Made by a program: the position numbers and the translations under genes. The notes under the pieces were generated by a model. The model was not told the origin of the DNA, did no database searches, and saw only the letters and a list, made by a program, of their open reading frames with translations. From an archaeon (lineage in GTDB: Archaea > Nanobdellota > Nanobdellia > SCGC-AAA011-G17 > GW2011-AR20): a stretch of 52,310 bases of DNA. The stretch covers positions 1 to 52,310 of the forward strand of contig NZCT01000030.1 of NCBI GenBank assembly GCA_002688355.1, given 5' to 3'. Of the stretch, positions 1 to 52,310 are shown piece by piece (positions within the stretch are counted from its first letter, which is position 1; each line of letters opens with the position of its first letter).

Positions 1-35
1 AACTTTAAATATTTAGAATCATTTTTATTTATCAT
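1..35 (-). CDS. probable 5' end of a gene continuing beyond the window (MINKNDSKYLK...)
   Basis: ATG preceded by GAGGTGA at SD spacing and by a TATA-like motif; frame open to the window edge. Confidence 0.4.
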   Translation of the reverse strand, partial: MINKNDSKYLK

Positions 36-67
36 TGGATGTCACCTCTTTCAAGTTGACATCCAAT
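34..67. promoter_or_regulatory. 11-bp perfect inverted repeat (ATTGGATGTCA-N12-TGACATCCAAT) overlapping the SD and ATG of a minus-strand gene that runs off the window
   Basis: Arms at 34-44 and 57-67. Minus strand has GAGGTGA (48..42) and ATG (35..33); a TATA-like aaacctttaaata lies at about 89..77. Confidence 0.6.
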
Positions 68-168
68 TCTTTTAATTATTTAAAGGTTTCAGCAGAGCCT
101 GTGATTGAGTTATACTATCATTCTATGAATAAGAAGATTTAAAAGTAAAAATACATCTTAAATTAAAT

Positions 169-293
169 GCCGAGATCGCATAATCTGGTATTGCGCAGAC
201 AAAATTTGAAAAAATTATGACGCAAGATTGCTAAGATTATCGCAAAGATCCTGTTTCCTTACGGATATCTGGGTTCAAATCCCAGTCTCGGCG
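169..293 (+). tRNA. tRNA-Ser(GCU) with two introns (199-225 at 29/30; 234-247 at 37/38)
   Basis: Acceptor GCCGAGA/TCTCGGC, T arm CTGGG-TTCAAAT-CCCAG, long variable arm. Removing both inserts gives stem CAGGA/TCCTG and loop TT-GCT-AA; both inserts fold as bulge-helix-bulge. Confidence 0.9.
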
Positions 294-355
294 TTTAAGT
301 AATTCATATACTATTATACAATAAAAATTATAAATACAAAAGAAAGGAAAACCTC

Positions 356-715
356 ATGTCAAATGAAATAGATATAATAAAATTGGAAAGTATAATAAAA
401 GAAGCACCAGTTTTTGAAAGAGGTTCTATTATTCCAATACAAGTAGATAATGTTAAAATTCTGGAAAGAACAGAATTAATTGAATCATATGAAAAAGAAG
501 GCATTAACTACAGACAAAATTTAAGAGAAAGCCAAAATATTATTTTTAGTGAAGACACTGCATTACCAATATTTAAAGGAGACAAAATAAGAGCCTATGT
601 TGAAGAACTAGGATTAGCTAATGTACAAGATAGAACAGCTTATAGAATTGAATTGTTAGACGATAATGGAAATGCAAAAGCTATTTACAAAAAAGCTAGA
701 ATAATGACATATTAA
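356..715 (+). CDS. hypothetical protein (beta-rich, possibly OB-like)
   Basis: 119-aa ORF with host-like codon use; no recognised motif. Confidence 0.6.
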   Translation: MSNEIDIIKLESIIKEAPVFERGSIIPIQVDNVKILERTELIESYEKEGINYRQNLRESQNIIFSEDTALPIFKGDKIRAYVEELGLANVQDRTAYRIELLDDNGNAKAIYKKARIMTY

Positions 716-776
716 CCTTCTAAAGAAAAGCCTAAATTAATAATTTAAAAGATACAACACATCAATAGAATCACTT

Positions 777-787
777 TCGGCGTTTAA
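777..787 (+). repeat. 11-bp copy (TCGGCGTTTAA) of the tRNA-Ser 3' end (288-298)
   Basis: Exact match to 288-298, flanking ORF 356..715; GC-rich core is rare in this background. Confidence 0.45.
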
Positions 788-812
788 ATAAAATAAATTA
801 GTAACTACTAAA

Positions 813-826
813 GAAAGGTTTATAAA
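813..826 (+). promoter_or_regulatory. BRE/TATA promoter of the nop5 operon
   Basis: GAAAGGTTTATAAA; the same motif class recurs upstream of many genes in the window. Confidence 0.65.
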
Positions 827-868
827 CAGTATTTTCAATATAATTTCTAAGCTACACCAATATGTAAA

Positions 869-1543
869 ATGGATTCAAATATACAATATTTAAGAGAGTT
901 AAATCTTAAAGAAACAAAACAGAAAATTAAAGAATCTTTAACAGATGATTTAATCTTAATTCAAGCTGTTCATTCTTATAACGAATTAATAAAAGCAGAA
1001 TCTAGATTATTAAACGTGTTAAAGGACTGGTATGGATACTATTTTCCTGAAATAACCGAAAAAGAAGATTTTACAGAATTAATTTCTCAAGATAAAAATG
1101 AACTAATAAATAAATTTAAAATAAAAGATTCAATGGGTTCTTCTTTAAGCAATGAAGATCTAAAACCAATTTTAACATTAGGAAAAATAATCTCAGATAT
1201 TAAAACATTAAAAAATAATAACGAAATATACATAGAAAATAAAATAAAAATACTAGCTCCAAAATTAAGTGAAGTAGCAACACCAATCATAGGAGCATTA
1301 TTAATTGAAAAAGCAGGTTCATTAAAACACCTAGCAGAATTACCTTCAAGCACAGTGCAAATCCTAGGGGCAGAAAAATCATTATTTAGACATTTAAGAA
1401 CAAAAACAAAATCTCCAAAATATGGAGTAATATTTTCTCACCCATTATTAACAAAAGCTAATTACAAAGATAAAGGAAAAACAGCAAGACAAATAGCTGC
1501 GAAAATCTCAATAGCAGTTAAACAAGATTATTTTAGAAAATGA
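869..1543 (+). CDS. nop5: Nop5 (Nop56/58) box C/D sRNP protein, short form
   Basis: Motifs WYGYYFPE, LAELPSSTVQILGAEKSLFRHL, PKYGVIFSHP; next to fibrillarin. Confidence 0.93.
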   Translation: MDSNIQYLRELNLKETKQKIKESLTDDLILIQAVHSYNELIKAESRLLNVLKDWYGYYFPEITEKEDFTELISQDKNELINKFKIKDSMGSSLSNEDLKPILTLGKIISDIKTLKNNNEIYIENKIKILAPKLSEVATPIIGALLIEKAGSLKHLAELPSSTVQILGAEKSLFRHLRTKTKSPKYGVIFSHPLLTKANYKDKGKTARQIAAKISIAVKQDYFRK

Positions 1544-1713
1544 ACCCAAAATACGCAAAAATATGTCCAAAATGTCAGTCTCTAGATATTAGAACACATA
1601 ACAAATTGACAACAGGATTTATTCCTTCAACATATATTTGCAATAATTGTAAATATGAAGGACAAATATTTCCAGAAATAAACTTAAAGGATAAAGAAAA
1701 TGTTAAAGAGTAA
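1540..1713 (+). CDS. 57-aa zinc-ribbon protein (CPKC...CNNC), not in the ORF track
   Basis: MNPKYAKICPKCQSLDIRTHNKLTTGFIPSTYICNNCKYEGQIFPEINLKDKENVKE; ATGA overlap with nop5 stop and 14-nt overlap with fibrillarin. Confidence 0.8.
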   Translation: MNPKYAKICPKCQSLDIRTHNKLTTGFIPSTYICNNCKYEGQIFPEINLKDKENVKE

Positions 1714-2371
1714 CTACAACGGAATTTATTTCCAGTGGCAAGGTAAAAAGAAATTAGTTTTAACTAAAAACTTAACTCCTAAAATAAAATTCTTTAAAGA
1801 AGATTTAATCCTAGAAGATAATACAGAATATAGAATCTTCGAACCAGGAAGAAGTAAATATTCAGCAGCAATATTACAAAAAATATCTAAACTACCAATT
1901 AAAGAAAATGACTCTATTCTTTATTTAGGTGCTTCTCACGGTTACACTTGCTCTTACTTATCTGATATTATTGGAAATAAAGGATATATATTTGCAGTAG
2001 ATTTATCTCCAAGAGTTGTAAGAGATTTAGTAAAAGTATCTTCAGTAAGAGAAAACATAATTCCGCTGTTATTTGATGCTAACAAACCTTTCCTGTATAA
2101 AGAAAAAATAACTAAAGTTGATATTCTATACCAAGATATTGCTCAAAGAAATCAAGTTGATATTTTCTTAAAAAACGTAGATCTATTCTTAAAAAATAAT
2201 GGTTATTGTATATTATGTATAAAATCAAGATCTATTGATGTTACTAAAAATCCTGGAGAAATTTACTCTTACGTAAGAAAACAATTAGCTAAAAAACTAA
2301 AAATATTAGATTCAAAAACCTTAGATCCTTTTCAAAAAGATCATTGTTTCTTTGTTTGTCAGAAGAAATAA
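1700..2371 (+). CDS. flpA: fibrillarin-like rRNA/tRNA 2'-O-methyltransferase
   Basis: EYRIFEPGRSKYSAAI, LYLGASHGYT, YQDIAQRNQV, IKSRSID, LDPFQKDH. Confidence 0.96.
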   Translation: MLKSNYNGIYFQWQGKKKLVLTKNLTPKIKFFKEDLILEDNTEYRIFEPGRSKYSAAILQKISKLPIKENDSILYLGASHGYTCSYLSDIIGNKGYIFAVDLSPRVVRDLVKVSSVRENIIPLLFDANKPFLYKEKITKVDILYQDIAQRNQVDIFLKNVDLFLKNNGYCILCIKSRSIDVTKNPGEIYSYVRKQLAKKLKILDSKTLDPFQKDHCFFVCQKK

Positions 2372-2372
2372 A

Positions 2373-2819
2373 TTATCTTAACTTCATGTAAAACTCTATA
2401 TCTCCAAAAATTATAGGTCCTTCATCAAATCCTAATTTCCGAAGAAGATTTTGAGAAAACTCATCATCTGGGGAAATTTCTCCAATCAATTCATCTAACC
2501 CTATTTTTTCTGCATCTTCGATAAATCTTTCAACAAGAGCTTTTTCAATATCTTGGTTTCTATAGTTTTTATCCACAAAATACATGAAATCTTCACCATC
2601 TTTTGGAAGAACTCCAAATCCAAGTACATTAGAGTTGTTAACAGCTAAATACCAATTACTAATATTTAAATCATTTTCATCAGGAGTAATTTTACCAGGT
2701 AATCCATAAATTCCCTCTTCATCTAATTCTCTTCGTAATTGAATAAATCCAGAATCGTATTTATGATCATAAGGAATAATTTCTACCATTTTAATTTTTA
2801 ACTTCAAAGTAACTACCAT
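2373..2819 (-). CDS. GNAT family N-acetyltransferase (start may be 2789)
   Basis: Motif-A-like FVDKNYRNQDIEKALV and motif-B-like FSQNLLRKLGF. Confidence 0.75.
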   Translation of the reverse strand: MVVTLKLKIKMVEIIPYDHKYDSGFIQLRRELDEEGIYGLPGKITPDENDLNISNWYLAVNNSNVLGFGVLPKDGEDFMYFVDKNYRNQDIEKALVERFIEDAEKIGLDELIGEISPDDEFSQNLLRKLGFDEGPIIFGDIEFYMKLR

Positions 2820-2899
2820 AGAAAAACTTATAAATAGTTATTTAACCTTTACTAAAATAATAATTACTGTTTATCTTAATAAATAAATGCAAAAACAAA

Positions 2900-4534
2900 A
2901 TGACACAACCAGTACAACCAATATTTATCTTACCTGAAAACGCACAAAGAACAACAGGTAAAGACGCACAAAGAAATAATATAATGGCTGCTAAAGCAGT
3001 AGCTGAAACAGTCAGAACTACCTTAGGTCCGAAGGGAATGGATAAAATGTTAGTAGATTCTCTAGGCGACGTAGTTGTAACTAATGATGGTGTAACAATT
3101 CTAAATGAAATGCAAATAGAACATCCTGCAGCTAAAATGATAGTTGAAGTTGCAAAAACTCAAGAAAATGAAGTTGGAGACGGTACTACAACAGCTGTAG
3201 TTTTAGCAGGAGAATTATTAAAAAACGCAGAAAAATTACTAGATGATAATATACACCCTACAATAATCTCAAAAGGTTATAAATTAGCTTCAGATAAAGC
3301 TCATGAAATTTTAAATTCTATCTCAGAAGACCTTTCAAAAGATGATAAAGAAACTTTAAAGAAAATAGCAATAACAGCAATGACGGGAAAAGGTGCTGAT
3401 TCTGCAAAAGATGTGCTAGGTTCCTTAATCGTAAACGCAGTTTCTCAAGTTATTGAAAATGATGCTGTTGATACTGATGATATAAAAATTGAAAAGAAAG
3501 TAGGCGGAGGAATAGAAGATACAGAATTAATTCAAGGTATTGTATTAGATAAAGAAAAAGTTCATTCTGCAATGCCAAAGTCAATTAAAGATGCTAAAAT
3601 TGCTCTTTTAGACGTAGCTATTGAAATTAAATCTCCTGAAACAGATACAAAAGTTCAAATCTCAAATCCAGAACAATTACAAGGTTTCTTAGACCAAGAA
3701 TCTACAATATTAAAAAATATGACTGAAAAAGTTATTCAAAGTAACGCTAATGTTGTAATATGTCAAAAAGGTATTGACGATATTGCTCAACATTATTTAT
3801 CTAAAGCAGGAATTTACGCAGTTCGTAGAGTTAAAAAATCTGATATGGATAAATTAGCTCGTGCAACTAATGGAAAAGTTCTAAGTAATATTGATGATTT
3901 AACTGAAGAAGATCTAGGTTACGCAGGTGTAGTAGAAGAAATAAAAGTTGGAGATGAGTCATTTACTTATGTTAAAGATTGTAAAAATCCTAAATCTGTA
4001 ACTTTACTTGTTAGAGGTGGAACAGAACATGTTGTAGCAGAGATTGAACGTGCTATTAACGATTCAATTGGAGATATTACCTCAGCATTAATAGACTCTA
4101 AAGTCGTGGCTGGTGCAGGTTCGGTAGAAATTGAAGTTTCTAAACAATTAAAAGAATATGCAAGTACTTTATCTGGAAAAGAACAATTAGCAGTTAACGC
4201 TTTTTCAGAAGCTCTTGAAATTATACCAAGAACTTTAGCAGAAAACTCTGGCCTAGATCCTGTAGATGTATTAACAGATTTAAAATCAAGTCACAACTCA
4301 GAGAATGGAAAATGGCAAGGAATAAATGTATTTTCCGGTAAAGTTGTAAACGCTTGGGACGCAGGTGTAGTAGAACCATTAAAAATTAAAACTCAAGCAA
4401 TAAAATCAGCATCAGAGGTTTCAGAATTAATTTTAAGAATTGATGATATTATAGCAAGTTCATCTTCAGATGCAGCAGGACCAATGCCCCCTCAAGGAAT
4501 GCCACAAGGTATGCCTGGAATGGGTGACTATTAA
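2900..4534 (+). CDS. ths: thermosome (group II chaperonin) subunit
   Basis: [24 protein letters not shown]-rich tail. Confidence 0.98.
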
Positions 4535-4571
4535 TAAATAAAATTAAATATTATTTTATATTTCTTAGTTT

Positions 4572-5186
4572 ATGAATAATTCAAGTCTATTAAAAGAATA
4601 TCAAGAAAGAAAACACATTATACAATCTAGGTTAAAAGATTTTAGCTCTATTAAAGAAGAAGAATATTTTTATGAATTATGTTTTTGTTTATTAACACCA
4701 CAAACAAGTGCAAAACTAGCAGATGAAACAATTCAAAAATTAAAGAAAAACAACTTTCAAAACAAAGATTTTAATCCAGTAAAATATCTAAATAAAATCA
4801 GGTTTCTAAATAACAAATCAAAATACTTACTAGAACTAAAAAGGAATTACAAAATGATCTACAAAAATATTCTAAACCTAAAAGATAACCCAATAGAACT
4901 AAGAGAATATCTAATTAAAAATATAAAAGGAATAAACTACAAAGAATCTGCTCACTTTATTAGAAATATTGGTTTATCAAATAATAAAATAACAATCTTA
5001 GATAGACATATTCTAAAAAATTTAAACTCTTTAAATATAATAAAAGAAATACCAAAAACATTATCAAAAAATAAATATTTAAAAATAGAATCTAAATTCT
5101 TAAGCTTCTCAAAGCAAATTAATATTACTGTAGATGAATTAGATTTATTATTTTGGTCTCAAGAAACAGGTGAAGTTTTCAAATAA
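4572..5186 (+). CDS. ogg: N-glycosylase/DNA lyase (8-oxoguanine DNA glycosylase, archaeal Ogg type)
   Basis: ELCFCLLTPQ, IKGINYKESAHFIRNIG, ILDRHIL, ELDLLFW. Confidence 0.9.
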   Translation: MNNSSLLKEYQERKHIIQSRLKDFSSIKEEEYFYELCFCLLTPQTSAKLADETIQKLKKNNFQNKDFNPVKYLNKIRFLNNKSKYLLELKRNYKMIYKNILNLKDNPIELREYLIKNIKGINYKESAHFIRNIGLSNNKITILDRHILKNLNSLNIIKEIPKTLSKNKYLKIESKFLSFSKQINITVDELDLLFWSQETGEVFK

Positions 5187-5789
5187 CTAATTATTCCCAT
5201 TATTAATATCTTCTCCAATCTCTTCTTTAGTCATCAATGATATGATACTATATGGAATTCTTACTAAAAATTCTAGTAATATAACTAAAGTAAAGTAACT
5301 AAGTATAGTTTCAAAAAATAAGGGAACCTCAGAAAATTTATCAATTATATTAAATGAAAAGAAAGAAGAATCAAGTAAAAATATACCTAACATTGAAAAA
5401 GGAATTATCTTAGCTAAATCTTTTGCTAAATCCTCATTAAAGTATGAACATATTCTTACAGATGCTACAACAGCAAAAGACATTATTAATATTTGATTTA
5501 ATGATTGATTCTCAGATAATAATAACATAAACAAAGCTAATACTGAAAACCAAATAAAAGATAACAAAGGAAAAAACACAATATACTCAAAACCATATAA
5601 AACAATTGAAATAACTTTCTTTAATCCTGGATGATTTGCAGTATTATATTGATGTAAATCCAATCCAACTAAATCTCTTTTAGATAAAGTTCTATAAAAC
5701 AAATAAATAAATGCGCTAAATAAAACTATACCTCCAATATACATTAAAAGTGGCAAAGTTTCAGAAAGATCAATATTAAAAATAGCCAC
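5187..5789 (-). CDS. conserved-looking multi-pass membrane protein
   Basis: About 5 hydrophobic segments. Confidence 0.7.
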   Translation of the reverse strand: MAIFNIDLSETLPLLMYIGGIVLFSAFIYLFYRTLSKRDLVGLDLHQYNTANHPGLKKVISIVLYGFEYIVFFPLLSFIWFSVLALFMLLLSENQSLNQILIMSFAVVASVRICSYFNEDLAKDLAKIIPFSMLGIFLLDSSFFSFNIIDKFSEVPLFFETILSYFTLVILLEFLVRIPYSIISLMTKEEIGEDINNGNN

Positions 5790-5862
5790 TATCTAAACAC
5801 CTCAATTTTCATAATATTAAATTACATACAACCTTTAAATAATTTTCCAAAGCAATAATTCA

Positions 5863-6828
5863 ATGCTACCAAAAGTATCCTTCATAATTCCAATTTATAA
5901 TGGAGAAAAAAGATTACCTTCTTGCTTAGATTCTATTAAAAAACAAAACTATCCTAAAAATCTTATAGAAGTCCTAATAGCAGATGGGGGTTCAACAGAT
6001 AAAACAATAAAAGTAGCAAAAAAATATGGAGCCATAATTATAAATAATAAATTTAAAGTAGAAGAAAAGGGAAGACCATTAGCAATTAAAAAATCAAGAG
6101 GAGAAATTCTATGTTTTATTGATGATGATAACATTTTACCAAATAAGAACTGGTTAAGAAATATGGTTCTTCCTTTTAAGGAAAAAGATATTGTAGCAAC
6201 AGAAACATTATATTATTCATTTAATTCAGAAGACGATAAAATAACTAAATACAATGCTTTAATTGGAGGAGATGATCCAATTGCCTCTTATCTAGGTATT
6301 AATGATAGATTATGTTACTTTAATAACAAATGGACAGGACAACCATATAAAAAATTAGAAAGAAAAAATTACACTAAAATTCTATTAACCAAAGAAAAAT
6401 TTCCAGCAATGGGTTCTAATGGATTCTTAATTAGAAAAAGTATTCTACAAAAAGTTAAACATAATCCATTTATACATCCTTTACTTATTTATGAATTAAT
6501 TAAGAATAAATATAATAAATTTGCTAAAGTAAATGAAGGTATTTTACATAAACAAGATGGTTCTTTTAAAACATTTTACAGAAAAAAAATTAGAAGAATA
6601 GAAAGAAGATACTCAGGAGAGATAAATTGGGGGAATAATTATGGAATTTCTAGCTCTAAATTAGTATTAACAACACTATACTGTGGAACCTTTATTTTAC
6701 CTTTATTTGACGCAATTAAAGGATTTATAAGAAAACCTTCATTAGTTTGGTTATTTCATCCAATTGCTACTGCATCTCTTATTTTTATTTATATTTTCTA
6801 CGATATTAAAAATAGAATAATTCAATAA
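5863..6828 (+). CDS. glycosyltransferase family 2 with C-terminal TM helices
   Basis: VSFIIPIYN, ADGGSTD, FIDDDN. Confidence 0.9.
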   Translation: MLPKVSFIIPIYNGEKRLPSCLDSIKKQNYPKNLIEVLIADGGSTDKTIKVAKKYGAIIINNKFKVEEKGRPLAIKKSRGEILCFIDDDNILPNKNWLRNMVLPFKEKDIVATETLYYSFNSEDDKITKYNALIGGDDPIASYLGINDRLCYFNNKWTGQPYKKLERKNYTKILLTKEKFPAMGSNGFLIRKSILQKVKHNPFIHPLLIYELIKNKYNKFAKVNEGILHKQDGSFKTFYRKKIRRIERRYSGEINWGNNYGISSSKLVLTTLYCGTFILPLFDAIKGFIRKPSLVWLFHPIATASLIFIYIFYDIKNRIIQ

Positions 6829-6858
6829 TTTTAAAAACAAACTAATCTTCTAAACAAT

Positions 6859-7365
6859 ATGGATATCTTTGCCCATGGATTTTGGTCTTATGCAATATTT
6901 CATAGAAGATCTTATGCATTAAAAGCAGTCTTAGCAGGAATTCTTCCAGATATTGTTTCTTTTGGTCCACATTTTTTATTATCAATATTTGCAGGAACCT
7001 TTACTAGGGGAAAACCTGGAATAGAAACAATTTCAGATTCAACATTTATGTTATACAACTTTACACATAGTTTTATTATTTTCATATTTGTTGCATTACT
7101 AATTTTTATAATAACAAAAAAAGTTTATTTATGGTTATTAGCTTGGCCCCTTCATACTTTTGTAGATATATTTACCCATTCAACTGATTTTTTCCCAACA
7201 CCATTTCTATTTCCTTTATCTAGTTACAAATTTGATGGTCATGCATGGGGAAATAAATATTTCATGATTGCAAATTATTCTGTATTAATAATAGTTTATC
7301 TACTAATATTCTACTACAGCCGGAAAAGAAAAATTGGAACAAAAAAACATAGTAAAAACAATTAA
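6859..7365 (+). CDS. membrane-bound metal-dependent hydrolase (YdjM-like)
   Basis: H near the N-terminus, GILPD, FTHS, LHTFVDIFTH; hydrophobic. Confidence 0.75.
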   Translation: MDIFAHGFWSYAIFHRRSYALKAVLAGILPDIVSFGPHFLLSIFAGTFTRGKPGIETISDSTFMLYNFTHSFIIFIFVALLIFIITKKVYLWLLAWPLHTFVDIFTHSTDFFPTPFLFPLSSYKFDGHAWGNKYFMIANYSVLIIVYLLIFYYSRKRKIGTKKHSKNN

Positions 7366-7993
7366 CTTAATTAAAGAAGAAGTAAAAAAATACAATAATA
7401 GTCTAATGACTAATGTTTCCAATTCTTCAAAAGACCCATTTAAAGTTCTAATTTCTTGCATATTAAGTTTAAGAACAAGAGATGAAACAACAGATGTTAT
7501 AACGGAAAAATTATTTAATAAAATAAAAACACCTAAACAATTAGCAAATCTAAACATCAAAAAATTACAAGAAATAATAAAACCTGTAAATTACTATAAA
7601 ACTAAAGCTAAAACAATTAAAGGAATCTCCCAATTATTATATACAAAATATAACTCTAAAGTTCCAAATAATAGGGAAGAACTACAAAAACTAAAAGGCA
7701 TAGGACCAAAAACAAGTGCTATTGTTTTAACATATGGATTCTCAAGTAAAATGGAAATTCCTACCGACGTGCATGTGCATCGACTTCCCAATAGACTTGG
7801 GTGGATAACAACTAAAACTCCAGAAGAAACAGAATCTAAATTAAAAAAAATAATACCAAATGAATATTGGCAAGATATTAACGATAGTTTCGTAACTTTT
7901 GGTAAAAATATTTGCACTCCAATAAGCCCTTTTTGTTCTACTTGTGTTATAAAGAATTACTGTAAACAAGTTAATATTAGATCCAAAAGATAA
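7334..7993 (+). CDS. nth: endonuclease III (HhH-GPD, 4Fe-4S)
   Basis: LISCILSLRTRDE, LKGIGPKT, DVHVHR, CTPISPFCSTCVIKNYC. Confidence 0.93.
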   Translation: MEQKNIVKTINLIKEEVKKYNNSLMTNVSNSSKDPFKVLISCILSLRTRDETTDVITEKLFNKIKTPKQLANLNIKKLQEIIKPVNYYKTKAKTIKGISQLLYTKYNSKVPNNREELQKLKGIGPKTSAIVLTYGFSSKMEIPTDVHVHRLPNRLGWITTKTPEETESKLKKIIPNEYWQDINDSFVTFGKNICTPISPFCSTCVIKNYCKQVNIRSKR

Positions 7994-8623
7994 TCATAAA
8001 TATCTCTCAATATCAACCACAGATTTAACTATATGGTTTGGTTTTTCATGTCTTAAAGTTTTCCTACTATAATTTCCAGTCAAGACAGCAATAGTTTTAA
8101 CTCTAGCTTTTCTTCCAGCTCTAATATCATATACAGAATCTCCAACCATATACTTAACATCTAAATGAGATAACTTCTCAGCCTTTATAATTTCATCTGG
8201 ATATGGCTTAGAATGTCTAACATCATCATATCCGACTACAACATCAAACAAATTTTTATCAATACCAGCAGCTTTTAACAACAATAAAATATTCCTATGG
8301 CTTGAATTACTAACAACAGCTAATTCGTATTTTTTCTTTAATCTTTTCAACAGACCTACAATACCCTGAACTTTTGTAGTATATTTTGAAGTTTTACTTA
8401 AATAAAAATCATGCAATTCAAGAGCTTGTTTTATTTTCCTCTTATCCTTTGTTCCAAGCAAAATGTGGGAAACTTCACTTTTAGGTCTACCAAATAATGA
8501 CTTAATTAATCTTACGGGAATTTTATCATAACCCATCTTATATAGTGCGCCATTAAAAGCTTCAGCATGGGCTCTATCAGAATGTATTAACGTATTATCC
8601 ATATCGAAACAAATTAATTTCAT
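7994..8623 (-). CDS. HAD-superfamily phosphatase (phosphoglycolate phosphatase-like)
   Basis: FDMDNTL, VSNS, KPYPD, VGDSVYD. Confidence 0.92.
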   Translation of the reverse strand: MKLICFDMDNTLIHSDRAHAEAFNGALYKMGYDKIPVRLIKSLFGRPKSEVSHILLGTKDKRKIKQALELHDFYLSKTSKYTTKVQGIVGLLKRLKKKYELAVVSNSSHRNILLLLKAAGIDKNLFDVVVGYDDVRHSKPYPDEIIKAEKLSHLDVKYMVGDSVYDIRAGRKARVKTIAVLTGNYSRKTLRHEKPNHIVKSVVDIERYL

Positions 8624-8973
8624 CTTTTCCTATCCAATTTCTTAATAAAACTAATGGCCCAAGTAAACGTCAATAAAGCAATTATCATATACAAAATGGC
8701 GGCAGTTCTTCCAACTCTATTGGCTATTCTCTCTTCTTTATCCTCTAACTGAACATTATAATTTTCTCTAGCTTCTGCGTCCGGGAAAGAAACAACTGTA
8801 TGACTAGCATAAGGATAATTGTAATTAATACATATTTTTTCAGCGTATTCCTTATTTTTATAAGAATGATACAACTCATGTCCTGCAATATCCCAAAAGA
8901 AAAATCCAGGCAATATAACTATCGCACCAAGTAATGATAGTATTAAAATCTCTACAAACCTCTTTTTATTCAT
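8620..8973 (-). CDS. hypothetical two-TM membrane protein
   Basis: Hydrophobic N- and C-terminal helices; overlaps the HAD start. Confidence 0.6.
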   Translation of the reverse strand: MNKKRFVEILILSLLGAIVILPGFFFWDIAGHELYHSYKNKEYAEKICINYNYPYASHTVVSFPDAEARENYNVQLEDKEERIANRVGRTAAILYMIIALLTFTWAISFIKKLDRKR

Positions 8974-9050
8974 ATAATAGTATAAAAATCTAACATTTAT
9001 ATATTTTTACTTTGAAAATATTTTTAAAACTATTCATATATTTACTAACA

Positions 9051-9950
9051 ATGATATCTATAATCATTACAGCCTGGGAAGATCCTCAAAGTACAAGAAA
9101 ATGCATAGATCTATTTCTGCAAGAAAATATTAAAGAAAAATATGAAATTCTAGCATCATGCCCAGATTCTCCAACTAAGAATATAATTCAAACTTTCGTT
9201 AAAAAATATCCTAAAATTGTATCTTATCATAAACAACCACGAAAAATGCCTAAAAATGAATTAATGAATATCTTATCAAAAAAAGCAAAAGGAGATATAT
9301 TAATTTTTACAGATGGAAATAAGTTCATAGAAAAAAATGCTGTATTAGAAATAACAAAACCATTTCAAGATAGAAAAGTGGGCTGCGTTGGTGGTCAAGT
9401 AAAATCTTTAAACCCTAAAGATAACCGATTTGGTTTCTGGTCTCATTTATTAACAAATGCAGCACATAGAACAAGATTAAAAAATTACAAAAATAATAAA
9501 TTAATAGAATTCACAGCTAACTTACTAGCAATTAGAAATAATATTATAGGTAACATGCCTCTAGATGTAGCAGAAGATGCTATAATACCTTACATGTTTC
9601 TGAAAAAAAATTACAAACTAGTTTACACAGAAAATGCAATAGTTAAAGCAAAGTATCCAACAAATCTAGAAGATTGGAAGAAACAAAAGGTAAGAAGTAT
9701 AAAAGCGCATGAATCACTAAACAAATATTTCAAAAACGAAATAAGAATGAAAACATTTTTAAATGAGATAATAGAAGGAACATATTTGGCATTAAATTAT
9801 CCTAAAAATTTAAAAGAAATCTTATGGACTTTACTATTATTTCCAACAAGATTATATATTTGGCTTGTAGCACTTTACCAAATTAAAATTAAAAGAGATC
9901 ACTATAAAGCATCATGGTCGAGATCAAAATCAACAGTACCACTAGATTAA
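9051..9950 (+). CDS. glycosyltransferase family 2 (ATG at 9051 preferred over TTG 9012)
   Basis: ISIIITAW start, KAKGDILIFTDG, AEDAII, WKKQKVR, C-terminal TM. Confidence 0.85.
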   Translation: MISIIITAWEDPQSTRKCIDLFLQENIKEKYEILASCPDSPTKNIIQTFVKKYPKIVSYHKQPRKMPKNELMNILSKKAKGDILIFTDGNKFIEKNAVLEITKPFQDRKVGCVGGQVKSLNPKDNRFGFWSHLLTNAAHRTRLKNYKNNKLIEFTANLLAIRNNIIGNMPLDVAEDAIIPYMFLKKNYKLVYTENAIVKAKYPTNLEDWKKQKVRSIKAHESLNKYFKNEIRMKTFLNEIIEGTYLALNYPKNLKEILWTLLLFPTRLYIWLVALYQIKIKRDHYKASWSRSKSTVPLD

Positions 9951-9960
9951 GAGGTAAAAA

Positions 9961-11007
9961 ATGGAATTCAAAAGAAAACTAAGTTATTTCTTAAGAAATG
10001 TAGCTTTTAACAAGAAATTAATTAATTATATTGCTATTGAAACTTCTAAAAAATTAAAATTAAAAAAACCTTTAGGTCTACCTCATACAATTATGATTGA
10101 ACCAAATAACATTTGTAATCTAAAGTGTCCTCTATGCCCTACTGGCGAAAGATCATTAAAAAGACCTCTAGGTCAAATGGCCCTTGATACGTTTCAAAAA
10201 GTTCTAGACGATGTAGGAGATTCAACAATACATCTAAGATTATGGAATTGGGGTGAACCACTTCTAAACAAAGATTTATTTAAAATGATCAAGCGTGCAA
10301 ATAGGAAAAAAATATTCATAAACATAAGTACAAATGGAACTTTTCTTAACAAAGATAATGTTCAAGATTTAGTAGATTGTGGTTTAGACGAAATAATAGT
10401 TTCAGTAGATGGAGCATCACAAAAAACTTATGAAAAATATAGAATAGGAGGTCATTTAGATACAATATTAAAGGGTATAAAATTATTAGCTGAGGCTAAA
10501 AAAGAAAAAAATTCTAAAACTCCTTACATAAACTTACAGTTTATTCTTATGTCTCACAATGAACATGAAATAAGTGAAATAAGAAAGATAGCTCACGAGT
10601 TAGGAGTTAATGCCTTAACATTTAAATCCGTAGGAATTATGGACGTAGAATTAGACAAAGATATTGAAAAATACTTACCAAATAACCCAGATATGGGTCG
10701 TTATATTTCAGAAAATAATAAGCTAACAAGAAAATTAACAGCAAGAAACATGTGTGATACAATGTATGATGAAACTACAATAGCTTGGGATGGAAATGTT
10801 TTACCTTGCTGTAATGATCCTCATGGAAGTTATTCCCTCGGCAATGTATTAAAAGAAGATCTAAAAGATATTTGGATTGGAGAAAAATATATGAAATTAA
10901 GAAAAATTATTCTAACAAAGAAAGTTTCAATACCAATGTGTAAAGATTGCCCTGGGCATACAAGAGATGCTCCAGTAAAAAGAGAAATTTTAAATCCTAT
11001 CTATTAA
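9961..11007 (+). CDS. radical SAM/SPASM-domain protein
   Basis: CNLKCPLC, WGEPLL, STNGT, C-terminal C...PCC...CxxC; SD GAGGT upstream. Confidence 0.92.
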   Translation: MEFKRKLSYFLRNVAFNKKLINYIAIETSKKLKLKKPLGLPHTIMIEPNNICNLKCPLCPTGERSLKRPLGQMALDTFQKVLDDVGDSTIHLRLWNWGEPLLNKDLFKMIKRANRKKIFINISTNGTFLNKDNVQDLVDCGLDEIIVSVDGASQKTYEKYRIGGHLDTILKGIKLLAEAKKEKNSKTPYINLQFILMSHNEHEISEIRKIAHELGVNALTFKSVGIMDVELDKDIEKYLPNNPDMGRYISENNKLTRKLTARNMCDTMYDETTIAWDGNVLPCCNDPHGSYSLGNVLKEDLKDIWIGEKYMKLRKIILTKKVSIPMCKDCPGHTRDAPVKREILNPIY

Positions 11008-11383
11008 CAATAATCAAATATTCATCATTTGCTTTTACCTTTTCACCAAATCCGCTACCTTCAATATCTATTGCATCAGCAACTTCAGGAATTTTTTCTA
11101 ACATTTTAATACAATAATCTTTGCTAGTCATTTCTCCATCCACTAAATCAAGATCATATCTTGAGAGACCAACAGTCACCATCCCCAAAGTAGTATAAGA
11201 AACAAAAACAAAACTCTTTGGAGTAATATTCTCTAATGGAATATATTTTTCAAAGAAATTTACTAAATAATTTCTAAAAAAAGCATAAACAAAGTCCTCT
11301 TCTTCTACAATAAATTCATCAATATGTTTCAATCTATCAAGTAAAACATCATAATTCATAGATATTTCATCATCTAATGCCAT
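10997..11383 (-). CDS. hypothetical acidic protein; paralog of the upstream broken gene
   Basis: N-terminus aligns by eye with 11414..11838. Confidence 0.6.
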   Translation of the reverse strand: MALDDEISMNYDVLLDRLKHIDEFIVEEEDFVYAFFRNYLVNFFEKYIPLENITPKSFVFVSYTTLGMVTVGLSRYDLDLVDGEMTSKDYCIKMLEKIPEVADAIDIEGSGFGEKVKANDEYLIIVNR

Positions 11384-11413
11384 AATTTTTATAAAATTTA
11401 AAAATTTAAAAAC

Positions 11414-11838
11414 CTAACCATCAAGATTTCCAATTATTGGTAGTGTAAGATTTTTTTTGTTATAAACCTCATTGTGTAACAAAATTACTTCATCAGAAAA
11501 ATCTTTATTATAACTTTCAATACAAATAGAATCTATAATATGAGGTGTTTTCTTAAGAATATATTCATACTCACTCTTATTTATGGGAATAACGGGCAAT
11601 GGTTCATTAAGAATACCTTTACCATTTTTTAATCTAGTCAATGTTCTTAAATAAAAAGAATAAAAATCAACAGAAGCTATTTGATCATCTATGACATTAT
11701 CAGAATTAAAACCATAATCAAAGAACTTAGATAAACAAGCACCAAAAAATATACAAATCTCTTATCAATCATAAACTCATCAAGAAAGTATAATCTATAA
11801 CATAATTCACTCAAACTCATCTTACTATCTAGTTCCAT
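11414..11838 (-). pseudogene. frameshifted paralog of 10997..11383
   Basis: MELDSKMSLSELCYRLYFLDEFMIDK from 11838 continues in another frame as ICIFFGACLSKFF... into ORF 11414..11641; shift near 11760. Confidence 0.6.
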
Positions 11839-11868
11839 ATTAACAATAAGTAACAAACATATTAAAAT

Positions 11869-12708
11869 CTAACTAAAAAATACAGGAGTAACAAATACTT
11901 CAATTAAACCAGCAAATATAATAACAACTAAAGCTAATAATATTAAATCTACACTATCTTTTAAAATATTTTTAAAATTATCAGTATCAATATCATGATT
12001 TATAACAGCTACAGAAATTATTCCACCGGCTAATCCTCCAATAAAATAAGCAAGTATCTCAAAAACTCCATGCGTCATATATCTCATTATTCCAAGAGGT
12101 ATAACATGAAAATAATCAATAAAATTCAACACTCTAGCATTTACAAAATTTCCAACAGCAGCTCCTATTACAGATGCATTCCAAGTCAATATAAATATAG
12201 CCCCAGCACCGTAAAAAAATGCAAATAAAACTGTAAAAAATAAAACTTTAACATTATTTAGTATAATCTTTAAAAGAATCCCCCCAATAGTAGCGTTTCC
12301 AGATATTGCATTGCCAGAAATATTAGCATTTATCGCTTTTATAGTATCAGTTTGAGTTTGAAATAAAACATCTGTAGTTGCAGAGGGCATAAAAATAAAT
12401 AATAAAGAATAACCTATAATCATTCCAAAAAATAAAAACATAAATACTTTTAATGCTTTACCATGAGATTTAATTAAAATTTTCTCATTTTTAATTACTC
12501 TGTCCTTTTTCTCCTCTAATCTTAAAGTTAAATACATTAACGGGATAGAAGCTATAACAGTTAAGAAAACCATAACTAAACTAGCATTAGATCTAAAAAT
12601 CCATAACGCTAAAAATGCACCAACCACAGAATATATAAAACCAAATACAAACACTCTTTTTAATTTGTTCCCTGCCTCTAAAGGAGAGATCAATGATTCC
12701 AAAACCAT
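11869..12708 (-). CDS. SpoIIM-like (stage II sporulation protein M family) membrane protein
   Basis: IILNNVKV, FILTWNASVIG, THGVFEILAY, AGLIEVFVTP. Confidence 0.85.
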   Translation of the reverse strand: MVLESLISPLEAGNKLKRVFVFGFIYSVVGAFLALWIFRSNASLVMVFLTVIASIPLMYLTLRLEEKKDRVIKNEKILIKSHGKALKVFMFLFFGMIIGYSLLFIFMPSATTDVLFQTQTDTIKAINANISGNAISGNATIGGILLKIILNNVKVLFFTVLFAFFYGAGAIFILTWNASVIGAAVGNFVNARVLNFIDYFHVIPLGIMRYMTHGVFEILAYFIGGLAGGIISVAVINHDIDTDNFKNILKDSVDLILLALVVIIFAGLIEVFVTPVFFS

Positions 12709-12761
12709 TACATTATTATTAAATTTAATTTCTTTATATAACTATCTTTTATAGAATAAAA

Positions 12762-13400
12762 TTATTTCCTTATAAGTCTAGAAACCAAATCATCTTGTAT
12801 CATTCTTCTAGAATTAACTTTAATTCTTTTATCGTTTAATCTCCAATAAGTAGATAATATTTCTCTTTTAACTTTACGTTCTTCATCATCAATTAAATCA
12901 GAAAATTTATACTCAATTATAGGTTTATGAAAATACTCATTCAATATAGAAATTATTCTATGGGGAGCTAATGAATCTAAGTTTTCTACTAAAGTATCAA
13001 CTTCTTCTTCGTAAATTGATATCATTTCTTTACGTCTTTCTTTTACTTTATTTTTTTGTATTTTATCTAATGCTCTTTCTTTTTCAGCACCAGTTAATTC
13101 TCCATAACAAGGGATTCCATTTTCATCTTTAACAATGCCAAAAGCTGGTCCATAATGCTTTGAGCTCTGTGGTATTTTTCTATCTTCAATAAGTTTAAGT
13201 CTACTATCAATAGTACCTTGAATATTCAAGCTTCCATCTTCATTAAATCTCTCTAAACTATTTAATTCCTCAATCTTTTGCATTAAACTAGTTTTAATAG
13301 AATTTGATCTAAATCCTCTAGAATCAGTTCTACTTTGAGATTCAGATTCGCTCCAGCTTCCTTCTGGCCATTTTCCATAATGTGGATTTCTACTTGTCAT
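12762..13400 (-). CDS. hypothetical protein
   Basis: 212-aa ORF, no motif recognised. Confidence 0.6.
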   Translation of the reverse strand: MTSRNPHYGKWPEGSWSESESQSRTDSRGFRSNSIKTSLMQKIEELNSLERFNEDGSLNIQGTIDSRLKLIEDRKIPQSSKHYGPAFGIVKDENGIPCYGELTGAEKERALDKIQKNKVKERRKEMISIYEEEVDTLVENLDSLAPHRIISILNEYFHKPIIEYKFSDLIDDEERKVKREILSTYWRLNDKRIKVNSRRMIQDDLVSRLIRK

Positions 13401-13471
13401 TTTTAATTTCCTTAAAATAAAAGAGAAATAGACATTTATAAATCTTTCTATTTGTAGTTATTTAAGAGTAA

Positions 13472-13921
13472 TTACATCTCAACAAATTCTGTTTTAATCT
13501 GTTTAAAAGAAACTAAAGATTTTATCTTAACAACACCTTTTCTAGATATAACATTTTTAATAAAATCATAATAACTATCTTGATCTTTTGTTCTTACTTT
13601 TAACACCATTTCCCAATCTCCTGTACAAATATCAACACTTTCAATTTCTTTATGTTTACTTAATTCTTTCCCAATTTTTTCTGGATTCCCATATTCATCA
13701 GGACTTAAACTTATTAACACAAAAACACAAAAACCTTCATCTATTTTCTTATAATCAAAAACAGCCTTATATATTTTAATTATATTTTCTTTTTCTAATT
13801 TCTTAATATTATAATGTAATGTAGTAGAAGGTTCATTTAACTTCTTAGCTAATCTAGCTATTCTTGGAGTACAATATCCTTCCTTGAATAATTTAATTAA
13901 ATTTTTAGTTATATCTTTCAT
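13472..13921 (-). CDS. Lrp/AsnC family transcriptional regulator
   Basis: N-terminal HTH (LAKKLNEPSTTLHYNIKKLEKENII), TGDWEMVLKV RAM domain. Confidence 0.9.
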   Translation of the reverse strand: MKDITKNLIKLFKEGYCTPRIARLAKKLNEPSTTLHYNIKKLEKENIIKIYKAVFDYKKIDEGFCVFVLISLSPDEYGNPEKIGKELSKHKEIESVDICTGDWEMVLKVRTKDQDSYYDFIKNVISRKGVVKIKSLVSFKQIKTEFVEM

Positions 13922-13930
13922 TTTTGGTAA

Positions 13931-13990
13931 TTCGTATAATATTCAACTATTTATAAATATTTCGATTATTCTTCGTAGAATCTTCAACTA
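13931..13990. promoter_or_regulatory. two 19-bp direct repeats in the divergent intergenic region, candidate Lrp operators
   Basis: TTCGTATAATATTCAACTA (13931-13949) and TTCGTAGAATCTTCAACTA (13972-13990): 17/19 identical, 41-bp period. Confidence 0.65.
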
Positions 13991-14024
13991 AGTATATAAA
14001 GATAACAATTCTAATAATATTACA

Positions 14025-14441
14025 ATGAAAACCGTAAAACAAGTGAACAAACTAGCCACAATACTTGGCTTAGGTGGGATGAACGGAACAGTATCAATTG
14101 CAGCTCTTTCAGGTTTATTTAGACCTGAAAATGCATTTATACTCTCAATTCTTTTCATGGCAGGTCCAGGAGCAATTGTAACAGCATTTTTACTAGAAGG
14201 AACTATAAAACAAAGAATGTTTGCTGCATTACTAGCAGGAATAATTGCAACAATCATAGTGGTTCTAGCCGCAGGAATAGGCACAAAAGCACTTTCTTTT
14301 CTAAATCTAAACATACTCAAGATTACAGGAGGGATTGCTGTACTTGTTATTGGTTTGATCATAATGGGAATAAAAATCCCAGATAAGGCCCCATTGTTAA
14401 TAATTGGTCTTGGAATTATTGCAGGACTAATATGGAGATAA
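14025..14441 (+). CDS. small multi-pass membrane protein divergent from lrp
   Basis: 4-5 TM; segment LKITGGIAVLVIGL resembles MarC-like helices. Confidence 0.7.
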   Translation: MKTVKQVNKLATILGLGGMNGTVSIAALSGLFRPENAFILSILFMAGPGAIVTAFLLEGTIKQRMFAALLAGIIATIIVVLAAGIGTKALSFLNLNILKITGGIAVLVIGLIIMGIKIPDKAPLLIIGLGIIAGLIWR

Positions 14442-14764
14442 AAATGGAAGAACTAATATCAGAACAAAAAGCAAAGATCATAGCAGGATCTATAGAAGTA
14501 ATATTCGAAGACAGGGAGAATAAAATGCATCAAACTTTAGGATTAGTGGAAGAAATACTAAAAGAGTTGCGAAGTCTCCCAATGAGTAAAAGAGATTCCC
14601 ATTGGTGGGAATACGATTGTGAGCATTTAAAGGATAGTCATACATTTGCTTTAGAAACATTAGAAAAACATGGTCCATTTTCAGATAGGACGGTACAAGA
14701 TGTGAATACAGCAATATGGTACGCAAAACTTGTGAATAAGGAATATACATTATGGAGTATCTAA
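14432..14764 (+). CDS. hypothetical protein
   Basis: ORF coupled to its neighbours. Confidence 0.55.
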   Translation: MEIKMEELISEQKAKIIAGSIEVIFEDRENKMHQTLGLVEEILKELRSLPMSKRDSHWWEYDCEHLKDSHTFALETLEKHGPFSDRTVQDVNTAIWYAKLVNKEYTLWSI

Positions 14765-15103
14765 ATGGATATTGATGAATTAAAACAAGAAAGATTAAGT
14801 TTCTTTATTGGAAATTTTTTTTCAAATAACCAACAGGGCACTTTTGAAGAGATCACTAAACATGCAGTCGCAAAAGCTAAAGAAGATATTGAACCTAAAA
14901 ATTACACAGCTAATGAAGTTAGATCAACATTAAACAACTTAATAACTACTAATAAACTTGAACACGATCCAGTTAAAGACATTTACGCCAATAAACCAGA
15001 TTATGATAGATTCATGTTAACCACAGGAATAAATCTATCAGGATTAGCAGCACAAGGAGTGAATATAGAAAAACTAATACAAGAAACAAAATGGAATAAA
15101 TAG
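14765..15103 (+). CDS. hypothetical protein, possible winged helix
   Basis: TFEEI...NEVRSTLNNL...KLEHDPVKDIY pattern. Confidence 0.55.
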   Translation: MDIDELKQERLSFFIGNFFSNNQQGTFEEITKHAVAKAKEDIEPKNYTANEVRSTLNNLITTNKLEHDPVKDIYANKPDYDRFMLTTGINLSGLAAQGVNIEKLIQETKWNK

Positions 15104-15211
15104 GATAATTAATTGAAAGTTTTAATAGATACAAATTTAACTTTTATTAACCACTAAAGAATTAAAACAAACAAAAGATTTATAAAGTCTAAATGAAATG
15201 AAATAAACAAA

Positions 15212-15676
15212 ATGACAAAAGAAATTAAACAAGGACCCTTTGAAGATTTTGATGAACTTACAAGTAACGCTAGAAAATCATGGGTTAAAAGTAAAGGAAC
15301 TATGGGACATGATAGTTATTACAGACTTGTAAAACTTAATGGAAATCCATTTCCCAGTCATAATGAAATGTACATTGAAATTCAAGTATTTCCTAATTAT
15401 GGGGAATCTATTGTTAGTTTTGGAAGAAATTCTTTTGGTGGGGAAACTTTTGGTCAAACAACTTATTTTAAAGATAGGGAATATGAACATAGAGAAAAAG
15501 ATCCCACTAGTAGAAGCGATTTCAAATATCTTGCTTTAGAGGTAATAAAAGAAATAATTGATTTAGCAGAAGAAGTAGAAGAAGTAAATGTATTAATTGC
15601 AGAACCATTTACAGGAAGAAAATCCACGTATGAAGAAAGAGCTTTAGAAGAAAGACTTAGATCTATGAAAAAATGA
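15212..15676 (+). CDS. hypothetical protein
   Basis: 154-aa ORF; TATA-like aaaagatttataaag upstream. Confidence 0.6.
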   Translation: MTKEIKQGPFEDFDELTSNARKSWVKSKGTMGHDSYYRLVKLNGNPFPSHNEMYIEIQVFPNYGESIVSFGRNSFGGETFGQTTYFKDREYEHREKDPTSRSDFKYLALEVIKEIIDLAEEVEEVNVLIAEPFTGRKSTYEERALEERLRSMKK

Positions 15677-16695
15677 TAAACAATATATATCCAACACAAG
15701 AAGTAGATTACTCAGTTCCAGGACAAAATCTTGAAGAAAGAACAGAAAATGCGCTTTTAGATAGAACATTTAATTCTAGGTTTTTATTTAAAGATATTTC
15801 TTCAAGGTCTGGAACAGGATATGAATCTAATATAGAAAAAAAGCTTAAAACATCAAATACAGAAGAAGATGATAGCATCAAATCAATTTCTGGAAATAAT
15901 GTATTAACTTATGATAAATCCCATATTACTAGTATGAACTTACTTTTAGCAACAAAACCAAACTTTTATCTTTTTGATAAAGCTATTGGATCTGAAGGAC
16001 TATATCAAAAAATAAATGAAGAAATCTCAGATGAAGATGTATTAAAATATCTCCAATCAAAAGGTAATACAGAAAGTTCTGCTATAGCAAATGATATGGA
16101 ACAAAATAGAAATTCATACCAAAATCATTTCTTAAGATTACATGAAAAAATAGAATTAAATGAATTATTTAAAGAATATCAAAGATTCTGTCGTGAAAAT
16201 GATTTAGAATCAACAGATCAAGAAAAATTCTTTAAAGATCTTAATTATAGTTTAGATGGAATTCATCCAAGACATGTCGAAATGAGTACTGACAAAAGTT
16301 TTTACGAATTTTTTGATTCAAGTAAACTTGATGATGCAAAAGAAGAAGCACATAAAAAAGCAATGGTAGCTGAATATTCATTTATATATCATACAGCTCA
16401 AAAACTTGGATTTAATTTAAACTTCCAGGCTTTAATAGATGTACATCCATTTATGAAAATGGAATTACGTTCAAATAAAGATAGTGAATGGGTTAGTAAT
16501 TTTTTCTATAATTTTGATGAAGAATATTCTGAACAAGATTTAAAAAATGCAAAAAAATTCTACAAGATTATGGGATGTGGGCCAGTGTCAGGACCAAAAT
16601 ATCACATACAACCACATATGTATGACGATTATGATCCAAAACCACCAGGACCTGGAAGCGCACCTCAAGAAATGAGATTAAGAAATCGTTTCTAA
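15673..16695 (+). CDS. hypothetical protein with Pro/Gly-rich C-terminus
   Basis: 340-aa ORF, ATGA-coupled to the upstream gene. Confidence 0.65.
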   Translation: MINNIYPTQEVDYSVPGQNLEERTENALLDRTFNSRFLFKDISSRSGTGYESNIEKKLKTSNTEEDDSIKSISGNNVLTYDKSHITSMNLLLATKPNFYLFDKAIGSEGLYQKINEEISDEDVLKYLQSKGNTESSAIANDMEQNRNSYQNHFLRLHEKIELNELFKEYQRFCRENDLESTDQEKFFKDLNYSLDGIHPRHVEMSTDKSFYEFFDSSKLDDAKEEAHKKAMVAEYSFIYHTAQKLGFNLNFQALIDVHPFMKMELRSNKDSEWVSNFFYNFDEEYSEQDLKNAKKFYKIMGCGPVSGPKYHIQPHMYDDYDPKPPGPGSAPQEMRLRNRF

Positions 16696-16704
16696 TAAAT
16701 TAAA

Positions 16705-17868
16705 ATGGAAAATAATAATTCAAAAAATAACATAGTAAGAAAGAGTTTAGAAGGAATCCTGACTTTAGCTACAGTTTTAACATTTTCTACTTCTTTAACT
16801 GGTTGTTTAGATAATTCAAATAATCAAGAACCACAAAAAACACAACAAGTTCAACAACAACCTAAAAAACAACCTGATAAAAACAAAAGACTTAGACAAA
16901 TTATACTTAATTATATGGCACAACCAAAATTTTCAAACTCAGATTTAATGGAGCAAATCACAGGAACAAAAGCTGAATTAGAGATTTTTGATATGGATGA
17001 AAGTATGTTATATTTTTCTATACCAACAGAAGACTATAGAGAAGAAGATCTAAAAAAATTATCGCCAAATGATGTTGAATTTGGTAGAACTAATGATGGA
17101 GAATTTATGGGTGGAAGATTAAAACTTGGAGATTATATATTTAATAGTCCAGGAAATTATTTTTTCAGGTTTCCTGCAAAAGATTTTGAAGTTGATCCAT
17201 TAGATGAAATAAACATTAAGTTCAGAAATTCAAAGTATAACTTAACGATGGAAGAACTTCAAAGATTTGCTGAAAATTCAAGTATTTATGGAGGAAGTTT
17301 ACGTGTTGAAACAAGTAGAGATGCAGTATCAAGAACAGTTAACACTTTCTCAAATCATGGAGCTTTAGTTGCAAGAAAAGGAGAAACATCTTTAGAAAGG
17401 TTAGTATCTTCAATAGTTTCAAATAATTCTTCAAAAGAACAAACAGCACAAGAATTACTTGATTTTGTAACAAGAGAAATAAAGTATGATGGTACCGATA
17501 ATATCCTAAATTCTGAATTACTAAAAAGACCTAATGAAGTTTTAATGACTAAAGAATCTGATTGTAGTGGGAAAGCTATTCTATATGCATCTTTGTTAGA
17601 ACAAACAGATATAGATTATATGCTAATCTATACTGATGATCATATTTCAGTAGCAGTAGAAGGGGATTTTAAAGATCAAAATAGGATGAGTTTCACATCA
17701 AACAAAAAAAGATATTCTATTGCTGAAACAACTGCAAGAGGATTTAAAATAGGAAGATCCAGGTTAAATAGAGCTCTTGGAGCTGAAGAAATTAAATACA
17801 TTCAAATACCTGGAGAAAATTCAAAAATATACAACGCTAGAACAGGACAACCATTGTCTTTTTTATAA
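16705..17868 (+). CDS. lipoprotein with transglutaminase-like (Cys-His-Asp/Glu) domain
   Basis: Lipobox LTGC, Gln-rich linker, IKYD...RPNEVL...SDCSGKAILYASLL...DHISVAV...AETT. Confidence 0.8.
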   Translation: MENNNSKNNIVRKSLEGILTLATVLTFSTSLTGCLDNSNNQEPQKTQQVQQQPKKQPDKNKRLRQIILNYMAQPKFSNSDLMEQITGTKAELEIFDMDESMLYFSIPTEDYREEDLKKLSPNDVEFGRTNDGEFMGGRLKLGDYIFNSPGNYFFRFPAKDFEVDPLDEINIKFRNSKYNLTMEELQRFAENSSIYGGSLRVETSRDAVSRTVNTFSNHGALVARKGETSLERLVSSIVSNNSSKEQTAQELLDFVTREIKYDGTDNILNSELLKRPNEVLMTKESDCSGKAILYASLLEQTDIDYMLIYTDDHISVAVEGDFKDQNRMSFTSNKKRYSIAETTARGFKIGRSRLNRALGAEEIKYIQIPGENSKIYNARTGQPLSFL

Positions 17869-17912
17869 CTTAAAAAACATAATCTTTTAAACATATTTTC
17901 TCTTTTTTTCTT

Positions 17913-19571
17913 ATGCAAATACAACAAGAAGCTTTCAAAGAATTTATAGAAAATAAAGATAAAAAGGATTTTGATAGAATAAAGATTCAAATCTCAAAAA
18001 AATACAAACTAAAAAAAATACCTAAAAATATTGATCTATTATTAAAAGATCCTAAGAGTAACATTATTACAAAACCAACAAGAACAATTTCAGGCGTTAC
18101 TCCAGTAGCAATTATGACTAGACCAGAGAAATGCCCTCATGGTGTCTGCACATTTTGTCCAGGAGGCCCTGATAGTATACTTGGCAACGTACCACAATCT
18201 TATACTGGAAATGAACCAGCTTCAATGAGAGCAATTAGAAATAAACTTGATCCTTATTTACAAGTCTTTAACAGATTAGAACATTACGCATTATTAAACC
18301 AAAATTTTAACAAATGTGAAGTAATTATAATGAGTGGAACTTTTCTAAGTTCAGATAAAGAATATATTAATGAATTTTTAACTTACACATACAAAGCATT
18401 TAACGATTTTGGTAATCTATTCTTCAAAAATAAAGAATTACAATTTAACAAATTCAAAAAGTTCTTTCAATTAGACGGAGATTTTAAAGATCCAATAAGA
18501 ATAGAAAAAATTCAAAAGAAATTATTAAAATTCAAAAATAAAACAACATTAAAGCAAGAACAAGAAAAAAATGAAACTTCAAATTGTAGAGTTGTAGCTT
18601 TATGCATTGAAACAAAACCAGACTGGAGTAAAGAAGAACACATTAATAACATGTTAAACCTAGGAACAACAAGAGTAGAACTAGGAATACAAACTTTAAA
18701 CGATGAAACGTTAAAAAAAGTTAATCGTGGCCACTCATTAAAAGATTCAATAGAAGCAACGCAATTACTAAAAGATTCTTTCCTAAAAGTAACTTACCAT
18801 ATGATGCCAGGTTTACCAAATTCAAATAAACAAAAAGATGTTAAAATGTTTAAAGATTTATTTTCTAACGAAAACTACAAACCAGATTCTCTAAAAATAT
18901 ATCCATGTCTAGTTATGCCAGGAACTCCATTATATCAACAATGGAAACAAGGAAAGTTTAAACCAATTACAACAGCAGATGCATCTGAAAGAATCTCAGA
19001 AGCAAAAAAATATATTCCAGAATATTGTAGAATTATGAGAATTCAAAGAGACATTCCAACTAAAGTAACATCAGCAGGAGTAGATAAAACAAATTTAAGG
19101 CAATATATATCTAAATTAGTTGCTAAAAAAGGAATTATCTGCAAATGTATAAGATGTAGAGAACCAAGAAATAGAGAAATCGATTTTAATAACGTAAAAA
19201 TATTAACTAAAGATTACAAAGCTTCAAAAGGAACTGAAATATTTATTTCTATGGAGGACGTAAAAAATAATATCTTACTAGGTTTTGTTAGATTAAGAAT
19301 TCCATATAAACCATTTAGAAAAGAAATTACAAAAGATTCTGCAGGAATTAGAGAACTACATGTTTACGGAACTTCAACTCAACTAGAAAAAAAGGGAAAC
19401 ATCCAACACCAAGGTTTAGGAAAGAAATTAATGTTAGAAGCAGAAAAAATAGCAAAAGAAAAATACAATATAAAGAAGTTACTAGTTATTTCCGGTATCG
19501 GAGTAAAAGAATACTATCAAAATAATTTCAATTACAAAAAAGATGGTCCTTACCTGTCTAAGATACTTTAG
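17913..19571 (+). CDS. elp3: Elp3 tRNA U34 acetyltransferase (radical SAM + GNAT)
   Basis: RTISGVTPVAIM, CPHGVCTFCPGG, RVELGIQT, RIMRIQRDIP, IRELHVYG, QHQGLGKKL. Confidence 0.97.
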   Translation: MQIQQEAFKEFIENKDKKDFDRIKIQISKKYKLKKIPKNIDLLLKDPKSNIITKPTRTISGVTPVAIMTRPEKCPHGVCTFCPGGPDSILGNVPQSYTGNEPASMRAIRNKLDPYLQVFNRLEHYALLNQNFNKCEVIIMSGTFLSSDKEYINEFLTYTYKAFNDFGNLFFKNKELQFNKFKKFFQLDGDFKDPIRIEKIQKKLLKFKNKTTLKQEQEKNETSNCRVVALCIETKPDWSKEEHINNMLNLGTTRVELGIQTLNDETLKKVNRGHSLKDSIEATQLLKDSFLKVTYHMMPGLPNSNKQKDVKMFKDLFSNENYKPDSLKIYPCLVMPGTPLYQQWKQGKFKPITTADASERISEAKKYIPEYCRIMRIQRDIPTKVTSAGVDKTNLRQYISKLVAKKGIICKCIRCREPRNREIDFNNVKILTKDYKASKGTEIFISMEDVKNNILLGFVRLRIPYKPFRKEITKDSAGIRELHVYGTSTQLEKKGNIQHQGLGKKLMLEAEKIAKEKYNIKKLLVISGIGVKEYYQNNFNYKKDGPYLSKIL

Positions 19572-19628
19572 AACAACTATATACAACATATAGAAAGCTT
19601 TTTATTCTAAAACAACATATAACCCAAT

Positions 19629-19943
19629 ATGGAAGAAAACAACGACAATATGCAATTAGGCGGTAATATACAACTTATTGGCTTTAACGAATTAGAACCA
19701 GCTAAATTAATCGTAGTTAAAAAAATGGTTGGTAATTATGTAAAAAAAATAGAAGATAAATCTACTGATTTCCAAGAAATATCTGTTCATCTTAAAAAAG
19801 TTCATAATTCAGAATTTCAAATTAAAACAAAAGCAATTATAGCTGGAAAACCATTTAACTCAGAATTAACAGATTTTAACTTATTTATAGGTTTAGATAA
19901 AACATTAGGCAGAGTTCTAGAAGAAATTGATAATAAAAAATAA
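19629..19943 (+). CDS. stand-alone HPF/RaiA-like fold protein (candidate)
   Basis: Predicted beta-alpha-beta-beta-beta-alpha pattern, ending FNLFIGLDKTLGRVLEEI. Confidence 0.5.
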   Translation: MEENNDNMQLGGNIQLIGFNELEPAKLIVVKKMVGNYVKKIEDKSTDFQEISVHLKKVHNSEFQIKTKAIIAGKPFNSELTDFNLFIGLDKTLGRVLEEIDNKK

Positions 19944-19957
19944 AGTTATTTCCAAAC

Positions 19958-19973
19958 AAAAACCTTTATAAAA
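19958..19973 (+). promoter_or_regulatory. BRE/TATA promoter of rpl21e operon (probably leaderless)
   Basis: AAAAACCTTTATAAAA, TATA about 29 nt before the ATG. Confidence 0.7.
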
Positions 19974-19994
19974 CAAATTATTCTCAATTAAATT

Positions 19995-20312
19995 ATGACA
20001 GAAAGAAAAGGCGGATTTAGAAGAAAAACTAGAAGTAAATTAAGAAAGAACATAAGAACTAAAGGTAAAGTTAATATTACGAGATTTTTACAAACCTTAA
20101 ATATTAAAGATAAAGTTCAATTAATAGCTGAACCAGCAGTACAAAAAGGAATGTACTTCCCAAGATATCATGGAAAACATGGAGAAGTAATGAAAAAAAT
20201 AGGTTCCTGTTATGAAATAGATGTAAATATAGGGAAAAAACTAAAAACATTAATAGTTCATCCAATTCATTTAAGAAAAATAAAAACAACTACTAAAGGA
20301 GTAAAAAAATAA
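19995..20312 (+). CDS. rpl21e: 50S ribosomal protein eL21
   Basis: GFRRKTRSKLRK, KGMYFPRYHGKHG, VHPIHLR. Confidence 0.95.
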   Translation: MTERKGGFRRKTRSKLRKNIRTKGKVNITRFLQTLNIKDKVQLIAEPAVQKGMYFPRYHGKHGEVMKKIGSCYEIDVNIGKKLKTLIVHPIHLRKIKTTTKGVKK

Positions 20313-20313
20313 A

Positions 20314-20655
20314 ATGCCTCACTTAGAATTAATATCAGAAACACCATTATCAATACCTGAATTAAAAGAACAATTACAAAAAGTTAAGAAAAGAGACGAA
20401 GAATTATCACCAAGAGCAAATAAAACTCTAGATTATTTAATTCAATTTTCAAAATTATCACCAGCAAAGTTAAAAGAATTAAAAAAGAAAATAGAAGATC
20501 TTAAAATTCCAAGATTAAAAGAAAGACACATCTGTAAAGCTATAGATGTTCATCCAAAAGATATTGATTCTTTAAAGATAATCTTCTCAGGAGAGAATAT
20601 ACAACCAAAACAAGAAGATTTAAATAAGATATTAGCCATATTAAAAGCAAATTAA
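20314..20655 (+). CDS. rpo4: RNA polymerase subunit Rpo4 (F)
   Basis: RANKTLDYL..FSKL, HRDC-like half; conserved rpl21e-rpo4-DUF655 order. Confidence 0.88.
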   Translation: MPHLELISETPLSIPELKEQLQKVKKRDEELSPRANKTLDYLIQFSKLSPAKLKELKKKIEDLKIPRLKERHICKAIDVHPKDIDSLKIIFSGENIQPKQEDLNKILAILKAN

Positions 20656-20690
20656 AATGTATCATTTGAATAAAAACATAAGGGAAGAAA

Positions 20691-21251
20691 ATGAATCCAC
20701 AAATCAAAGAAGAATATGCAATAGTTCTAGATTACTTACCAAATGGATATCCCTTAGATACGCGACCTTCTCATCTTAAAACACCTATAGCTCAAGCAAT
20801 TGGCAAAGATCATTTTGTTCTTCTAGAATTAGTTCCAAAAAAAGGAGTAACTTTAACCATACATGATGAAGTATACATGGGAGAAGGAAAAAGAGATCAA
20901 GTACATCACATCTCAGGCAAAGTCCCAATTGAAAAATTAACTAGAACAGCTCACGCAGAATTAACAATAGTAATAGAAGAATTAGTTAAAAAACATGAAA
21001 AACGTTTTGTTGAATTCTTTAATAGAGCATTCCCAATAAACGCAAGAAGACATCAACTTGAACTTTTACCAGGAATAGGAAAAAAACACATGTGGGAAGT
21101 TATAGAAAATAGAGATGAAAAACCATTTGAATCTTTTGCAGATATTAAGAAAAGATTAAAATTAATGCCAAATCCAGAAAAAGCAATTATAAAAAGAATT
21201 TTACTTGAACTAGAAGGTACTGAAAAACATATTCTATTTGTTGGACATTAA
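20691..21251 (+). CDS. DUF655 RNA-binding protein
   Basis: EEYAIVLDYLP, RRHQLELLPGIGKKHMW, RILLELEG. Confidence 0.93.
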   Translation: MNPQIKEEYAIVLDYLPNGYPLDTRPSHLKTPIAQAIGKDHFVLLELVPKKGVTLTIHDEVYMGEGKRDQVHHISGKVPIEKLTRTAHAELTIVIEELVKKHEKRFVEFFNRAFPINARRHQLELLPGIGKKHMWEVIENRDEKPFESFADIKKRLKLMPNPEKAIIKRILLELEGTEKHILFVGH

Positions 21252-21292
21252 ATCATAAAAAGGTTTTTAAAATTTCTCTTTGTTTTAAAAGT

Positions 21293-21598
21293 ATGAAGCA
21301 CTTATTCATAATTCGTCATGGTTCATATGATATAGATGATCTAACACAATTTGGTGTTAAACAAATAGAGGAAATAGCTGAAGAAATGAAGACCATAGTT
21401 GGAGATAATAGTAATGGACATTATTTATTGACTTCAACAGCTCCAAGAGCAAAGCAAACAGCAGAAATTATAGCAAAAGAATTTGATTTAAAAGATTTTG
21501 ATAGAAACGAAGAACTTTGGACTGGAGGAGGATACATTTCCAGAGAAGGGATTGAAACAATTGATAGAATAATTGAACCTCATACAAAGAATTACTAG
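21293..21598 (+). pseudogene. histidine phosphatase (RHG motif), C-terminally truncated
   Basis: IIRHG, LTQFG, TSTAPRAKQTAE; lacks the C-terminal (L/V)xxH segment and runs into an msrA fragment. Confidence 0.7.
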
Positions 21599-21864
21599 AA
21601 ATATTCTGGGAAAATCATAATCCCACTACGTTAAATAGACAAGGTTTAGATTTAGGTTCACAATACAGATCAGCTATTTTTTATCATAACAAAAAGCAAA
21701 AAGATATTGCCATTAGCTCAAAAAAAGAACGCCAAGAAAAATTAACTAAAAAAATAGTTACTCAAATAGTTGAATCAAAAAAATTCTTTCCAGCAGAAGA
21801 ATATCATCAAAAATATTACAAGAAAGGAATTAAAGATAAGCTTAAAGGAATATTTCACATCTAA
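21580..21864 (+). pseudogene. msrA: C-terminal half of peptide methionine sulfoxide reductase MsrA
   Basis: SYKELLEIFWENHNPTTLNRQGLDLGSQYRSAIFYH...FFPAEEYHQKYY; in-frame TGA at 21574, no start, no GCFWG. Confidence 0.88.
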
Positions 21865-21964
21865 TTACAATTTTCTAATAGACTTTGCGTATAAACTATG
21901 TGTCTCTTTGTGCAAAGTCACTTCAATAGAAGTATTTATATATTATGCCCTCTAAATTCTTTAT

Positions 21965-22357
21965 ATGTATCACGAACCTTTAAATCCTCCTAAGAATTTA
22001 TCTATGCATTTCGATGTTAATAAAAAAGAATTTGTCTTGATATGGTCAAAACCAGAAGATCGCCGACGGGTAAAAGAAGATCTGGTAAGAGAATACATGG
22101 TTTTTATTGTAAGTTCTGAAGATGGACACAAAGTTTTAATACCTATTTTAGATACAACTGATTTCACATGTAAGATAAGTTTAAACGAATTTCTTGAAAA
22201 ATGGAAAATTGATTTATCAAAATTACACAAAAAGGTAATATATCAGGTTGCAGTTAAGGCGGTACCAAAGGATTTCATGAAATTTGATATCAGCAAACCT
22301 GCGATAATCACATTCGGATTAACATCTAAAGAATACTATGCAATAATGGATCAATAA
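21965..22357 (+). CDS. single fibronectin type III-like domain protein without signal peptide
   Basis: PLNPPKNL...LIWSKP...Y.V...YQVAVKAV...SKP. Confidence 0.6.
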   Translation: MYHEPLNPPKNLSMHFDVNKKEFVLIWSKPEDRRRVKEDLVREYMVFIVSSEDGHKVLIPILDTTDFTCKISLNEFLEKWKIDLSKLHKKVIYQVAVKAVPKDFMKFDISKPAIITFGLTSKEYYAIMDQ

Positions 22358-22410
22358 TAATTAGTTCTCTTTTTATGCAGAATTAAATATTTGTCAAAGC
22401 CTTTCCAATA

Positions 22411-22424
22411 AAAACCTTTATAAA
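22411..22424 (+). promoter_or_regulatory. BRE/TATA promoter of rps13 operon
   Basis: AAAACCTTTATAAA. Confidence 0.7.
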
Positions 22425-22451
22425 TCCATTTTTTAGGTTTTAATATACAAA

Positions 22452-22949
22452 ATGGCAGAAGAATTTAAACGTATCGTTAGAGTCTTAAACACAGATATAG
22501 ATGGAAATAAAAACACATTCATGGCCTTGAAAAAAATCAAGGGCATTGGTTTTATGTTCTCAAACGCTATATGCAATCATCTAAACTTAAATAAGAATAG
22601 TAAAGTAGGTTCTTTATCAGATGAACAAATAAAAAGTATTCATGATCTATTAGAAAATACAAAAGAACTACCAAGTTGGTTATTGAATAGAAGATCTGAT
22701 CCAGAAACTGGAGAAGATTCTCAATTAACAACTGCAAAACTAAGATTAACTTATGAATTTGATCTAAAAAGATTAAAACAAACTAAATCTTATAGAGGTC
22801 TACGTCATGCATGGGGATTACCTTTAAGAGGACAAAGAACAAGAAGCAATTTCAGAAAAGGAAAATCACTTGGCGTAGTAAAAAAAGCAACAAAGCAAGC
22901 ACAAGCAGCATCTACAGCAAAAAAACCAGGCAAAGGAGACAAAAAATAA
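22452..22949 (+). CDS. rps13: 30S ribosomal protein uS13
   Basis: IVRVLNTDIDG, SYRGLRHAWGLPLRGQRTRSNFR. Confidence 0.97.
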   Translation: MAEEFKRIVRVLNTDIDGNKNTFMALKKIKGIGFMFSNAICNHLNLNKNSKVGSLSDEQIKSIHDLLENTKELPSWLLNRRSDPETGEDSQLTTAKLRLTYEFDLKRLKQTKSYRGLRHAWGLPLRGQRTRSNFRKGKSLGVVKKATKQAQAASTAKKPGKGDKK

Positions 22950-22950
22950 A

Positions 22951-23646
22951 ATGGGTTCTCCAAGAAAATTAAGAAAAAAATATAAAACACCTAATCATCC
23001 TTGGAACTTAACTAGAATAGAAGAAGAAAAAACAATAGTTTCTGATTATGGTTTAAAAAATAAAAAAGAAGTTTGGAAAACAGATTCTAAATTAAGAAGG
23101 TCTCTAAGACAAGCAAAAAGATTAATTGCTTTAGATACAGAACAATCTAAAATAGAAGAGAAACAAGTTATATCAAGATTAATAAAATATAATTTACTAA
23201 AGGAAAATAGTTCTGTGGATGATATTTTAAATTTAAAATTACAAGATTTCTTAGAAAGAAGATTACAAACAATTGTTTTACAAAAGAAACTAGCACAATC
23301 ACCAAAACAAGCAAGACAATTTATTACACATGGACACATCTCAATTAAAGGAAAAAAGGTTACAATACCATCTTATCTAGTAAAAGCTGATGAAGAAAAT
23401 GATATAACTTACTTAAAGAAATCTTCATTATCAAAACCAGATCATGCTGAAGTTACTAAAATACATGCAAAAGAGGAAGAAGAAAAACAAAGAATACTTA
23501 AGAAGAAAGATGAGATTAAAAGTATTGAAAAGAAAAAAGCAGATGAATTAAAATCAAAAGAAACTAAAACTGAAGATAAACCAAAAGAAACTAAAACTGA
23601 AAAGGTTAAAGATACTAAGAAAGAAACTAAGAAAGATAAAAAATGA
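22951..23646 (+). CDS. rps4: 30S ribosomal protein uS4 with Lys/Glu-rich tail
   Basis: MGSPRKLRKKYKTPNHPW, YGLKNKKEVW, LERRLQT, ARQFITHGHI. Confidence 0.97.
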   Translation: MGSPRKLRKKYKTPNHPWNLTRIEEEKTIVSDYGLKNKKEVWKTDSKLRRSLRQAKRLIALDTEQSKIEEKQVISRLIKYNLLKENSSVDDILNLKLQDFLERRLQTIVLQKKLAQSPKQARQFITHGHISIKGKKVTIPSYLVKADEENDITYLKKSSLSKPDHAEVTKIHAKEEEEKQRILKKKDEIKSIEKKKADELKSKETKTEDKPKETKTEKVKDTKKETKKDKK

Positions 23647-24053
23647 GACCACAAAGAGACAATAGAAAATTAAGATGGGGAGTTTGTCATATTTATTCAA
23701 CTTACAATGATACTATTATTCACGTAACAGACATTACAGGTTCTGAAACTTTAGCTATTACTTCTGGAGGTCAAGTTGTTAAAACACACAGATTAGAAAG
23801 TTCACCAACAGCAGCAATGATGGCAGCTAAGAAAATTGAAGAAAAAATAAGAGATCATGAAATTAATGCTTTACACATTAGAATAAGAGCTAAAGGTGGT
23901 CATGAAGGTCCAAACAATCCTGGTCCTGGAGCTCAAGCAGTTGTAAGAACTCTTTCTAGAGATGGATTTAAAATTGGTTTTATAGAAGATGTAACTAAAC
24001 TTCCTGCAGGTGGTTGTAGAAAAAGTCATGCGCGACGTGGGAGGAGGGTCTGA
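23643..24053 (+). CDS. rps11: 30S ribosomal protein uS11
   Basis: WGVCHIYSTYNDTIIHVTD, PGPGAQ, RRGRRV. Confidence 0.96.
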   Translation: MRPQRDNRKLRWGVCHIYSTYNDTIIHVTDITGSETLAITSGGQVVKTHRLESSPTAAMMAAKKIEEKIRDHEINALHIRIRAKGGHEGPNNPGPGAQAVVRTLSRDGFKIGFIEDVTKLPAGGCRKSHARRGRRV

Positions 24054-25222
24054 GAGTATAATCTAGAGTTTAATTTCATTAATTCCTTTATTTTTTTACC
24101 TAAATCACGAAAATCATTAACAAAATAAAAATCAGTATTTACAGTTTCTCGCTTTATAGTTCTAATAACCAAATCTCTTTGTTCTTCGTCACATTTGATA
24201 ACAATAAATGTTTTAACATCAGGATATTTTAATTTTAATAATTGAAATCTATGATCTAAATATGCAATCCTAAAAGTAATATTAAATCTATTTCTTTTAT
24301 TAGATATTCTTGTAGCTTCAATTAATATAAATGGATTATTTTCATCAGGAAATACAAAATCTATATTCATTTCTTTTTTAATACTTTGAACATTTGTTTG
24401 CATTTTACCAGATAAATTAGAATTCTTCTTAGTATTTTTGTCAACAAAAATTCCATCCTTTAATAGATCATTCTTTATTATTAACTCTAGGTTTGTAAAG
24501 GGACTGAATCTTTCAAAACTTTTAATAGCATTGTCCAAATTAATTCCATTAGATTTTATTTTCCTCTTTAATATTTTCATAATTCTTTCAGCTGTTTCTG
24601 GTAACATTCTTTCATAATAACCTTCATATTTCCTTAATCTTTTAGTGTCATTCCACTTCAATAATTTACTAAGTTCTCTTGCATTTAATCCTAAAATCAT
24701 TCGAAATATTGTTAGAAACATTGTGTCCCTAATTATTAATTCTTTATTAAGAATTGTAAAATCCTTAGTTTCATTCTTTAATAAATTAAAATATTTTACA
24801 AAATCCTCTTTATGCATATCTGAAAAACGCTTCATTTTATATTTTGGTTTAGGTGGTTTTATGAAATATTTTCTTCTAGCACCTTTACATCTTTGCCATA
24901 ACAACACTGTTCTTTCATAATCAACAATTTTACCTTCTAGAAACAGTTTATTTATCAAATCTAAAGCTTTTTCATACATTTTAGATTGCTTAAAGCCTTG
25001 TCTTCCTGCTTCAAAATGTCTTACCCACTGTTTATTTGTAGTTCCAAGTGATTTACTAAATTCTAACTGAGATAAACCTAGAACAAACCTTATAATGAGC
25101 AAATATTGTGGATTTTCATCTAGTAGAGATTTATCTAATAAATTGAAATTATTAGTCTTTTTCTTAACATATTCATAAAATTTTTTAAATTCTTTTTTAT
25201 CTATTTCACGTAAATCTTTCAA
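24026..25222 (-). CDS. tandem XRE-HTH plus PD-(D/E)XK nuclease-like protein
   Basis: Two ~73-aa repeats with HTH (LGLSQLEFSKSLG; LGLNARELSKLL); C-terminal IDFVF...ILIEAT; TTG start with AGGTGA SD. Confidence 0.7.
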   Translation of the reverse strand: MKDLREIDKKEFKKFYEYVKKKTNNFNLLDKSLLDENPQYLLIIRFVLGLSQLEFSKSLGTTNKQWVRHFEAGRQGFKQSKMYEKALDLINKLFLEGKIVDYERTVLLWQRCKGARRKYFIKPPKPKYKMKRFSDMHKEDFVKYFNLLKNETKDFTILNKELIIRDTMFLTIFRMILGLNARELSKLLKWNDTKRLRKYEGYYERMLPETAERIMKILKRKIKSNGINLDNAIKSFERFSPFTNLELIIKNDLLKDGIFVDKNTKKNSNLSGKMQTNVQSIKKEMNIDFVFPDENNPFILIEATRISNKRNRFNITFRIAYLDHRFQLLKLKYPDVKTFIVIKCDEEQRDLVIRTIKRETVNTDFYFVNDFRDLGKKIKELMKLNSRLYSQTLLPRRA

Positions 25223-25260
25223 ATTATCACCTTTATAGAATATATTCGTATTTCTTTATA

Positions 25261-25300
25261 AGCGCTGCGCGGGCGTCTTGCACATGCAACATTTGTAAGG
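25261..25300. other. isolated GC-rich stretch upstream of the nuclease gene
   Basis: AGCGCTGCGCGGGCGTCTTGCACATGCAAC in an otherwise AT-rich spacer; contains TTGCA-CA-TGCAA palindrome. Confidence 0.5.
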
Positions 25301-25381
25301 AATATATATGTTAAAGAACAATAATTCCAAATACAAATTATTTATAAAAACACTTATATAATTTTCTAGATAAACAAAAAT

Positions 25382-25855
25382 ATGCCAAACAGAAGAGAGT
25401 TCATAACAATTAGTACAGGGGTTGCTAGTTTATTACTCTCACCAAAAGCACTTAAAGCACTTGAACAAGAAGAGAAAGTTAAAGTTAGAGGTAATGAAAA
25501 ACTAGAATACTTTGCAGCTATTGCTGGTGAACAAAAAAAAGAAATTAGTGATAGAGATGTACATTATTTAGAATTAATGTTAACCACATATCCATCATTA
25601 TTCATTGTTACTAAAAGTGAAATTGATAATTTTAAGCCAAGATTCCCCAATCAACGTTTATATAGTAGTTTAGATGAAATAACAAAAACAATAATTGGTA
25701 GAACTTATAACAATGGACTTGGTGCATTAGAGGTTGATATGGAAGGAAATATTCTCAGTGCTCAATCAATATATGGGTACATAGAAAGTAGTGATAAATG
25801 GGAGAACAATGACATACCTACATTAAATCATTCTAGAGAAGATTTTAAAAAATAA
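25382..25855 (+). CDS. hypothetical protein with twin-arginine-like signal peptide
   Basis: MPNRREFI...ALKA. Confidence 0.6.
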   Translation: MPNRREFITISTGVASLLLSPKALKALEQEEKVKVRGNEKLEYFAAIAGEQKKEISDRDVHYLELMLTTYPSLFIVTKSEIDNFKPRFPNQRLYSSLDEITKTIIGRTYNNGLGALEVDMEGNILSAQSIYGYIESSDKWENNDIPTLNHSREDFKK

Positions 25856-25901
25856 CATTTGTCATACAAAACAATTTAAACACATTCTCATTAAATAAAT
25901 T

Positions 25902-26648
25902 ATGATAAAAATTGGTATTATAGGTGGTTCAGGTTTAGATAACCCAGAAATATTAAAAGATTCTATAGAAAAAGAAGTAACAACTAGTTATGGAGAACCA
26001 TCTTCAAAACTAATAATAGGTAAAATAAATAATATAGATGTTGTAATTCTCTCTCGTCACGGAAACAAACATCAATATCCACCATCTAAAGTTAATTACA
26101 GAGCAAACATTCAAGCATTAAAACAAGAGAATTGCACACATATTCTAGCAACAACAGCAGTAGGTTCTCTAAAAGAAGAAATCGATAGAGGTCATTTAGT
26201 TATCTTAGATCAATTTATAGATTTCACAAGACACAGAGATATAACATTTCATGATCACTTTCCTAATGAACCAAAACATACTCCAATGGCAACTCCTTTT
26301 AATGAAAATTTAAGAAATTTACTAATAAATTCTTGTACCTCTTTAAACTATAAATTTCATGAAAAAGGAACAGTTATAACAATAGAAGGTCCAAGATTCT
26401 CAACAAAAGCAGAATCAAAAATGTTCAAATCATGGGGGGCAGATGTAATAAATATGTCAATAGCACCAGAGGCAACTCTAGCAAATGAATTAAATATTCC
26501 ATATGCCGCAATTGCAATGTCCACAGATTATGATTGCTTATTTGAAGATAAAGAATCTGTAACTTGGGAGCAAATATTAGAAGTTTTTGAACAAAATGTT
26601 AATAAAGTAAAAAATTTACTAATAGATGTAATTCCTAAAATAAAATAA
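25902..26648 (+). CDS. mtnP: S-methyl-5'-thioadenosine phosphorylase
   Basis: IGIIGGSG, SRHG, VNYRANI, EGPRFSTKAE, GADVINMS, STDYDC. Confidence 0.96.
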   Translation: MIKIGIIGGSGLDNPEILKDSIEKEVTTSYGEPSSKLIIGKINNIDVVILSRHGNKHQYPPSKVNYRANIQALKQENCTHILATTAVGSLKEEIDRGHLVILDQFIDFTRHRDITFHDHFPNEPKHTPMATPFNENLRNLLINSCTSLNYKFHEKGTVITIEGPRFSTKAESKMFKSWGADVINMSIAPEATLANELNIPYAAIAMSTDYDCLFEDKESVTWEQILEVFEQNVNKVKNLLIDVIPKIK

Positions 26649-26649
26649 C

Positions 26650-27210
26650 ATGTTAATAATAAAAAAATCACAATCAGAAATTAGATATTACTACTCATCA
26701 TTACAAAAAAGAATTGTAATACTTATTGTATCTATAATATTCTTATTAGTAGGAATAGCACTTCTAAAAGATAATTCTGGGGGCATCTTTAGTAGTAGTA
26801 AAATATTTAGATATGGTTTTCCTTCATTTGGATTAATTGGGTTTTTAGTTACAATATATGGAATTTACAAAGATTTCAAACCTTTAAAACTAGATTTAGT
26901 TCAAAGAACAATTACAAAAGGTAGAACTAAAGTTCAATTTTCTGAAATAAAACAAATAACCTTAACTCAAGATATGGTTGATGTTGATTTTGGTAGAGAT
27001 GTTGATATTAAACCTGTTTTTTCATTAGAAGCAGATTTAACTAATAACCAAAAAAAAGAATTGTTAGAAGCAGATCACAACATAAAAGAAAAATACAAAG
27101 TGCTAAAAGATATTGAATCTAGAACTAATATAAAGACTAAGATAGAAGTAGATGAATTCTTTTTAAAATCAGCAAAAGACAAATTAAAAGATATCTTCAA
27201 AATAAAATAA
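26650..27210 (+). CDS. hypothetical membrane protein (2 TM + soluble domain)
   Basis: Hydropathy pattern. Confidence 0.6.
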   Translation: MLIIKKSQSEIRYYYSSLQKRIVILIVSIIFLLVGIALLKDNSGGIFSSSKIFRYGFPSFGLIGFLVTIYGIYKDFKPLKLDLVQRTITKGRTKVQFSEIKQITLTQDMVDVDFGRDVDIKPVFSLEADLTNNQKKELLEADHNIKEKYKVLKDIESRTNIKTKIEVDEFFLKSAKDKLKDIFKIK

Positions 27211-28935
27211 TTAACCAAAAAACCTATTTAACCAAGATAAAAATTTCTGCCATAAACTACTACTTACACAACTTCCATCTATACATAAGTTACTATTACA
27301 CTCAAAATTATTCTCACAAACTGCATTATCTAAAAGTTGTTCTGTAAATATTTCATTCTCAGAACAATACATTTCATTTTTTCTATACCCAAAAGGAAAA
27401 CATTTATTTTCAGAAGTGCATCCACTACAATCTAACTTAACTTCTTTTTCTACAATAAACTCTTCTTCAATTACTTTAATTTCTTCATATTCCTCTGACG
27501 CTGATAAATCTATTGGTTCTCCTCCTGGATCTGGAATCACTAGATAATAAATATCAAGATCAACTAGTTCTGAATTATATACATCTTTTTCACCAAGTTG
27601 TTTAACCACAACATTAATTTGACCATTTTTAGAAAATTCATCTTTTCTTATATTTACTAAATGAACAGTTCCATCTATTTCATCAATCTTGAATTCTGTT
27701 TTTTTCTTTGTTCTTGTAATAGCAGGGTCATTATCGCCATGTCTATCATAACCTGATCCAATATTTCTAAGTGCAACACTAATAATCAAACTTTCCAAAT
27801 CAGGAGATTTTATTTTAGCATAAATACCATATTCATATTCATTTGTTTCTCTCAAAAAAACTTTTTCAATATCAATAACTTCAGATTGACGTATAATAAA
27901 TGTCTTAGTAAATTCATTATTACTTTTACTGTTTTCATCCAAATTTGGAGCAGATATAGAAAATTTTATTTCATGTTCTCCTGGTTCAGCATCGTACCAC
28001 CAAGCATAAAAATTTGGTTCCAATCCATTTTGAGATGCTGGAACCATATAATATTTCTCTTTTTCATAATATATTTCTTCTCCATCAACCAACCATTGAA
28101 TAATTATCTGTTCATCTATATCAGTGCTTTTTTGTCCAATATTAGAAGTTTCAGCAACAAGATATATATTTTCTCCAGCCACCAAATCTCTAGATGTAGT
28201 AATATCATTTACACTTATATCAGCTAAACTACCAGTAATCTCTTCTTGATCTTCATCTTCTTTAATACATGCCCCATTAGAACAAACCTCTCCTTCTTGA
28301 CAATCTAATTCTTCAAATTGACAATTTCCATTAGAATCACAAAAAAGCTCAGATAAATCTTTACCAGAGGATATTCTAGTCCCACAATGATCTTTACTTT
28401 CTTCTCCACTTCTGCCATCAATACAAGTTCCAAATACTTCAGGTTTAATACCATCATCTGTATCACTACATTGTGTTGCAAAATATTGGAATAAACATTT
28501 ATTAAAAGCACATATATGGGTTAAGGGGCAATCAGAAGTCTGCTCACAAGTAAAATCAGAGTCTATATCCCAGTTTTCAGGGTAAGTTACATCAGTAACT
28601 TCAATAGTATCAGATTCAGTACCATCTGCTAAAGATACTTTAATTTCTTTAGTTATTGTTAAAGGAATAGTAAATTGTGTATAAGCAGAAGCAAGTGGTG
28701 CTTTGTCTAAAATTTCAATTTGAATCCATGGGACTTCGTTAGTACCTTTCATATATATTTTAACATCATCTACATCGTAAATATCATTTACACCAACACG
28801 CATTGTATATTCATTATAAGTATCATCATCTAAGAATGTAATCGTTAAAGGATCATCAACTCCCTGGGCTTCAGTTTTAACTATTAAAATTATTAATAAA
28901 AAAAGCATTAAAGAACCTAAAAAACCTCTTTTCAT
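27211..28935 (-). CDS. secreted acidic Cys-rich surface protein with CARDB-like domain (start 28935 preferred)
   Basis: Signal MKRGFLGSLMLFLLII; CSDTDDG...GTC; LADISV...ETSNIG...PGEHEI...DENSKSNNE; terminal Cys knot and LWQKFLSWLNRFFG. Confidence 0.8.
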   Translation of the reverse strand: MKRGFLGSLMLFLLIILIVKTEAQGVDDPLTITFLDDDTYNEYTMRVGVNDIYDVDDVKIYMKGTNEVPWIQIEILDKAPLASAYTQFTIPLTITKEIKVSLADGTESDTIEVTDVTYPENWDIDSDFTCEQTSDCPLTHICAFNKCLFQYFATQCSDTDDGIKPEVFGTCIDGRSGEESKDHCGTRISSGKDLSELFCDSNGNCQFEELDCQEGEVCSNGACIKEDEDQEEITGSLADISVNDITTSRDLVAGENIYLVAETSNIGQKSTDIDEQIIIQWLVDGEEIYYEKEKYYMVPASQNGLEPNFYAWWYDAEPGEHEIKFSISAPNLDENSKSNNEFTKTFIIRQSEVIDIEKVFLRETNEYEYGIYAKIKSPDLESLIISVALRNIGSGYDRHGDNDPAITRTKKKTEFKIDEIDGTVHLVNIRKDEFSKNGQINVVVKQLGEKDVYNSELVDLDIYYLVIPDPGGEPIDLSASEEYEEIKVIEEEFIVEKEVKLDCSGCTSENKCFPFGYRKNEMYCSENEIFTEQLLDNAVCENNFECNSNLCIDGSCVSSSLWQKFLSWLNRFFG

Positions 28936-28988
28936 AAGAAAACATATAAAATTATAAGTATATAAACATTTCTTTTCATTAAAATAAA

Positions 28989-29876
28989 ATGCCAGTAAAC
29001 GCAGGACATGAATATGCACAAGCAGAAGGAAAATACTATGAAGCTAGTTCAATCCCTGAAAAGATAAAAGCTTTACAAGAAATGCTTTCAACAGCACCTT
29101 CACACAAAGGAACTGAAAACTTAAGAAATGGAATCAAACAAAAGATAGCAAAATACAAAGAACTACAAGAAAAAACTAAAAAAGCATCTAAAAGAGGTTC
29201 CTCTAAATTCTCAATAAAAAAAGAAGGAGCAGCAACTATAGTTTTAATAGGAATTACAAATTCAGGAAAATCAACTTTACTAAAAGAATTAACAAATGCC
29301 AAAGTAGATATAGCAGATTATCCACATACTACCACAAAACCAGAAGTTGGAACACTAGATTATAAAAAAGTAAAAATACAAGTAATAGAAATTCCTCCTT
29401 TTGTAGAAAATTTAACTGAAACTGAAGATGGTCCAGCTTTACTAGGAATCATAAGATTAGCTGATTTAATTGTAATAGTTCTAAATTTAAATGAAAATAT
29501 TAATACGCAAATAAAATTAATACATAATGAATTAGAACAAGCAGCAATTAAAAAAGAAATAATAGCAATTGGTATTAAAGGTTTTAAAAATAAAGAGTTT
29601 CTAGTTTCTATAGATAAATTAAAAAAAGAAATTTGGTCTTCTTTAGGATTAATAAAAATATACACAAAAAACCCAGGGAAAAAACCAGAACCAAAACCTG
29701 TTACGTTAAATAAAAATTCAACAGTAAAAGATTTAGCAGCAAATGTTCATAAAGATTTCTTAAAAAAATTTAGATTTGCAAGAATCTGGGGACCTTCTTC
29801 AAAACATGATGGACAACAAGTTGGTCTAGAACATATTTTAAAAGATAATGATATTGTAGAACTACATCTAAAGTAA
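28989..29876 (+). CDS. DRG/OBG-family GTP-binding protein with TGS domain, shortened
   Basis: HKGTENL, GITNSGKST, DYPHTT, ARIWGPSSKHDGQQVGLEHILKDNDIVEL. Confidence 0.9.
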   Translation: MPVNAGHEYAQAEGKYYEASSIPEKIKALQEMLSTAPSHKGTENLRNGIKQKIAKYKELQEKTKKASKRGSSKFSIKKEGAATIVLIGITNSGKSTLLKELTNAKVDIADYPHTTTKPEVGTLDYKKVKIQVIEIPPFVENLTETEDGPALLGIIRLADLIVIVLNLNENINTQIKLIHNELEQAAIKKEIIAIGIKGFKNKEFLVSIDKLKKEIWSSLGLIKIYTKNPGKKPEPKPVTLNKNSTVKDLAANVHKDFLKKFRFARIWGPSSKHDGQQVGLEHILKDNDIVELHLK

Positions 29877-30227
29877 TTAGGGAGTTTCTAAGTTTAGACC
29901 TTTCTTATATAATTTTATTTTCATAGATACTAAAAAGATCATAGTATCTATAATTATAGCAAAGAAATAATAAAATAACTGAAAAAATTCTCCAATTGAA
30001 AAATTCAATGATATAACAAGAAAAGCAATATACATTACAACTATAGAAAATATATATAAAAAACTAACTCCTAAAGATAAAAAGAAACTAAACACAATTA
30101 AAAGTGCATTATCATAAGGAACATTAATAAAATCAAATAAAAATCTCATTCCTAAAAAAAGTACTACTATAATGAATACTTGTTTTATAACCAATCCTAC
30201 ATATGGTATCGTTTTAATTTTTCCCAT
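29877..30227 (-). CDS. small hydrophobic membrane protein
   Basis: 3-4 TM; overlaps the GT2 gene. Confidence 0.6.
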   Translation of the reverse strand: MGKIKTIPYVGLVIKQVFIIVVLFLGMRFLFDFINVPYDNALLIVFSFFLSLGVSFLYIFSIVVMYIAFLVISLNFSIGEFFQLFYYFFAIIIDTMIFLVSMKIKLYKKGLNLETP

Positions 30228-31381
30228 TTTTTCTTATTTTGCATTGCAACTAATTGTCCAACAAAAGTACTATATAATATTACAGTATAAAAATAAAGTG
30301 AATATATTGGAATAAGTAAAAATACCTTAATATCACGAATCTTACTATAAACTAAAGAAAATAATATTGTATTAATTATTATTGTGTATCCATAAAATAT
30401 AGCTAAAGCTGGTAAAATAAGTTCTTTATCAATTACAATAAAAGGAATAATAAGGAAACTCAAAACTTTTGTAAAAGTTCCATAAAAAGTATAAAAGAAA
30501 GTAAAAACCCATTCTAATTTAACTAAAAATCTTTTAGAATGAAACAAATGTTTAGCAAAAACTTCTAATCCACCTTGTTGCCATCTAACTCTTTGTTTAA
30601 TTAAATCTGAATAGCTCAAAGGGACTTGTGTAAAAGCATAAGCATCTGAAGCAGTAACTATCTTATAACCTCTTTCTAATATTCTTATAGAAGTATCAAA
30701 ATCTTCAGTTACAGTTCCATCTTCAAATTTCTTCAAAGCTTTTCTTCTATAACATGAAAAAGCACCAGGAGTTACCATAACATTTCCTAAAGTTGCCTGA
30801 GCTCTTCTAAATATATTAACACCAAGTTCATATTCAACTGTTTGTAAGTAACCAATAAATTTATTATGAGATATTCCTTTTATATTTCCTGCAACAGCAC
30901 CAACATTATCTTTATCAAAATATTTAAGGATAGATTCAATGGAACTTCTAGACAAATAAGAATCAGCATCAATTGAAGTTATAAATTCTCCTTGGCTTTT
31001 AGATAATCCTTTATTCATAGCACCAGCTTTTCCAGTGTTCTTTTGATCAATAAAAATAAATTCCCAATTAGATTTTCTTCTTTTTTTATTGATTTCTTTT
31101 TCATGTTCTCTTAAAAATTCATTTACTTTTTCTTTCGTTCTATCAGTAGATCCATCATTAATAACAATTATTTCCAAATTGGAATAAGATTGTACAAGAA
31201 GAGATTGCAAAGTCTTCTTAATACACAACTCTTCATTATATGCTGGTACAAGAACAGTAACTAAAGGATGTCCCATTTTTCTAACTTTATCAAAATGTAA
31301 AAGATACAAAACAATTCTCCAAGTAAGGTAAGGGATGTCAAATATAAGCCAAAAGATTATAAGGTGATTTATGGAAACCAT
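30197..31381 (-). CDS. processive GT2 (cellulose/PNAG synthase-like)
   Basis: VLVPAYNE, NDGSTD, GKAGAMN, IDADS, TEDFD, QRVRW; C-terminal TMs. Confidence 0.92.
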   Translation of the reverse strand: MVSINHLIIFWLIFDIPYLTWRIVLYLLHFDKVRKMGHPLVTVLVPAYNEELCIKKTLQSLLVQSYSNLEIIVINDGSTDRTKEKVNEFLREHEKEINKKRRKSNWEFIFIDQKNTGKAGAMNKGLSKSQGEFITSIDADSYLSRSSIESILKYFDKDNVGAVAGNIKGISHNKFIGYLQTVEYELGVNIFRRAQATLGNVMVTPGAFSCYRRKALKKFEDGTVTEDFDTSIRILERGYKIVTASDAYAFTQVPLSYSDLIKQRVRWQQGGLEVFAKHLFHSKRFLVKLEWVFTFFYTFYGTFTKVLSFLIIPFIVIDKELILPALAIFYGYTIIINTILFSLVYSKIRDIKVFLLIPIYSLYFYTVILYSTFVGQLVAMQNKKKWEKLKRYHM

Positions 31382-31532
31382 TTATCCTAAAGATTTAAAT
31401 TTAGGATTTTATATAATTTGTTATTTCTTCTTAAAAAAATGAGAATCTAAAGACCATTTTCACGCCCCTCAATATCATTAAATTCACTTATATAATCATA
31501 TATAATCATAAATAAATGCTTCTGTTTTAGAT

Positions 31533-32543
31533 TTAATCAAATCCATATAATTTACTTTCTGGATGAAATGCAAACCAAGCAAACCAAAAATCTCTTTCCT
31601 TAATAATTTCTTCCCCACTATCTAAATTAGTTATTTTAACAATTCCATCTTCACTTCTTTCAACTTTAATATTAACTCCATTAAAAGTATCTTCAATTAA
31701 TCCATTACTTGAAATTATACTATTTTCAGTATAAGCTATACTTTTGCCATCTATCTCAATTCCAAAAACAACATCTTTTGGTCTTATTCTATTACTAGTA
31801 TCTTCATTTTCTAAAGGGAACCAAATAAAATCATCTTCAAAATAACCCCCATAAGGATTTGAGCCATAAGATTTTGCATAGCCAGTATCTCTACTTAAAA
31901 CCTCAGAATCTTTATGTAATTTTTTCCAATCTCTCCATGCAACTGTATCTATAGAAATTTCCTTTAATTCCATTCCAGTTAATTCTCCAACAATAGCATC
32001 TCCATCTATTTGCGTCCAATAAGATTCTGTTTTTCTGTCATACATTACTAAATTGGAATTATATAACTTTCCACTTGTACCAAACTCAACAACTTCTCCA
32101 TTGATAGTTCTTTCATATGCAATTCCACTTCCACACAATGGGCAATATGTAATTAATATAGCATCTCCAGCAATAAAATCATTAACAATTTCATGTGAAA
32201 CTAAAATCTGCAAAGGATAAACTCTCTCTACGTTCTTATAAGTTAAAGCTAAAACTAATTCATTATCTTTAATCCATTTATCAGCTTCCTCAACAGAAAT
32301 ATATTTAGGATTATCAATAGAAGGTATAGCATCCTTAACATCTCCAGGGATTCTTACACCTTTTACTATCTTACTCGGATCTACTAAATATTTAACGCCA
32401 TCTGTAGTAACTTTAATTTCTTTACCATTACTTTCCTCTAAAACAATATCATTCTCACTACTTTCTATGCTATTAGAACAACCAACTATGAAAACTACAA
32501 AACCCAACAATATTAATGCTAAAACAATTTTCACCTTTTTCAT
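31533..32543 (-). CDS. DUF3179-family lipoprotein (start 32543 preferred)
   Basis: Lipobox IVGC; DAIPSIDNP, HEIVND, TYCPLCGS, SGKLYNSNLVMYDR, FWFAW. Confidence 0.85.
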   Translation of the reverse strand: MKKVKIVLALILLGFVVFIVGCSNSIESSENDIVLEESNGKEIKVTTDGVKYLVDPSKIVKGVRIPGDVKDAIPSIDNPKYISVEEADKWIKDNELVLALTYKNVERVYPLQILVSHEIVNDFIAGDAILITYCPLCGSGIAYERTINGEVVEFGTSGKLYNSNLVMYDRKTESYWTQIDGDAIVGELTGMELKEISIDTVAWRDWKKLHKDSEVLSRDTGYAKSYGSNPYGGYFEDDFIWFPLENEDTSNRIRPKDVVFGIEIDGKSIAYTENSIISSNGLIEDTFNGVNIKVERSEDGIVKITNLDSGEEIIKERDFWFAWFAFHPESKLYGFD

Positions 32544-32544
32544 T

Positions 32545-32931
32545 TTAACCCCAAATTCCCAATAACAAACCAATAATTTCAACAATAACATATAACCATA
32601 TGATATACATAAGTACTGCAAATATTAAAGTAATAAGAACAAAATTTATTATTTTTCTTCTTTCTCTTTTCAACTTATCAATTGTGCAAATATTTTCCTT
32701 CTTATAAAAATACCAAAACAATCCTAATAATAAAAACAATAAAGCACTTCCTCTAAATACCCACTTGTATGATCCATATAACAAATCACTTAATGAAGCA
32801 GCATACGCAACTGAGCTCAATCCCAACAAAACTAATACAACAGGAGTAAAACAACACAACCCTCCAATTAAAGCTGCAAGAGGCATATATTTTTTCAAAA
32901 AACTCTTTTGACTTTTATCAATAACTACCAT
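32545..32931 (-). CDS. MerT/MerF-like membrane protein
   Basis: GGLCCFTPVVLVLLG in TM1; 3 TM. Confidence 0.65.
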   Translation of the reverse strand: MVVIDKSQKSFLKKYMPLAALIGGLCCFTPVVLVLLGLSSVAYAASLSDLLYGSYKWVFRGSALLFLLLGLFWYFYKKENICTIDKLKRERRKIINFVLITLIFAVLMYIIWLYVIVEIIGLLLGIWG

Positions 32932-33002
32932 CTTTTTTCATTCTATAAATAATTAACAATTTTTAAATATATCTTTTGATATTAAAATTAATTTTAATAA
33001 AT

Positions 33003-33365
33003 CTACTTAAACATATCTCTAACAGAGGGTAATCCAATTAAAATAGCAGCTATCAAAATATAAATTTTTAAAGGAACTTGTGGTGTTTGTATTCCAATAA
33101 AAAATATCAACAATTCAAAACCAAATATACCATAAAATATTGTTCTAAAATTAGTTTTACTGTTCTTATACCAATTAAATAAAACAACATTCAAAGCATG
33201 AAAGATTAGTAACATAGCACCAAGTAAAATAAAATAACCATACTTAACTAATTCAATAGAAAACATAGAACCTAAAACTAATATAATTAATATTTCACTA
33301 GTTAAACCTAATCTTAAATTTCTTTCACTTACTTTTTTTGTTATTCTTTCAAAAAAATTAAACAT
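33003..33365 (-). CDS. small membrane protein (start 33365 preferred)
   Basis: 4 hydrophobic segments; 1 nt after the ccdA stop. Confidence 0.6.
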   Translation of the reverse strand: MFNFFERITKKVSERNLRLGLTSEILIILVLGSMFSIELVKYGYFILLGAMLLIFHALNVVLFNWYKNSKTNFRTIFYGIFGFELLIFFIGIQTPQVPLKIYILIAAILIGLPSVRDMFK

Positions 33366-33366
33366 T

Positions 33367-34050
33367 TTACCCAAATATCTCAAACACAAATACTAAATAG
33401 TATATTGAGATAATTAACATTGCTAATCCTGCTAGTAAATTTATTGTTCTCTTATACTTAACTAAAAATCCTATAATAACTTGACTCTTAGCACTTGAAA
33501 TTATTGAAAATACTAATAAAGGAGCTCCAATTCCCAATCCAAAAGATAAAAAGTTAGCAATATTGGCAAAGAATCCAGTAGTTGTAGCTGTCCTAGTAAA
33601 TAAAGCAGCAATAAACAAAGGATTACAAGGAATAACAATAGCACCAAAGAAAAATCCATACAACAAAGCACTAAAATAAGGGTTATCACTTTTCGTTGAA
33701 GTCCTAAATTTAGGAATATGCTTACCAATATCAACATTAAATATTAAAAATAAACTTACAAAAAATAAAACACCAAATGCTATCGGAGAAATAACCCCAA
33801 TAACTTTAGTTAAAGAAACTTGTAAAATTGTAGTAAATAAAATTCCTAATAATAGCATAAATAATACTACACCACCAGTAACAAGCAAACCAAGTAAAAT
33901 TAATTTTTTCTTATTATTTTCTTCTCCAGTTAACTTATTACTCAAATATGCAATAAAACCAGGGAATAAAGGTAAAACACAAACTGCAGTTAACGGAGTT
34001 AGCAAACCTAGCACAAATGATGTTCCAATATTAGCTAGCACACCAACCAT
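33367..34050 (-). CDS. ccdA: CcdA/DsbD transmembrane electron transporter
   Basis: TPLTAVCVLPLFPGFIAY and GAIVIPCNP; 6 TM. Confidence 0.85.
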   Translation of the reverse strand: MVGVLANIGTSFVLGLLTPLTAVCVLPLFPGFIAYLSNKLTGEENNKKKLILLGLLVTGGVVLFMLLLGILFTTILQVSLTKVIGVISPIAFGVLFFVSLFLIFNVDIGKHIPKFRTSTKSDNPYFSALLYGFFFGAIVIPCNPLFIAALFTRTATTTGFFANIANFLSFGLGIGAPLLVFSIISSAKSQVIIGFLVKYKRTINLLAGLAMLIISIYYLVFVFEIFG

Positions 34051-34051
34051 T

Positions 34052-34594
34052 TTAGCACCTCGAGTCTATAATCTCTTGCAATTCTTCTGCAGATTTAACA
34101 CCATTTTTTAACAACTCAGCTTTTCCATTACACACTAAAGCTACAGGCGCACTTGGCGCGTTTACAAATGTAACTCCAAATTCCTCTATTAACTCTCTTG
34201 TTGTTTCAATTTTAGGTACTGCAAAATACCAATTAAAACCATTTTCTAAAGCATGATCTTTAACTATAGTTTCGTCTTCATTAGGATCTGTATCTAAAGA
34301 AATATGAACAACTCTATCTCCCTCTAGATCAATTAATTTTTGTATCTCTCTTTGTTGCTTTAAACAAGTTGGACACCAAACTGCAAAACTCTCTAATAAA
34401 ATTGGTTTATCAAAATCATTTATCTTAAAATTTTCCCCAGTTCTAATATCTAACAATTCCACATTTCTCCAACCGTCAACATTAATATTGGTGCTAATAG
34501 TTGTAGTTGTTTCTTCATTAGAACCACAACCAGCTAATAAAAATATTACACCTATTAATAGAAGTGAACTTATCACTTTAACTCCTCTTTTCAT
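34052..34594 (-). CDS. thioredoxin-like (TlpA/ResA) lipoprotein
   Basis: Lipobox LAGC; FAVWCPTC; cis-Pro-like APSAP. Confidence 0.85.
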   Translation of the reverse strand: MKRGVKVISSLLLIGVIFLLAGCGSNEETTTTISTNINVDGWRNVELLDIRTGENFKINDFDKPILLESFAVWCPTCLKQQREIQKLIDLEGDRVVHISLDTDPNEDETIVKDHALENGFNWYFAVPKIETTRELIEEFGVTFVNAPSAPVALVCNGKAELLKNGVKSAEELQEIIDSRC

Positions 34595-34647
34595 ATTTAT
34601 TAGAAATGCTTTTAACTTATAAAATTATTCTTTAATATTAATAAAAA

Positions 34648-35094
34648 ATGAAACCTAATTATTTTACACCTTCATTTACTGGACTAATTGAAATAGAAGA
34701 TATTCAAAAGAAAGAGGAAGAAGATAAAAAGAATAAAAAAGAGAATTTAGAATATATCATTCAAGATACTAAAAAAGAAGATTATATTTCAAGAACTCTA
34801 GAATATTCAGAAAGACCAAAATATGGTTTAAACTTTTACTTACCACCTGGAATTAATTTAAATTTTAAATGGTTCAGATTTGGAAGCCCGCAAGGTTTAG
34901 CTTATATGACAATGCCCAATATAGAAATGGATAGAGACTTATTATGGAAAGGAAGCTTCGGAGATTTTGTTGGAGTTCATGAAGTTGGACATAAAATGAA
35001 AAATAAAGGATATGATGAAGATTTTAACACATTAAGCTCAGCATATGATTTTCAGTTATATACAGGAAGTAATTACACATATTTACCAAAATGA
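34648..35094 (+). CDS. hypothetical protein with HExxH metallopeptidase-like motif
   Basis: VGVHEVGHKM...DED. Confidence 0.55.
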   Translation: MKPNYFTPSFTGLIEIEDIQKKEEEDKKNKKENLEYIIQDTKKEDYISRTLEYSERPKYGLNFYLPPGINLNFKWFRFGSPQGLAYMTMPNIEMDRDLLWKGSFGDFVGVHEVGHKMKNKGYDEDFNTLSSAYDFQLYTGSNYTYLPK

Positions 35095-35399
35095 ACTTCA
35101 ATCAAAAAGTATACAACCTCTGTAAAAAAATACCAAAAGGTCGTGTAAGTACGTACAAAGAAATAGCAAACAAACTAAAAACTAAAGCTTACAGAGCAGT
35201 TGGCCAAGCTCTAAGAAATAATCCAAACGCTCCAATAATTCCGTGCCATAGAGTCATTTCATCTTCTGGAAATATTTATGGATTTAAAGGAAAATTAAAA
35301 GGTACTCCAATCAAACAAAAAATAGAATTATTAAAAAAAGAAGGTATTCAAATAAATAATAACAAAATAGAATTAACTAAGTTTTTACATAAATTTTAA
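35091..35399 (+). CDS. ogt: methylated-DNA-protein-cysteine methyltransferase (MGMT), C-terminal domain only
   Basis: KIPKGRVSTYKEIA, RAVGQAL..NP..IIPCHRV. Confidence 0.93.
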   Translation: MNFNQKVYNLCKKIPKGRVSTYKEIANKLKTKAYRAVGQALRNNPNAPIIPCHRVISSSGNIYGFKGKLKGTPIKQKIELLKKEGIQINNNKIELTKFLHKF

Positions 35400-35427
35400 A
35401 AAAAAAAATAAAAGTAGAATTATAATA

Positions 35428-35649
35428 TTATCTTCTTCTTCTAGCTGAGGATGCTCTTGATGCTCGTCTTCTTGTTGTAGAAGCTCTTGCACTTGAAGCT
35501 CTTCTTCTAGTAGTAGAAGCTCTAGCACTTGATGCTCTTCTTCTAGTAGTAGAAGCTCTAGCACTTGATGCTCTTCTTCTTGTAGAAGATGCTCTGGATC
35601 TAGAAGATCTTGCTCTTGAAGCGGATGCCGCTCTTCTTCTTGCTGCCAT
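35428..35649 (-). CDS. 73-aa protamine-like Arg/Ser/Ala-rich protein
   Basis: ATG 35649 with GAGGTGA 8 nt upstream, TATA-like motif near 35710-35717, oligo-T after stop; only M/A/R/S/T residues, 27 Arg. Confidence 0.8.
   Translation of the reverse strand: MAARRRAASASRARSSRSRASSTRRRASSARASTTRRRASSARASTTRRRASSARASTTRRRASRASSARRRR
35468..35595 (-). repeat. 36-nt coding tandem repeat (RRRASSARASTT), about 3.5 copies
   Basis: Plus-strand unit gcacttga(a/t)gctcttcttctagtagtagaagctcta at 35489 and 35525, with partial copies either side. Confidence 0.9.
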
Positions 35650-35727
35650 TCTTTTTTTCACCTCTTTATGTTTTTAATAAATATATAACGATATAAATGC
35701 AGAACCAGTATTTAAACCTATTGTTTT

Positions 35728-36084
35728 TTATTCTATAAATCTCTTACTATGTTTTTCTGGAGTCTCTTTCTGATGTCTCTTAAAATATAACCACATAGCT
35801 TCCGAACCATTTTCTCTTGGCTCCAAGTCACGAATTAATCTTTTAAATTTAACTTGAACCTCTTCACCACTTTGATAAACATCAGTTCTATTCTCTACAA
35901 GGGTAATTTTTCCACCAAGATCATAAACATCAACCATATCAAAAAAATATCCTAAAGCTTCATTAACAACTTCCTCGGGATTTCGAACACCTGTTTTTTT
36001 AACTATATTTTCTAATCTTTTTTTTCCTTCTTCTGTAAATCTTACTCTAAGTTCATATCCAGATTTATCTTCTTCTTTTATCAT
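35728..36084 (-). CDS. ribbon-helix-helix-like hypothetical protein
   Basis: ELRVRFTEEGKKRLENIVKKTG...EVVNEALGYF; paralog of the next ORF. Confidence 0.6.
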   Translation of the reverse strand: MIKEEDKSGYELRVRFTEEGKKRLENIVKKTGVRNPEEVVNEALGYFFDMVDVYDLGGKITLVENRTDVYQSGEEVQVKFKRLIRDLEPRENGSEAMWLYFKRHQKETPEKHSKRFIE

Positions 36085-36100
36085 AGTTCTCTAATAAATC

Positions 36101-36364
36101 TCATTTATCATAATCTTTTCCAAGATGCTTTTTTAGATATAACCAAAAAAATTCAGGAATATCATCAGTAGGCTCAATATATCTCATTTTACCATTATCT
36201 TCAGTTAGAAGTTTCCTACCTTTTTCATAAAAATCCATATGGCTTTTCAAATAACCAATTGCTAAATCTACAACATTTCCAGGCATAGTAGCACCTAATC
36301 TTTCAGTCATTTCTTCAAGATTTTCCAAAGATTTTCCATCAAATACAACTTTTAGTTCTTCCAT
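36101..36364 (-). CDS. ribbon-helix-helix-like hypothetical protein
   Basis: ELKVVFDGKSLENLEEMTERLG...NVVDLAIGYL; shared WLY.K.H tail. Confidence 0.6.
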   Translation of the reverse strand: MEELKVVFDGKSLENLEEMTERLGATMPGNVVDLAIGYLKSHMDFYEKGRKLLTEDNGKMRYIEPTDDIPEFFWLYLKKHLGKDYDK

Positions 36365-36481
36365 TTTAGCACCATAACAAATTTTATAAACATCTAATTT
36401 TCCATTAATAGTAAAAAGAGTAATGTTTATAAACCCTTTTTAACAAAAATTTAATGTATTTGGAGGAAAAATATAATAAAA

Positions 36482-37765
36482 ATGGCAAGAGAAAAACCAC
36501 ATTTAAATTTAGTATTCATTGGTCACGTAGATCATGGTAAATCCACAACAGTTGGTAGATTAATGTTCGACTCAGGAAATGTAGACGAACAAGAATTAAA
36601 AAAATTAAAAGAAAAAGCAGAAGAATTAGGAAAAGGTGGATTTGAATTCGCTTTTGTTATGGATAACACAAAAGAAGAAAGAGAAAGAGGAGTTACAATA
36701 GATTTAGCTCATAAGAAATTTACAACAGATAAATATGATTATACCATTATTGACGCTCCAGGTCATAAGGATTTTGTTAAAAATATGATTACAGGAACAT
36801 CTCAAGCAGATGTCGCTATTATAGTAATTGCCGCTTCTGATGGAGTAATGGAACAAACTAAAGAACATATTTGGCTCTCAAAAACATTAGGTGTAGGCCA
36901 AATTGCAATTGCAGTAAATAAAATGGATATGGTGAAATACGCTGAAGATAAATTCAATAAAGTAAAAGAAGATGTTTCTAAATTACTTACAACAATTGGA
37001 TTTAAAGCAGAAGAAGTACCATTTATACCAATTTCAGCTTTACAAGGCGACAACGTCGTTAAAAAATCTGAAAATATGTCATGGTACAAAGGTCCAACTA
37101 TAAATGATCAGTTAGATGTTTTCGTAGAACCTGAAAAACCAACAGACTTACCATTAAGACTACCAATCCAAGATGTATACAGCATTACAGGAATTGGTGT
37201 AGTTCCAGTAGGTAGAGTCGAAACTGGAGTAATGAAACTTAATGATAAAGTTATTATTACACCTGGAAGAGAAGGTAAAGGTGTTGAAGGTGAAGTAAAG
37301 ACAATTGAAATGCATCACGAACAACATCAAGAAGCTGAACCAGGAGATAATATTGGTTTTAACGTTCGTGGAATAGGTAAAAAAGATATTGCTAGAGGAG
37401 ATGTTCTAGGTCCAGTAGATAACCCACCAACAGTTGTATCTGAGTTTACAGCACAAATAATTGTTTTAAACCATCCAACTGTTATTACAGTAGGATACAC
37501 ACCTGTATTCCACATACACACAACACAAGTTGCATGTCAATTTACCGAGTTAGTTAAAAAAATTGATCCAGCAACTGGTGCAACTTCACAAGAAAATCCA
37601 GATATGTTAAAAAATGGAGACGCAGCTATTGTAAAATTGAAACCAATGAAACCATTAGTTTTAGAAAAACAATCAGAAATACCTCACATGGCAAGATTTG
37701 CAATTAGAGACGCTGGTTCAACAGTAGCAGCTGGTATGTGTATAGATTTAGTTAAGAAACAATAG
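36482..37765 (+). CDS. tuf: translation elongation factor EF-1alpha
   Basis: [41 protein letters not shown]. Confidence 0.99.
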
Positions 37766-37789
37766 TTTCTTTTTTCTTTTTTATTTAAA

Positions 37790-37999
37790 ATGACAAACAA
37801 ATTACAAGATTTAATAAGTATTGCAGAAAAACGTGGAATTATTTTATCTAATGAATCTAAAGACGAAATTGTTGAAATTCTAATTGAAGATCCAACTAAA
37901 GATCTAACTTCAATAGCAAAAAAATATGGAATTGCATTAAGTGAAGAAAGTCAAGAATATATAAAAGATATTCTAAGAGATAATTATAGAGAACAATAA
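37790..37999 (+). CDS. small protein with internal duplication
   Basis: LISIAEKRGIILSNESKDEIVEIL / LTSIAKKYGIALSEESQEYIKDIL. Confidence 0.65.
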   Translation: MTNKLQDLISIAEKRGIILSNESKDEIVEILIEDPTKDLTSIAKKYGIALSEESQEYIKDILRDNYREQ

Positions 38000-38022
38000 A
38001 TTTTTCTTTTTTATTTCTGAGA

Positions 38023-38313
38023 ATGAATAAAATGACAAATATAGAAGAAAAAATTTTGGAAACTTGGAAAGGTAAAATAGAAAAAATAAAAGATGATGAA
38101 ATTTATGCAACTATAACAGATTCCGAGGACAGAGTAAGTAGTGTCACATTTCCTATGTCTAATTTCAAAACAACTGAAACTATAGAAATAGGATGTTCTT
38201 TTAATTATACAATTACACAAACAGGTGAAAAAACTAATTCAAAATTAGAGTATATACCAAGAAGAGAAATACCAATAGAAGTAGAAAAAAGAATGAGAAC
38301 AAGAACTAAATAA
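38023..38313 (+). CDS. hypothetical small beta-barrel-like protein
   Basis: WKGKIEKIKDDEIYATI pattern. Confidence 0.55.
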   Translation: MNKMTNIEEKILETWKGKIEKIKDDEIYATITDSEDRVSSVTFPMSNFKTTETIEIGCSFNYTITQTGEKTNSKLEYIPRREIPIEVEKRMRTRTK

Positions 38314-38409
38314 GCACTCAAAGATTATTATCCCAGTGATGGCAATGATAAAATAGATCTTTAGAATAATACCATAACTTTTTAAACAAATTTCAAATTC
38401 TAAAGTAAA

Positions 38410-39315
38410 ATGAACTCTGTAATTATTAAAAATCTAACAAAGAAATATAAGAACTTATTAGCAGTAGATAATATTTCCTTCAATATTAAAAAAGGAGAAA
38501 TCTTTGGTTTACTAGGACCAAATGGAGCAGGAAAAACAACTATAATTAACTGCATAACACAATTATCAACAATTACAAATGGAACAATAAAAGTAAATTC
38601 TTACGATACAAAAGAAAATTATCTAGAAGCTAGAAAAGAACTAGGATTATCACCTCAAGAATTAAAATTCGATCATTATTTTCCAATTCAAGATATTCTA
38701 ATTTATCAAGGTGGTTATTTTGGAATACCAATTAAAGAATCAAAAGCACGAACATACAAATTACTAAAATTATTTGATCTTTTCGAAAAAAGGAAAAAAA
38801 CTCCATCACAATTATCTGGAGGAATGTTAAGAAGATTATCATTAGCAAAGTCAATGATGCATAATTCAAATATACTAATTTTAGATGAACCAACTGCAGC
38901 CTTAGACGTAGAATCAAGACATTTATTATGGGAATATATAAAAGATCTAAATAAAAAAGGAATTACAATTATTTTAACCACACATTATATAGAAGAAGCA
39001 GAAAACTTATGTGATACAATTTGTATAATTCAAAAAGGGAAAATAATAAAGTTAGAAAAGAAAGAAAAATTAATAGAAGATCTCTCAAGAAATATTATAA
39101 GAGTATTATTAAAAGATAAAACAACACTACCAGAAATAATTAAAAAATACAATTATGAATACAAAGATAATATCTTACAAGTTCATGTAAACAAAATAAA
39201 CCAAACTAAAATTCTAAACACAATATTAAAAGAACTAGATAAAAAAGTAATTAATTTCACAATAGAACAAGATAATTTAGAGAGAATTTTCAGGAGATTA
39301 ATAAATGAACACTAA
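38410..39315 (+). CDS. ABC-2 type transporter ATP-binding protein
   Basis: GPNGAGKTT, LSGGM, ILDEPT, TTHY. Confidence 0.95.
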   Translation: MNSVIIKNLTKKYKNLLAVDNISFNIKKGEIFGLLGPNGAGKTTIINCITQLSTITNGTIKVNSYDTKENYLEARKELGLSPQELKFDHYFPIQDILIYQGGYFGIPIKESKARTYKLLKLFDLFEKRKKTPSQLSGGMLRRLSLAKSMMHNSNILILDEPTAALDVESRHLLWEYIKDLNKKGITIILTTHYIEEAENLCDTICIIQKGKIIKLEKKEKLIEDLSRNIIRVLLKDKTTLPEIIKKYNYEYKDNILQVHVNKINQTKILNTILKELDKKVINFTIEQDNLERIFRRLINEH

Positions 39316-40072
39316 ATTTATAAGTTTCTTAACTTTATTCAAAAGAGAATTTAACAGATTCTTTAAAGTACCAAACAACACAATACTACCTCATCTAATT
39401 ACAACACTATTTTATTTCTTAATATTTGGTATTGCGATAGGTTCAAGAATTAAAGAAGTTGCAGGTGTAGATTATTTATTATTTATTCTTCCAGGATTAT
39501 TTGTTCAAAATCTAATTAATGGTTCTTACTCAAATCCCTCAGGTTCATTATATGTATCTAGAAATTTTGGTAACATGTCAGATATTCTAATAGCACCCAT
39601 CTCAAACCTATCATTAACCTTAGCTTATGTAATAGCAGGGATGTTACGTGGTATTGTTCTAGCTTTAGGAACAGTTCTAATAGCATTATTCTTCACAACA
39701 TTCTCAATAGAAAATTATCCTTTATTATTAATTTACATCTTTCTAATTTCATTTGCATTTGCTTGCATGGGCGTTATTATAGGATTATGGGCAAAAACAT
39801 TTGATCAATTAAACATATTCATTAATTTTGTCGTAACGCCTTTAACATTCCTAGGAGGAGTTTTCTACACAACAGATATAGTTCCAAATTTCCTAGCAAC
39901 AATAACAAAATTCAACCCAATATTTTACATGATTAATGGCACAAGATATGCTATGATTGGAGTTAAAGATGGTAACGTATACATAGGTTTAATATTCCTA
40001 ATAATTATTACAATAATATTATTCTACACAACATTTACATTAATAAAAAAAGGATATAATTTAAGAACCTAA
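39305..40072 (+). CDS. ABC-2 type transporter permease (YadH-like)
   Basis: KREFNRF, YLLFILPGL, PLTFLGGVFY, NPIFYMING.RY. Confidence 0.93.
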   Translation: MNTKFISFLTLFKREFNRFFKVPNNTILPHLITTLFYFLIFGIAIGSRIKEVAGVDYLLFILPGLFVQNLINGSYSNPSGSLYVSRNFGNMSDILIAPISNLSLTLAYVIAGMLRGIVLALGTVLIALFFTTFSIENYPLLLIYIFLISFAFACMGVIIGLWAKTFDQLNIFINFVVTPLTFLGGVFYTTDIVPNFLATITKFNPIFYMINGTRYAMIGVKDGNVYIGLIFLIIITIILFYTTFTLIKKGYNLRT

Positions 40073-40074
40073 AT

Positions 40075-40089
40075 AAAAACCTTTAAAAA
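40075..40089 (+). promoter_or_regulatory. BRE/TATA promoter of rps10
   Basis: AAAAACCTTTAAAAA, TATA about 30 nt before the ATG. Confidence 0.65.
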
Positions 40090-40111
40090 CAATACTATTC
40101 AAAATATAAAA

Positions 40112-40423
40112 ATGCAAAAAGCAAGAATATCATTAGCATCAGCAGATATAGGGCAAATAAATGAAATATGTACTTCTATTAAAGATATAGCTGAAAAAAC
40201 AAAAGTAAAAATGTTTGGTCCTGTACACTTACCAACTAAAAGATTAAAACATACAACTAGAAAATCCCCTTGTGGTGACGGCAAAGCCTCATTTGATAAT
40301 TTTGAATTAAGAATACATAAGAGATTAATAGATTTAGCTGTAGATGAAAGAGCTCTAAGATTAGTTATGAGAGTTCCTATCCCAGACGAAGTAAATGTCT
40401 CTATAACAGTTCTAGAGAAATAA
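40112..40423 (+). CDS. rps10: 30S ribosomal protein uS10
   Basis: KARISLAS, GPVHLPTKRL, RKSPCGDG, RIHKRLID. Confidence 0.97.
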   Translation: MQKARISLASADIGQINEICTSIKDIAEKTKVKMFGPVHLPTKRLKHTTRKSPCGDGKASFDNFELRIHKRLIDLAVDERALRLVMRVPIPDEVNVSITVLEK

Positions 40424-40469
40424 TTCTAATCTAAACATATATAAATTACTATTTTCTATTTAAATTAAT

Positions 40470-40553
40470 GCCGAGATCGCATAACCTGGTATTGCGCAAG
40501 CCTGGAAAGCTTGTTTCCTTTTGGATATCTGGGTTCAAATCCCAGTCTCGGCG
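40470..40553 (+). tRNA. tRNA-Ser(GGA), intronless
   Basis: GCCGAGA/TCTCGGC acceptor, CAAGC-CT-GGA-AA-GCTTG anticodon arm, long variable arm. Confidence 0.95.
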
Positions 40554-40562
40554 TTTAACAAA

Positions 40563-41225
40563 GTGGAACAATTATTAAAAGAATTAAAATTTGGAAATAT
40601 CTTAAACTTCAATTTAAACAAAGAAAAAATTCTAATCTTAAATTTTAATAAAAACAACAAAGAACTAAACAAAGTAAACATATACAACACAGAAGAATTA
40701 ACTAAATACTTATTTAACAAATTAAAACAAACAAAGGCTAAAGTTGCAATAGGAAAATACAATGAAGATCGTTCAATCTACAAGAACAATAACGAATTCA
40801 AAAATAGAACCATACACCTAGGCATAGATCTTTTACTAAAAGAAAACACAAAAATTTTCGCACCACTAAAAGGAAAAGTTCACAGTTTTAAAAATAACAA
40901 AGGCATAGGAAATTATGGCCCAACAATTATCTTAGAACATAATTTAAATAATATAAAATTTTACACATTATATGGACACTTATCCTTAACATCATTAAAA
41001 AATATAAAACCTAACCAAATAATACAACAAGAACAACCACTAGCTACAGTAGGTACAACAAAAGTAAATGGAAACTGGCCCCCTCATCTACATTTTCAAA
41101 TCATAAAAGATTTAAAAAACAACAAAGGAGATTTCCCAGGCGTTTCTTCAAAAAAAGAAAGAAACAAGTACCTAAACTTATGTCCAAACCCAAATTTAAT
41201 CTTAAAAATAAAAAAATTAAACTAA
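40563..41225 (+). CDS. M23 family Zn metallopeptidase (start uncertain; GTG 40563)
   Basis: HLGID (HxxxD), GNYGPTIILEH, TLYGHL, WPPHLHFQ (HxH). Confidence 0.85.
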   Translation: MEQLLKELKFGNILNFNLNKEKILILNFNKNNKELNKVNIYNTEELTKYLFNKLKQTKAKVAIGKYNEDRSIYKNNNEFKNRTIHLGIDLLLKENTKIFAPLKGKVHSFKNNKGIGNYGPTIILEHNLNNIKFYTLYGHLSLTSLKNIKPNQIIQQEQPLATVGTTKVNGNWPPHLHFQIIKDLKNNKGDFPGVSSKKERNKYLNLCPNPNLILKIKKLN

Positions 41226-41277
41226 TATTATATACAATACAAATGTTTTTATATAGAAAACTAACATAATTATTAAA

Positions 41278-41553
41278 ATGGTAAATGAAACTGCTTTAAA
41301 GGAAGCATTCTCAAAAATTAGAGATGAATTCTCTTCTATAAAAAATCAAATCCAAGATTTAAATGAAAAATTAGAAAGCGCAATAAATAATTCTGATTAT
41401 TCTGAAGAATACAGAGAACTTGCAGAAAAAGAAATTCTAATTCAAGAACCAAAAAAGGAAAAAACAATTGAAGAAAGTATCTCTAAAGGTAGTGAAAATA
41501 CTGAGAAAAAAAATAAAACAGATGAAATAATTGATGCTGATTCTTATTATTAA
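41278..41553 (+). CDS. hypothetical coiled-coil acidic protein
   Basis: LKEAFSKIRDEFSSIKNQIQDL heptads. Confidence 0.65.
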   Translation: MVNETALKEAFSKIRDEFSSIKNQIQDLNEKLESAINNSDYSEEYRELAEKEILIQEPKKEKTIEESISKGSENTEKKNKTDEIIDADSYY

Positions 41554-41600
41554 AGAAACAAAATGTTTTTAAACAGTTTTATTAGTAAAAATAATACAAA

Positions 41601-41708
41601 ATGAAAAGAAGCTCTAGACGTTGGAAGAAAAAAGGCCAAATGAGATGGAAATGGCAAAAGAAAAGAATGAGAAAGGAAAAGAGAAGAAAGAGAAAAGCTA
41701 AGAGTTAG
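41601..41708 (+). CDS. rpl41e: ribosomal protein eL41 (eS32), not in the ORF track
   Basis: MKRSSRRWKKKGQMRWKWQKKRMRKEKRRKRKAKS matches the archaeal MRWKW.KKR pattern. Confidence 0.85.
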   Translation: MKRSSRRWKKKGQMRWKWQKKRMRKEKRRKRKAKS

Positions 41709-41853
41709 ATTCCAACCAAAACTATTATATACCTATTTAATCAATTTTCACATTCCTAAAATCAAGGAAAACATGATTACTTAATAAAAATTAAGTATGA
41801 TTAATACGAAAGAGAGTCAATAGTATAAAGCAATTCCATTAAGTTAACTATCA

Positions 41854-43322
<1,469 letters not shown>

Positions 43323-43383
43323 TTAATTACTTTAAATTATTATTGCTTTATACAAACTCAAATCTTTTCGTGTTAATCAATAT

Positions 43384-43497
43384 GGGCCTGTAGCTCAGTT
43401 CGGTAGAGCATTCGCTTTGCATTAAAAACAAAACAGCGAGGGGCCTCGGGTTCAAAACATTTTTCCTAAGGAAATTGTGAATTTCCCGACAGGTCCA
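43384..43497 (+). tRNA. tRNA-Ala(UGC) with two introns (43422-43434 at 37/38; 43457-43483 at 59/60)
   Basis: GGGCCTG/CAGGTCC acceptor, TTCGC/GCGAG anticodon stem, TCGGG/CCCGA T stem; both inserts give BHB/BHL folds. Confidence 0.92.
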
Positions 43498-43513
43498 TTC
43501 ATAATTAAAAAAA

Positions 43514-44023
43514 ATGGATGATATAAATAAAAATAAGGGTAATCAAGCTGAAAAGAAATTTAAAGAATGGCTAGATCTTCATAACATCCCTTACTTATAC
43601 ATTCAACAAGATACAAAAACATTTTCTCCTTCTCTAAATAAATATTTTGGATCAAAAAGACCAGATTTCATGATTCTTATTCCAAATCTGGGATTTATTT
43701 TTATCGATATAAAATACAGAAAAATAAATGAAACATACAAAAGTTTTCCACTAGATAGCATAGAAACTAGAAAATATTCTGTTCTACAAAGAAAATTCAA
43801 CTTACAAATATGGTATGTTCTATCAAATAACACCTATGGATACAAAACCTGGTTCTGGATTAACGTATCAAAAGTTTTAGAAGAGGGAAGAAATCCAAAA
43901 TTTACATCTGGAAAATCAAGCATGGATTTCTTTGCAATACCAATAACAGATTTTATTCAAATAGCAACAAATGATTCACTAGATAGATTATTTTCCAAAA
44001 TTTTTGTAGAAGAATTAAAATAA
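43514..44023 (+). CDS. PD-(D/E)XK nuclease-like protein in the 16S-23S spacer
   Basis: KGNQAEKKF (alpha1 E), RPDF, FIDIKYR. Confidence 0.8.
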   Translation: MDDINKNKGNQAEKKFKEWLDLHNIPYLYIQQDTKTFSPSLNKYFGSKRPDFMILIPNLGFIFIDIKYRKINETYKSFPLDSIETRKYSVLQRKFNLQIWYVLSNNTYGYKTWFWINVSKVLEEGRNPKFTSGKSSMDFFAIPITDFIQIATNDSLDRLFSKIFVEELK

Positions 44024-44033
44024 AATCCATAAT

Positions 44034-44050
44034 CAAAAACTTTATAAATA
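44034..44050 (+). promoter_or_regulatory. candidate separate BRE/TATA promoter for 23S rRNA
   Basis: CAAAAACTTTATAAATA matches the promoter motif seen elsewhere in the window. Confidence 0.6.
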
Positions 44051-44200
44051 AGTTACATCGTAAAATTTTAAAGTTAAAGGCAAAATGGTAAATTAATTAT
44101 TCACAAATCATTCTTATTTTTTATAAAGTGCAGCTCAAAAGATTTTTTGGGTGAAGGGTTATCATAAATTTTTGGTAACCATGCATAGGTGGATAAAGTA

Positions 44201-47059
<2,859 letters not shown>

Positions 47060-47141
47060 TACTTTATCCATCTATGTACTTTATTTTTTTTTCTAATATT
47101 TTAACAAAATTTATAAAGTAAAATCATGTAGTGTAAACTAT

Positions 47142-47215
47142 GGTGGCAATGGCGTAACCTGGTAGCGTAGAGGCTTGTGGAGCCTTTGGTCCGAGTTCAA
47201 ATCTCGGTTGCCACA
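47142..47215 (+). tRNA. tRNA-His(GUG), genomic G at -1, discriminator A73
   Basis: GTGGCAA/TTGCCAC, GAGGC-TT-GTG-GA-GCCTT, CCGAG-TTCAAAT-CTCGG; TATA at 47105-47118. Confidence 0.93.
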
Positions 47216-47227
47216 TTTTTTTAGAAA

Positions 47228-47938
47228 TTATAAAATCTTAAAGTAAACTCTTCTATTATTTTTACCTTTATTTTCAATCTTTAACAACTCAATTTTCCCA
47301 ATCTCTTTTAAACTTTTAACATGACACCCACCATCAGCTTGTTTATCAAAATCTTCAATCTCAACAATTCTTATTTCATCTACCTCATGTTTAAAATTCA
47401 TTGCTAATTTAAATAGTTCTTCATCTTTTTTAGCTTCCTCTTTACTTAAATAATAAACTTTAACTTTCAAATCTTTTTCAATTATCTCATTAGCTTTATC
47501 AATATATTTCTGTATTTTCTCTTTACTAAAATTCTCTAAGTCCAAGTCAATTCTTCCTTTTTCTAAATTTAATTGATTACCAGTTATCAAACATTTTAAC
47601 TCCTTAGAAAACAACCCACTCAAAACATGAGCAGCTGTATGATATCTCATTAGCAAATATCTATTATCCCACTCTATTTTTCCTGTTATATTATCTCCAA
47701 CTTTCAACCCCTCTTCAGAAACTTCATGACTTATTTTATTCTCTTTCTTTATTACATATACAACCTCAAATTCTCTATCATCTAAAAAAATTTTTCCAAC
47801 ATCATTTAACACCCCACCTCCAATTGGAAAAAAAGCAGTTCTATCTAGCACTATAAATTTATCATTAACCTCTTTAACAACAGCAGTAAATTCTCTTAAA
47901 TAAGAATCATCAAAATACAACGCACTTTTTCTATCCAT
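47228..47938 (-). CDS. alaX: alanyl-tRNA editing protein AlaX-M
   Basis: LYFDDSY, TAFFPIGGG, MRYHTAAHVL, DGGCHV. Confidence 0.93.
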   Translation of the reverse strand: MDRKSALYFDDSYLREFTAVVKEVNDKFIVLDRTAFFPIGGGVLNDVGKIFLDDREFEVVYVIKKENKISHEVSEEGLKVGDNITGKIEWDNRYLLMRYHTAAHVLSGLFSKELKCLITGNQLNLEKGRIDLDLENFSKEKIQKYIDKANEIIEKDLKVKVYYLSKEEAKKDEELFKLAMNFKHEVDEIRIVEIEDFDKQADGGCHVKSLKEIGKIELLKIENKGKNNRRVYFKIL

Positions 47939-48662
47939 TCTCCTTAGTTAATATTTTAATTTCCCCAAAAGGTGAATCTTGTTCTAAAGAAATCTTTTCC
48001 TGATTATCCAAATATAGTAAAGGTAAAAATGTAACAATTTTATCTTCTTTCTTCTCTCCTAAAATTAATTTCTTAAACGTTAACGTAGCGTTCTTATTTG
48101 CTTTAAAAAATCCTAAAATCCTAGCATAAACATCTTTTATTAATTGTGAAATATCAATAGTTTTTATAGGTACTGGAATCTTAGATTCATCTAGTTCCAC
48201 ATCACGTAAAACTCGTCTTTGATTAACCTCTAAAGCCTTTTGCAAAGCACTCATTAAATCATTAATATTAACTCTTCTCTTCCTAGCTAACGGCGTTTTT
48301 ATAGTTAATTTAGGTAATTCATCTTCTCTTAATGGTACTGGTGCGTCCTTAAAATTAGGGTCTTCAAGTTCCTCAAATTCATCTTCATTTTTATACAATT
48401 GACTATCAAAATTAAAGATTTCTTCATTAACTAATTTATCTGATTTTATCCTTAATAGTATAGAACTAGCCAATAACATCTTCCCAGAAACAAAGAAATT
48501 AGCCTCTTTTAGCTTCTGGATAGTCTCTAAATACCTTTTAGTTAAAACAGAAATATCAATATCCCAAGGGTTCATCTGCTCACTTTTAATTAAATCATAT
48601 ATCATATCTTGCCAAGTAATCTCATCTTTCTTGATAAGCATATTAAATAGTTGATCTTGCAT
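47931..48662 (-). CDS. scpA: segregation and condensation protein A (kleisin)
   Basis: MNPWDIDIS, SGKMLLASSILLRIKS, TFLPLLYL, Q..PFGEI. Confidence 0.9.
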   Translation of the reverse strand: MQDQLFNMLIKKDEITWQDMIYDLIKSEQMNPWDIDISVLTKRYLETIQKLKEANFFVSGKMLLASSILLRIKSDKLVNEEIFNFDSQLYKNEDEFEELEDPNFKDAPVPLREDELPKLTIKTPLARKRRVNINDLMSALQKALEVNQRRVLRDVELDESKIPVPIKTIDISQLIKDVYARILGFFKANKNATLTFKKLILGEKKEDKIVTFLPLLYLDNQEKISLEQDSPFGEIKILTKENG

Positions 48663-48742
48663 TCTTTTTCTAGAAGTTTGTATATTTATAAATTTACTCT
48701 ATAGAATATTAGAAGATTGTAACCACTTTAAAGTTTAAACAA

Positions 48743-48758
48743 CCGAAAGCTTTATATA
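48743..48758 (+). promoter_or_regulatory. BRE/TATA promoter with no downstream plus-strand ORF
   Basis: CCGAAAGCTTTATATA, close to the canonical archaeal BRE-TATA. Confidence 0.6.
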
Positions 48759-48780
48759 GTTTTTCATATCCATATATTAT

Positions 48781-48838
48781 ATCACCTCTTTTTTCCCATG
48801 AACTTGTTTTTCTTCGGAGAAGCAGGTTCTTGGGTTTT
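48781..48838 (+). ncRNA. candidate small RNA: anti-SD-like 5' arm plus 18-bp C(UUCG)G hairpin and U tract
   Basis: Stem 48795-48812/48817-48834 with 3 G-U pairs only on the plus strand; promoter about 30 nt upstream. Confidence 0.55.
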
Positions 48839-48868
48839 AATTATTAAAAACTTAATAGAAAGAATTCT

Positions 48869-49054
48869 CTACTTTTTACTCTTATATTCAACATAATGGC
48901 ACTTTCCACAGTATAATCTATCTTTATGATCTGCTAAAAAAGAATCAGTACTACACTTGGGGCACATTTTTCCTCTAGTAATAGTCTTACCATCTATCTT
49001 ATATTTTAACCATTTCTTACTTGCTATTTTATTTTTAACTTCTTTCTTTGGCAT
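48869..49054 (-). CDS. rps27ae: 30S ribosomal protein eS31 (S27ae)
   Basis: CPKCSTDSFLADHKDRLYCGKC. Confidence 0.93.
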   Translation of the reverse strand: MPKKEVKNKIASKKWLKYKIDGKTITRGKMCPKCSTDSFLADHKDRLYCGKCHYVEYKSKK

Positions 49055-49503
49055 TATTTTTCCTCTTGATAGCTTTTAACTGCATTTTCTAATTCATTTA
49101 AGGTTGGTTGAGGAAATCTCTTATCTATTCTAAAACCCCAATCTCTATATTTTTCAGGATTCATTTTCATATAAGCATCAACCATTTCTTCAAAATCTAC
49201 ACCATTACTATCAGAATCAGCCAAACCATTTTTTTCAAATAATTGATCATCCAAAGAATCAAATTCTCTTTGCTCTGCTCTTCTTCCTTTCCAATCCTGT
49301 ATAGCTGCTCCTGGAATATTCAGTGGGTTATACTCTCCAAAATTTGATCCACCAAAAGCAATAAAACCAAGAAATAGAATTCCGCCAATATATCCAGTAG
49401 TTCTAAAATTAGAATTACGAACATTTTTTCTTCTTTTCATATCTCTCATTATCATTTCACTTTCAAATGGAGTTTTTTCTTTAACATAAGGTGGCTGTAC
49501 CAT
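49054..49503 (-). CDS. hypothetical single-TM protein inserted between rps24e and rps27ae
   Basis: One TM; EF-hand-like DSDSNGVDFEE; 1-nt overlaps on both sides. Confidence 0.65.
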   Translation of the reverse strand: MVQPPYVKEKTPFESEMIMRDMKRRKNVRNSNFRTTGYIGGILFLGFIAFGGSNFGEYNPLNIPGAAIQDWKGRRAEQREFDSLDDQLFEKNGLADSDSNGVDFEEMVDAYMKMNPEKYRDWGFRIDKRFPQPTLNELENAVKSYQEEK

Positions 49504-49859
49504 TATTTCTTCTCCTCTTCATTAGGCTCTACTTTCACTTCCTTTTTTTCCTCTACTTTTGGAGCTTCTTGTTTAGGTTTTTCGCCTTCAGCACCTTTCT
49601 TTTTCTTTTTCCTTACAACTTCAATCTCTTGAAATTTCTTATCATTATCATAAACATAAACCACACCACTAGAATAATCATCTCCAAACTCAGTTGAAAT
49701 ATTTTTAACAATTACTAACTCTTCTTTAGCTTTATATTTTTCAACTATTAATTTTTTAACTTCTTCTTTACTTGGAGTTGTCTTACTACTATGTTCAATA
49801 TTTAAATTTACTTCCTTCCTTTCAAGTAAAACATTATCTCTTTCATTAGTTATTTTCAT
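49503..49859 (-). CDS. rps24e: 30S ribosomal protein eS24
   Basis: NVLLERKEV, TPSKEEV, TEFG, VYVY; operon position. Confidence 0.92.
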   Translation of the reverse strand: MKITNERDNVLLERKEVNLNIEHSSKTTPSKEEVKKLIVEKYKAKEELVIVKNISTEFGDDYSSGVVYVYDNDKKFQEIEVVRKKKKKGAEGEKPKQEAPKVEEKKEVKVEPNEEEKK

Positions 49860-49860
49860 T

Positions 49861-50043
49861 TTAAGTTTTTATTGCATACTCTCCATTAGTATTAATCTCC
49901 ATTTGTTTAGCAACTTCTGATTTTTCACTATTTAACACAATTAATTTACCCTTCCAAATTTCTGTTAAATTTCTTTCATTACAAATAGTACAAACATCTT
50001 TTTCAACGAAAATTTTACATTTTTTACAAACTTTTCTTGCCAT
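49861..50043 (-). CDS. spt4: transcription elongation factor Spt4 (RpoE'')
   Basis: CKKC...CTIC, WKG, SEVAK, GEYAIK. Confidence 0.92.
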   Translation of the reverse strand: MARKVCKKCKIFVEKDVCTICNERNLTEIWKGKLIVLNSEKSEVAKQMEINTNGEYAIKT

Positions 50044-50044
50044 T

Positions 50045-50641
50045 TTATTTCTTTTTCTTTTCCTTCTTCTCGTTTTTACTTTCTTTCTCAGCTTCTTTAG
50101 TTTTTTTATCTAACTCATCTTCAATCCATTTTACATTTCCTAAATATCCTTGTCTCATTGTTAACCCAATTTTAGGATCATTAACATCTTTGTAACTAAC
50201 TGCAATTATTCTTGCTCTACATTCATCTTTATTTTTTAAAATTCTCTTACTTTCTTTTCCAGATAATACTCCAGTTTTACTAAAACTCACAAAGTCATCC
50301 ATTGTTTGGCTAATATGAATCATTCCATCAATAGGTCCAATATGTAAAAATGCTCCAAAGTCAGTAATATCACTTATTGCCCCTAACACAACTTCTTGAA
50401 TTTCTGGTTTAAAAACAAATAATTTAAACACAGTATCATAATATGCTGCCCCATCATCTGGAATTATTATTCCTTCTCCAATTTTAACAATATCAGAAAC
50501 AGCAATAACAATCCCAAAATCTTTACTAATAAAATCATTAAATTGATTACTTAATTCAGTTAATACAGCTTGTTTAATATTTTCTCCAAATAAATTAGGA
50601 GCTACTCTAATGTGACTTTTTAATTCTACTTCATAAAACAT
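50045..50641 (-). CDS. rpo7: RNA polymerase subunit Rpo7 (E')
   Basis: IRVAPNLFG, DFGAFLHIGPIDGMIHISQ, KIGLTMRQGYLG. Confidence 0.97.
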   Translation of the reverse strand: MFYEVELKSHIRVAPNLFGENIKQAVLTELSNQFNDFISKDFGIVIAVSDIVKIGEGIIIPDDGAAYYDTVFKLFVFKPEIQEVVLGAISDITDFGAFLHIGPIDGMIHISQTMDDFVSFSKTGVLSGKESKRILKNKDECRARIIAVSYKDVNDPKIGLTMRQGYLGNVKWIEDELDKKTKEAEKESKNEKKEKKKK

Positions 50642-50651
50642 TTTGGTTTTT

Positions 50652-51008
50652 TTATATTAATATTAAATGACTTTTCTGCTTAATTGTTATTATTTTATTT
50701 TCTGTTAATCTACTTCTTAACCCTATATCTTGAGTAGCAACAACGACATTTTTATCATTATTAGCTAAATTAACTATTAAATCATCTACAATTTTGTCCT
50801 CAGATGCATTTATAACCTTTACGTTTTTTTTCATTAATAAATCTACTGCTAATTTCCCATCTTTTTTTCTCTTAAATTCCCCTATAGATCTATCTATAAT
50901 ACTTATTTCATAATTAAAATTACTAATTCTTTCTATCTCTCTAAAAATATCTATTTTAAATTTTATACATGTTAGCACAAAACTAGTATCTAATATTATA
51001 TTATACAT
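50652..51008 (-). CDS. PIN domain protein (Fcf1/Utp24-like)
   Basis: IILDTSF, VDDLI, VATQD; conserved position upstream of rpo7. Confidence 0.9.
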   Translation of the reverse strand: MYNIILDTSFVLTCIKFKIDIFREIERISNFNYEISIIDRSIGEFKRKKDGKLAVDLLMKKNVKVINASEDKIVDDLIVNLANNDKNVVVATQDIGLRSRLTENKIITIKQKSHLILI

Positions 51009-51114
51009 TTTTAACTTTTCAGATAAACATCTTTATAAAACTAATTTATTTTAAATTTCCAGTAAACTTTATATAAGATATACTTTATTCCATAATTAAT
51101 TAAAGGAGGATAAA

Positions 51115-51828
51115 ATGAAAAAAATTTTTAGTATACTAATTATGTTTATGTTTCTATTTGGATTTTCTAATGTTTTAGCACAAGAAGATACTACAGTAAC
51201 AGATGATTCTACTGATCGAGCAAATAAACTACAAGATAGAAAAGAAAATTTAAAGGAAAGAGCAAGCCATCTTAAAGATAAAGCCACAGATAAATTAAAT
51301 AAATTAAAAGATAGAAAAACTAATCTAAAAGATCTAGATTCTAAATTAAAAGATAAAAGAATAAAGAAAAGAACTATCCATAAAGATAAAATCATGCATG
51401 CAAAGGAAATGTTTCATGATAGGAAAACAAAATTTGCTGAAAAAAGAGATCTAGTAAAAGACAGAAGAGCAAAAATTAGAGATTTAAAATCTAAAACCGT
51501 AGAAGAAAGACTAACTATTATGAAAGAACATCTTTCTAACGCAGCAGATTTACTAATAAATATTCTTCAAAGAATAAAAGATAAAGTTGAAAGCTCAGAA
51601 AGATTTACTGAAGCAGAATCCTTAGAAATAGTTACAGATATTGACTCTAAAGTTTCAGAATTAGAAGAACAAAAAACTAACATTGATGCAGCAACCACAA
51701 AAGAAGAATTAAAAGAAGCTAGCAAAAGTCTAAGAAAGAATTTCGTAGAGTTAAAGAAATCAATTCGAGACCATATAAAATCTGTAAAGGATAAACAAGA
51801 TGAAACTCTTGAGGAAGGTGAAGAATGA
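51115..51828 (+). CDS. secreted highly charged coiled-coil protein
   Basis: Signal peptide ending VLA-Q; K/R/E/D heptads; GGAGGA SD. Confidence 0.75.
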   Translation: MKKIFSILIMFMFLFGFSNVLAQEDTTVTDDSTDRANKLQDRKENLKERASHLKDKATDKLNKLKDRKTNLKDLDSKLKDKRIKKRTIHKDKIMHAKEMFHDRKTKFAEKRDLVKDRRAKIRDLKSKTVEERLTIMKEHLSNAADLLINILQRIKDKVESSERFTEAESLEIVTDIDSKVSELEEQKTNIDAATTKEELKEASKSLRKNFVELKKSIRDHIKSVKDKQDETLEEGEE

Positions 51829-52013
51829 AATCTTACATCTTTTTAATTTTAGTTTTAGGTCTATTAATTTCAGGTTGTAGTTCTATTGAAACAACAGATA
51901 CAACAACTACAATTGCTGAAGCAGATGATACTAATGAAATTACAGAAGATATAAACACTTCAGAACTTGACAATTTAGACCAAGACTTTGCAGATATTGA
52001 AGAATATCTCTAA
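51825..52013 (+). CDS. small acidic lipoprotein
   Basis: Lipobox ISGC, Thr/Asp/Glu-rich, ELDNLDQDFADIE; ATGA coupling. Confidence 0.7.
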   Translation: MKSYIFLILVLGLLISGCSSIETTDTTTTIAEADDTNEITEDINTSELDNLDQDFADIEEYL

Positions 52014-52088
52014 TTCTTTTTTTTATTTTTACTTAATAATAAAATCGTTCTCTGGTGCATTAAAGGGTGTTAATCATAATAAAAAATT

Positions 52089-52226
52089 TTAACTTTTCTT
52101 TTGTAGTGCTTCTTTTAATGCCCTCTCAACAAATTCGGAATATTGTAAATTATCATCTATACTTCTATGTTGCACCTCTTTCCAAAGTTTTGGGTCTAAT
52201 TTAATGCTTATGGTTGTTTTTTCCAT
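52089..52226 (-). CDS. 45-aa CopG/ribbon-helix-helix protein, not in the ORF track
   Basis: MEKTTISIKLDPKLWKEVQHRSIDDNLQYSEFVERALKEALQKKS. Confidence 0.7.
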   Translation of the reverse strand: MEKTTISIKLDPKLWKEVQHRSIDDNLQYSEFVERALKEALQKKS

Positions 52227-52310
52227 ATCATAATAATAGAGATTACTATATATAAATATTACTATACTACAAAATATATATTATTATAACAATATATTTA
52301 TATACTACGA

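What the first reader, a model, noticed from the sequence alone, without database searches (positions are those of the whole stretch)
24024..25300. Tandem-HTH PD-(D/E)XK cassette with GC-rich ends that appears to have rewritten the rps11 3' end
Seen: the last rps11 codons (CAT GCG CGA CGT GGG AGG AGG GTC TGA) are GC-rich, whereas these r-protein genes mostly use AGA for Arg. They read KSHARRGRRV rather than the usual GG-RRGRR. A second GC-rich patch (25261-25290) lies at the far end, and both share TGCGCG..CGT. Between them is a convergent 398-aa ORF with a duplicated HTH module and a nuclease motif. Known: rpo3 normally follows rps11 in archaea, and some mobile elements supply replacement 3' ends. 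Inference: an undescribed selfish or homing nuclease element targeting a ribosomal protein gene.
Basis: partly seen in the sequence, partly recalled or inferred. Interest (0 to 1): 0.68.

Follow-up and report, generated by a model that had tools for sequence, protein, structure and literature searches.

The report
Mobile nuclease gene beside archaeal rps11

Summary
The rps11 tail (24027-24053) and a patch at 25261-25290 are the only GC-rich 20-mers outside the rRNA operon in 52 kb. Between them lies a convergent 398-aa ORF with two HTH modules and a PD-(D/E)XK-fold domain.

- The KSHARRGRRV amino-acid tail is a lineage trait. The closest ORF-less relative has it too.
- The shared TGCGCG word is chance (P=0.33).
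- The second patch is not an element end. It is one copy of a dispersed, promoter-like repeat with tens of copies. The same holds upstream of homologues in two other genomes.

The ORF family does behave as a mobile cassette.
- Every homologue with readable flank lies convergent to rps11 (33/33 metagenome loci and all nine look-ups).
- Only 1 of 80 related reference genomes has it. Nearly all the others have rpo3 directly after rps11.
- ORF and S11 phylogenies disagree.
- Near-identical genomes carry 34-38%-identical ORF alleles, with divergence rising through the rps11 3' end.
- ORF presence correlates with synonymous CGY recoding of the tail.
- Frameshifted and truncated copies exist.

Best reading: a free-standing homing-endonuclease-like gene spread by homologous recombination (confidence about 0.45). 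Cleavage is untested.

The parts
23643..24053 (+). rps11 (ribosomal protein S11), last gene of the rps13-rps4-rps11 run
   Evidence: Pfam PF00411 E=3.4e-35. rps13 is 22452-22949 and rps4 is 22951-23646.
24027..24053 (+). GC-rich, rare-codon tail of rps11 (HARRGRRV plus stop). It carries the CGT second-Arg codon, a GTC valine codon and a TGA stop, all of which are commoner in ORF-bearing alleles.
   Evidence: Codon statistics P~1e-4. Single copy in the source metagenome (depth 10). The second Arg is CGY in 19/28 ORF+ alleles and CGN in 19/72 ORF-less, rpo3-adjacent alleles.
24026..25222 (-). 398-aa ORF with two HTH modules and a PD-(D/E)XK-fold domain. The family has no Pfam, NCBIfam or PADLOC assignment.
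   Evidence: The AF2 full-length model has pLDDT 87.9.
24833..25222 (-). HTH module 1 (aa 1-130). Its recognition-helix region KQWVRHFEAGRQ is nearly invariant across the family.
   Evidence: Alignment A1. Weak MBF1, 434-repressor and MqsA-type HTH matches.
24503..24832 (-). HTH module 2 (aa 131-240), a duplicate of module 1
   Evidence: BLASTP of the two halves, E=1e-11.
24047..24502 (-). PD-(D/E)XK-fold domain (aa 241-392). Invariant residues are E246, N286, D288, P297, E302, DHRFQ323-327, T338 and N362. K330 is invariant among the 14 sequences of alignment A2 and nearly invariant among the 20 of A1.
   Evidence: Domain model pLDDT 90.4, pTM 0.86. Foldseek: Can2 8q42_B E=3.7e-4, then MUS81, BbvCI, BsoBI, Bse634I, EcoO109I and Card1.
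24026..24076 (-). C-terminal extension of about 16 aa that all but one homologue (P0006) lack. It runs antisense into rps11.
   Evidence: Alignment A1 columns 501-531. pLDDT is below 50 for residues 393-398.
25226..25231 (-). Shine-Dalgarno-like GGTGAT, 3 nt before the TTG start
   Evidence: Sequence.
25254..25261 (-). TATA-like TTATAAAG, 31 nt before the start codon. It is also the ORF-proximal end of the repeat.
   Evidence: Several other copies of the repeat have an ATG about 22-25 nt after this end.
25251..25325 (.). One copy of a dispersed repeat of about 55-75 nt (core 25256-25308). It includes the second GC-rich patch at 25261-25290.
   Evidence: Summed contig depth rises from 8.7 to about 513 in run X1. 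27 contigs match, many at contig ends, and their flanks are unrelated. There is no second copy in the window and no Rfam hit.

Best explanation
The ORF is a free-standing, homing-endonuclease-like selfish gene. It encodes an array of Xre-type HTH DNA-binding modules (two here, apparently one to four across the family) fused to a PD-(D/E)XK nuclease. It is lodged tail-to-tail just after rps11, where rpo3 normally follows.

It has no recombinase and I saw no element ends. It moves between genomes by homologous recombination through the conserved flanks. Those flanks are the rps11 3' part on one side, and the ORF's own conserved first codons, its promoter region or rpo3 on the other. The move drags the rps11 tail along as a co-conversion tract.

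Shown:
- strict linkage to rps11
- patchy distribution
- horizontal exchange with a divergence gradient in rps11
- ORF-linked synonymous recoding of the tail
- purifying selection in one lineage and decay in others.

Inferred:
- the protein cuts ORF-less, or differently recoded, rps11|rpo3 junctions and so promotes its own copying
- the recoded tail protects carriers.

The second GC-rich patch is not part of the mobility machinery. It is the ORF's promoter region, built from a multi-copy promoter-like repeat.
For: Location:
- All nine family members looked up lie convergent to rps11 with spacers of about 6-34 nt, including a 664-aa and a 551-aa long form.
- 33 of 33 metagenome loci with at least 150 nt of room show the same.

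Patchiness:
- 1 of 80 Woesearchaeota-type reference loci has the ORF. 72 distinct ORF-less loci have rpo3 within 150 nt.
- A sister species from the same sample, with S11 88% identical, has rps11 then 38 nt then rpo3.
- At least 8 state changes are needed on the S11 tree.

Transfer:
- L007 and L010 have S11 99% identical but ORFs 38% identical. L018 groups with the window by S11 (76%) but with L007 by ORF (46% against 35%).
- In L007 vs L010, rps11 nt 1-273 differ at 1 site and the last 28 nt differ at 9 synonymous sites. The ORF body is about 50% identical, and the ORF's first 45 nt plus 285 nt upstream are 97-100% identical.
- In L098 vs L112 the flanks are 96.2% and 94.5% identical and the ORF body cannot be aligned. 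rps11 identity falls from 60/60 to 46/60 per 60-nt block towards the stop.

Recoding:
- The second Arg of RRGRRV is CGY in 19/28 ORF+ alleles and CGN in 19/72 rpo3-adjacent alleles (Fisher p=2e-4).
- Within the window's clade the counts are 7/8 against 0/10. By my reading together, 5 of 6 sister contrasts go the same way.

Protein:
- PD-(D/E)XK fold with invariant E246, D288 and E302.
- dN/dS is 0.21 for L001 vs L009.

Decay: frameshifted or truncated copies in L108, L125 and L127.

No hits in plasmids, phages or viral contigs.

The known paradigm includes co-conversion and replacement of one endonuclease gene by another at one locus (PMC2988022).
Against: - No cleavage, target site or within-species ORF+/ORF- polymorphism was observed.
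- The canonical lysine is missing. The motif reads E302-x-T304 and the following K305 is not conserved.
- Structural matches are weak (best E=3.7e-4, TM 0.52).
- Some ORF-bearing alleles are not recoded (L002, L009). Some ORF-less alleles are CGN-rich (L012, L016, L031, L137).
- The same junction holds unrelated genes in some relatives: DUF460 in L012, an unscanned 243-aa ORF in L015, and DUF2683 in L016.
- The ORF uses a promoter module shared with tens of other sites. That suggests integration into host regulation.
- The ORF-less comparison set is all Woesearchaeota-type, and the codon tests are not fully independent of phylogeny.
- All data are metagenome assemblies.
Confidence: 0.45

Rival explanations
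1. The ORF is a host transcription regulator. Its Xre-type HTH modules bind the GC-rich box next to the TATA element of its own promoter and of the tens of other copies of the same promoter-like repeat (a regulon). The nuclease-like domain serves for dimerisation or sensing. It sits at rps11|rpo3 for historical reasons, and its alleles are swapped by ordinary recombination.
For: - The HTH modules resemble Xre, MqsA, HipB and MBF1 types.
- The canonical catalytic Lys is absent.
- In three independent genomes the sequence just upstream of the ORF is a multi-copy element ending in a TATA-like box. Several other copies are followed by an ATG 22-25 nt later.
- A GCGC-containing box (consensus about CGCGCAG-N3-TTATAAA) is conserved upstream of ORFs that are only about 32% identical.
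- The HTH1 recognition helix is nearly invariant.
Against: - A global regulator should not be absent from sister species.
- It should not be replaced by a 34%-identical allele in a 95-96%-identical genome that keeps the same upstream box.
- It should not be found frameshifted or truncated.
- The most conserved block of the protein is in the nuclease domain, with an invariant acidic triad.
Confidence: 0.2
2. The ORF is a single-gene defence or restriction-like nuclease carried as cargo in a recombination hotspot at the end of the rps13-rps4-rps11 operon. It is kept diverse by frequency-dependent selection.
For: - Highly divergent alleles occur in near-identical backgrounds.
- Other unrelated genes occupy the same junction in relatives.
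- In L010 and L011 the upstream neighbour is a McrB-N/NucS-C PD-(D/E)XK protein.
- The nearest structural neighbours are CRISPR ancillary nucleases Can2 and Card1 and restriction enzymes.
Against: - Defence genes move among many contexts. This family is found only next to rps11.
- No PADLOC model matches beyond noise.
- No methyltransferase or partner gene accompanies it where the insert is just the ORF (L002, L003, L018).
Confidence: 0.12
3. The ORF is a domesticated nuclease that services the dispersed repeat, by analogy with RAYT transposases and REP/REPIN elements. A single-copy gene flanked by one repeat copy would bind, cut or spread the tens of short palindromic repeats.
For: - The repeat copy abuts the ORF in three genomes.
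- The repeat has imperfect inverted arms around a GC core.
- Most copies are at least 95% alike, which suggests recent copying.
Against: - A repeat copy lies on one side only.
- The spacing to an ATG after several other copies fits a promoter better than a transposon.
- The ORF allele can change while the repeat stays.
- The fold z-score is unremarkable at -1.3.
Confidence: 0.08

Closest known systems
Free-standing homing endonuclease genes of T-even phages (seg and mob genes; 'intronless homing')
   Same: A stand-alone nuclease gene sits in the gap between genes conserved among relatives. Its distribution is patchy. Flanking sequence is co-converted. Different endonuclease genes replace one another at one locus (SegH and Hef replacing mobC and mobE). 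See PMC2988022.
   Different: Those enzymes are GIY-YIG or HNH and live in phage genomes, and their cleavage has been demonstrated. Here the fold is PD-(D/E)XK with HTH arrays, the host is an archaeal chromosome (an r-protein/RNA polymerase operon), and cleavage is untested.
PD-(D/E)XK homing endonucleases such as I-Ssp6803I (one of six recognised homing-endonuclease families, PMC6083498)
   Same: A restriction-endonuclease-like catalytic fold used by a selfish element that targets a conserved gene.
   Different: From my own knowledge, I-Ssp6803I is encoded in a group I intron, is small and has no HTH array. No sequence similarity was detected here.
Type II restriction endonucleases and R-M controller (C) proteins
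   Same: The PD-(D/E)XK fold has neighbours BsoBI, Bse634I, EcoO109I, BbvCI and Cfr10I. An Xre-type HTH lies next to a GC-rich dyad-like box in its own promoter.
   Different: No methyltransferase partner. HTH modules and nuclease are fused. The locus is fixed next to rps11.
Can2/Card1 CRISPR ancillary nuclease domain
   Same: It is the best structural match for the C-terminal domain (8q42_B E=3.7e-4, TM 0.52).
   Different: No CARF domain and no CRISPR context. Sequence identity is 14%.
RAYT-REP/REPIN systems
   Same: A single-copy nuclease-type gene abuts a copy of a short, GC-rich, partly palindromic repeat that is present in tens of copies.
   Different: From my own knowledge, RAYTs are HUH/Y1 enzymes flanked by repeats on both sides and inherited vertically. 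Here a repeat lies on one side only, looks like a promoter, and the gene is exchanged horizontally.

Membership tests
Free-standing homing endonuclease gene | Stand-alone nuclease gene in an intergenic gap between genes that are adjacent in relatives lacking it | tested here: met
   rps11 and rpo3 are adjacent (-3 to +150 nt) in 72 distinct ORF-less loci. They are separated by 1340-5735 nt in ORF-bearing loci.
Free-standing homing endonuclease gene | Sporadic distribution and phylogeny incongruent with the host | tested here: met
   1 of 80 reference loci carries it. ORF and S11 identity matrices disagree. At least 8 state changes are needed on the S11 tree. The tree rests on a short gene and is weak.
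Free-standing homing endonuclease gene | Co-conversion of flanking host sequence with the gene | tested here: met
   Divergence gradients in the rps11 3' end appear in two pairs of near-identical genomes carrying different ORF alleles. The tail's CGY signature follows the ORF. This shows recombination tracts. It does not show that a break started them.
Free-standing homing endonuclease gene | Site-specific double-strand cleavage of the allele that lacks the gene, with a resistant carrier allele | not testable with these tools
   Needs purified protein and synthetic ORF-less and recoded junction substrates.
PD-(D/E)XK nuclease superfamily | alpha-beta-beta-beta-alpha-beta core fold | tested here: met
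   The AF2 domain model (pLDDT 90.4) shows H-E-E-E-H-E-H-E-H. The Foldseek neighbours are mainly PD-(D/E)XK enzymes, though all matches are weak.
PD-(D/E)XK nuclease superfamily | Catalytic D ... (D/E)-x-K motif on strands 2 and 3 | tested here: inconclusive
   D288 and E302 are invariant, as is E246 on helix 1. The x+2 position is T304, not K, and K305 varies (R, N, S, L). K330, R325 and H324 on the next helix are conserved and could substitute. No coordinates were available to check the geometry.
   The shared word between the two patches is 6 nt (P=0.33). The far patch is a copy of an independent multi-copy repeat. No transposase or integrase family was detected. Every copy is at one locus.
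Restriction-modification system | A cognate methyltransferase gene adjacent | tested here: not met
   In L002, L003 and L018 the inserted segment holds only this ORF between rps11 and rpo3.
Xre-family HTH transcription regulator | HTH_3-type domain scoring above family thresholds | tested here: inconclusive
   The window protein has no Pfam hit. Some homologues have faint PF01381 or PF13560 hits. NCBIfam MqsA-type HTH scores 21.6-31.9 bits, below its 61.8-bit cut-off. The profile against PDB gives MBF1 at E=0.017.

The most novel reading that the evidence does not exclude
This would be a new family of chromosomal, free-standing homing endonucleases in DPANN archaea. Each member would have a PD-(D/E)XK nuclease guided by a tandem array of one to four HTH modules. 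It would drive itself through populations, and across phyla, at the rps11|rpo3 junction of the ribosomal protein/RNA polymerase operon. It would rewrite the synonymous sites of the rps11 tail as it goes, and competing alleles would displace one another at the same site.
Probability: 0.4. Interest if true: 0.8.

Novelty: new variant of a known kind. Interest (0 to 1): 0.62.

Why it matters
If the nuclease drives its own spread, this would be an unusual free-standing homing system in cellular chromosomes rather than in phages, introns or inteins. It would sit inside one of the most conserved operons of archaea.

It would show that gene flow by homologous recombination reaches across DPANN lineages.

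It would explain anomalous codon usage at the end of an essential gene as a footprint of a selfish element.

A nuclease whose DNA-binding part appears to be built from one to four repeated HTH modules is also a natural case of modular target recognition worth biochemical study.

Separately, the multi-copy promoter-like repeat found upstream of the gene in three genomes is an undescribed genome feature of these organisms.

Tried and rejected
- **Family searches.** Pfam, NCBIfam and PADLOC scans of the ORF and three homologues gave no family above threshold. Sequence-profile searches of PDB gave only weak HTH hits for the full protein and none for the nuclease domain.
- **RNA.** Rfam at gathering threshold (whole window) and at E up to 10 (23950-25450), plus tRNA scanning, found no RNA gene in either patch.
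- **Repeat structure.** RNA folding of the repeat gave z-scores of -0.06 to -1.3, not significant.
- **Matching ends.** Rejected. The longest shared word is 6 nt (P=0.33), and the far patch is multi-copy while the tail is single-copy.
- **Amino-acid rewriting of the S11 tail by the element.** Rejected. ORF-less L012 has the same tail, and non-GG tails are a clade trait.
- **Relic of a displaced rps11 end upstream of rpo3 in ORF-bearing loci.** None was seen.
- **Antisense coding constraint from the ORF's overlap as the cause of the GC-rich tail.** Rejected. All but one homologue lack the C-terminal extension, and its sequence is not conserved.
- **Relaxed Shine-Dalgarno constraint as the sole cause of CGN enrichment.** Rejected. 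Relaxation should give the preferred AGA codon, not rare CGN. It may still explain the retained AGG AGG.
- **Virus or plasmid origin.** No hits.
- **ORF-less variant of the window's own strain.** All contigs with the identical S11 and readable downstream flank carry the ORF.
Full report
**1. What is in the window**

The window comes from a low-GC (28.7%) archaeon recovered from marine metagenome assemblies. It carries rps13 (22452-22949), rps4 (22951-23646) and rps11 (23643-24053) on the + strand.

A 398-aa ORF (24026-25222) runs convergently on the - strand. It starts at TTG after a GGTGAT Shine-Dalgarno-like motif. It ends inside rps11, with a 28-nt overlap.

No rpo3 homologue was found anywhere in the 52-kb window (tblastn).

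**2. Checking the observation**

The last rps11 codons are CAT GCG CGA CGT GGG AGG AGG GTC TGA. Each of the seven codons from GCG to GTC is a minority synonymous choice here.

| Codon family | Usage in eight neighbouring genes |
|---|---|
| Arg | AGA 66, AGG 1, CGN 6 |
| Ala | GCG 0 of 65 |
| Gly | GGG 4 of 69 |
| Val | GTC 2 of 61 |

A Monte-Carlo re-encoding with local codon usage reaches the observed G+C in about 1 of 10,000 trials.

Outside the rRNA operon, the only two 20-nt windows with at least 15 G+C are 24029-24050 and 25261-25283.

The ORF's internal duplication is real: aa 1-72 match aa 135-207 at E=1e-11.

AlphaFold models were built with an alignment of 20 family members. The full-length model has pLDDT 87.9 and the C-terminal domain model has pLDDT 90.4 and pTM 0.86. 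They show two helical HTH modules followed by an alpha-beta-beta-beta-alpha-beta-alpha-beta-alpha domain.

The Foldseek neighbours of that domain are mainly PD-(D/E)XK enzymes. The best is Can2 8q42_B (E=3.7e-4), followed by MUS81, BbvCI, BsoBI, Bse634I, EcoO109I and Card1. All matches are weak.

The shared word TGCGCG between the two patches is not beyond chance (P=0.33).

**3. The family and where it lives**

The word-indexed protein search found 20 relatives at 30-58% identity, and none carries an informative functional name. A full HMM search found 248 clusters at 50% identity. Protein lengths cluster near 260, 380-400, 510-550 and 660-675 aa, which fits one to four HTH modules.

Pfam, NCBIfam and PADLOC assign no family.

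The genomic context is remarkably uniform.
- All nine members looked up lie convergent to rps11, with about 6-34 nt between the stop codons. These include a 664-aa and a 551-aa long form.
- A metagenome scan returned 39 loci. Of these, 33 have at least 150 nt of room downstream, and all 33 have rps11 there on the opposite strand.
- There are no matches in viral contigs, phage records or plasmids.

**4. Relatives without the ORF**

I scanned one genome per species with the window's S11 protein. This gave 80 loci, mostly labelled Woesearchaeota or Nanoarchaeota. Only one of them (L018) has the ORF.

In 72 distinct ORF-less sequences, rpo3 follows rps11 within -3 to +150 nt. In ORF-bearing loci, rpo3 is displaced by 1340-5735 nt or is absent from the fetched flank.

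A sister species of the L007/L010 organism, from the same sample and with S11 88% identical, has rps11, then 38 nt, then rpo3.

On an S11 neighbour-joining tree, the ORF-bearing Woesearchaeota lineages are interspersed with ORF-less ones. These lineages are the window, L097, L018, L101, L001/L009, L102 and L108. Parsimony needs at least 8 state changes. The gene is short, so the tree is weak.

**5. Evidence that the ORF is exchanged horizontally together with the end of rps11**

ORF and S11 similarities disagree.

| Comparison | S11 identity | ORF identity |
|---|---|---|
| L007 vs L010 | 99% | 38% |
| L018 vs window | 76% | 35% |
| L018 vs L007 | 55% | 46% |

At the nucleotide level, L007 and L010 show a clear pattern.
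- rps11 positions 1-273 differ at one site.
- The next 72 nt differ at 7 sites.
- The last 28 nt differ at 9 sites, with the tail residues shown (KGGRKGRRV) unchanged.
- The ORF body is about 50% identical.
- The ORF's first 45 nt or so, plus 285 nt upstream, are 97-100% identical.

A second pair, L098 and L112, comes from contigs of 36 and 106 kb.
- The upstream flank is 96.2% identical and the rpo3 region is 94.5% identical, but the ORF body cannot be aligned.
- rps11 identity per 60-nt block falls towards the stop codon: 60, 60, 59, 58, 57, 54, 46.

L098 and L099 are different species at about 76% identity. They align right through the ORF, as expected for vertical descent.

So divergent ORF alleles replace each other by recombination. 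The crossovers fall in the 3' part of rps11 and at the ORF's conserved 5' end or promoter.

Selection signals are mixed, as expected for a dispensable gene.
- The ORF is under purifying selection in one lineage (dN/dS 0.21 for L001 vs L009).
- It is frameshifted or truncated in others (L108, L125, L127).

**6. Is the rps11 end 'rewritten'?**

At the amino-acid level it is not. ORF-less L012 is the closest relative (S11 83% identical). It has the identical CRKSHARRGRRV tail, also with GC-rich codons (CAC GCG CGC AGA GGT CGT CGA GTT).

Tails with HF, HL, DA, SQ and similar pairs in place of GG are a trait of one Woesearchaeota subclade. Most members of that subclade have rpo3 adjacent.

Part of the GC-richness (GGGAGGAGGGTC) is a GGAGG motif that 25 of 78 ORF-less tails also carry. 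In those loci rpo3 starts within a few nucleotides, so I read the motif as its ribosome-binding site. That reading is an inference.

At synonymous sites there is a real association with the ORF.
- In the last eight codons, CGN makes up 52% of Arg codons in ORF-bearing alleles, against 26% in the body of the same genes. In ORF-less alleles the figures are 26% and 30%.
- The second Arg of RRGRRV is CGY in 19/28 ORF+ alleles. In rpo3-adjacent alleles it is CGN in 19/72, of which CGT is only 3/72 (Fisher p=2e-4).
- Valine shifts from GTA to GTC or GTG.
- Within the window's own subclade the second-Arg counts are 7/8 against 0/10.
- By my reading together, 5 of 6 sister contrasts go the same way.

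There are exceptions. L002 and L009 are not recoded. ORF-less L012, L016, L031 and L137 are CGN-rich.

The signature is what co-conversion from ORF-bearing donors would leave. Whether it also protects carriers from cleavage is inference. Relaxing the ribosome-binding constraint alone cannot explain it, because relaxation should favour AGA.

**7. The second GC-rich patch**

I laid the contigs of the source metagenome run on 25180-25420. Summed depth rises from about 8.7 (single copy) to about 513 at 25279-25287.

Twenty-seven contigs match 25251-25325, mostly at 95% identity or better. Many matches lie at contig ends, and the flanks on both sides are unrelated. The patch is therefore one copy of a dispersed repeat of about 55-75 nt.

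The rps11 tail, by contrast, is single copy. There is no second copy of the repeat in the window or in any fetched locus.

The same holds upstream of homologues in two independent genomes.

| Locus | Source | Repeat span | Depth over baseline |
|---|---|---|---|
| window | marine | 25251-25325 | about 58-fold |
| L114 | groundwater | 3898-3945 | about 70-fold and 40-fold in two runs |
| L112 | sediment | 3909-3946 | about 10-fold |

In ORF sense, the window and L114 repeats end with ...CGCGCAG(C/G)GCTTATAAA. Several other copies have an ATG about 22-25 nt after that end. This fits a BRE/TATA promoter module that drives leaderless or short-leader transcripts. The window ORF's TTG lies 31 nt after it.

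A GCGC-containing box immediately upstream of a TATA-like element also occurs before the ORF in L111, L102, L108, L101, L001 and L009. A second type, CGGRRGT-N3-ACYYCCG, occurs in L002, L098, L099, L105, L107, L112 and L115.

The patch is thus the ORF's promoter region, not an element terminus. The function of the repeat family is unresolved. It has no Rfam match and no significant fold.

**8. Mechanism**

The best-supported account is a selfish nuclease-gene cassette of the free-standing homing-endonuclease kind.

The steps that are shown:
- fixed location at a conserved junction
- sporadic distribution
- horizontal replacement with co-transfer of the adjacent rps11 end
- ORF-linked synonymous signature
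- both maintenance and decay of the gene.

The steps that are inferred:
- the protein makes a site-specific break in alleles that lack it or carry a different tail
- repair from a carrier copies the gene
- the conserved HTH1 recognition helix reads the conserved rps11 tail.

The T-even phage seg and mob genes supply the precedent. That precedent includes co-conversion and displacement of one endonuclease gene by another at the same locus (PMC2988022). PD-(D/E)XK is one of the recognised homing-endonuclease folds (PMC6083498).

The main doubts are these:
- the canonical lysine is missing (E302-x-T304)
- structural matches are weak
- the recoding has exceptions
- unrelated genes sit at the same junction in some relatives
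- the ORF uses a promoter module shared with tens of other sites.

The rivals are a regulator of that repeat 'regulon', a defence nuclease carried in a hotspot, and a RAYT-like partner of the repeat.

**9. Novelty and caveats**

I found no description of this family or arrangement in the searchable literature.

I rate it a new variant of a known kind. The concept of a free-standing homing endonuclease is known. The protein architecture, the archaeal chromosomal setting, the target operon and the competing alleles at one site are new.

Caveats:
- All loci are metagenome assemblies. The key alleles recur in independent assemblies, but read-level linkage was not checked.
- The ORF-less comparison set covers only the window's relatives.
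- No biochemical activity has been tested.

Noticed in passing
window 25251-25325 (core 25256-25308); also L114 3898-3945 and L112 3909-3946: A short GC-rich repeat ending in a TATA-like TTATAAA is present in tens of copies in each source metagenome, at the same depth as the host genome. Several other copies are followed by an ATG about 22-25 nt downstream. It looks like a dispersed promoter module or a MITE carrying a promoter. Its function and its link to the ORF are unknown.
   Followed up: partly
L007 649-786, L010 1596-1748, and upstream of the L117 ORF: A conserved 45-50-aa ORF (MNEI(D/N)VFEFVSDEELWTEIYGK...) overlaps the start of the nuclease gene by 4 nt in one lineage. It has no Pfam match and is absent from the window.
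   Followed up: partly
L012 4478-5017 (-): In the window's closest ORF-less relative, the position convergent to rps11 is taken by a DUF460 protein (E=1.1e-28), followed by what reads like a tRNA gene (not scanned). This is a different gene in the same slot.
   Followed up: partly
L010 139-1065 (-), L011 149-1075 (-): A 308-aa protein with MrcB-N, NucS-C and YhcG PD-(D/E)XK domains lies just upstream of the ORF operon in the L007/L010 lineage. This architecture resembles a type IV restriction enzyme.
   Followed up: no
L006 8232-8963 and 10795-11601: rps13 is called as 243 aa, much longer than usual. Two small ORFs separate it from rps4, and a LAGLIDADG_3 gene lies 2 kb away. This may be another selfish-element footprint in the same operon.
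   Followed up: no
L107, rps11 3' end (rps11-sense coordinates about 1030-1060): One extra C in ...GGCCGTCGGCGGCAGACGTGTGTGA puts the RRV-stop tail out of frame. It is either an assembly error in a hypervariable spot or a real frameshift.
   Followed up: partly
L002 1199-2167 (-): A Cas12f1-like TNB (TnpB-type) gene lies about 4 kb from the ORF in the 431-kb contig.
   Followed up: no
window 24026-25222, as recorded in the protein database (P0001): The public gene call for this ORF is only 264 aa, starting at internal Met135. It misses the first HTH module because the true start is TTG.
   Followed up: yes
window, whole 52 kb: No rpo3 gene is present in the window, although rps13-rps4-rps11 are. 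In this lineage, and in L012 and L001, the ancestral rps11-rpo3 linkage is broken. A 157-aa protein with no family match (25382-25855) and an MTAP-like phosphorylase follow instead.
   Followed up: partly

What the first reader, a model, noticed from the sequence alone, without database searches (positions are those of the whole stretch)
35428..35720. Protamine-like Arg/Ser/Ala repeat protein with its own promoter, strong SD and terminator
Seen: 73 aa, 27 Arg, no acidic, aromatic or large hydrophobic residues, built from RRRASSARASTT repeats; Arg mostly AGA, as in host genes; GAGGTGA SD, TATA motif and oligo-T terminator. Known: Arg clusters interspersed with Ser typify protamines, and bacterial analogs such as Chlamydia Hc2 condense the nucleoid in dormant forms. 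Inference: an undescribed DNA-condensing or RNA-binding protein for an ultra-small archaeal cell, possibly controlled by Ser/Thr phosphorylation.
Basis: partly seen in the sequence, partly recalled or inferred. Interest (0 to 1): 0.78.

Follow-up and report, generated by a model that had tools for sequence, protein, structure and literature searches.

The report
Protamine-like mini-protein family in DPANN archaea
The 73-residue Arg/Ser/Ala/Thr open reading frame is a real gene, and it is an unusually long member of an apparently undescribed family of tiny, extremely basic peptides found in Woesearchaeota and Pacearchaeota, whose composition suggests they coat and neutralise DNA or RNA, although no experiment has yet tested this.

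Summary
There is a 73-aa ORF on the minus strand at 35428-35649 (27 R, 19 S, 19 A, 7 T, 1 M). It has a GAGGTGA Shine-Dalgarno, a TTTAAATA box at -67 and a T4-A-T11 tail. It is not an orphan. DNA-pattern scans of GTDB species genomes recovered about 16 mini-genes of 14-77 aa, all in Woesearchaeota, Pacearchaeota or Nanoarchaeia MAGs. They begin MA[A/K/S/E]RRR and nearly all end in a run of Arg, and 99.8% of their residues are R, K, S, T, A or G. Most have their own TATA-like box and nearly all an oligo-T tail (the SD was required by the search pattern). Positional orthologs persist where flanking proteins are only 40-76% identical. The peptides change by in-frame indels and Ser/Thr swaps but stay within the six-residue alphabet (about 2e-11 by chance). 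Pfam, NCBIfam and PDB sequences give no significant match, and literature searches found no description. Composition (41% R, 32% S+T) closely matches baculovirus P6.9. The best reading is an abundant, non-specific nucleic-acid polycation, probably acting on the nucleoid beside histones. Ribosome or RNA binding is a serious rival. DNA condensation and phospho-control remain untested.

The parts
35428..35649 (-). Coding sequence of the 73-aa polycationic mini-protein (MAARRRAASASRARSSRSRASST[RRRASSARASTT]x3RRRASRASSARRRR*). It is 8.08 kDa, has pI about 12 and net charge about +26.5.
   Evidence: A gene was called on three contigs.
35456..35595 (-). In-frame 36-bp (12-codon) tandem repeat, 3.9 copies. 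It expands the protein to two or three times the usual family length.
   Evidence: TRF result. The unit differences are all at third codon positions and synonymous in this frame.
35659..35665 (-). Shine-Dalgarno sequence GAGGTGA, 9 nt upstream of the ATG.
   Evidence: It is complementary to the 16S 3' end. About half of the 11 non-rRNA GAGGTG hexamers in the window lie a few to about 13 nt upstream of an ATG or GTG.
35709..35716 (-). Archaeal TATA-box-like element TTTAAATA at -67. A second candidate, TTTATATC, lies at -48.
   Evidence: 11 of 17 family members have a match of at least 7/8 at -75..-40, against 13% of control positions.
35398..35413 (-). Oligo-T tract (T4-A-T11) after the stop codon. 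It is a putative archaeal terminator, shared with the end of the convergent MGMT-like gene.
   Evidence: 15 of 17 members have a run of five or more T within 45 nt of the stop, against 21.5% of controls.

Best explanation
The ORF is a real, translated, monocistronic mini-gene. It is a repeat-expanded member of a conserved family of 14-77-aa polycationic peptides in Woesearchaeota and Pacearchaeota (class Nanoarchaeia). Members have the N-terminus MA[A/K/S/E]RRR, a body made only of R/K clusters separated by S, T, A or G, and usually a C-terminal Arg run. The inferred mechanism is as follows. The peptide has no hydrophobic core. It acts as a flexible or helix-prone cationic rod (+26 over 73 residues, with Arg spread evenly around any helix). 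It binds phosphate backbones electrostatically and without sequence specificity. It neutralises charge and compacts or bridges nucleic acid, most likely genomic DNA alongside the histones and Alba of these lineages. This is how protamines, baculovirus P6.9 and H1 tails work. Selection acts on charge density and on small or hydroxyl spacer residues, not on exact sequence. As a result, length drifts through in-frame repeat gain and loss. The RRxS/T motifs could allow charge tuning by phosphorylation, which is speculative. What is shown: the gene is real, the family exists, composition is under selection, and the expression signals are present. What is inferred: the binding target and the compaction role.
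For: Family. The pattern GAGGTG-N4-11-ATG GCN GCN AGR AGR AGR GC gave 10 hits in 185,579 species genomes. Eight of them are Woese/Pace/Nanoarchaeota mini-ORFs of 20-37 aa. A relaxed pattern added members of 14-77 aa. The same motifs in viral contigs, and without the SD requirement, gave only unrelated ORFs.

Expression signals. Every member has a GAGGTG SD, although the search patterns required it. A TATA-like box is enriched (P about 1e-6) and an oligo-T tail is enriched (P about 9e-9).

Selection. Positional orthologs lie next to TatD, Rpp21 or Lgt, with flanking proteins 40-76% identical. Indels are in frame. All 43 aligned residue differences stay within R, K, S, T, A and G, although only 56% of random non-synonymous changes would (about 2e-11). 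Across 526 family residues there is one residue outside that set. Differences between repeat units are all synonymous, and AGA/CGA swaps preserve Arg.

Analogy. The family is 41% R and 32% S+T. P6.9 is 40% R, 31% S+T and has no Lys, and its DNA binding is reduced by phosphorylation.

Context hints. In L202 the gene lies 79 nt upstream of an archaeal histone gene. An Aenigmatarchaeota MC1 chromatin protein carries an MAKRRRAKRK tail.

Not a leader peptide. In 7 of 17 loci the downstream gene is convergent.
Against: There is no transcript, peptide or binding data. Most members are only 20-37 aa (+8 to +17), closer in size to tiny ribosomal proteins or ARM peptides than to protamines. These lineages already have histones and Alba. 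Only 1 of 17 loci is next to a chromatin gene, and many lie near translation genes, which is unsurprising in such small genomes. Nothing here separates DNA from RNA as the target. The search patterns required AGR codons and a strong SD, so the apparent restriction to low-GC Nanoarchaeia may partly reflect ascertainment. The AF2 single-helix model (pLDDT 95.5) comes from a single low-complexity sequence and shows helical propensity at most.
Confidence: 0.5

Rival explanations
1. A lineage-specific tiny ribosomal or other RNP-bound protein. The polybasic peptide threads into rRNA (or RNase P, SRP or tRNA) and stabilises it, like eL41/eS32, Thermus Thx or mycobacterial bS22 and bL37.
For: The typical family size of 20-37 aa, the conserved N- and C-termini, the strong SD and the gene's own promoter resemble tiny polybasic r-proteins. 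Several loci lie near translation genes: EF-1alpha, S10 and the rRNA operon in the window, Rpp21, L7Ae, S28e and L24e in L207 and L340, and aIF1A and a KH protein in L329.
Against: The middle region evolves quickly, with indels, Ser/Thr swaps and length from 14 to 77 aa. This is unlike r-proteins, which fit fixed rRNA pockets. There are no hydrophobic or aromatic anchor residues. The window already encodes a recognisable eL41/eS32, while the family gives no PDB ribosome match. Proximity to translation genes is expected by chance in reduced genomes.
Confidence: 0.25
2. An exported or host-directed polycation: a protamine-like antimicrobial or cell-penetrating peptide used by the episymbiont on its host or on competitors.
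For: Oligo-arginine and protamine are membrane-active and antimicrobial, which is established knowledge rather than something tested here. DPANN archaea depend on contact with a host. The family evolves rapidly and varies in length.
Against: There is no signal peptide or hydrophobic segment. There are no linked transporter or immunity genes, and the neighbours are housekeeping genes. The exact N-terminus is deeply conserved.
Confidence: 0.07
3. A regulatory mini-ORF whose translation matters rather than its product, for example a sensor of tRNA-Arg(UCU) or arginine supply, or a leader peptide.
For: It has 26 AGA codons in 73 and is a short ORF with a strong SD. A related-looking 13-aa poly-Lys ORF in L066, L067 and L071 is followed directly by a second ORF.
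Against: An oligo-T tail follows the stop in 15 of 17 loci, and the downstream gene is convergent in 7 of 17. AGA is the host's major Arg codon (82%), not a rare one. The spacer residues are tightly constrained, which a pure translation sensor would not need.
Confidence: 0.05
4. Not a gene. It is a purine-rich minisatellite or an antisense feature whose open frame is a by-product of composition.
For: Three of the six frames are open. The antisense frame a1 shares wobble positions, so three of the four differences between repeat units are also silent there. HMMER searches found no homologs.
Against: The antisense and +1 frames have no SD-linked start codon: the antisense frame has none at all, and the +1 frame has only an internal GTG ORF without an SD. 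The family-wide combination of ATG, SD, stop, TATA box and terminator on the sense strand, together with the positional orthologs and the compositional constraint, is incompatible with neutral DNA. AGA/CGA swaps are silent only in the Arg frame. There is no Rfam hit, and the RNA fold z-score is only -1.85.
Confidence: 0.03

Closest known systems
Baculovirus P6.9 (protamine-like core DNA-binding protein)
   Same: Composition is nearly identical. P6.9 is about 40% Arg, has no Lys and is 31% Ser+Thr (PMC12159748). The window protein is 37% R, 0 K and 36% S+T, and the family is 41% R and 32% S+T. Both are small, have poly-Arg clusters separated by hydroxyl residues, and lack a folded domain.
   Different: P6.9 is viral and packages a genome into a capsid, with known viral kinase and phosphatase partners. 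The archaeal family is cellular and Ala-rich, and its members can be as short as 14-24 aa. No Pfam family matched, so any relation is convergence.
Animal protamines and protamine-like sperm nuclear basic proteins
   Same: They share Arg clusters with Ser/Thr/Ala spacers, rapid sequence turnover with conserved charge, and an expected non-specific electrostatic mode of DNA binding.
   Different: True protamines are 50-70% Arg, often contain Pro or Cys, and are eukaryotic and sperm-specific. Here Arg is 37-50%, there is no Pro or Cys, and no homology was detected.
Bacterial developmental nucleoid condensers: Chlamydia Hc1/Hc2, Coxiella ScvA/Hq1
   Same: They are small, very basic, low-complexity DNA-binding proteins of small or dormant cell forms (for ScvA and Hq1). 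Hc2 is also built from repeats.
   Different: Hc2 is Lys/Ala-rich and about 200 aa. Matches to it are only compositional (Pfam HC2 12.5 bits against a cut-off of 40, NCBIfam 7.2 against 135). Nothing is known about developmental regulation of the archaeal family.
Tiny polybasic ribosomal proteins (eL41/eS32, Thx, bS22, bL37)
   Same: They are 20-40 aa, at least 50% basic, highly expressed, and often missed by annotation.
   Different: Those proteins are conserved in sequence and length and contain hydrophobic or aromatic residues. The window encodes its own eL41/eS32 at 41595-41705. The family has no PDB match.
Histone H1 and H3 tails, and Pseudomonas AlgP-type repeats
   Same: They are Ala/Lys/Arg/Ser/Thr-rich, disordered, charge-neutralising segments. 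L294 carries a 160-aa AAPKRRRRK-repeat protein of this style with the same MARRRR start.
   Different: Those segments are appended to folded domains. Here the tail is a free-standing gene product.

Membership tests
Protamine / protamine-like SNBP | Arg at least about 50% (protamine), or Arg+Lys 35-50 mol% (protamine-like), with few other residue types | tested here: met
   The window protein is 37% R+K and family members are 37-64%. This falls in the protamine-like range given in PMC12159748 and below true protamines.
Protamine / protamine-like SNBP | Sequence homology to protamine P1/P2 or to H1-derived protamine-like proteins | tested here: not met
   No Pfam family at E<=1 for the 73-aa protein. 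No NCBIfam family. No PDB sequence match.
Protamine / protamine-like SNBP | Condenses DNA into a compact, transcriptionally inert state | not testable with these tools
   This needs peptide and DNA biophysics or in vivo imaging.
Baculovirus P6.9 | About 40% Arg, no Lys, about 30% Ser+Thr, and poly-Arg segments separated by S/T | tested here: met
   Window protein: 37% R, 0 K, 36% S+T, six RRR clusters.
Baculovirus P6.9 | Homology or viral core-gene context, and phosphorylation-controlled DNA binding | tested here: not met
   No family hit. The context is cellular (EF-1alpha, rRNA). No viral relatives were found. Phosphorylation is not testable here.
Chlamydial Hc2 (PF07382 / NF038052) | Score at or above the curated cut-off of the family model | tested here: not met
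   The best score is 12.5 bits against 40 (Pfam, for the 77-aa relative) and 7.2 against 135 (NCBIfam). The window protein has no hit.
Ribosomal protein eL41/eS32 | Sequence similarity to eL41 chains of solved archaeal or eukaryotic ribosomes | tested here: not met
   A family member gave no PDB hits at E<=10. A different ORF in the window, 41595-41705, matches eL41/eS32 at E 8.7e-6.
Known archaeal chromatin proteins (histone fold, Alba, MC1, Cren7/Sul7) | Presence of the corresponding folded domain | tested here: not met
   Pfam found no domain. The same scans readily detect a histone (L202 neighbour) and MC1 (L348).
New 'MAARRR' mini-protein family (defined here) | SD-led ATG; N-terminus MA[AKSE]RRR; only R/K/S/T/A/G thereafter; usually a terminal basic run before the stop; own TATA box and oligo-T tail; Nanoarchaeia genomes | tested here: met
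   The window gene has all of these features. They are shared with 15 other members.

The most novel reading that the evidence does not exclude
Woesearchaeota and Pacearchaeota encode free-standing peptides that act like histone tails or as a polyamine substitute. These would be tunable polycations whose length evolves by in-frame repeat gain and loss. Reversible Ser/Thr phosphorylation at RRxS/T sites would switch the nucleoid (or the whole nucleic-acid pool) of these ultra-small cells between a condensed dispersal state and an active host-attached state. That would be a two-component chromatin of tail-less histones plus tails supplied in trans.
Probability: 0.12. Interest if true: 0.85.

Novelty: new variant of a known kind. 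Interest (0 to 1): 0.66.

Why it matters
If these peptides are expressed as their signals suggest, they are a class of abundant archaeal nucleic-acid-binding proteins that annotation cannot see. Most members are shorter than gene-caller minimum lengths. HMMER-based search tools return nothing for them, presumably because of their composition. Trypsin-based proteomics would cut them into very short fragments. They would add a protamine/P6.9-type solution to the known archaeal chromatin repertoire (histones, Alba, MC1, Cren7/Sul7). They would be a clear case of convergence between a virus, animal sperm and ultra-small symbiotic archaea. The family is also easy to test, because members of 20-24 aa can be made by peptide synthesis. 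The work also shows a practical way to find such families: codon-pattern scans combined with positional orthology.

Tried and rejected
1. Protein homology search with the 73-aa sequence collected 5528 word-sharing candidates, but none scored, not even the query itself, probably because of composition correction. For the same reason I did not spend the last large HMMER searches.
2. Exact-sequence cluster look-up of six members found none in the collection.
3. Synteny through EF-1alpha gave 80 Woesearchaeota loci. A compositional scan found no syntenic Arg-rich ORF, only off-frame noise; for example, the L022 hit is the alternative frame of an acidic protein.
4. The adjacent 118-aa gene is an orphan and could not serve as a synteny anchor.
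5. The exact repeat pattern had no match in GTDB genomes.
6. The single metagenome scan used too loose a pattern. It returned 120 mostly high-GC off-frame hits, and only L082 was useful.
7. A pattern without the SD requirement re-found three known members plus noise.
8. Viral contigs contain no family members.
9. Rfam gave nothing at the locus, and the RNA fold z-score of -1.85 is unconvincing.
10. The synonymous-site test within the repeats cannot by itself exclude the antisense frame that shares wobble positions. That frame was rejected because it has no start codon or SD.
11. The AF2 single-helix model was not used for fold searches because it is uninformative for a low-complexity sequence.
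12. tblastn with a histone and with Alba against the window found nothing significant.

Full report
OBSERVATION. The region holds a minus-strand ORF from ATG at 35649 to TAA at 35430-35428. It encodes 73 aa: MAARRRAASASRARSSRSRASST, then RRRASSARASTT three times, then RRRASRASSARRRR. The composition is 27 R, 19 S, 19 A, 7 T and 1 M. The mass is 8.08 kDa, the pI about 12 and the net charge about +26.5. 26 of the 27 Arg codons are AGA. AGA is also the host's main Arg codon, at 82% of 409 Arg codons in long ORFs. At the DNA level the body is a 36-bp tandem repeat of 3.9 copies with 91% matches. GAGGTGA lies 9 nt before the ATG and pairs with the 16S 3' end ...GATCACCTCC. About half of the 11 non-rRNA GAGGTG hexamers in the window lie a few to about 13 nt ahead of an ATG or GTG, so the motif appears to be used in this genome. 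TTTAAATA lies at -67 (35709-35716), and T4-A-T11 follows the stop (35398-13). One caution applies: three of the six frames are open here simply because the DNA is AGA-rich, so the open frame on its own proves little.

SOURCE. The window carries an archaeal 16S-23S operon. Its EF-1alpha is 71-80% identical to those of Woesearchaeota and Nanoarchaeia MAGs. GC content is 28.7%. The same 73-aa gene was called on three long contigs, including a 55-kb contig from a Tara Oceans marine metagenome.

FINDING RELATIVES. HMMER-based search returned nothing, not even the query itself. The flanking 118-aa gene is an orphan. EF-1alpha synteny found no counterpart. A loose codon pattern run on metagenomes was mostly noise, but it produced one groundwater contig from a 0.1-um filter fraction. 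That contig carries an SD-led 24-aa ORF, MAARRRASSARASRSSARRRARRT. I turned its start into the pattern GAGGTG-N4-11-ATG GCN GCN AGR AGR AGR GC and scanned one genome for each of 185,579 species. This gave 10 hits. Eight were mini-ORFs of 20-37 aa in Woesearchaeota, Pacearchaeota or Nanoarchaeia MAGs, and two were ordinary bacterial ORFs. The additions include 22-, 30- and 34-aa forms, two long ones of 55 aa and 77 aa, a 14-aa form on a complete 736,802-bp Woesearchaeota chromosome, and a 160-aa AAPKRRRRK-repeat protein with the same kind of start. The true number among species representatives is therefore probably several-fold higher; a rough capture-recapture figure is about 90. Two controls were negative. 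The same N-terminal motif without the SD re-found three members plus unrelated ORFs. In viral contigs both patterns gave only unrelated ORFs.

EVIDENCE THAT THE FAMILY IS A REAL, SELECTED GENE. First, the members share a common architecture. All have an SD-led ATG, although the search patterns required this. 11 of 17 have a match of at least 7/8 to TTTAWATA at -75 to -40, against 13% of control positions (P about 1e-6). 15 of 17 have a run of five or more T within 45 nt of the stop, against 21.5% of controls (P about 9e-9). Second, there is positional orthology in three groups. One group lies downstream of TatD (L211, L250, L257; flanking proteins 40-50% identical). One lies upstream of Rpp21 (L207, L340; flanks 70-72% identical). 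One lies downstream of Lgt (L203, L209; flank 76% identical). Third, the pattern of change points to selection on composition. Orthologs keep MAARRR at the start and a basic run at the end. They differ by in-frame indels and Ser/Thr/Ala/Lys/Arg swaps. Across 16 members and 526 residues the composition is R 40.9%, A 20.7%, T 17.1%, S 14.6%, K 5.3% and G 1.1%, with a single Glu. Only 56% of random non-synonymous single-base changes to these codons would stay inside that six-letter alphabet. All 43 aligned differences between positional orthologs do stay inside it, which is roughly 2e-11 by chance and a rough figure because the pairs are not independent. Fourth, the window's three full repeat units differ at four sites, all third codon positions and all silent in the Arg frame. 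The antisense frame that shares wobble positions is nearly as silent, but it has no start codon or SD. AGA/CGA exchanges, seen across the family, are silent only in the Arg frame. Fifth, the long members (window, L329, L322, L294) each carry their own different tandem repeats, with periods that are multiples of three. Length has therefore grown independently and in frame several times.

WHAT IT IS NOT. It has no Pfam or NCBIfam family and no similar PDB sequence. The only listed match is a sub-threshold compositional hit to chlamydial Hc2. It is not eL41/eS32, because a separate ORF at 41595-41705 matches archaeal eL41/eS32 chains at E 8.7e-6. It is not a leader peptide, because a terminator-like tail follows the stop and the next gene is convergent in 7 of 17 loci, including the window. 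It is not a known RNA, and its fold energy is unremarkable (z -1.85). Literature searches for arginine-rich or protamine-like proteins in DPANN, Woesearchaeota or Pacearchaeota, and for the motif itself, found no description.

HOW IT MOST LIKELY WORKS. This part is inferred. A peptide made only of Arg/Lys clusters separated by small or hydroxyl residues has no hydrophobic core and no specific recognition surface. AlphaFold gives one continuous helix (residues 2-72, pLDDT 95.5). I read that only as helical propensity. On a helical wheel the Arg residues point in all directions (mean resultant length 0.05). Helical or extended, the peptide is therefore a uniformly cationic rod. As a helix it would be about 11 nm long (73 residues at 0.15 nm rise each), or about three turns of B-DNA. 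Such molecules bind phosphate backbones electrostatically, neutralise charge, and bridge or condense nucleic acid. The closest analogue by composition is baculovirus P6.9, which is 40% Arg, has no Lys and is 31% Ser+Thr. Its poly-Arg segments anchor DNA, and its DNA binding is reduced by Ser/Thr phosphorylation (PMC12159748). Fast turnover of sequence and length with conserved charge is typical of protamine-like proteins and unlike ribosomal proteins. Woesearchaeota and Pacearchaeota have histones and Alba (PMC6136690). The peptide would therefore be an accessory linker or tail-like polycation rather than the sole chromatin protein. Two weak contextual hints fit this. One member lies 79 nt upstream of a histone gene. 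An Aenigmatarchaeota MC1 protein begins with MAKRRRAKRK. The four RRxS motifs in the window protein make phospho-tuning conceivable, but nothing here tests it.

RIVALS. The main rival is a tiny lineage-specific ribosomal or RNP protein. Typical members are 20-37 aa, their termini are conserved, and many loci lie near translation genes. I rate this at about 0.25 because the body of the peptide is too variable and has no anchoring residues. Export as a host-directed or antimicrobial polycation (0.07), a translation-sensing mini-ORF (0.05) and a non-coding repeat (0.03) are less likely, for the reasons given in their entries.

LIMITS. There is no expression or binding evidence. The search patterns required AGR codons and a strong SD, which biases discovery towards low-GC, SD-using lineages. 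One member (L210) has an in-frame upstream ATG that would fuse the basic segment to a hydrophobic 55-aa N-terminal extension, so its start is uncertain. The statistics on orthologs use overlapping pairs.

VERDICT. The main result is that this ORF is a repeat-expanded member of a conserved, apparently unannotated family of protamine/P6.9-like mini-proteins in Nanoarchaeia. I classify it as a new variant of a known kind (small polycationic nucleic-acid-condensing proteins) with no detectable homology to any described family.

Noticed in passing
window 41595-41705 (+): A 35-aa ORF, MKRSSRRWKKKGQMRWKWQKKRMRKEKRRKRKAKS, lies about 150 nt upstream of the 16S rRNA gene. It matches archaeal ribosomal protein eL41/eS32 chains (6skf_Bk, E 8.7e-6). 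It gave no Pfam or NCBIfam family hit and is short enough to be missed by annotation.
   Followed up: yes
window 35728-36084 (-) and 36101-36364 (-): Two small genes (118 and 87 aa) lie directly upstream of the mini-gene on the same strand. They look like paralogs with a ribbon-helix-helix-like N-terminus. The 118-aa protein has no relative in 5.8 billion proteins other than itself and only a weak sub-threshold HTH hit in Pfam.
   Followed up: partly
window 43514-44023 (+): A 169-aa ORF sits in the spacer between the 16S (ends 43322) and 23S (starts 44190) rRNA genes. It has no Pfam family. Whether it is a real gene, for example a mobile-element remnant, is unknown.
   Followed up: partly
L066 8817-8858, L067 8439-8480, L071 8722-8763 (all -): A 13-aa ORF, MAKKKKAxxKKKK, is conserved in three related Woesearchaeota about 1.5 kb from EF-1alpha. 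It has an AAGAGGTGA SD and a TATA-like box. A second SD and an acidic mini-ORF (MKLHLM.DWDD...) follow within about 15-20 nt. It may be a Lys version of the same idea, or a two-peptide operon.
   Followed up: partly
L294 2784-3266 (-): A 160-aa protein in an unclassified archaeal MAG is 65% Arg+Lys and is built from AAPKRRRRK-type repeats. It starts MARRRR with the same SD and resembles H1 tails or AlgP. No Pfam or NCBIfam family matched.
   Followed up: partly
L348 4764-5063 (-): An Aenigmatarchaeota MC1 chromatin protein (PF05854, E 1.5e-21) carries an N-terminal MAKRRRAKRK extension like the start of the mini-protein family.
   Followed up: partly
L202 5529-5747 (-): An archaeal histone gene (PF00808, E 1.2e-10) lies 79 nt downstream of, and on the same strand as, the 37-aa family member in a Rifle Woesearchaeota MAG.
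   Followed up: yes
L383 1430-1531, L365 2547-2669, L384 3600-3716, L373 2837-2944 (viral contigs): These are SD-led Arg-rich ORFs of 33-40 aa containing Phe, Tyr and Gly; three of the four end in ...GRRM or ...GSRM. They are a different family and may be small DNA-packaging proteins of small DNA phages.
   Followed up: no
L278 6158-6235 and 6452-6529 (+), Longirhabdus pacifica: Two tandem 25-aa ORFs, MAIRRRRLVRAARLLARLIRRRRNR and its near copy, are amphipathic Arg/Leu peptides unrelated to the archaeal family.
   Followed up: no
L210 802-1029 (-): In this member an in-frame upstream ATG would give a 75-aa protein with a hydrophobic, membrane-like N-terminal segment fused to the MAARRR... tail. 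The SD (GGAGGTGGAG) then lies inside that ORF, so the true start is uncertain.
   Followed up: no

What the first reader, a model, noticed from the sequence alone, without database searches (positions are those of the whole stretch)
48735..48838. Candidate small RNA carrying a copy of the 16S anti-Shine-Dalgarno on a UUCG hairpin
Seen: a canonical BRE-TATA (48743-48758) with no plus-strand ORF after it. About 30 nt downstream is ATCACCTC, identical to 16S 43313-43320, then U6, an 18-bp stem with a C(UUCG)G loop and a U tract. Three G-U pairs form only on the plus strand. The opposite strand reads GAGGTGAT-N7-ATG into a 12-codon mini-ORF (48773..48735, MDMKNYIKLSVV). Inference: a ~60-nt RNA that could mask strong GAGGUGA SDs in trans (such as those at 48..42 and 35664..35658) or act in cis against the mini-ORF, an undescribed translational control element.
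Basis: partly seen in the sequence, partly recalled or inferred. Interest (0 to 1): 0.72.

Follow-up and report, generated by a model that had tools for sequence, protein, structure and literature searches.

The report
Archaeal small RNA mimicking 16S tail
This is a real, previously undescribed small RNA gene of about 58 nt, found in more than 150 DPANN archaeal genome loci and in some of their viruses. It always begins with a copy of the ribosomal-RNA tail that recognises messenger RNAs, so it probably acts on how translation starts.

Summary
A consensus BRE/TATA lies at 48743-48758. ATCACCTC lies at 48781-48788 and is identical to the 16S tail. T6, a 40-nt hairpin with a C(UUCG)G loop (48795-48834) and T4 follow.

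It is one member of a large RNA family that is absent from Rfam 15. I found it in about 155 loci of Woesearchaeota, Pacearchaeota and Nanoarchaeota MAGs and in head-tailed virus contigs.

- **Structure:** the hairpin covaries strongly, with 96.5% of cells paired against 68.7% in shuffles.
- **Strand:** UUCG and GNRA loops and G-U pairs fix the RNA on the plus strand.
- **5' arm:** AUCACCUCUUUU is invariant even when the search did not specify it (39 of 41 archaeal hits).
- **Start site:** promoter spacing puts the start at the A of AUCACCUC.

The minus-strand mini-ORF is not conserved and is rejected.

Function is inferred, not shown. My best guess (about 0.4) is a trans-acting RNA whose free 5' arm pairs with GAGGUGA-type Shine-Dalgarno sites. 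Three results count against a broad masking role. Such sites are rare in these hosts, no conserved target turned up, and SD-rich viruses carry the RNA. These keep a rival alive (about 0.25): a decoy of the 16S 3' tail for a factor that binds it.

I rate it a new variant of a known kind and of high interest.

The parts
48743..48758 (+). BRE (CCGAAAG) and TATA box (TTTATATA) of the small RNA gene
   Evidence: Read directly. The motif is enriched in the window. The same CGAAAG-N-TTTAWAWA lies 22-25 nt upstream of the arm in 52 of 118 family members and in the virus copies.
48781..48794 (+). Predicted 5' single-stranded arm AUCACCUCUUUUUU. The first 8 nt equal the 16S 3' tail; the predicted transcription start is A48781.
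   Evidence: Identical to 16S 43313-43320. Unpaired in the MFE fold. Invariant in 39 of 41 archaeal hits of a search that did not specify it. Positions -2/-1 before TCACCTC are T (87%) and A (98%), at the distance from TATA where archaeal transcription starts (start site inferred).
48795..48834 (+). Hairpin: CCCA/UGGG clamp, U-U mismatch, 13-bp stem with three G-U pairs, C(UUCG)G loop at 48812-48817
   Evidence: Fold z = -5.5. Family covariation gives 96.5% of cells paired against 68.7% shuffled, 328 double-change cells against 91, and slid controls of 60% or less. Loops are UUCG in 45 of 95 and GNRA in 11 of 95, on this strand only.
48835..48838 (+). U4 tail, the presumed 3' end or termination signal
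   Evidence: GGGUUU is followed by A/T-rich sequence in the family. The 3' end itself is inferred, not shown.
48735..48773 (-). 12-codon mini-ORF opposite the promoter (MDMKNYIKLSVV). Not part of the element; judged spurious.
   Evidence: Not conserved in presence, length or sequence across 178 members.
47931..48662 (-). scpA, the divergent neighbour. It has its own TATA (TTTATAAAT, 48693..48685) about 22 nt from its ATG, so its mRNA is probably leaderless.
   Evidence: Pfam SMC_ScpA 1.6e-16. It is the divergent neighbour of the element in 27 loci.
48869..49054 (-). rps27ae, the convergent neighbour and last gene of the rpoE-spt4-rps24e-(149 aa)-rps27ae row
   Evidence: Pfam Ribosomal_S27 1.6e-14 and S24e 2.7e-20. 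rps24e recurs convergently downstream in 23 loci.

Best explanation
**What it is (confidence about 0.9).** This is a stand-alone gene for a structured small RNA of about 58 nt. It belongs to a previously undescribed family found in Woesearchaeota, Pacearchaeota and Nanoarchaeota (DPANN) genomes and in head-tailed viruses that presumably infect them. Transcription from a strong BRE/TATA promoter starts at or next to the A of AUCACCUC. The RNA has three parts:
- a free 5' arm, AUCACCUCUUUUU(U), whose first eight bases copy the 16S rRNA 3' tail;
- a very stable hairpin with a variable but always compensated sequence, a CCC/GGG clamp and a UUCG or GNRA loop;
- a short U tail.

**How it most likely works (confidence about 0.4, inferred).** It acts in trans through the free 5' arm. 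The arm base-pairs with GAGGUGA(U)-type Shine-Dalgarno sequences in competition with the 30S subunit, and so lowers translation of the minority of mRNAs that depend on a strong SD. These are a few host genes, internal cistrons, and many virus genes. The conserved U5-6 run would be a landing site for an Sm-like (SmAP/Lsm) protein or a spacer. The hairpin would protect the RNA from decay and help end transcription.
For: **A real RNA gene on the plus strand**
- The promoter motif and its spacing are conserved.
- The hairpin covaries: 8 of 8 inner pairs show double changes, with 96.5% of cells paired against 68.7% shuffled and 60% or less when slid.
- UUCG and GNRA loops total 56 of 95 on the plus strand. 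Their complements total 2 of 95. The plus strand folds better in 82 of 95 members.
- About 15% of cells are G-U pairs, which would be mismatches on the other strand.
- There is no Rfam match and no conserved ORF on either strand.
- It is an independent unit. The upstream gene is divergent in 97 of 120 cases and the downstream gene convergent in 74 of 112. Same-strand downstream ORFs are unrelated singletons.

**The arm is the functional part**
- It is invariant in 39 of 41 archaeal hits when not imposed.
- It is present in 4 of 4 elements found purely by scpA synteny, among species whose ScpA is only 41-59% identical.
- It is unpaired in the fold.
- It is exactly complementary to the strongest SDs of the window: AAAGAGGUGA at 35657-35668 and 41-52, duplex about -15 kcal/mol.

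**Precedent**
- RBS-masking sRNAs are the documented mode of action for archaeal sRNA41, sRNA154 and sRNA162 (PMC5867862).
Against: - No expression data exist. The start site, the 3' end and trans action are all inferred.
- Strong SDs are rare in these hosts: 4 of 69 window genes have 6 nt or more, and 5-7% of ORFs in related loci.
- Complementary sites are not enriched: 11 found against 11.9 expected.
- No recurrent target family was seen near the gene.
- The conserved U run is not matched by A runs upstream of real SDs in relatives or viruses, so pairing does not explain why it is conserved.
- Viruses whose own late genes use strong SDs (24% with 6 nt or more) encode the RNA inside their structural operon. 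That is awkward for a pure repressor of SD-led translation.
- An internal U5-6 is itself an archaeal termination signal only about 10 nt after the start (my own knowledge of archaeal oligo-T termination).
Confidence: 0.4

Rival explanations
1. The RNA is a decoy of the 16S 3' tail. Its 5' arm does not pair with mRNA. Instead it imitates the single-stranded 3' end of (pre-)16S rRNA and titrates a factor that binds, masks or cuts that tail. Candidates are the KH protein Pno1/aDim2p, the D-site endonuclease Nob1, or a nuclease that targets the anti-SD. This would free or protect ribosomal anti-SD tails and favour SD-led translation.
For: - The resemblance extends beyond the anti-SD. Pre-16S in the window reads GGAUCACCUCCUUUAAUUAC and the RNA reads UAUCACCUCUUUUUUCCC, with 12 of 13 positions equal from AUCACC onward.
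- The whole 13-mer, including the U run, is invariant, although the U run is not needed for SD pairing.
- SD-rich viruses carry their own promoter-driven copy in the late operon, which fits a helper of SD-led translation better than a repressor.
- Related virus contigs add a second motif, UCACCUCC, which is the exact 16S tail.
- Archaeal Nob1 cuts short single-stranded D-site RNAs out of context, even when presented in a hairpin loop (PMC3326319).
- aDim2p binding to GGAUCACCUCC is from my memory of Jia et al. 2010 and was not checked here.
- Sequestering of the anti-SD in SD-poor lineages has precedent in Bacteroidia (PMC7797042, PMC13000453).
Against: - No protein partner was tested or found linked to the gene. 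Neighbours follow lineage synteny (scpA, r-proteins, a Lon-like protein; RIO kinase in only 6 loci).
- The GG of GGAUCA is missing.
- RNA decoys of this type are unknown in archaea.
Confidence: 0.25
2. The element is a cis-acting expression cassette: a strong promoter plus a 5' leader. The hairpin stabilises the downstream transcript, attenuates it, or insulates it from neighbours. The stand-alone RNA is only a by-product.
For: - In viruses the element lies in the sense orientation between the terminase and portal genes and is followed by a long SD-less leader.
- In 38 of 112 host cases a same-strand ORF follows, 14 of them within 64 nt.
- The 3' U3-4 is a weak terminator.
Against: - In two thirds of host loci, including the window, the next gene is convergent, so there is nothing to lead into.
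- Same-strand downstream ORFs are unrelated.
- A stabilising hairpin would not need an invariant 13-nt arm identical to the 16S tail.
Confidence: 0.12
3. The minus-strand reading: GAGGTGAT is a genuine SD for a small ORF, and the hairpin is the terminator of the rps27ae operon.
For: GAGGTGAT-N7-ATG and a 12-codon ORF exist in the window. The hairpin lies about 35 nt after the rps27ae stop.
Against: - The ORF is absent in 91 of 178 members and short and unrelated in the others.
- The minus-strand fold is weak.
- Loops and G-U pairs fit only the plus strand.
- On the minus strand the hairpin is followed by A6, not a U run.
- The element keeps its form next to unrelated neighbours and in viruses.
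Confidence: 0.02

Closest known systems
Methanosarcina mazei sRNA41, sRNA154 and sRNA162 (archaeal RBS-masking sRNAs; PMC5867862)
   Same: They are intergenic, independently transcribed archaeal small RNAs. Their unpaired pyrimidine-rich stretches pair with ribosome-binding sites, including those inside polycistronic mRNAs, and repress translation.
   Different: - There is no sequence or structure similarity.
- The Methanosarcina RNAs are genus-restricted, and their anti-RBS motifs sit in loops.
- Here the motif is an exact 8-nt copy of the 16S tail at the very 5' end, and it is invariant across order-level diversity.
- The hosts use SDs rarely.
- Viruses carry the gene.
Bacterial sRNAs with C/U-rich seeds that target SDs (RsaE/RoxS type; 6C sRNA, PMC6486639)
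   Same: They share the principle that an sRNA seed resembles the anti-SD and therefore hits many RBSs. They also share a stable terminator-like hairpin with a U tail.
   Different: The domain of life and the transcription machinery differ. The bacterial seeds lie in loops and are CCC motifs, not a full copy of the anti-SD tail. There is no homology (no Rfam hit).
U7 snRNA (eukaryotic Sm-class RNA of about 60 nt)
   Same: The layout is the same: a 5' single-stranded antisense arm containing CUCUUU, then a U-rich Sm-type site, then a 3' hairpin that often carries a UUCG loop, about 60 nt in all (my own knowledge).
   Different: There is no Rfam U7 match at E<=10. The U run lacks the purine flanks of an Sm site. 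The target would be different, and binding by an archaeal Sm-like protein is untested. This is an analogy of architecture only.
Sequestering of the anti-SD in SD-poor Bacteroidia (PMC7797042, PMC13000453)
   Same: In both lineages most genes lack an SD, the 16S anti-SD is nevertheless kept, and a dedicated device controls access to SD/anti-SD pairing for a few SD-bearing genes.
   Different: In Bacteroidia the device is ribosomal proteins bS21, bS18 and bS6 holding the 16S tail. Here it would be a separate small RNA that copies the tail. The parallel is conceptual only.
ToxI-type (type III) antitoxin RNA arrays
   Same: Short structured RNA units sometimes occur in tandem behind one promoter (L030, L043, L076, L085 and others). 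Viruses carry look-alike copies.
   Different: There is no adjacent toxin gene and the neighbours are housekeeping genes. Most genomes have a single unit. The units are not identical repeats.

Membership tests
Any Rfam 15 family | Covariance-model score at or above the family's gathering score | tested here: not met
   There is no match over the element at gathering scores in the window or in 12 related loci. At E<=10 only chance-level hits appear (18 bits or less against gathering scores of 43-115).
Trans-acting RBS-masking sRNA | Own promoter and independent transcription unit | tested here: met
   BRE/TATA lies at a conserved 22-25 nt from the arm. Neighbours are mostly divergent or convergent. 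Transcription itself was not observed.
Trans-acting RBS-masking sRNA | Unpaired, conserved seed complementary to ribosome-binding sites | tested here: met
   The arm is unpaired in the fold. It is invariant when not imposed. It is perfectly complementary to GAGGUGAU.
Trans-acting RBS-masking sRNA | Identifiable mRNA targets whose complementary site is enriched or conserved | tested here: inconclusive
   Two or three strong SD sites exist in the window. There is no enrichment over chance and no recurrent target family in 1.31 Mb around the genes. Whole genomes were not available.
Trans-acting RBS-masking sRNA | Repression of translation of targets shown experimentally | not testable with these tools
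   This needs reporters, toeprinting or interactome data.
Sm-class RNA (U7-like) / SmAP-bound sRNA | Sm-type U-rich site bound by an Sm/Lsm ring | not testable with these tools
   A U5-6 run between arm and hairpin is conserved, but its flanks are C, not purines. Binding is untested.
C/D-box or H/ACA guide sRNA | C (RUGAUGA) and D (CUGA) boxes, or a pseudouridylation pocket plus ACA | tested here: not met
   No boxes appear in the consensus. snoRNA models score below chance thresholds.
Intrinsic terminator of a neighbouring gene | Hairpin plus U run directly downstream of a co-directional gene, with no promoter of its own | tested here: not met
   No co-directional upstream gene exists in the window. 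The element has its own promoter. On the rps27ae strand the hairpin is followed by A6.
Small protein gene (minus-strand mini-ORF) | ORF conserved in presence, frame and sequence | tested here: not met
   It is absent in 91 of 178 members. Where present it has a median of 11 codons and unrelated sequences.
Type III toxin-antitoxin antitoxin array | Tandem identical repeats followed by a toxin endoribonuclease gene | tested here: not met
   Most loci have a single unit. Arrays have 2-3 non-identical units. Neighbours are scpA, r-protein genes, a Lon-like protein, dnaG and a RIO kinase.

The most novel reading that the evidence does not exclude
The RNA is a molecular copy of the ribosome's own mRNA-recognition tail, kept by the cell and captured by its viruses. 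It decoys a factor that masks, trims or processes the 16S 3' end (Pno1/aDim2p, Nob1, or a defence nuclease that targets the anti-SD). In that way it would set how many ribosomes can use Shine-Dalgarno sequences. In hosts that translate mostly without SDs, this would be a switch between SD-dependent and SD-independent initiation. SD-dependent viruses would encode it to secure translation of their late genes.
Probability: 0.22. Interest if true: 0.92.

Novelty: new variant of a known kind. Interest (0 to 1): 0.78.

Why it matters
- **First conserved regulatory RNA family in DPANN.** DPANN archaea are uncultured, genome-reduced and almost unexplored at the RNA level. I found no description of this family in Rfam 15 or in the searchable literature.
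- **A sharp, testable question.** The invariant arm is a letter-for-letter copy of the 16S anti-SD in organisms that hardly use SDs. What controls access to SD/anti-SD pairing when most mRNAs do not need it?
- **A virus-host angle.** Head-tailed viruses with SD-rich operons carry the same RNA. Host and virus may therefore contest control of translation initiation.
- **A practical marker.** The covariance model is a ready marker for this clade and for its viruses. It could help assign hosts to viral contigs.

Tried and rejected
1. **Known RNA family.** Rfam gave nothing at gathering scores, nor at E<=10 on the window region.
2. **Minus-strand SD plus mini-ORF.** It is not conserved.
3. **Terminator of the rps27ae operon or of scpA.** The strand is wrong, the element has its own promoter, and it keeps its form in other contexts.
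4. **Cis-leader of one specific downstream gene.** Same-strand downstream ORFs are unrelated singletons.
5. **Guide for rRNA or tRNA.** A duplex scan of the whole window found no outstanding site in 16S, 23S or the tRNAs. The best sites are SDs at about -15 kcal/mol.
6. **Enrichment of complementary sites or a conserved target.** Neither was found.
7. **Extended pairing of the U run with A-rich SD flanks.** It is seen in the window's own sites but not in relatives or viruses.
8. **Integration (att) site copy in the viruses.** This is unlikely. The element sits between the terminase and portal genes, has its own promoter, and shows compensatory changes between related viruses.
9. **Split or fragmented rRNA piece.** The 16S and 23S models match end to end.
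10. **Literature.** Searches by sequence string and by topic found no prior description.
11. **Not pursued.** I did not run a metagenome-wide scan or the fourth genome scan.

Full report
**The window and the locus**

The window comes from a low-GC DPANN archaeon. It holds an archaeal 16S-23S rRNA operon followed by tRNA-His. Its ScpA is 54-59% identical to proteins of Woesearchaeota and Nanoarchaeia MAGs.

The finding lies in the 206-bp spacer between two minus-strand genes, both confirmed by Pfam. scpA (47931-48662) is divergent. rps27ae (48869-49054) is convergent and is the last gene of an rpoE-spt4-rps24e-x-rps27ae row.

**Checking the observation**

- BRE CCGAAAG lies at 48743-48749 and TATA TTTATATA at 48751-48758.
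- ATCACCTC lies at 48781-48788 and is identical to 16S 43313-43320. It starts 23 nt after the TATA box, not about 30 nt.
- T6 lies at 48789-48794.
- The 40-nt hairpin lies at 48795-48834. It has 17 pairs, one U-U mismatch and three G-U pairs.
- The C(UUCG)G loop lies at 48812-48817 and T4 at 48835-48838.

The plus strand folds at -23.5 kcal/mol (z = -5.5, 0 of 200 shuffles as good). The minus strand folds at -12.0 kcal/mol.

The octamer alone is not significant: 3 copies against 0.82 expected. The promoter motif is enriched: 6 against 1.08.

Rfam has no match at gathering scores, nor at E<=10 on the window region.

**It is a family**

The regions upstream of scpA in relatives were fetched with no constraint on the element. 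Four of the nine that include upstream sequence hold the same arrangement:

CGAAAG-N-TTTAWAWA, about 22 nt, (A/G)TCACCTCTTTTT, CCC, a hairpin of different sequence, GGGTTT.

In three genomes that lack it there, it lies on another contig (L022, L143, L145).

All but about three hits are genuine. They come from MAGs labelled Woesearchaeota, Pacearchaeota, Nanoarchaeota or Nanoarchaeia, plus some labelled 'uncultured Methanosarcinales' that share subtype and synteny with the others.

**Structure and strand**

A MAFFT alignment of 97 members gave a consensus hairpin in which 8 of 11 pairs show compensatory double changes. The three invariant pairs are the CCC/GGG clamp that the search pattern had fixed.

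I built a covariance model (R1). On 96 members aligned to it, the pair counts were as follows:

| Measure | Observed | Shuffled control |
|---|---|---|
| Cells forming a standard pair | 96.5% | 68.7% |
| Double-change cells | 328 | 91 |
| Covariation score | 0.81 | 0.24 |

When the 3' partners were slid by 1-3 columns, no more than 60% of cells paired.

That alignment is fitted to the model. The MAFFT result and the slid controls argue that the signal is real.

The strand is settled by four results.
- 45 of 95 terminal loops are UUCG and 11 are GNRA on the plus strand.
- Their complements appear 0 and 2 times.
- The plus strand is the more stable in 82 of 95 members.
- About 15% of paired cells are G-U.

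The window has a single copy (50.1 bits, E = 2e-12).

**The arm is conserved without being imposed**

The first scan specified the arm, so I ran a second scan that fixed only the promoter and the CCCA...GGGTTT clamp.
- Of 47 new loci, 6 are chance hits in bacteria.
- Of the 41 archaeal ones, 39 read ATCACCTCTTTT(T)(T) exactly at the expected place.

These species have ScpA proteins about half identical, so the arm is as constrained as the rRNA tail it copies. Second units in tandem arrays show the only variation seen: ACACCUCUUUU and UCACUGUUUUUUU.

**Gene anatomy**

- In 52 of 118 members, including the window, the TATA box ends 22-25 nt before TCACCTC. The two preceding bases are T (87%) and A (98%). 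Archaeal transcription starts about 23 nt past the TATA box on a purine after a pyrimidine (established knowledge). The RNA therefore most likely starts with pppAUCACCUC.
- A second subtype has a leader of about 10 nt (AAACAUCUA).
- A third subtype has longer leaders and 2-3 tandem units.
- Neighbours are mostly divergent upstream (97 of 120) and convergent downstream (74 of 112). Same-strand downstream ORFs are unrelated.
- Two syntenic settings recur: scpA | RNA | rps27ae-rps24e-rpoE in 27 loci, and a setting with a convergent 585-aa Lon-like gene in 37 loci.

All of this describes an independent small RNA gene, not a leader or a terminator.

**The mini-ORF**

On the opposite strand, 91 of 178 members have no start codon 3-12 nt after GAGGTGA. 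The others give ORFs with a median of 11 codons and unrelated sequences. The cis idea is rejected.

**Does it mask SDs?**

The arm is perfectly complementary to GAGGUGAU. The window has two or three such SDs: AAAGAGGUGA before the 77-aa ORF at 35428-35661 and before the gene cut by the window's left edge.

Several results weaken a broad masking role.
- Strong SDs are rare. 45 of 69 window genes have no SD of 4 nt or more, and only 4 have one of 6 nt or more.
- Complementary sites are not enriched: 11 against 11.9 expected.
- In 1.31 Mb of related loci, 169 of 257 GAGGTGA sites are the RNA gene itself. Only 21 of the rest precede an ORF of 50 aa or more, and all of those ORFs are singletons.
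- No outstanding site exists in rRNA or tRNA.

Masking of a small SD-led regulon remains the simplest mechanism and has archaeal precedent (sRNA41, sRNA154 and sRNA162; PMC5867862). The data do not add positive support beyond complementarity.

**Viruses carry it**

The same pattern hit 13 IMG/VR contigs, and R1 scores them at 27-60 bits.

PHROGs identifies terminase large subunit, portal and major head proteins on several of them.
- In L181 and L183 the element lies between the terminase and portal genes.
- It is on the gene strand, with its own TATA box 23-27 nt upstream.

The related contigs L183 and L188 differ by a U-A to C-G compensatory change in the stem, so the structure is under selection in viruses too.

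ORFs on these contigs use strong SDs much more often than host loci do: 24% with 6 nt or more, against 5-7%.

The related contigs L181, L183, L186, L188 and L191 carry a second, exact 16S-tail motif, UCACCUCC (CCCUCC in L181), about 100 nt downstream, in a long SD-less leader.

An SD-dependent virus encoding a repressor of SD-led translation inside its late operon is possible, for dosing or for excluding a second infection. It is not what the masking model predicts.

**The main rival**

The RNA resembles not only the anti-SD but also the pre-16S 3' junction: GGAUCACCUCCUUUAAUUAC in the window against UAUCACCUCUUUUUUCCC. The U run is invariant although real SDs do not have A-rich flanks.

A decoy for a factor that binds or cuts the 16S tail would explain both points, and also the viral copies.
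- Nob1 cuts short D-site RNAs out of context (PMC3326319).
- Pno1/aDim2p binds GGAUCACCUCC. This is from memory of Jia et al. 2010 and was not verified here.
- SD-poor Bacteroidia are known to sequester their anti-SD (PMC7797042, PMC13000453).

No partner protein was identified here.

**Verdict**

- That this is a real, conserved, plus-strand small RNA gene of a new family: about 0.9.
- Mechanism: SD masking 0.4, 16S-tail decoy 0.25, cis cassette 0.12, other or unknown for the remainder.

The layout (5' antisense arm with CUCUUU, a U-rich site, a 3' UUCG hairpin, about 60 nt) is strikingly like U7 snRNA. That is an analogy only.

I found no description in Rfam or in the searchable literature. 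I rate it a new variant of a known kind (a trans-acting small RNA with an anti-SD-like seed), with a real chance of being something more unusual.

Noticed in passing
L181 4978-5040(-), L183 5467-5534(-), L182 11917-11974(-), L187 1408-1463(+), L186/L188, L184, L180 (IMG/VR contigs): Head-tailed virus contigs (terminase, portal and major head proteins by PHROGs) carry the same small-RNA element with its own TATA box. In L181 and L183 it lies between the terminase-large and portal genes, on the gene strand. ORFs on these contigs use strong SDs about four times as often as host loci do.
   Followed up: yes
L183 5353-5373(-), L186 11171-11191(-), L188 101-121(-), L181 4933-4945(-), L191 272-291(-): A second motif, (U)UCACCUCCCUGUGUUU...GGG, lies about 100 nt downstream of the element in related virus contigs, inside a long SD-less leader before the portal gene. 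It holds the exact 16S tail UCACCUCC. It is absent from all host loci fetched.
   Followed up: partly
L065 about 4690-4900(+), and the matching regions of L076, L110 and L071 upstream of dnaG: A conserved non-coding block of about 150 nt has its own TTTAAATA box (…AUGGGUCCUU…GCCCGACACGAGAGUACUCAAUGGAGCU…GCUUGGGAGUUAGUGUUUCGGGC…). It lies between the small-RNA array and the archaeal dnaG gene. It has no ORF and no Rfam match at E<=1. It may be another unannotated RNA or a dnaG leader.
   Followed up: partly
window 35428-35661 (-): A 77-aa ORF is made almost entirely of Arg/Ser/Ala/Thr repeats (…TRRRASSARAST… several times). It has no Pfam match and is preceded by the strongest SD in the window (AAAGAGGTGA, 8 nt before the ATG). 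It could be a protamine-like basic protein or an artefact of a repeat.
   Followed up: partly
window 41854-47215 (+): The rRNA operon is 16S-23S-tRNA-His. No 5S gene lies anywhere in the 52-kb window, and the 867-nt 16S-23S spacer holds no tRNA.
   Followed up: no
L027, L031, L036, L048, L049, L090, L117, L124, L126 (element coordinates): Pacearchaeota-type members have a longer hairpin (about 55-60 nt) with a conserved inner module, AGAAGAGYCAGGAC…GACACCGRCUYYUCU, around a variable tip. It may be an extra protein-binding internal loop.
   Followed up: no
L011, L012, L017, L023, L025, L028, L034, L037 and others; L060, L129: Many carrier MAGs are labelled 'uncultured Methanosarcinales', and single ones Aminicenantes, Bacteroidetes or Thermococci. 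They share the element subtype and neighbouring genes with Woesearchaeota MAGs. The labels are probably mis-assignments or bin contamination.
   Followed up: partly
L030, L043, L051, L065, L066, L076, L085, L101, L107, L110: In higher-GC members, 2-3 units stand in tandem behind one promoter with a leader of 60-100 nt. In L066 and L110 extra hairpins are inserted between arm and terminal hairpin, and one unit has a different 5' arm (ACAGGCUCUUUUG). The terminal hairpin may therefore be a reusable module.
   Followed up: partly
window 38649-38656 (+): A third exact ATCACCTC lies inside the coding region of the gene at 38410-39315. It has no promoter or hairpin next to it and is judged a chance occurrence.
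   Followed up: yes
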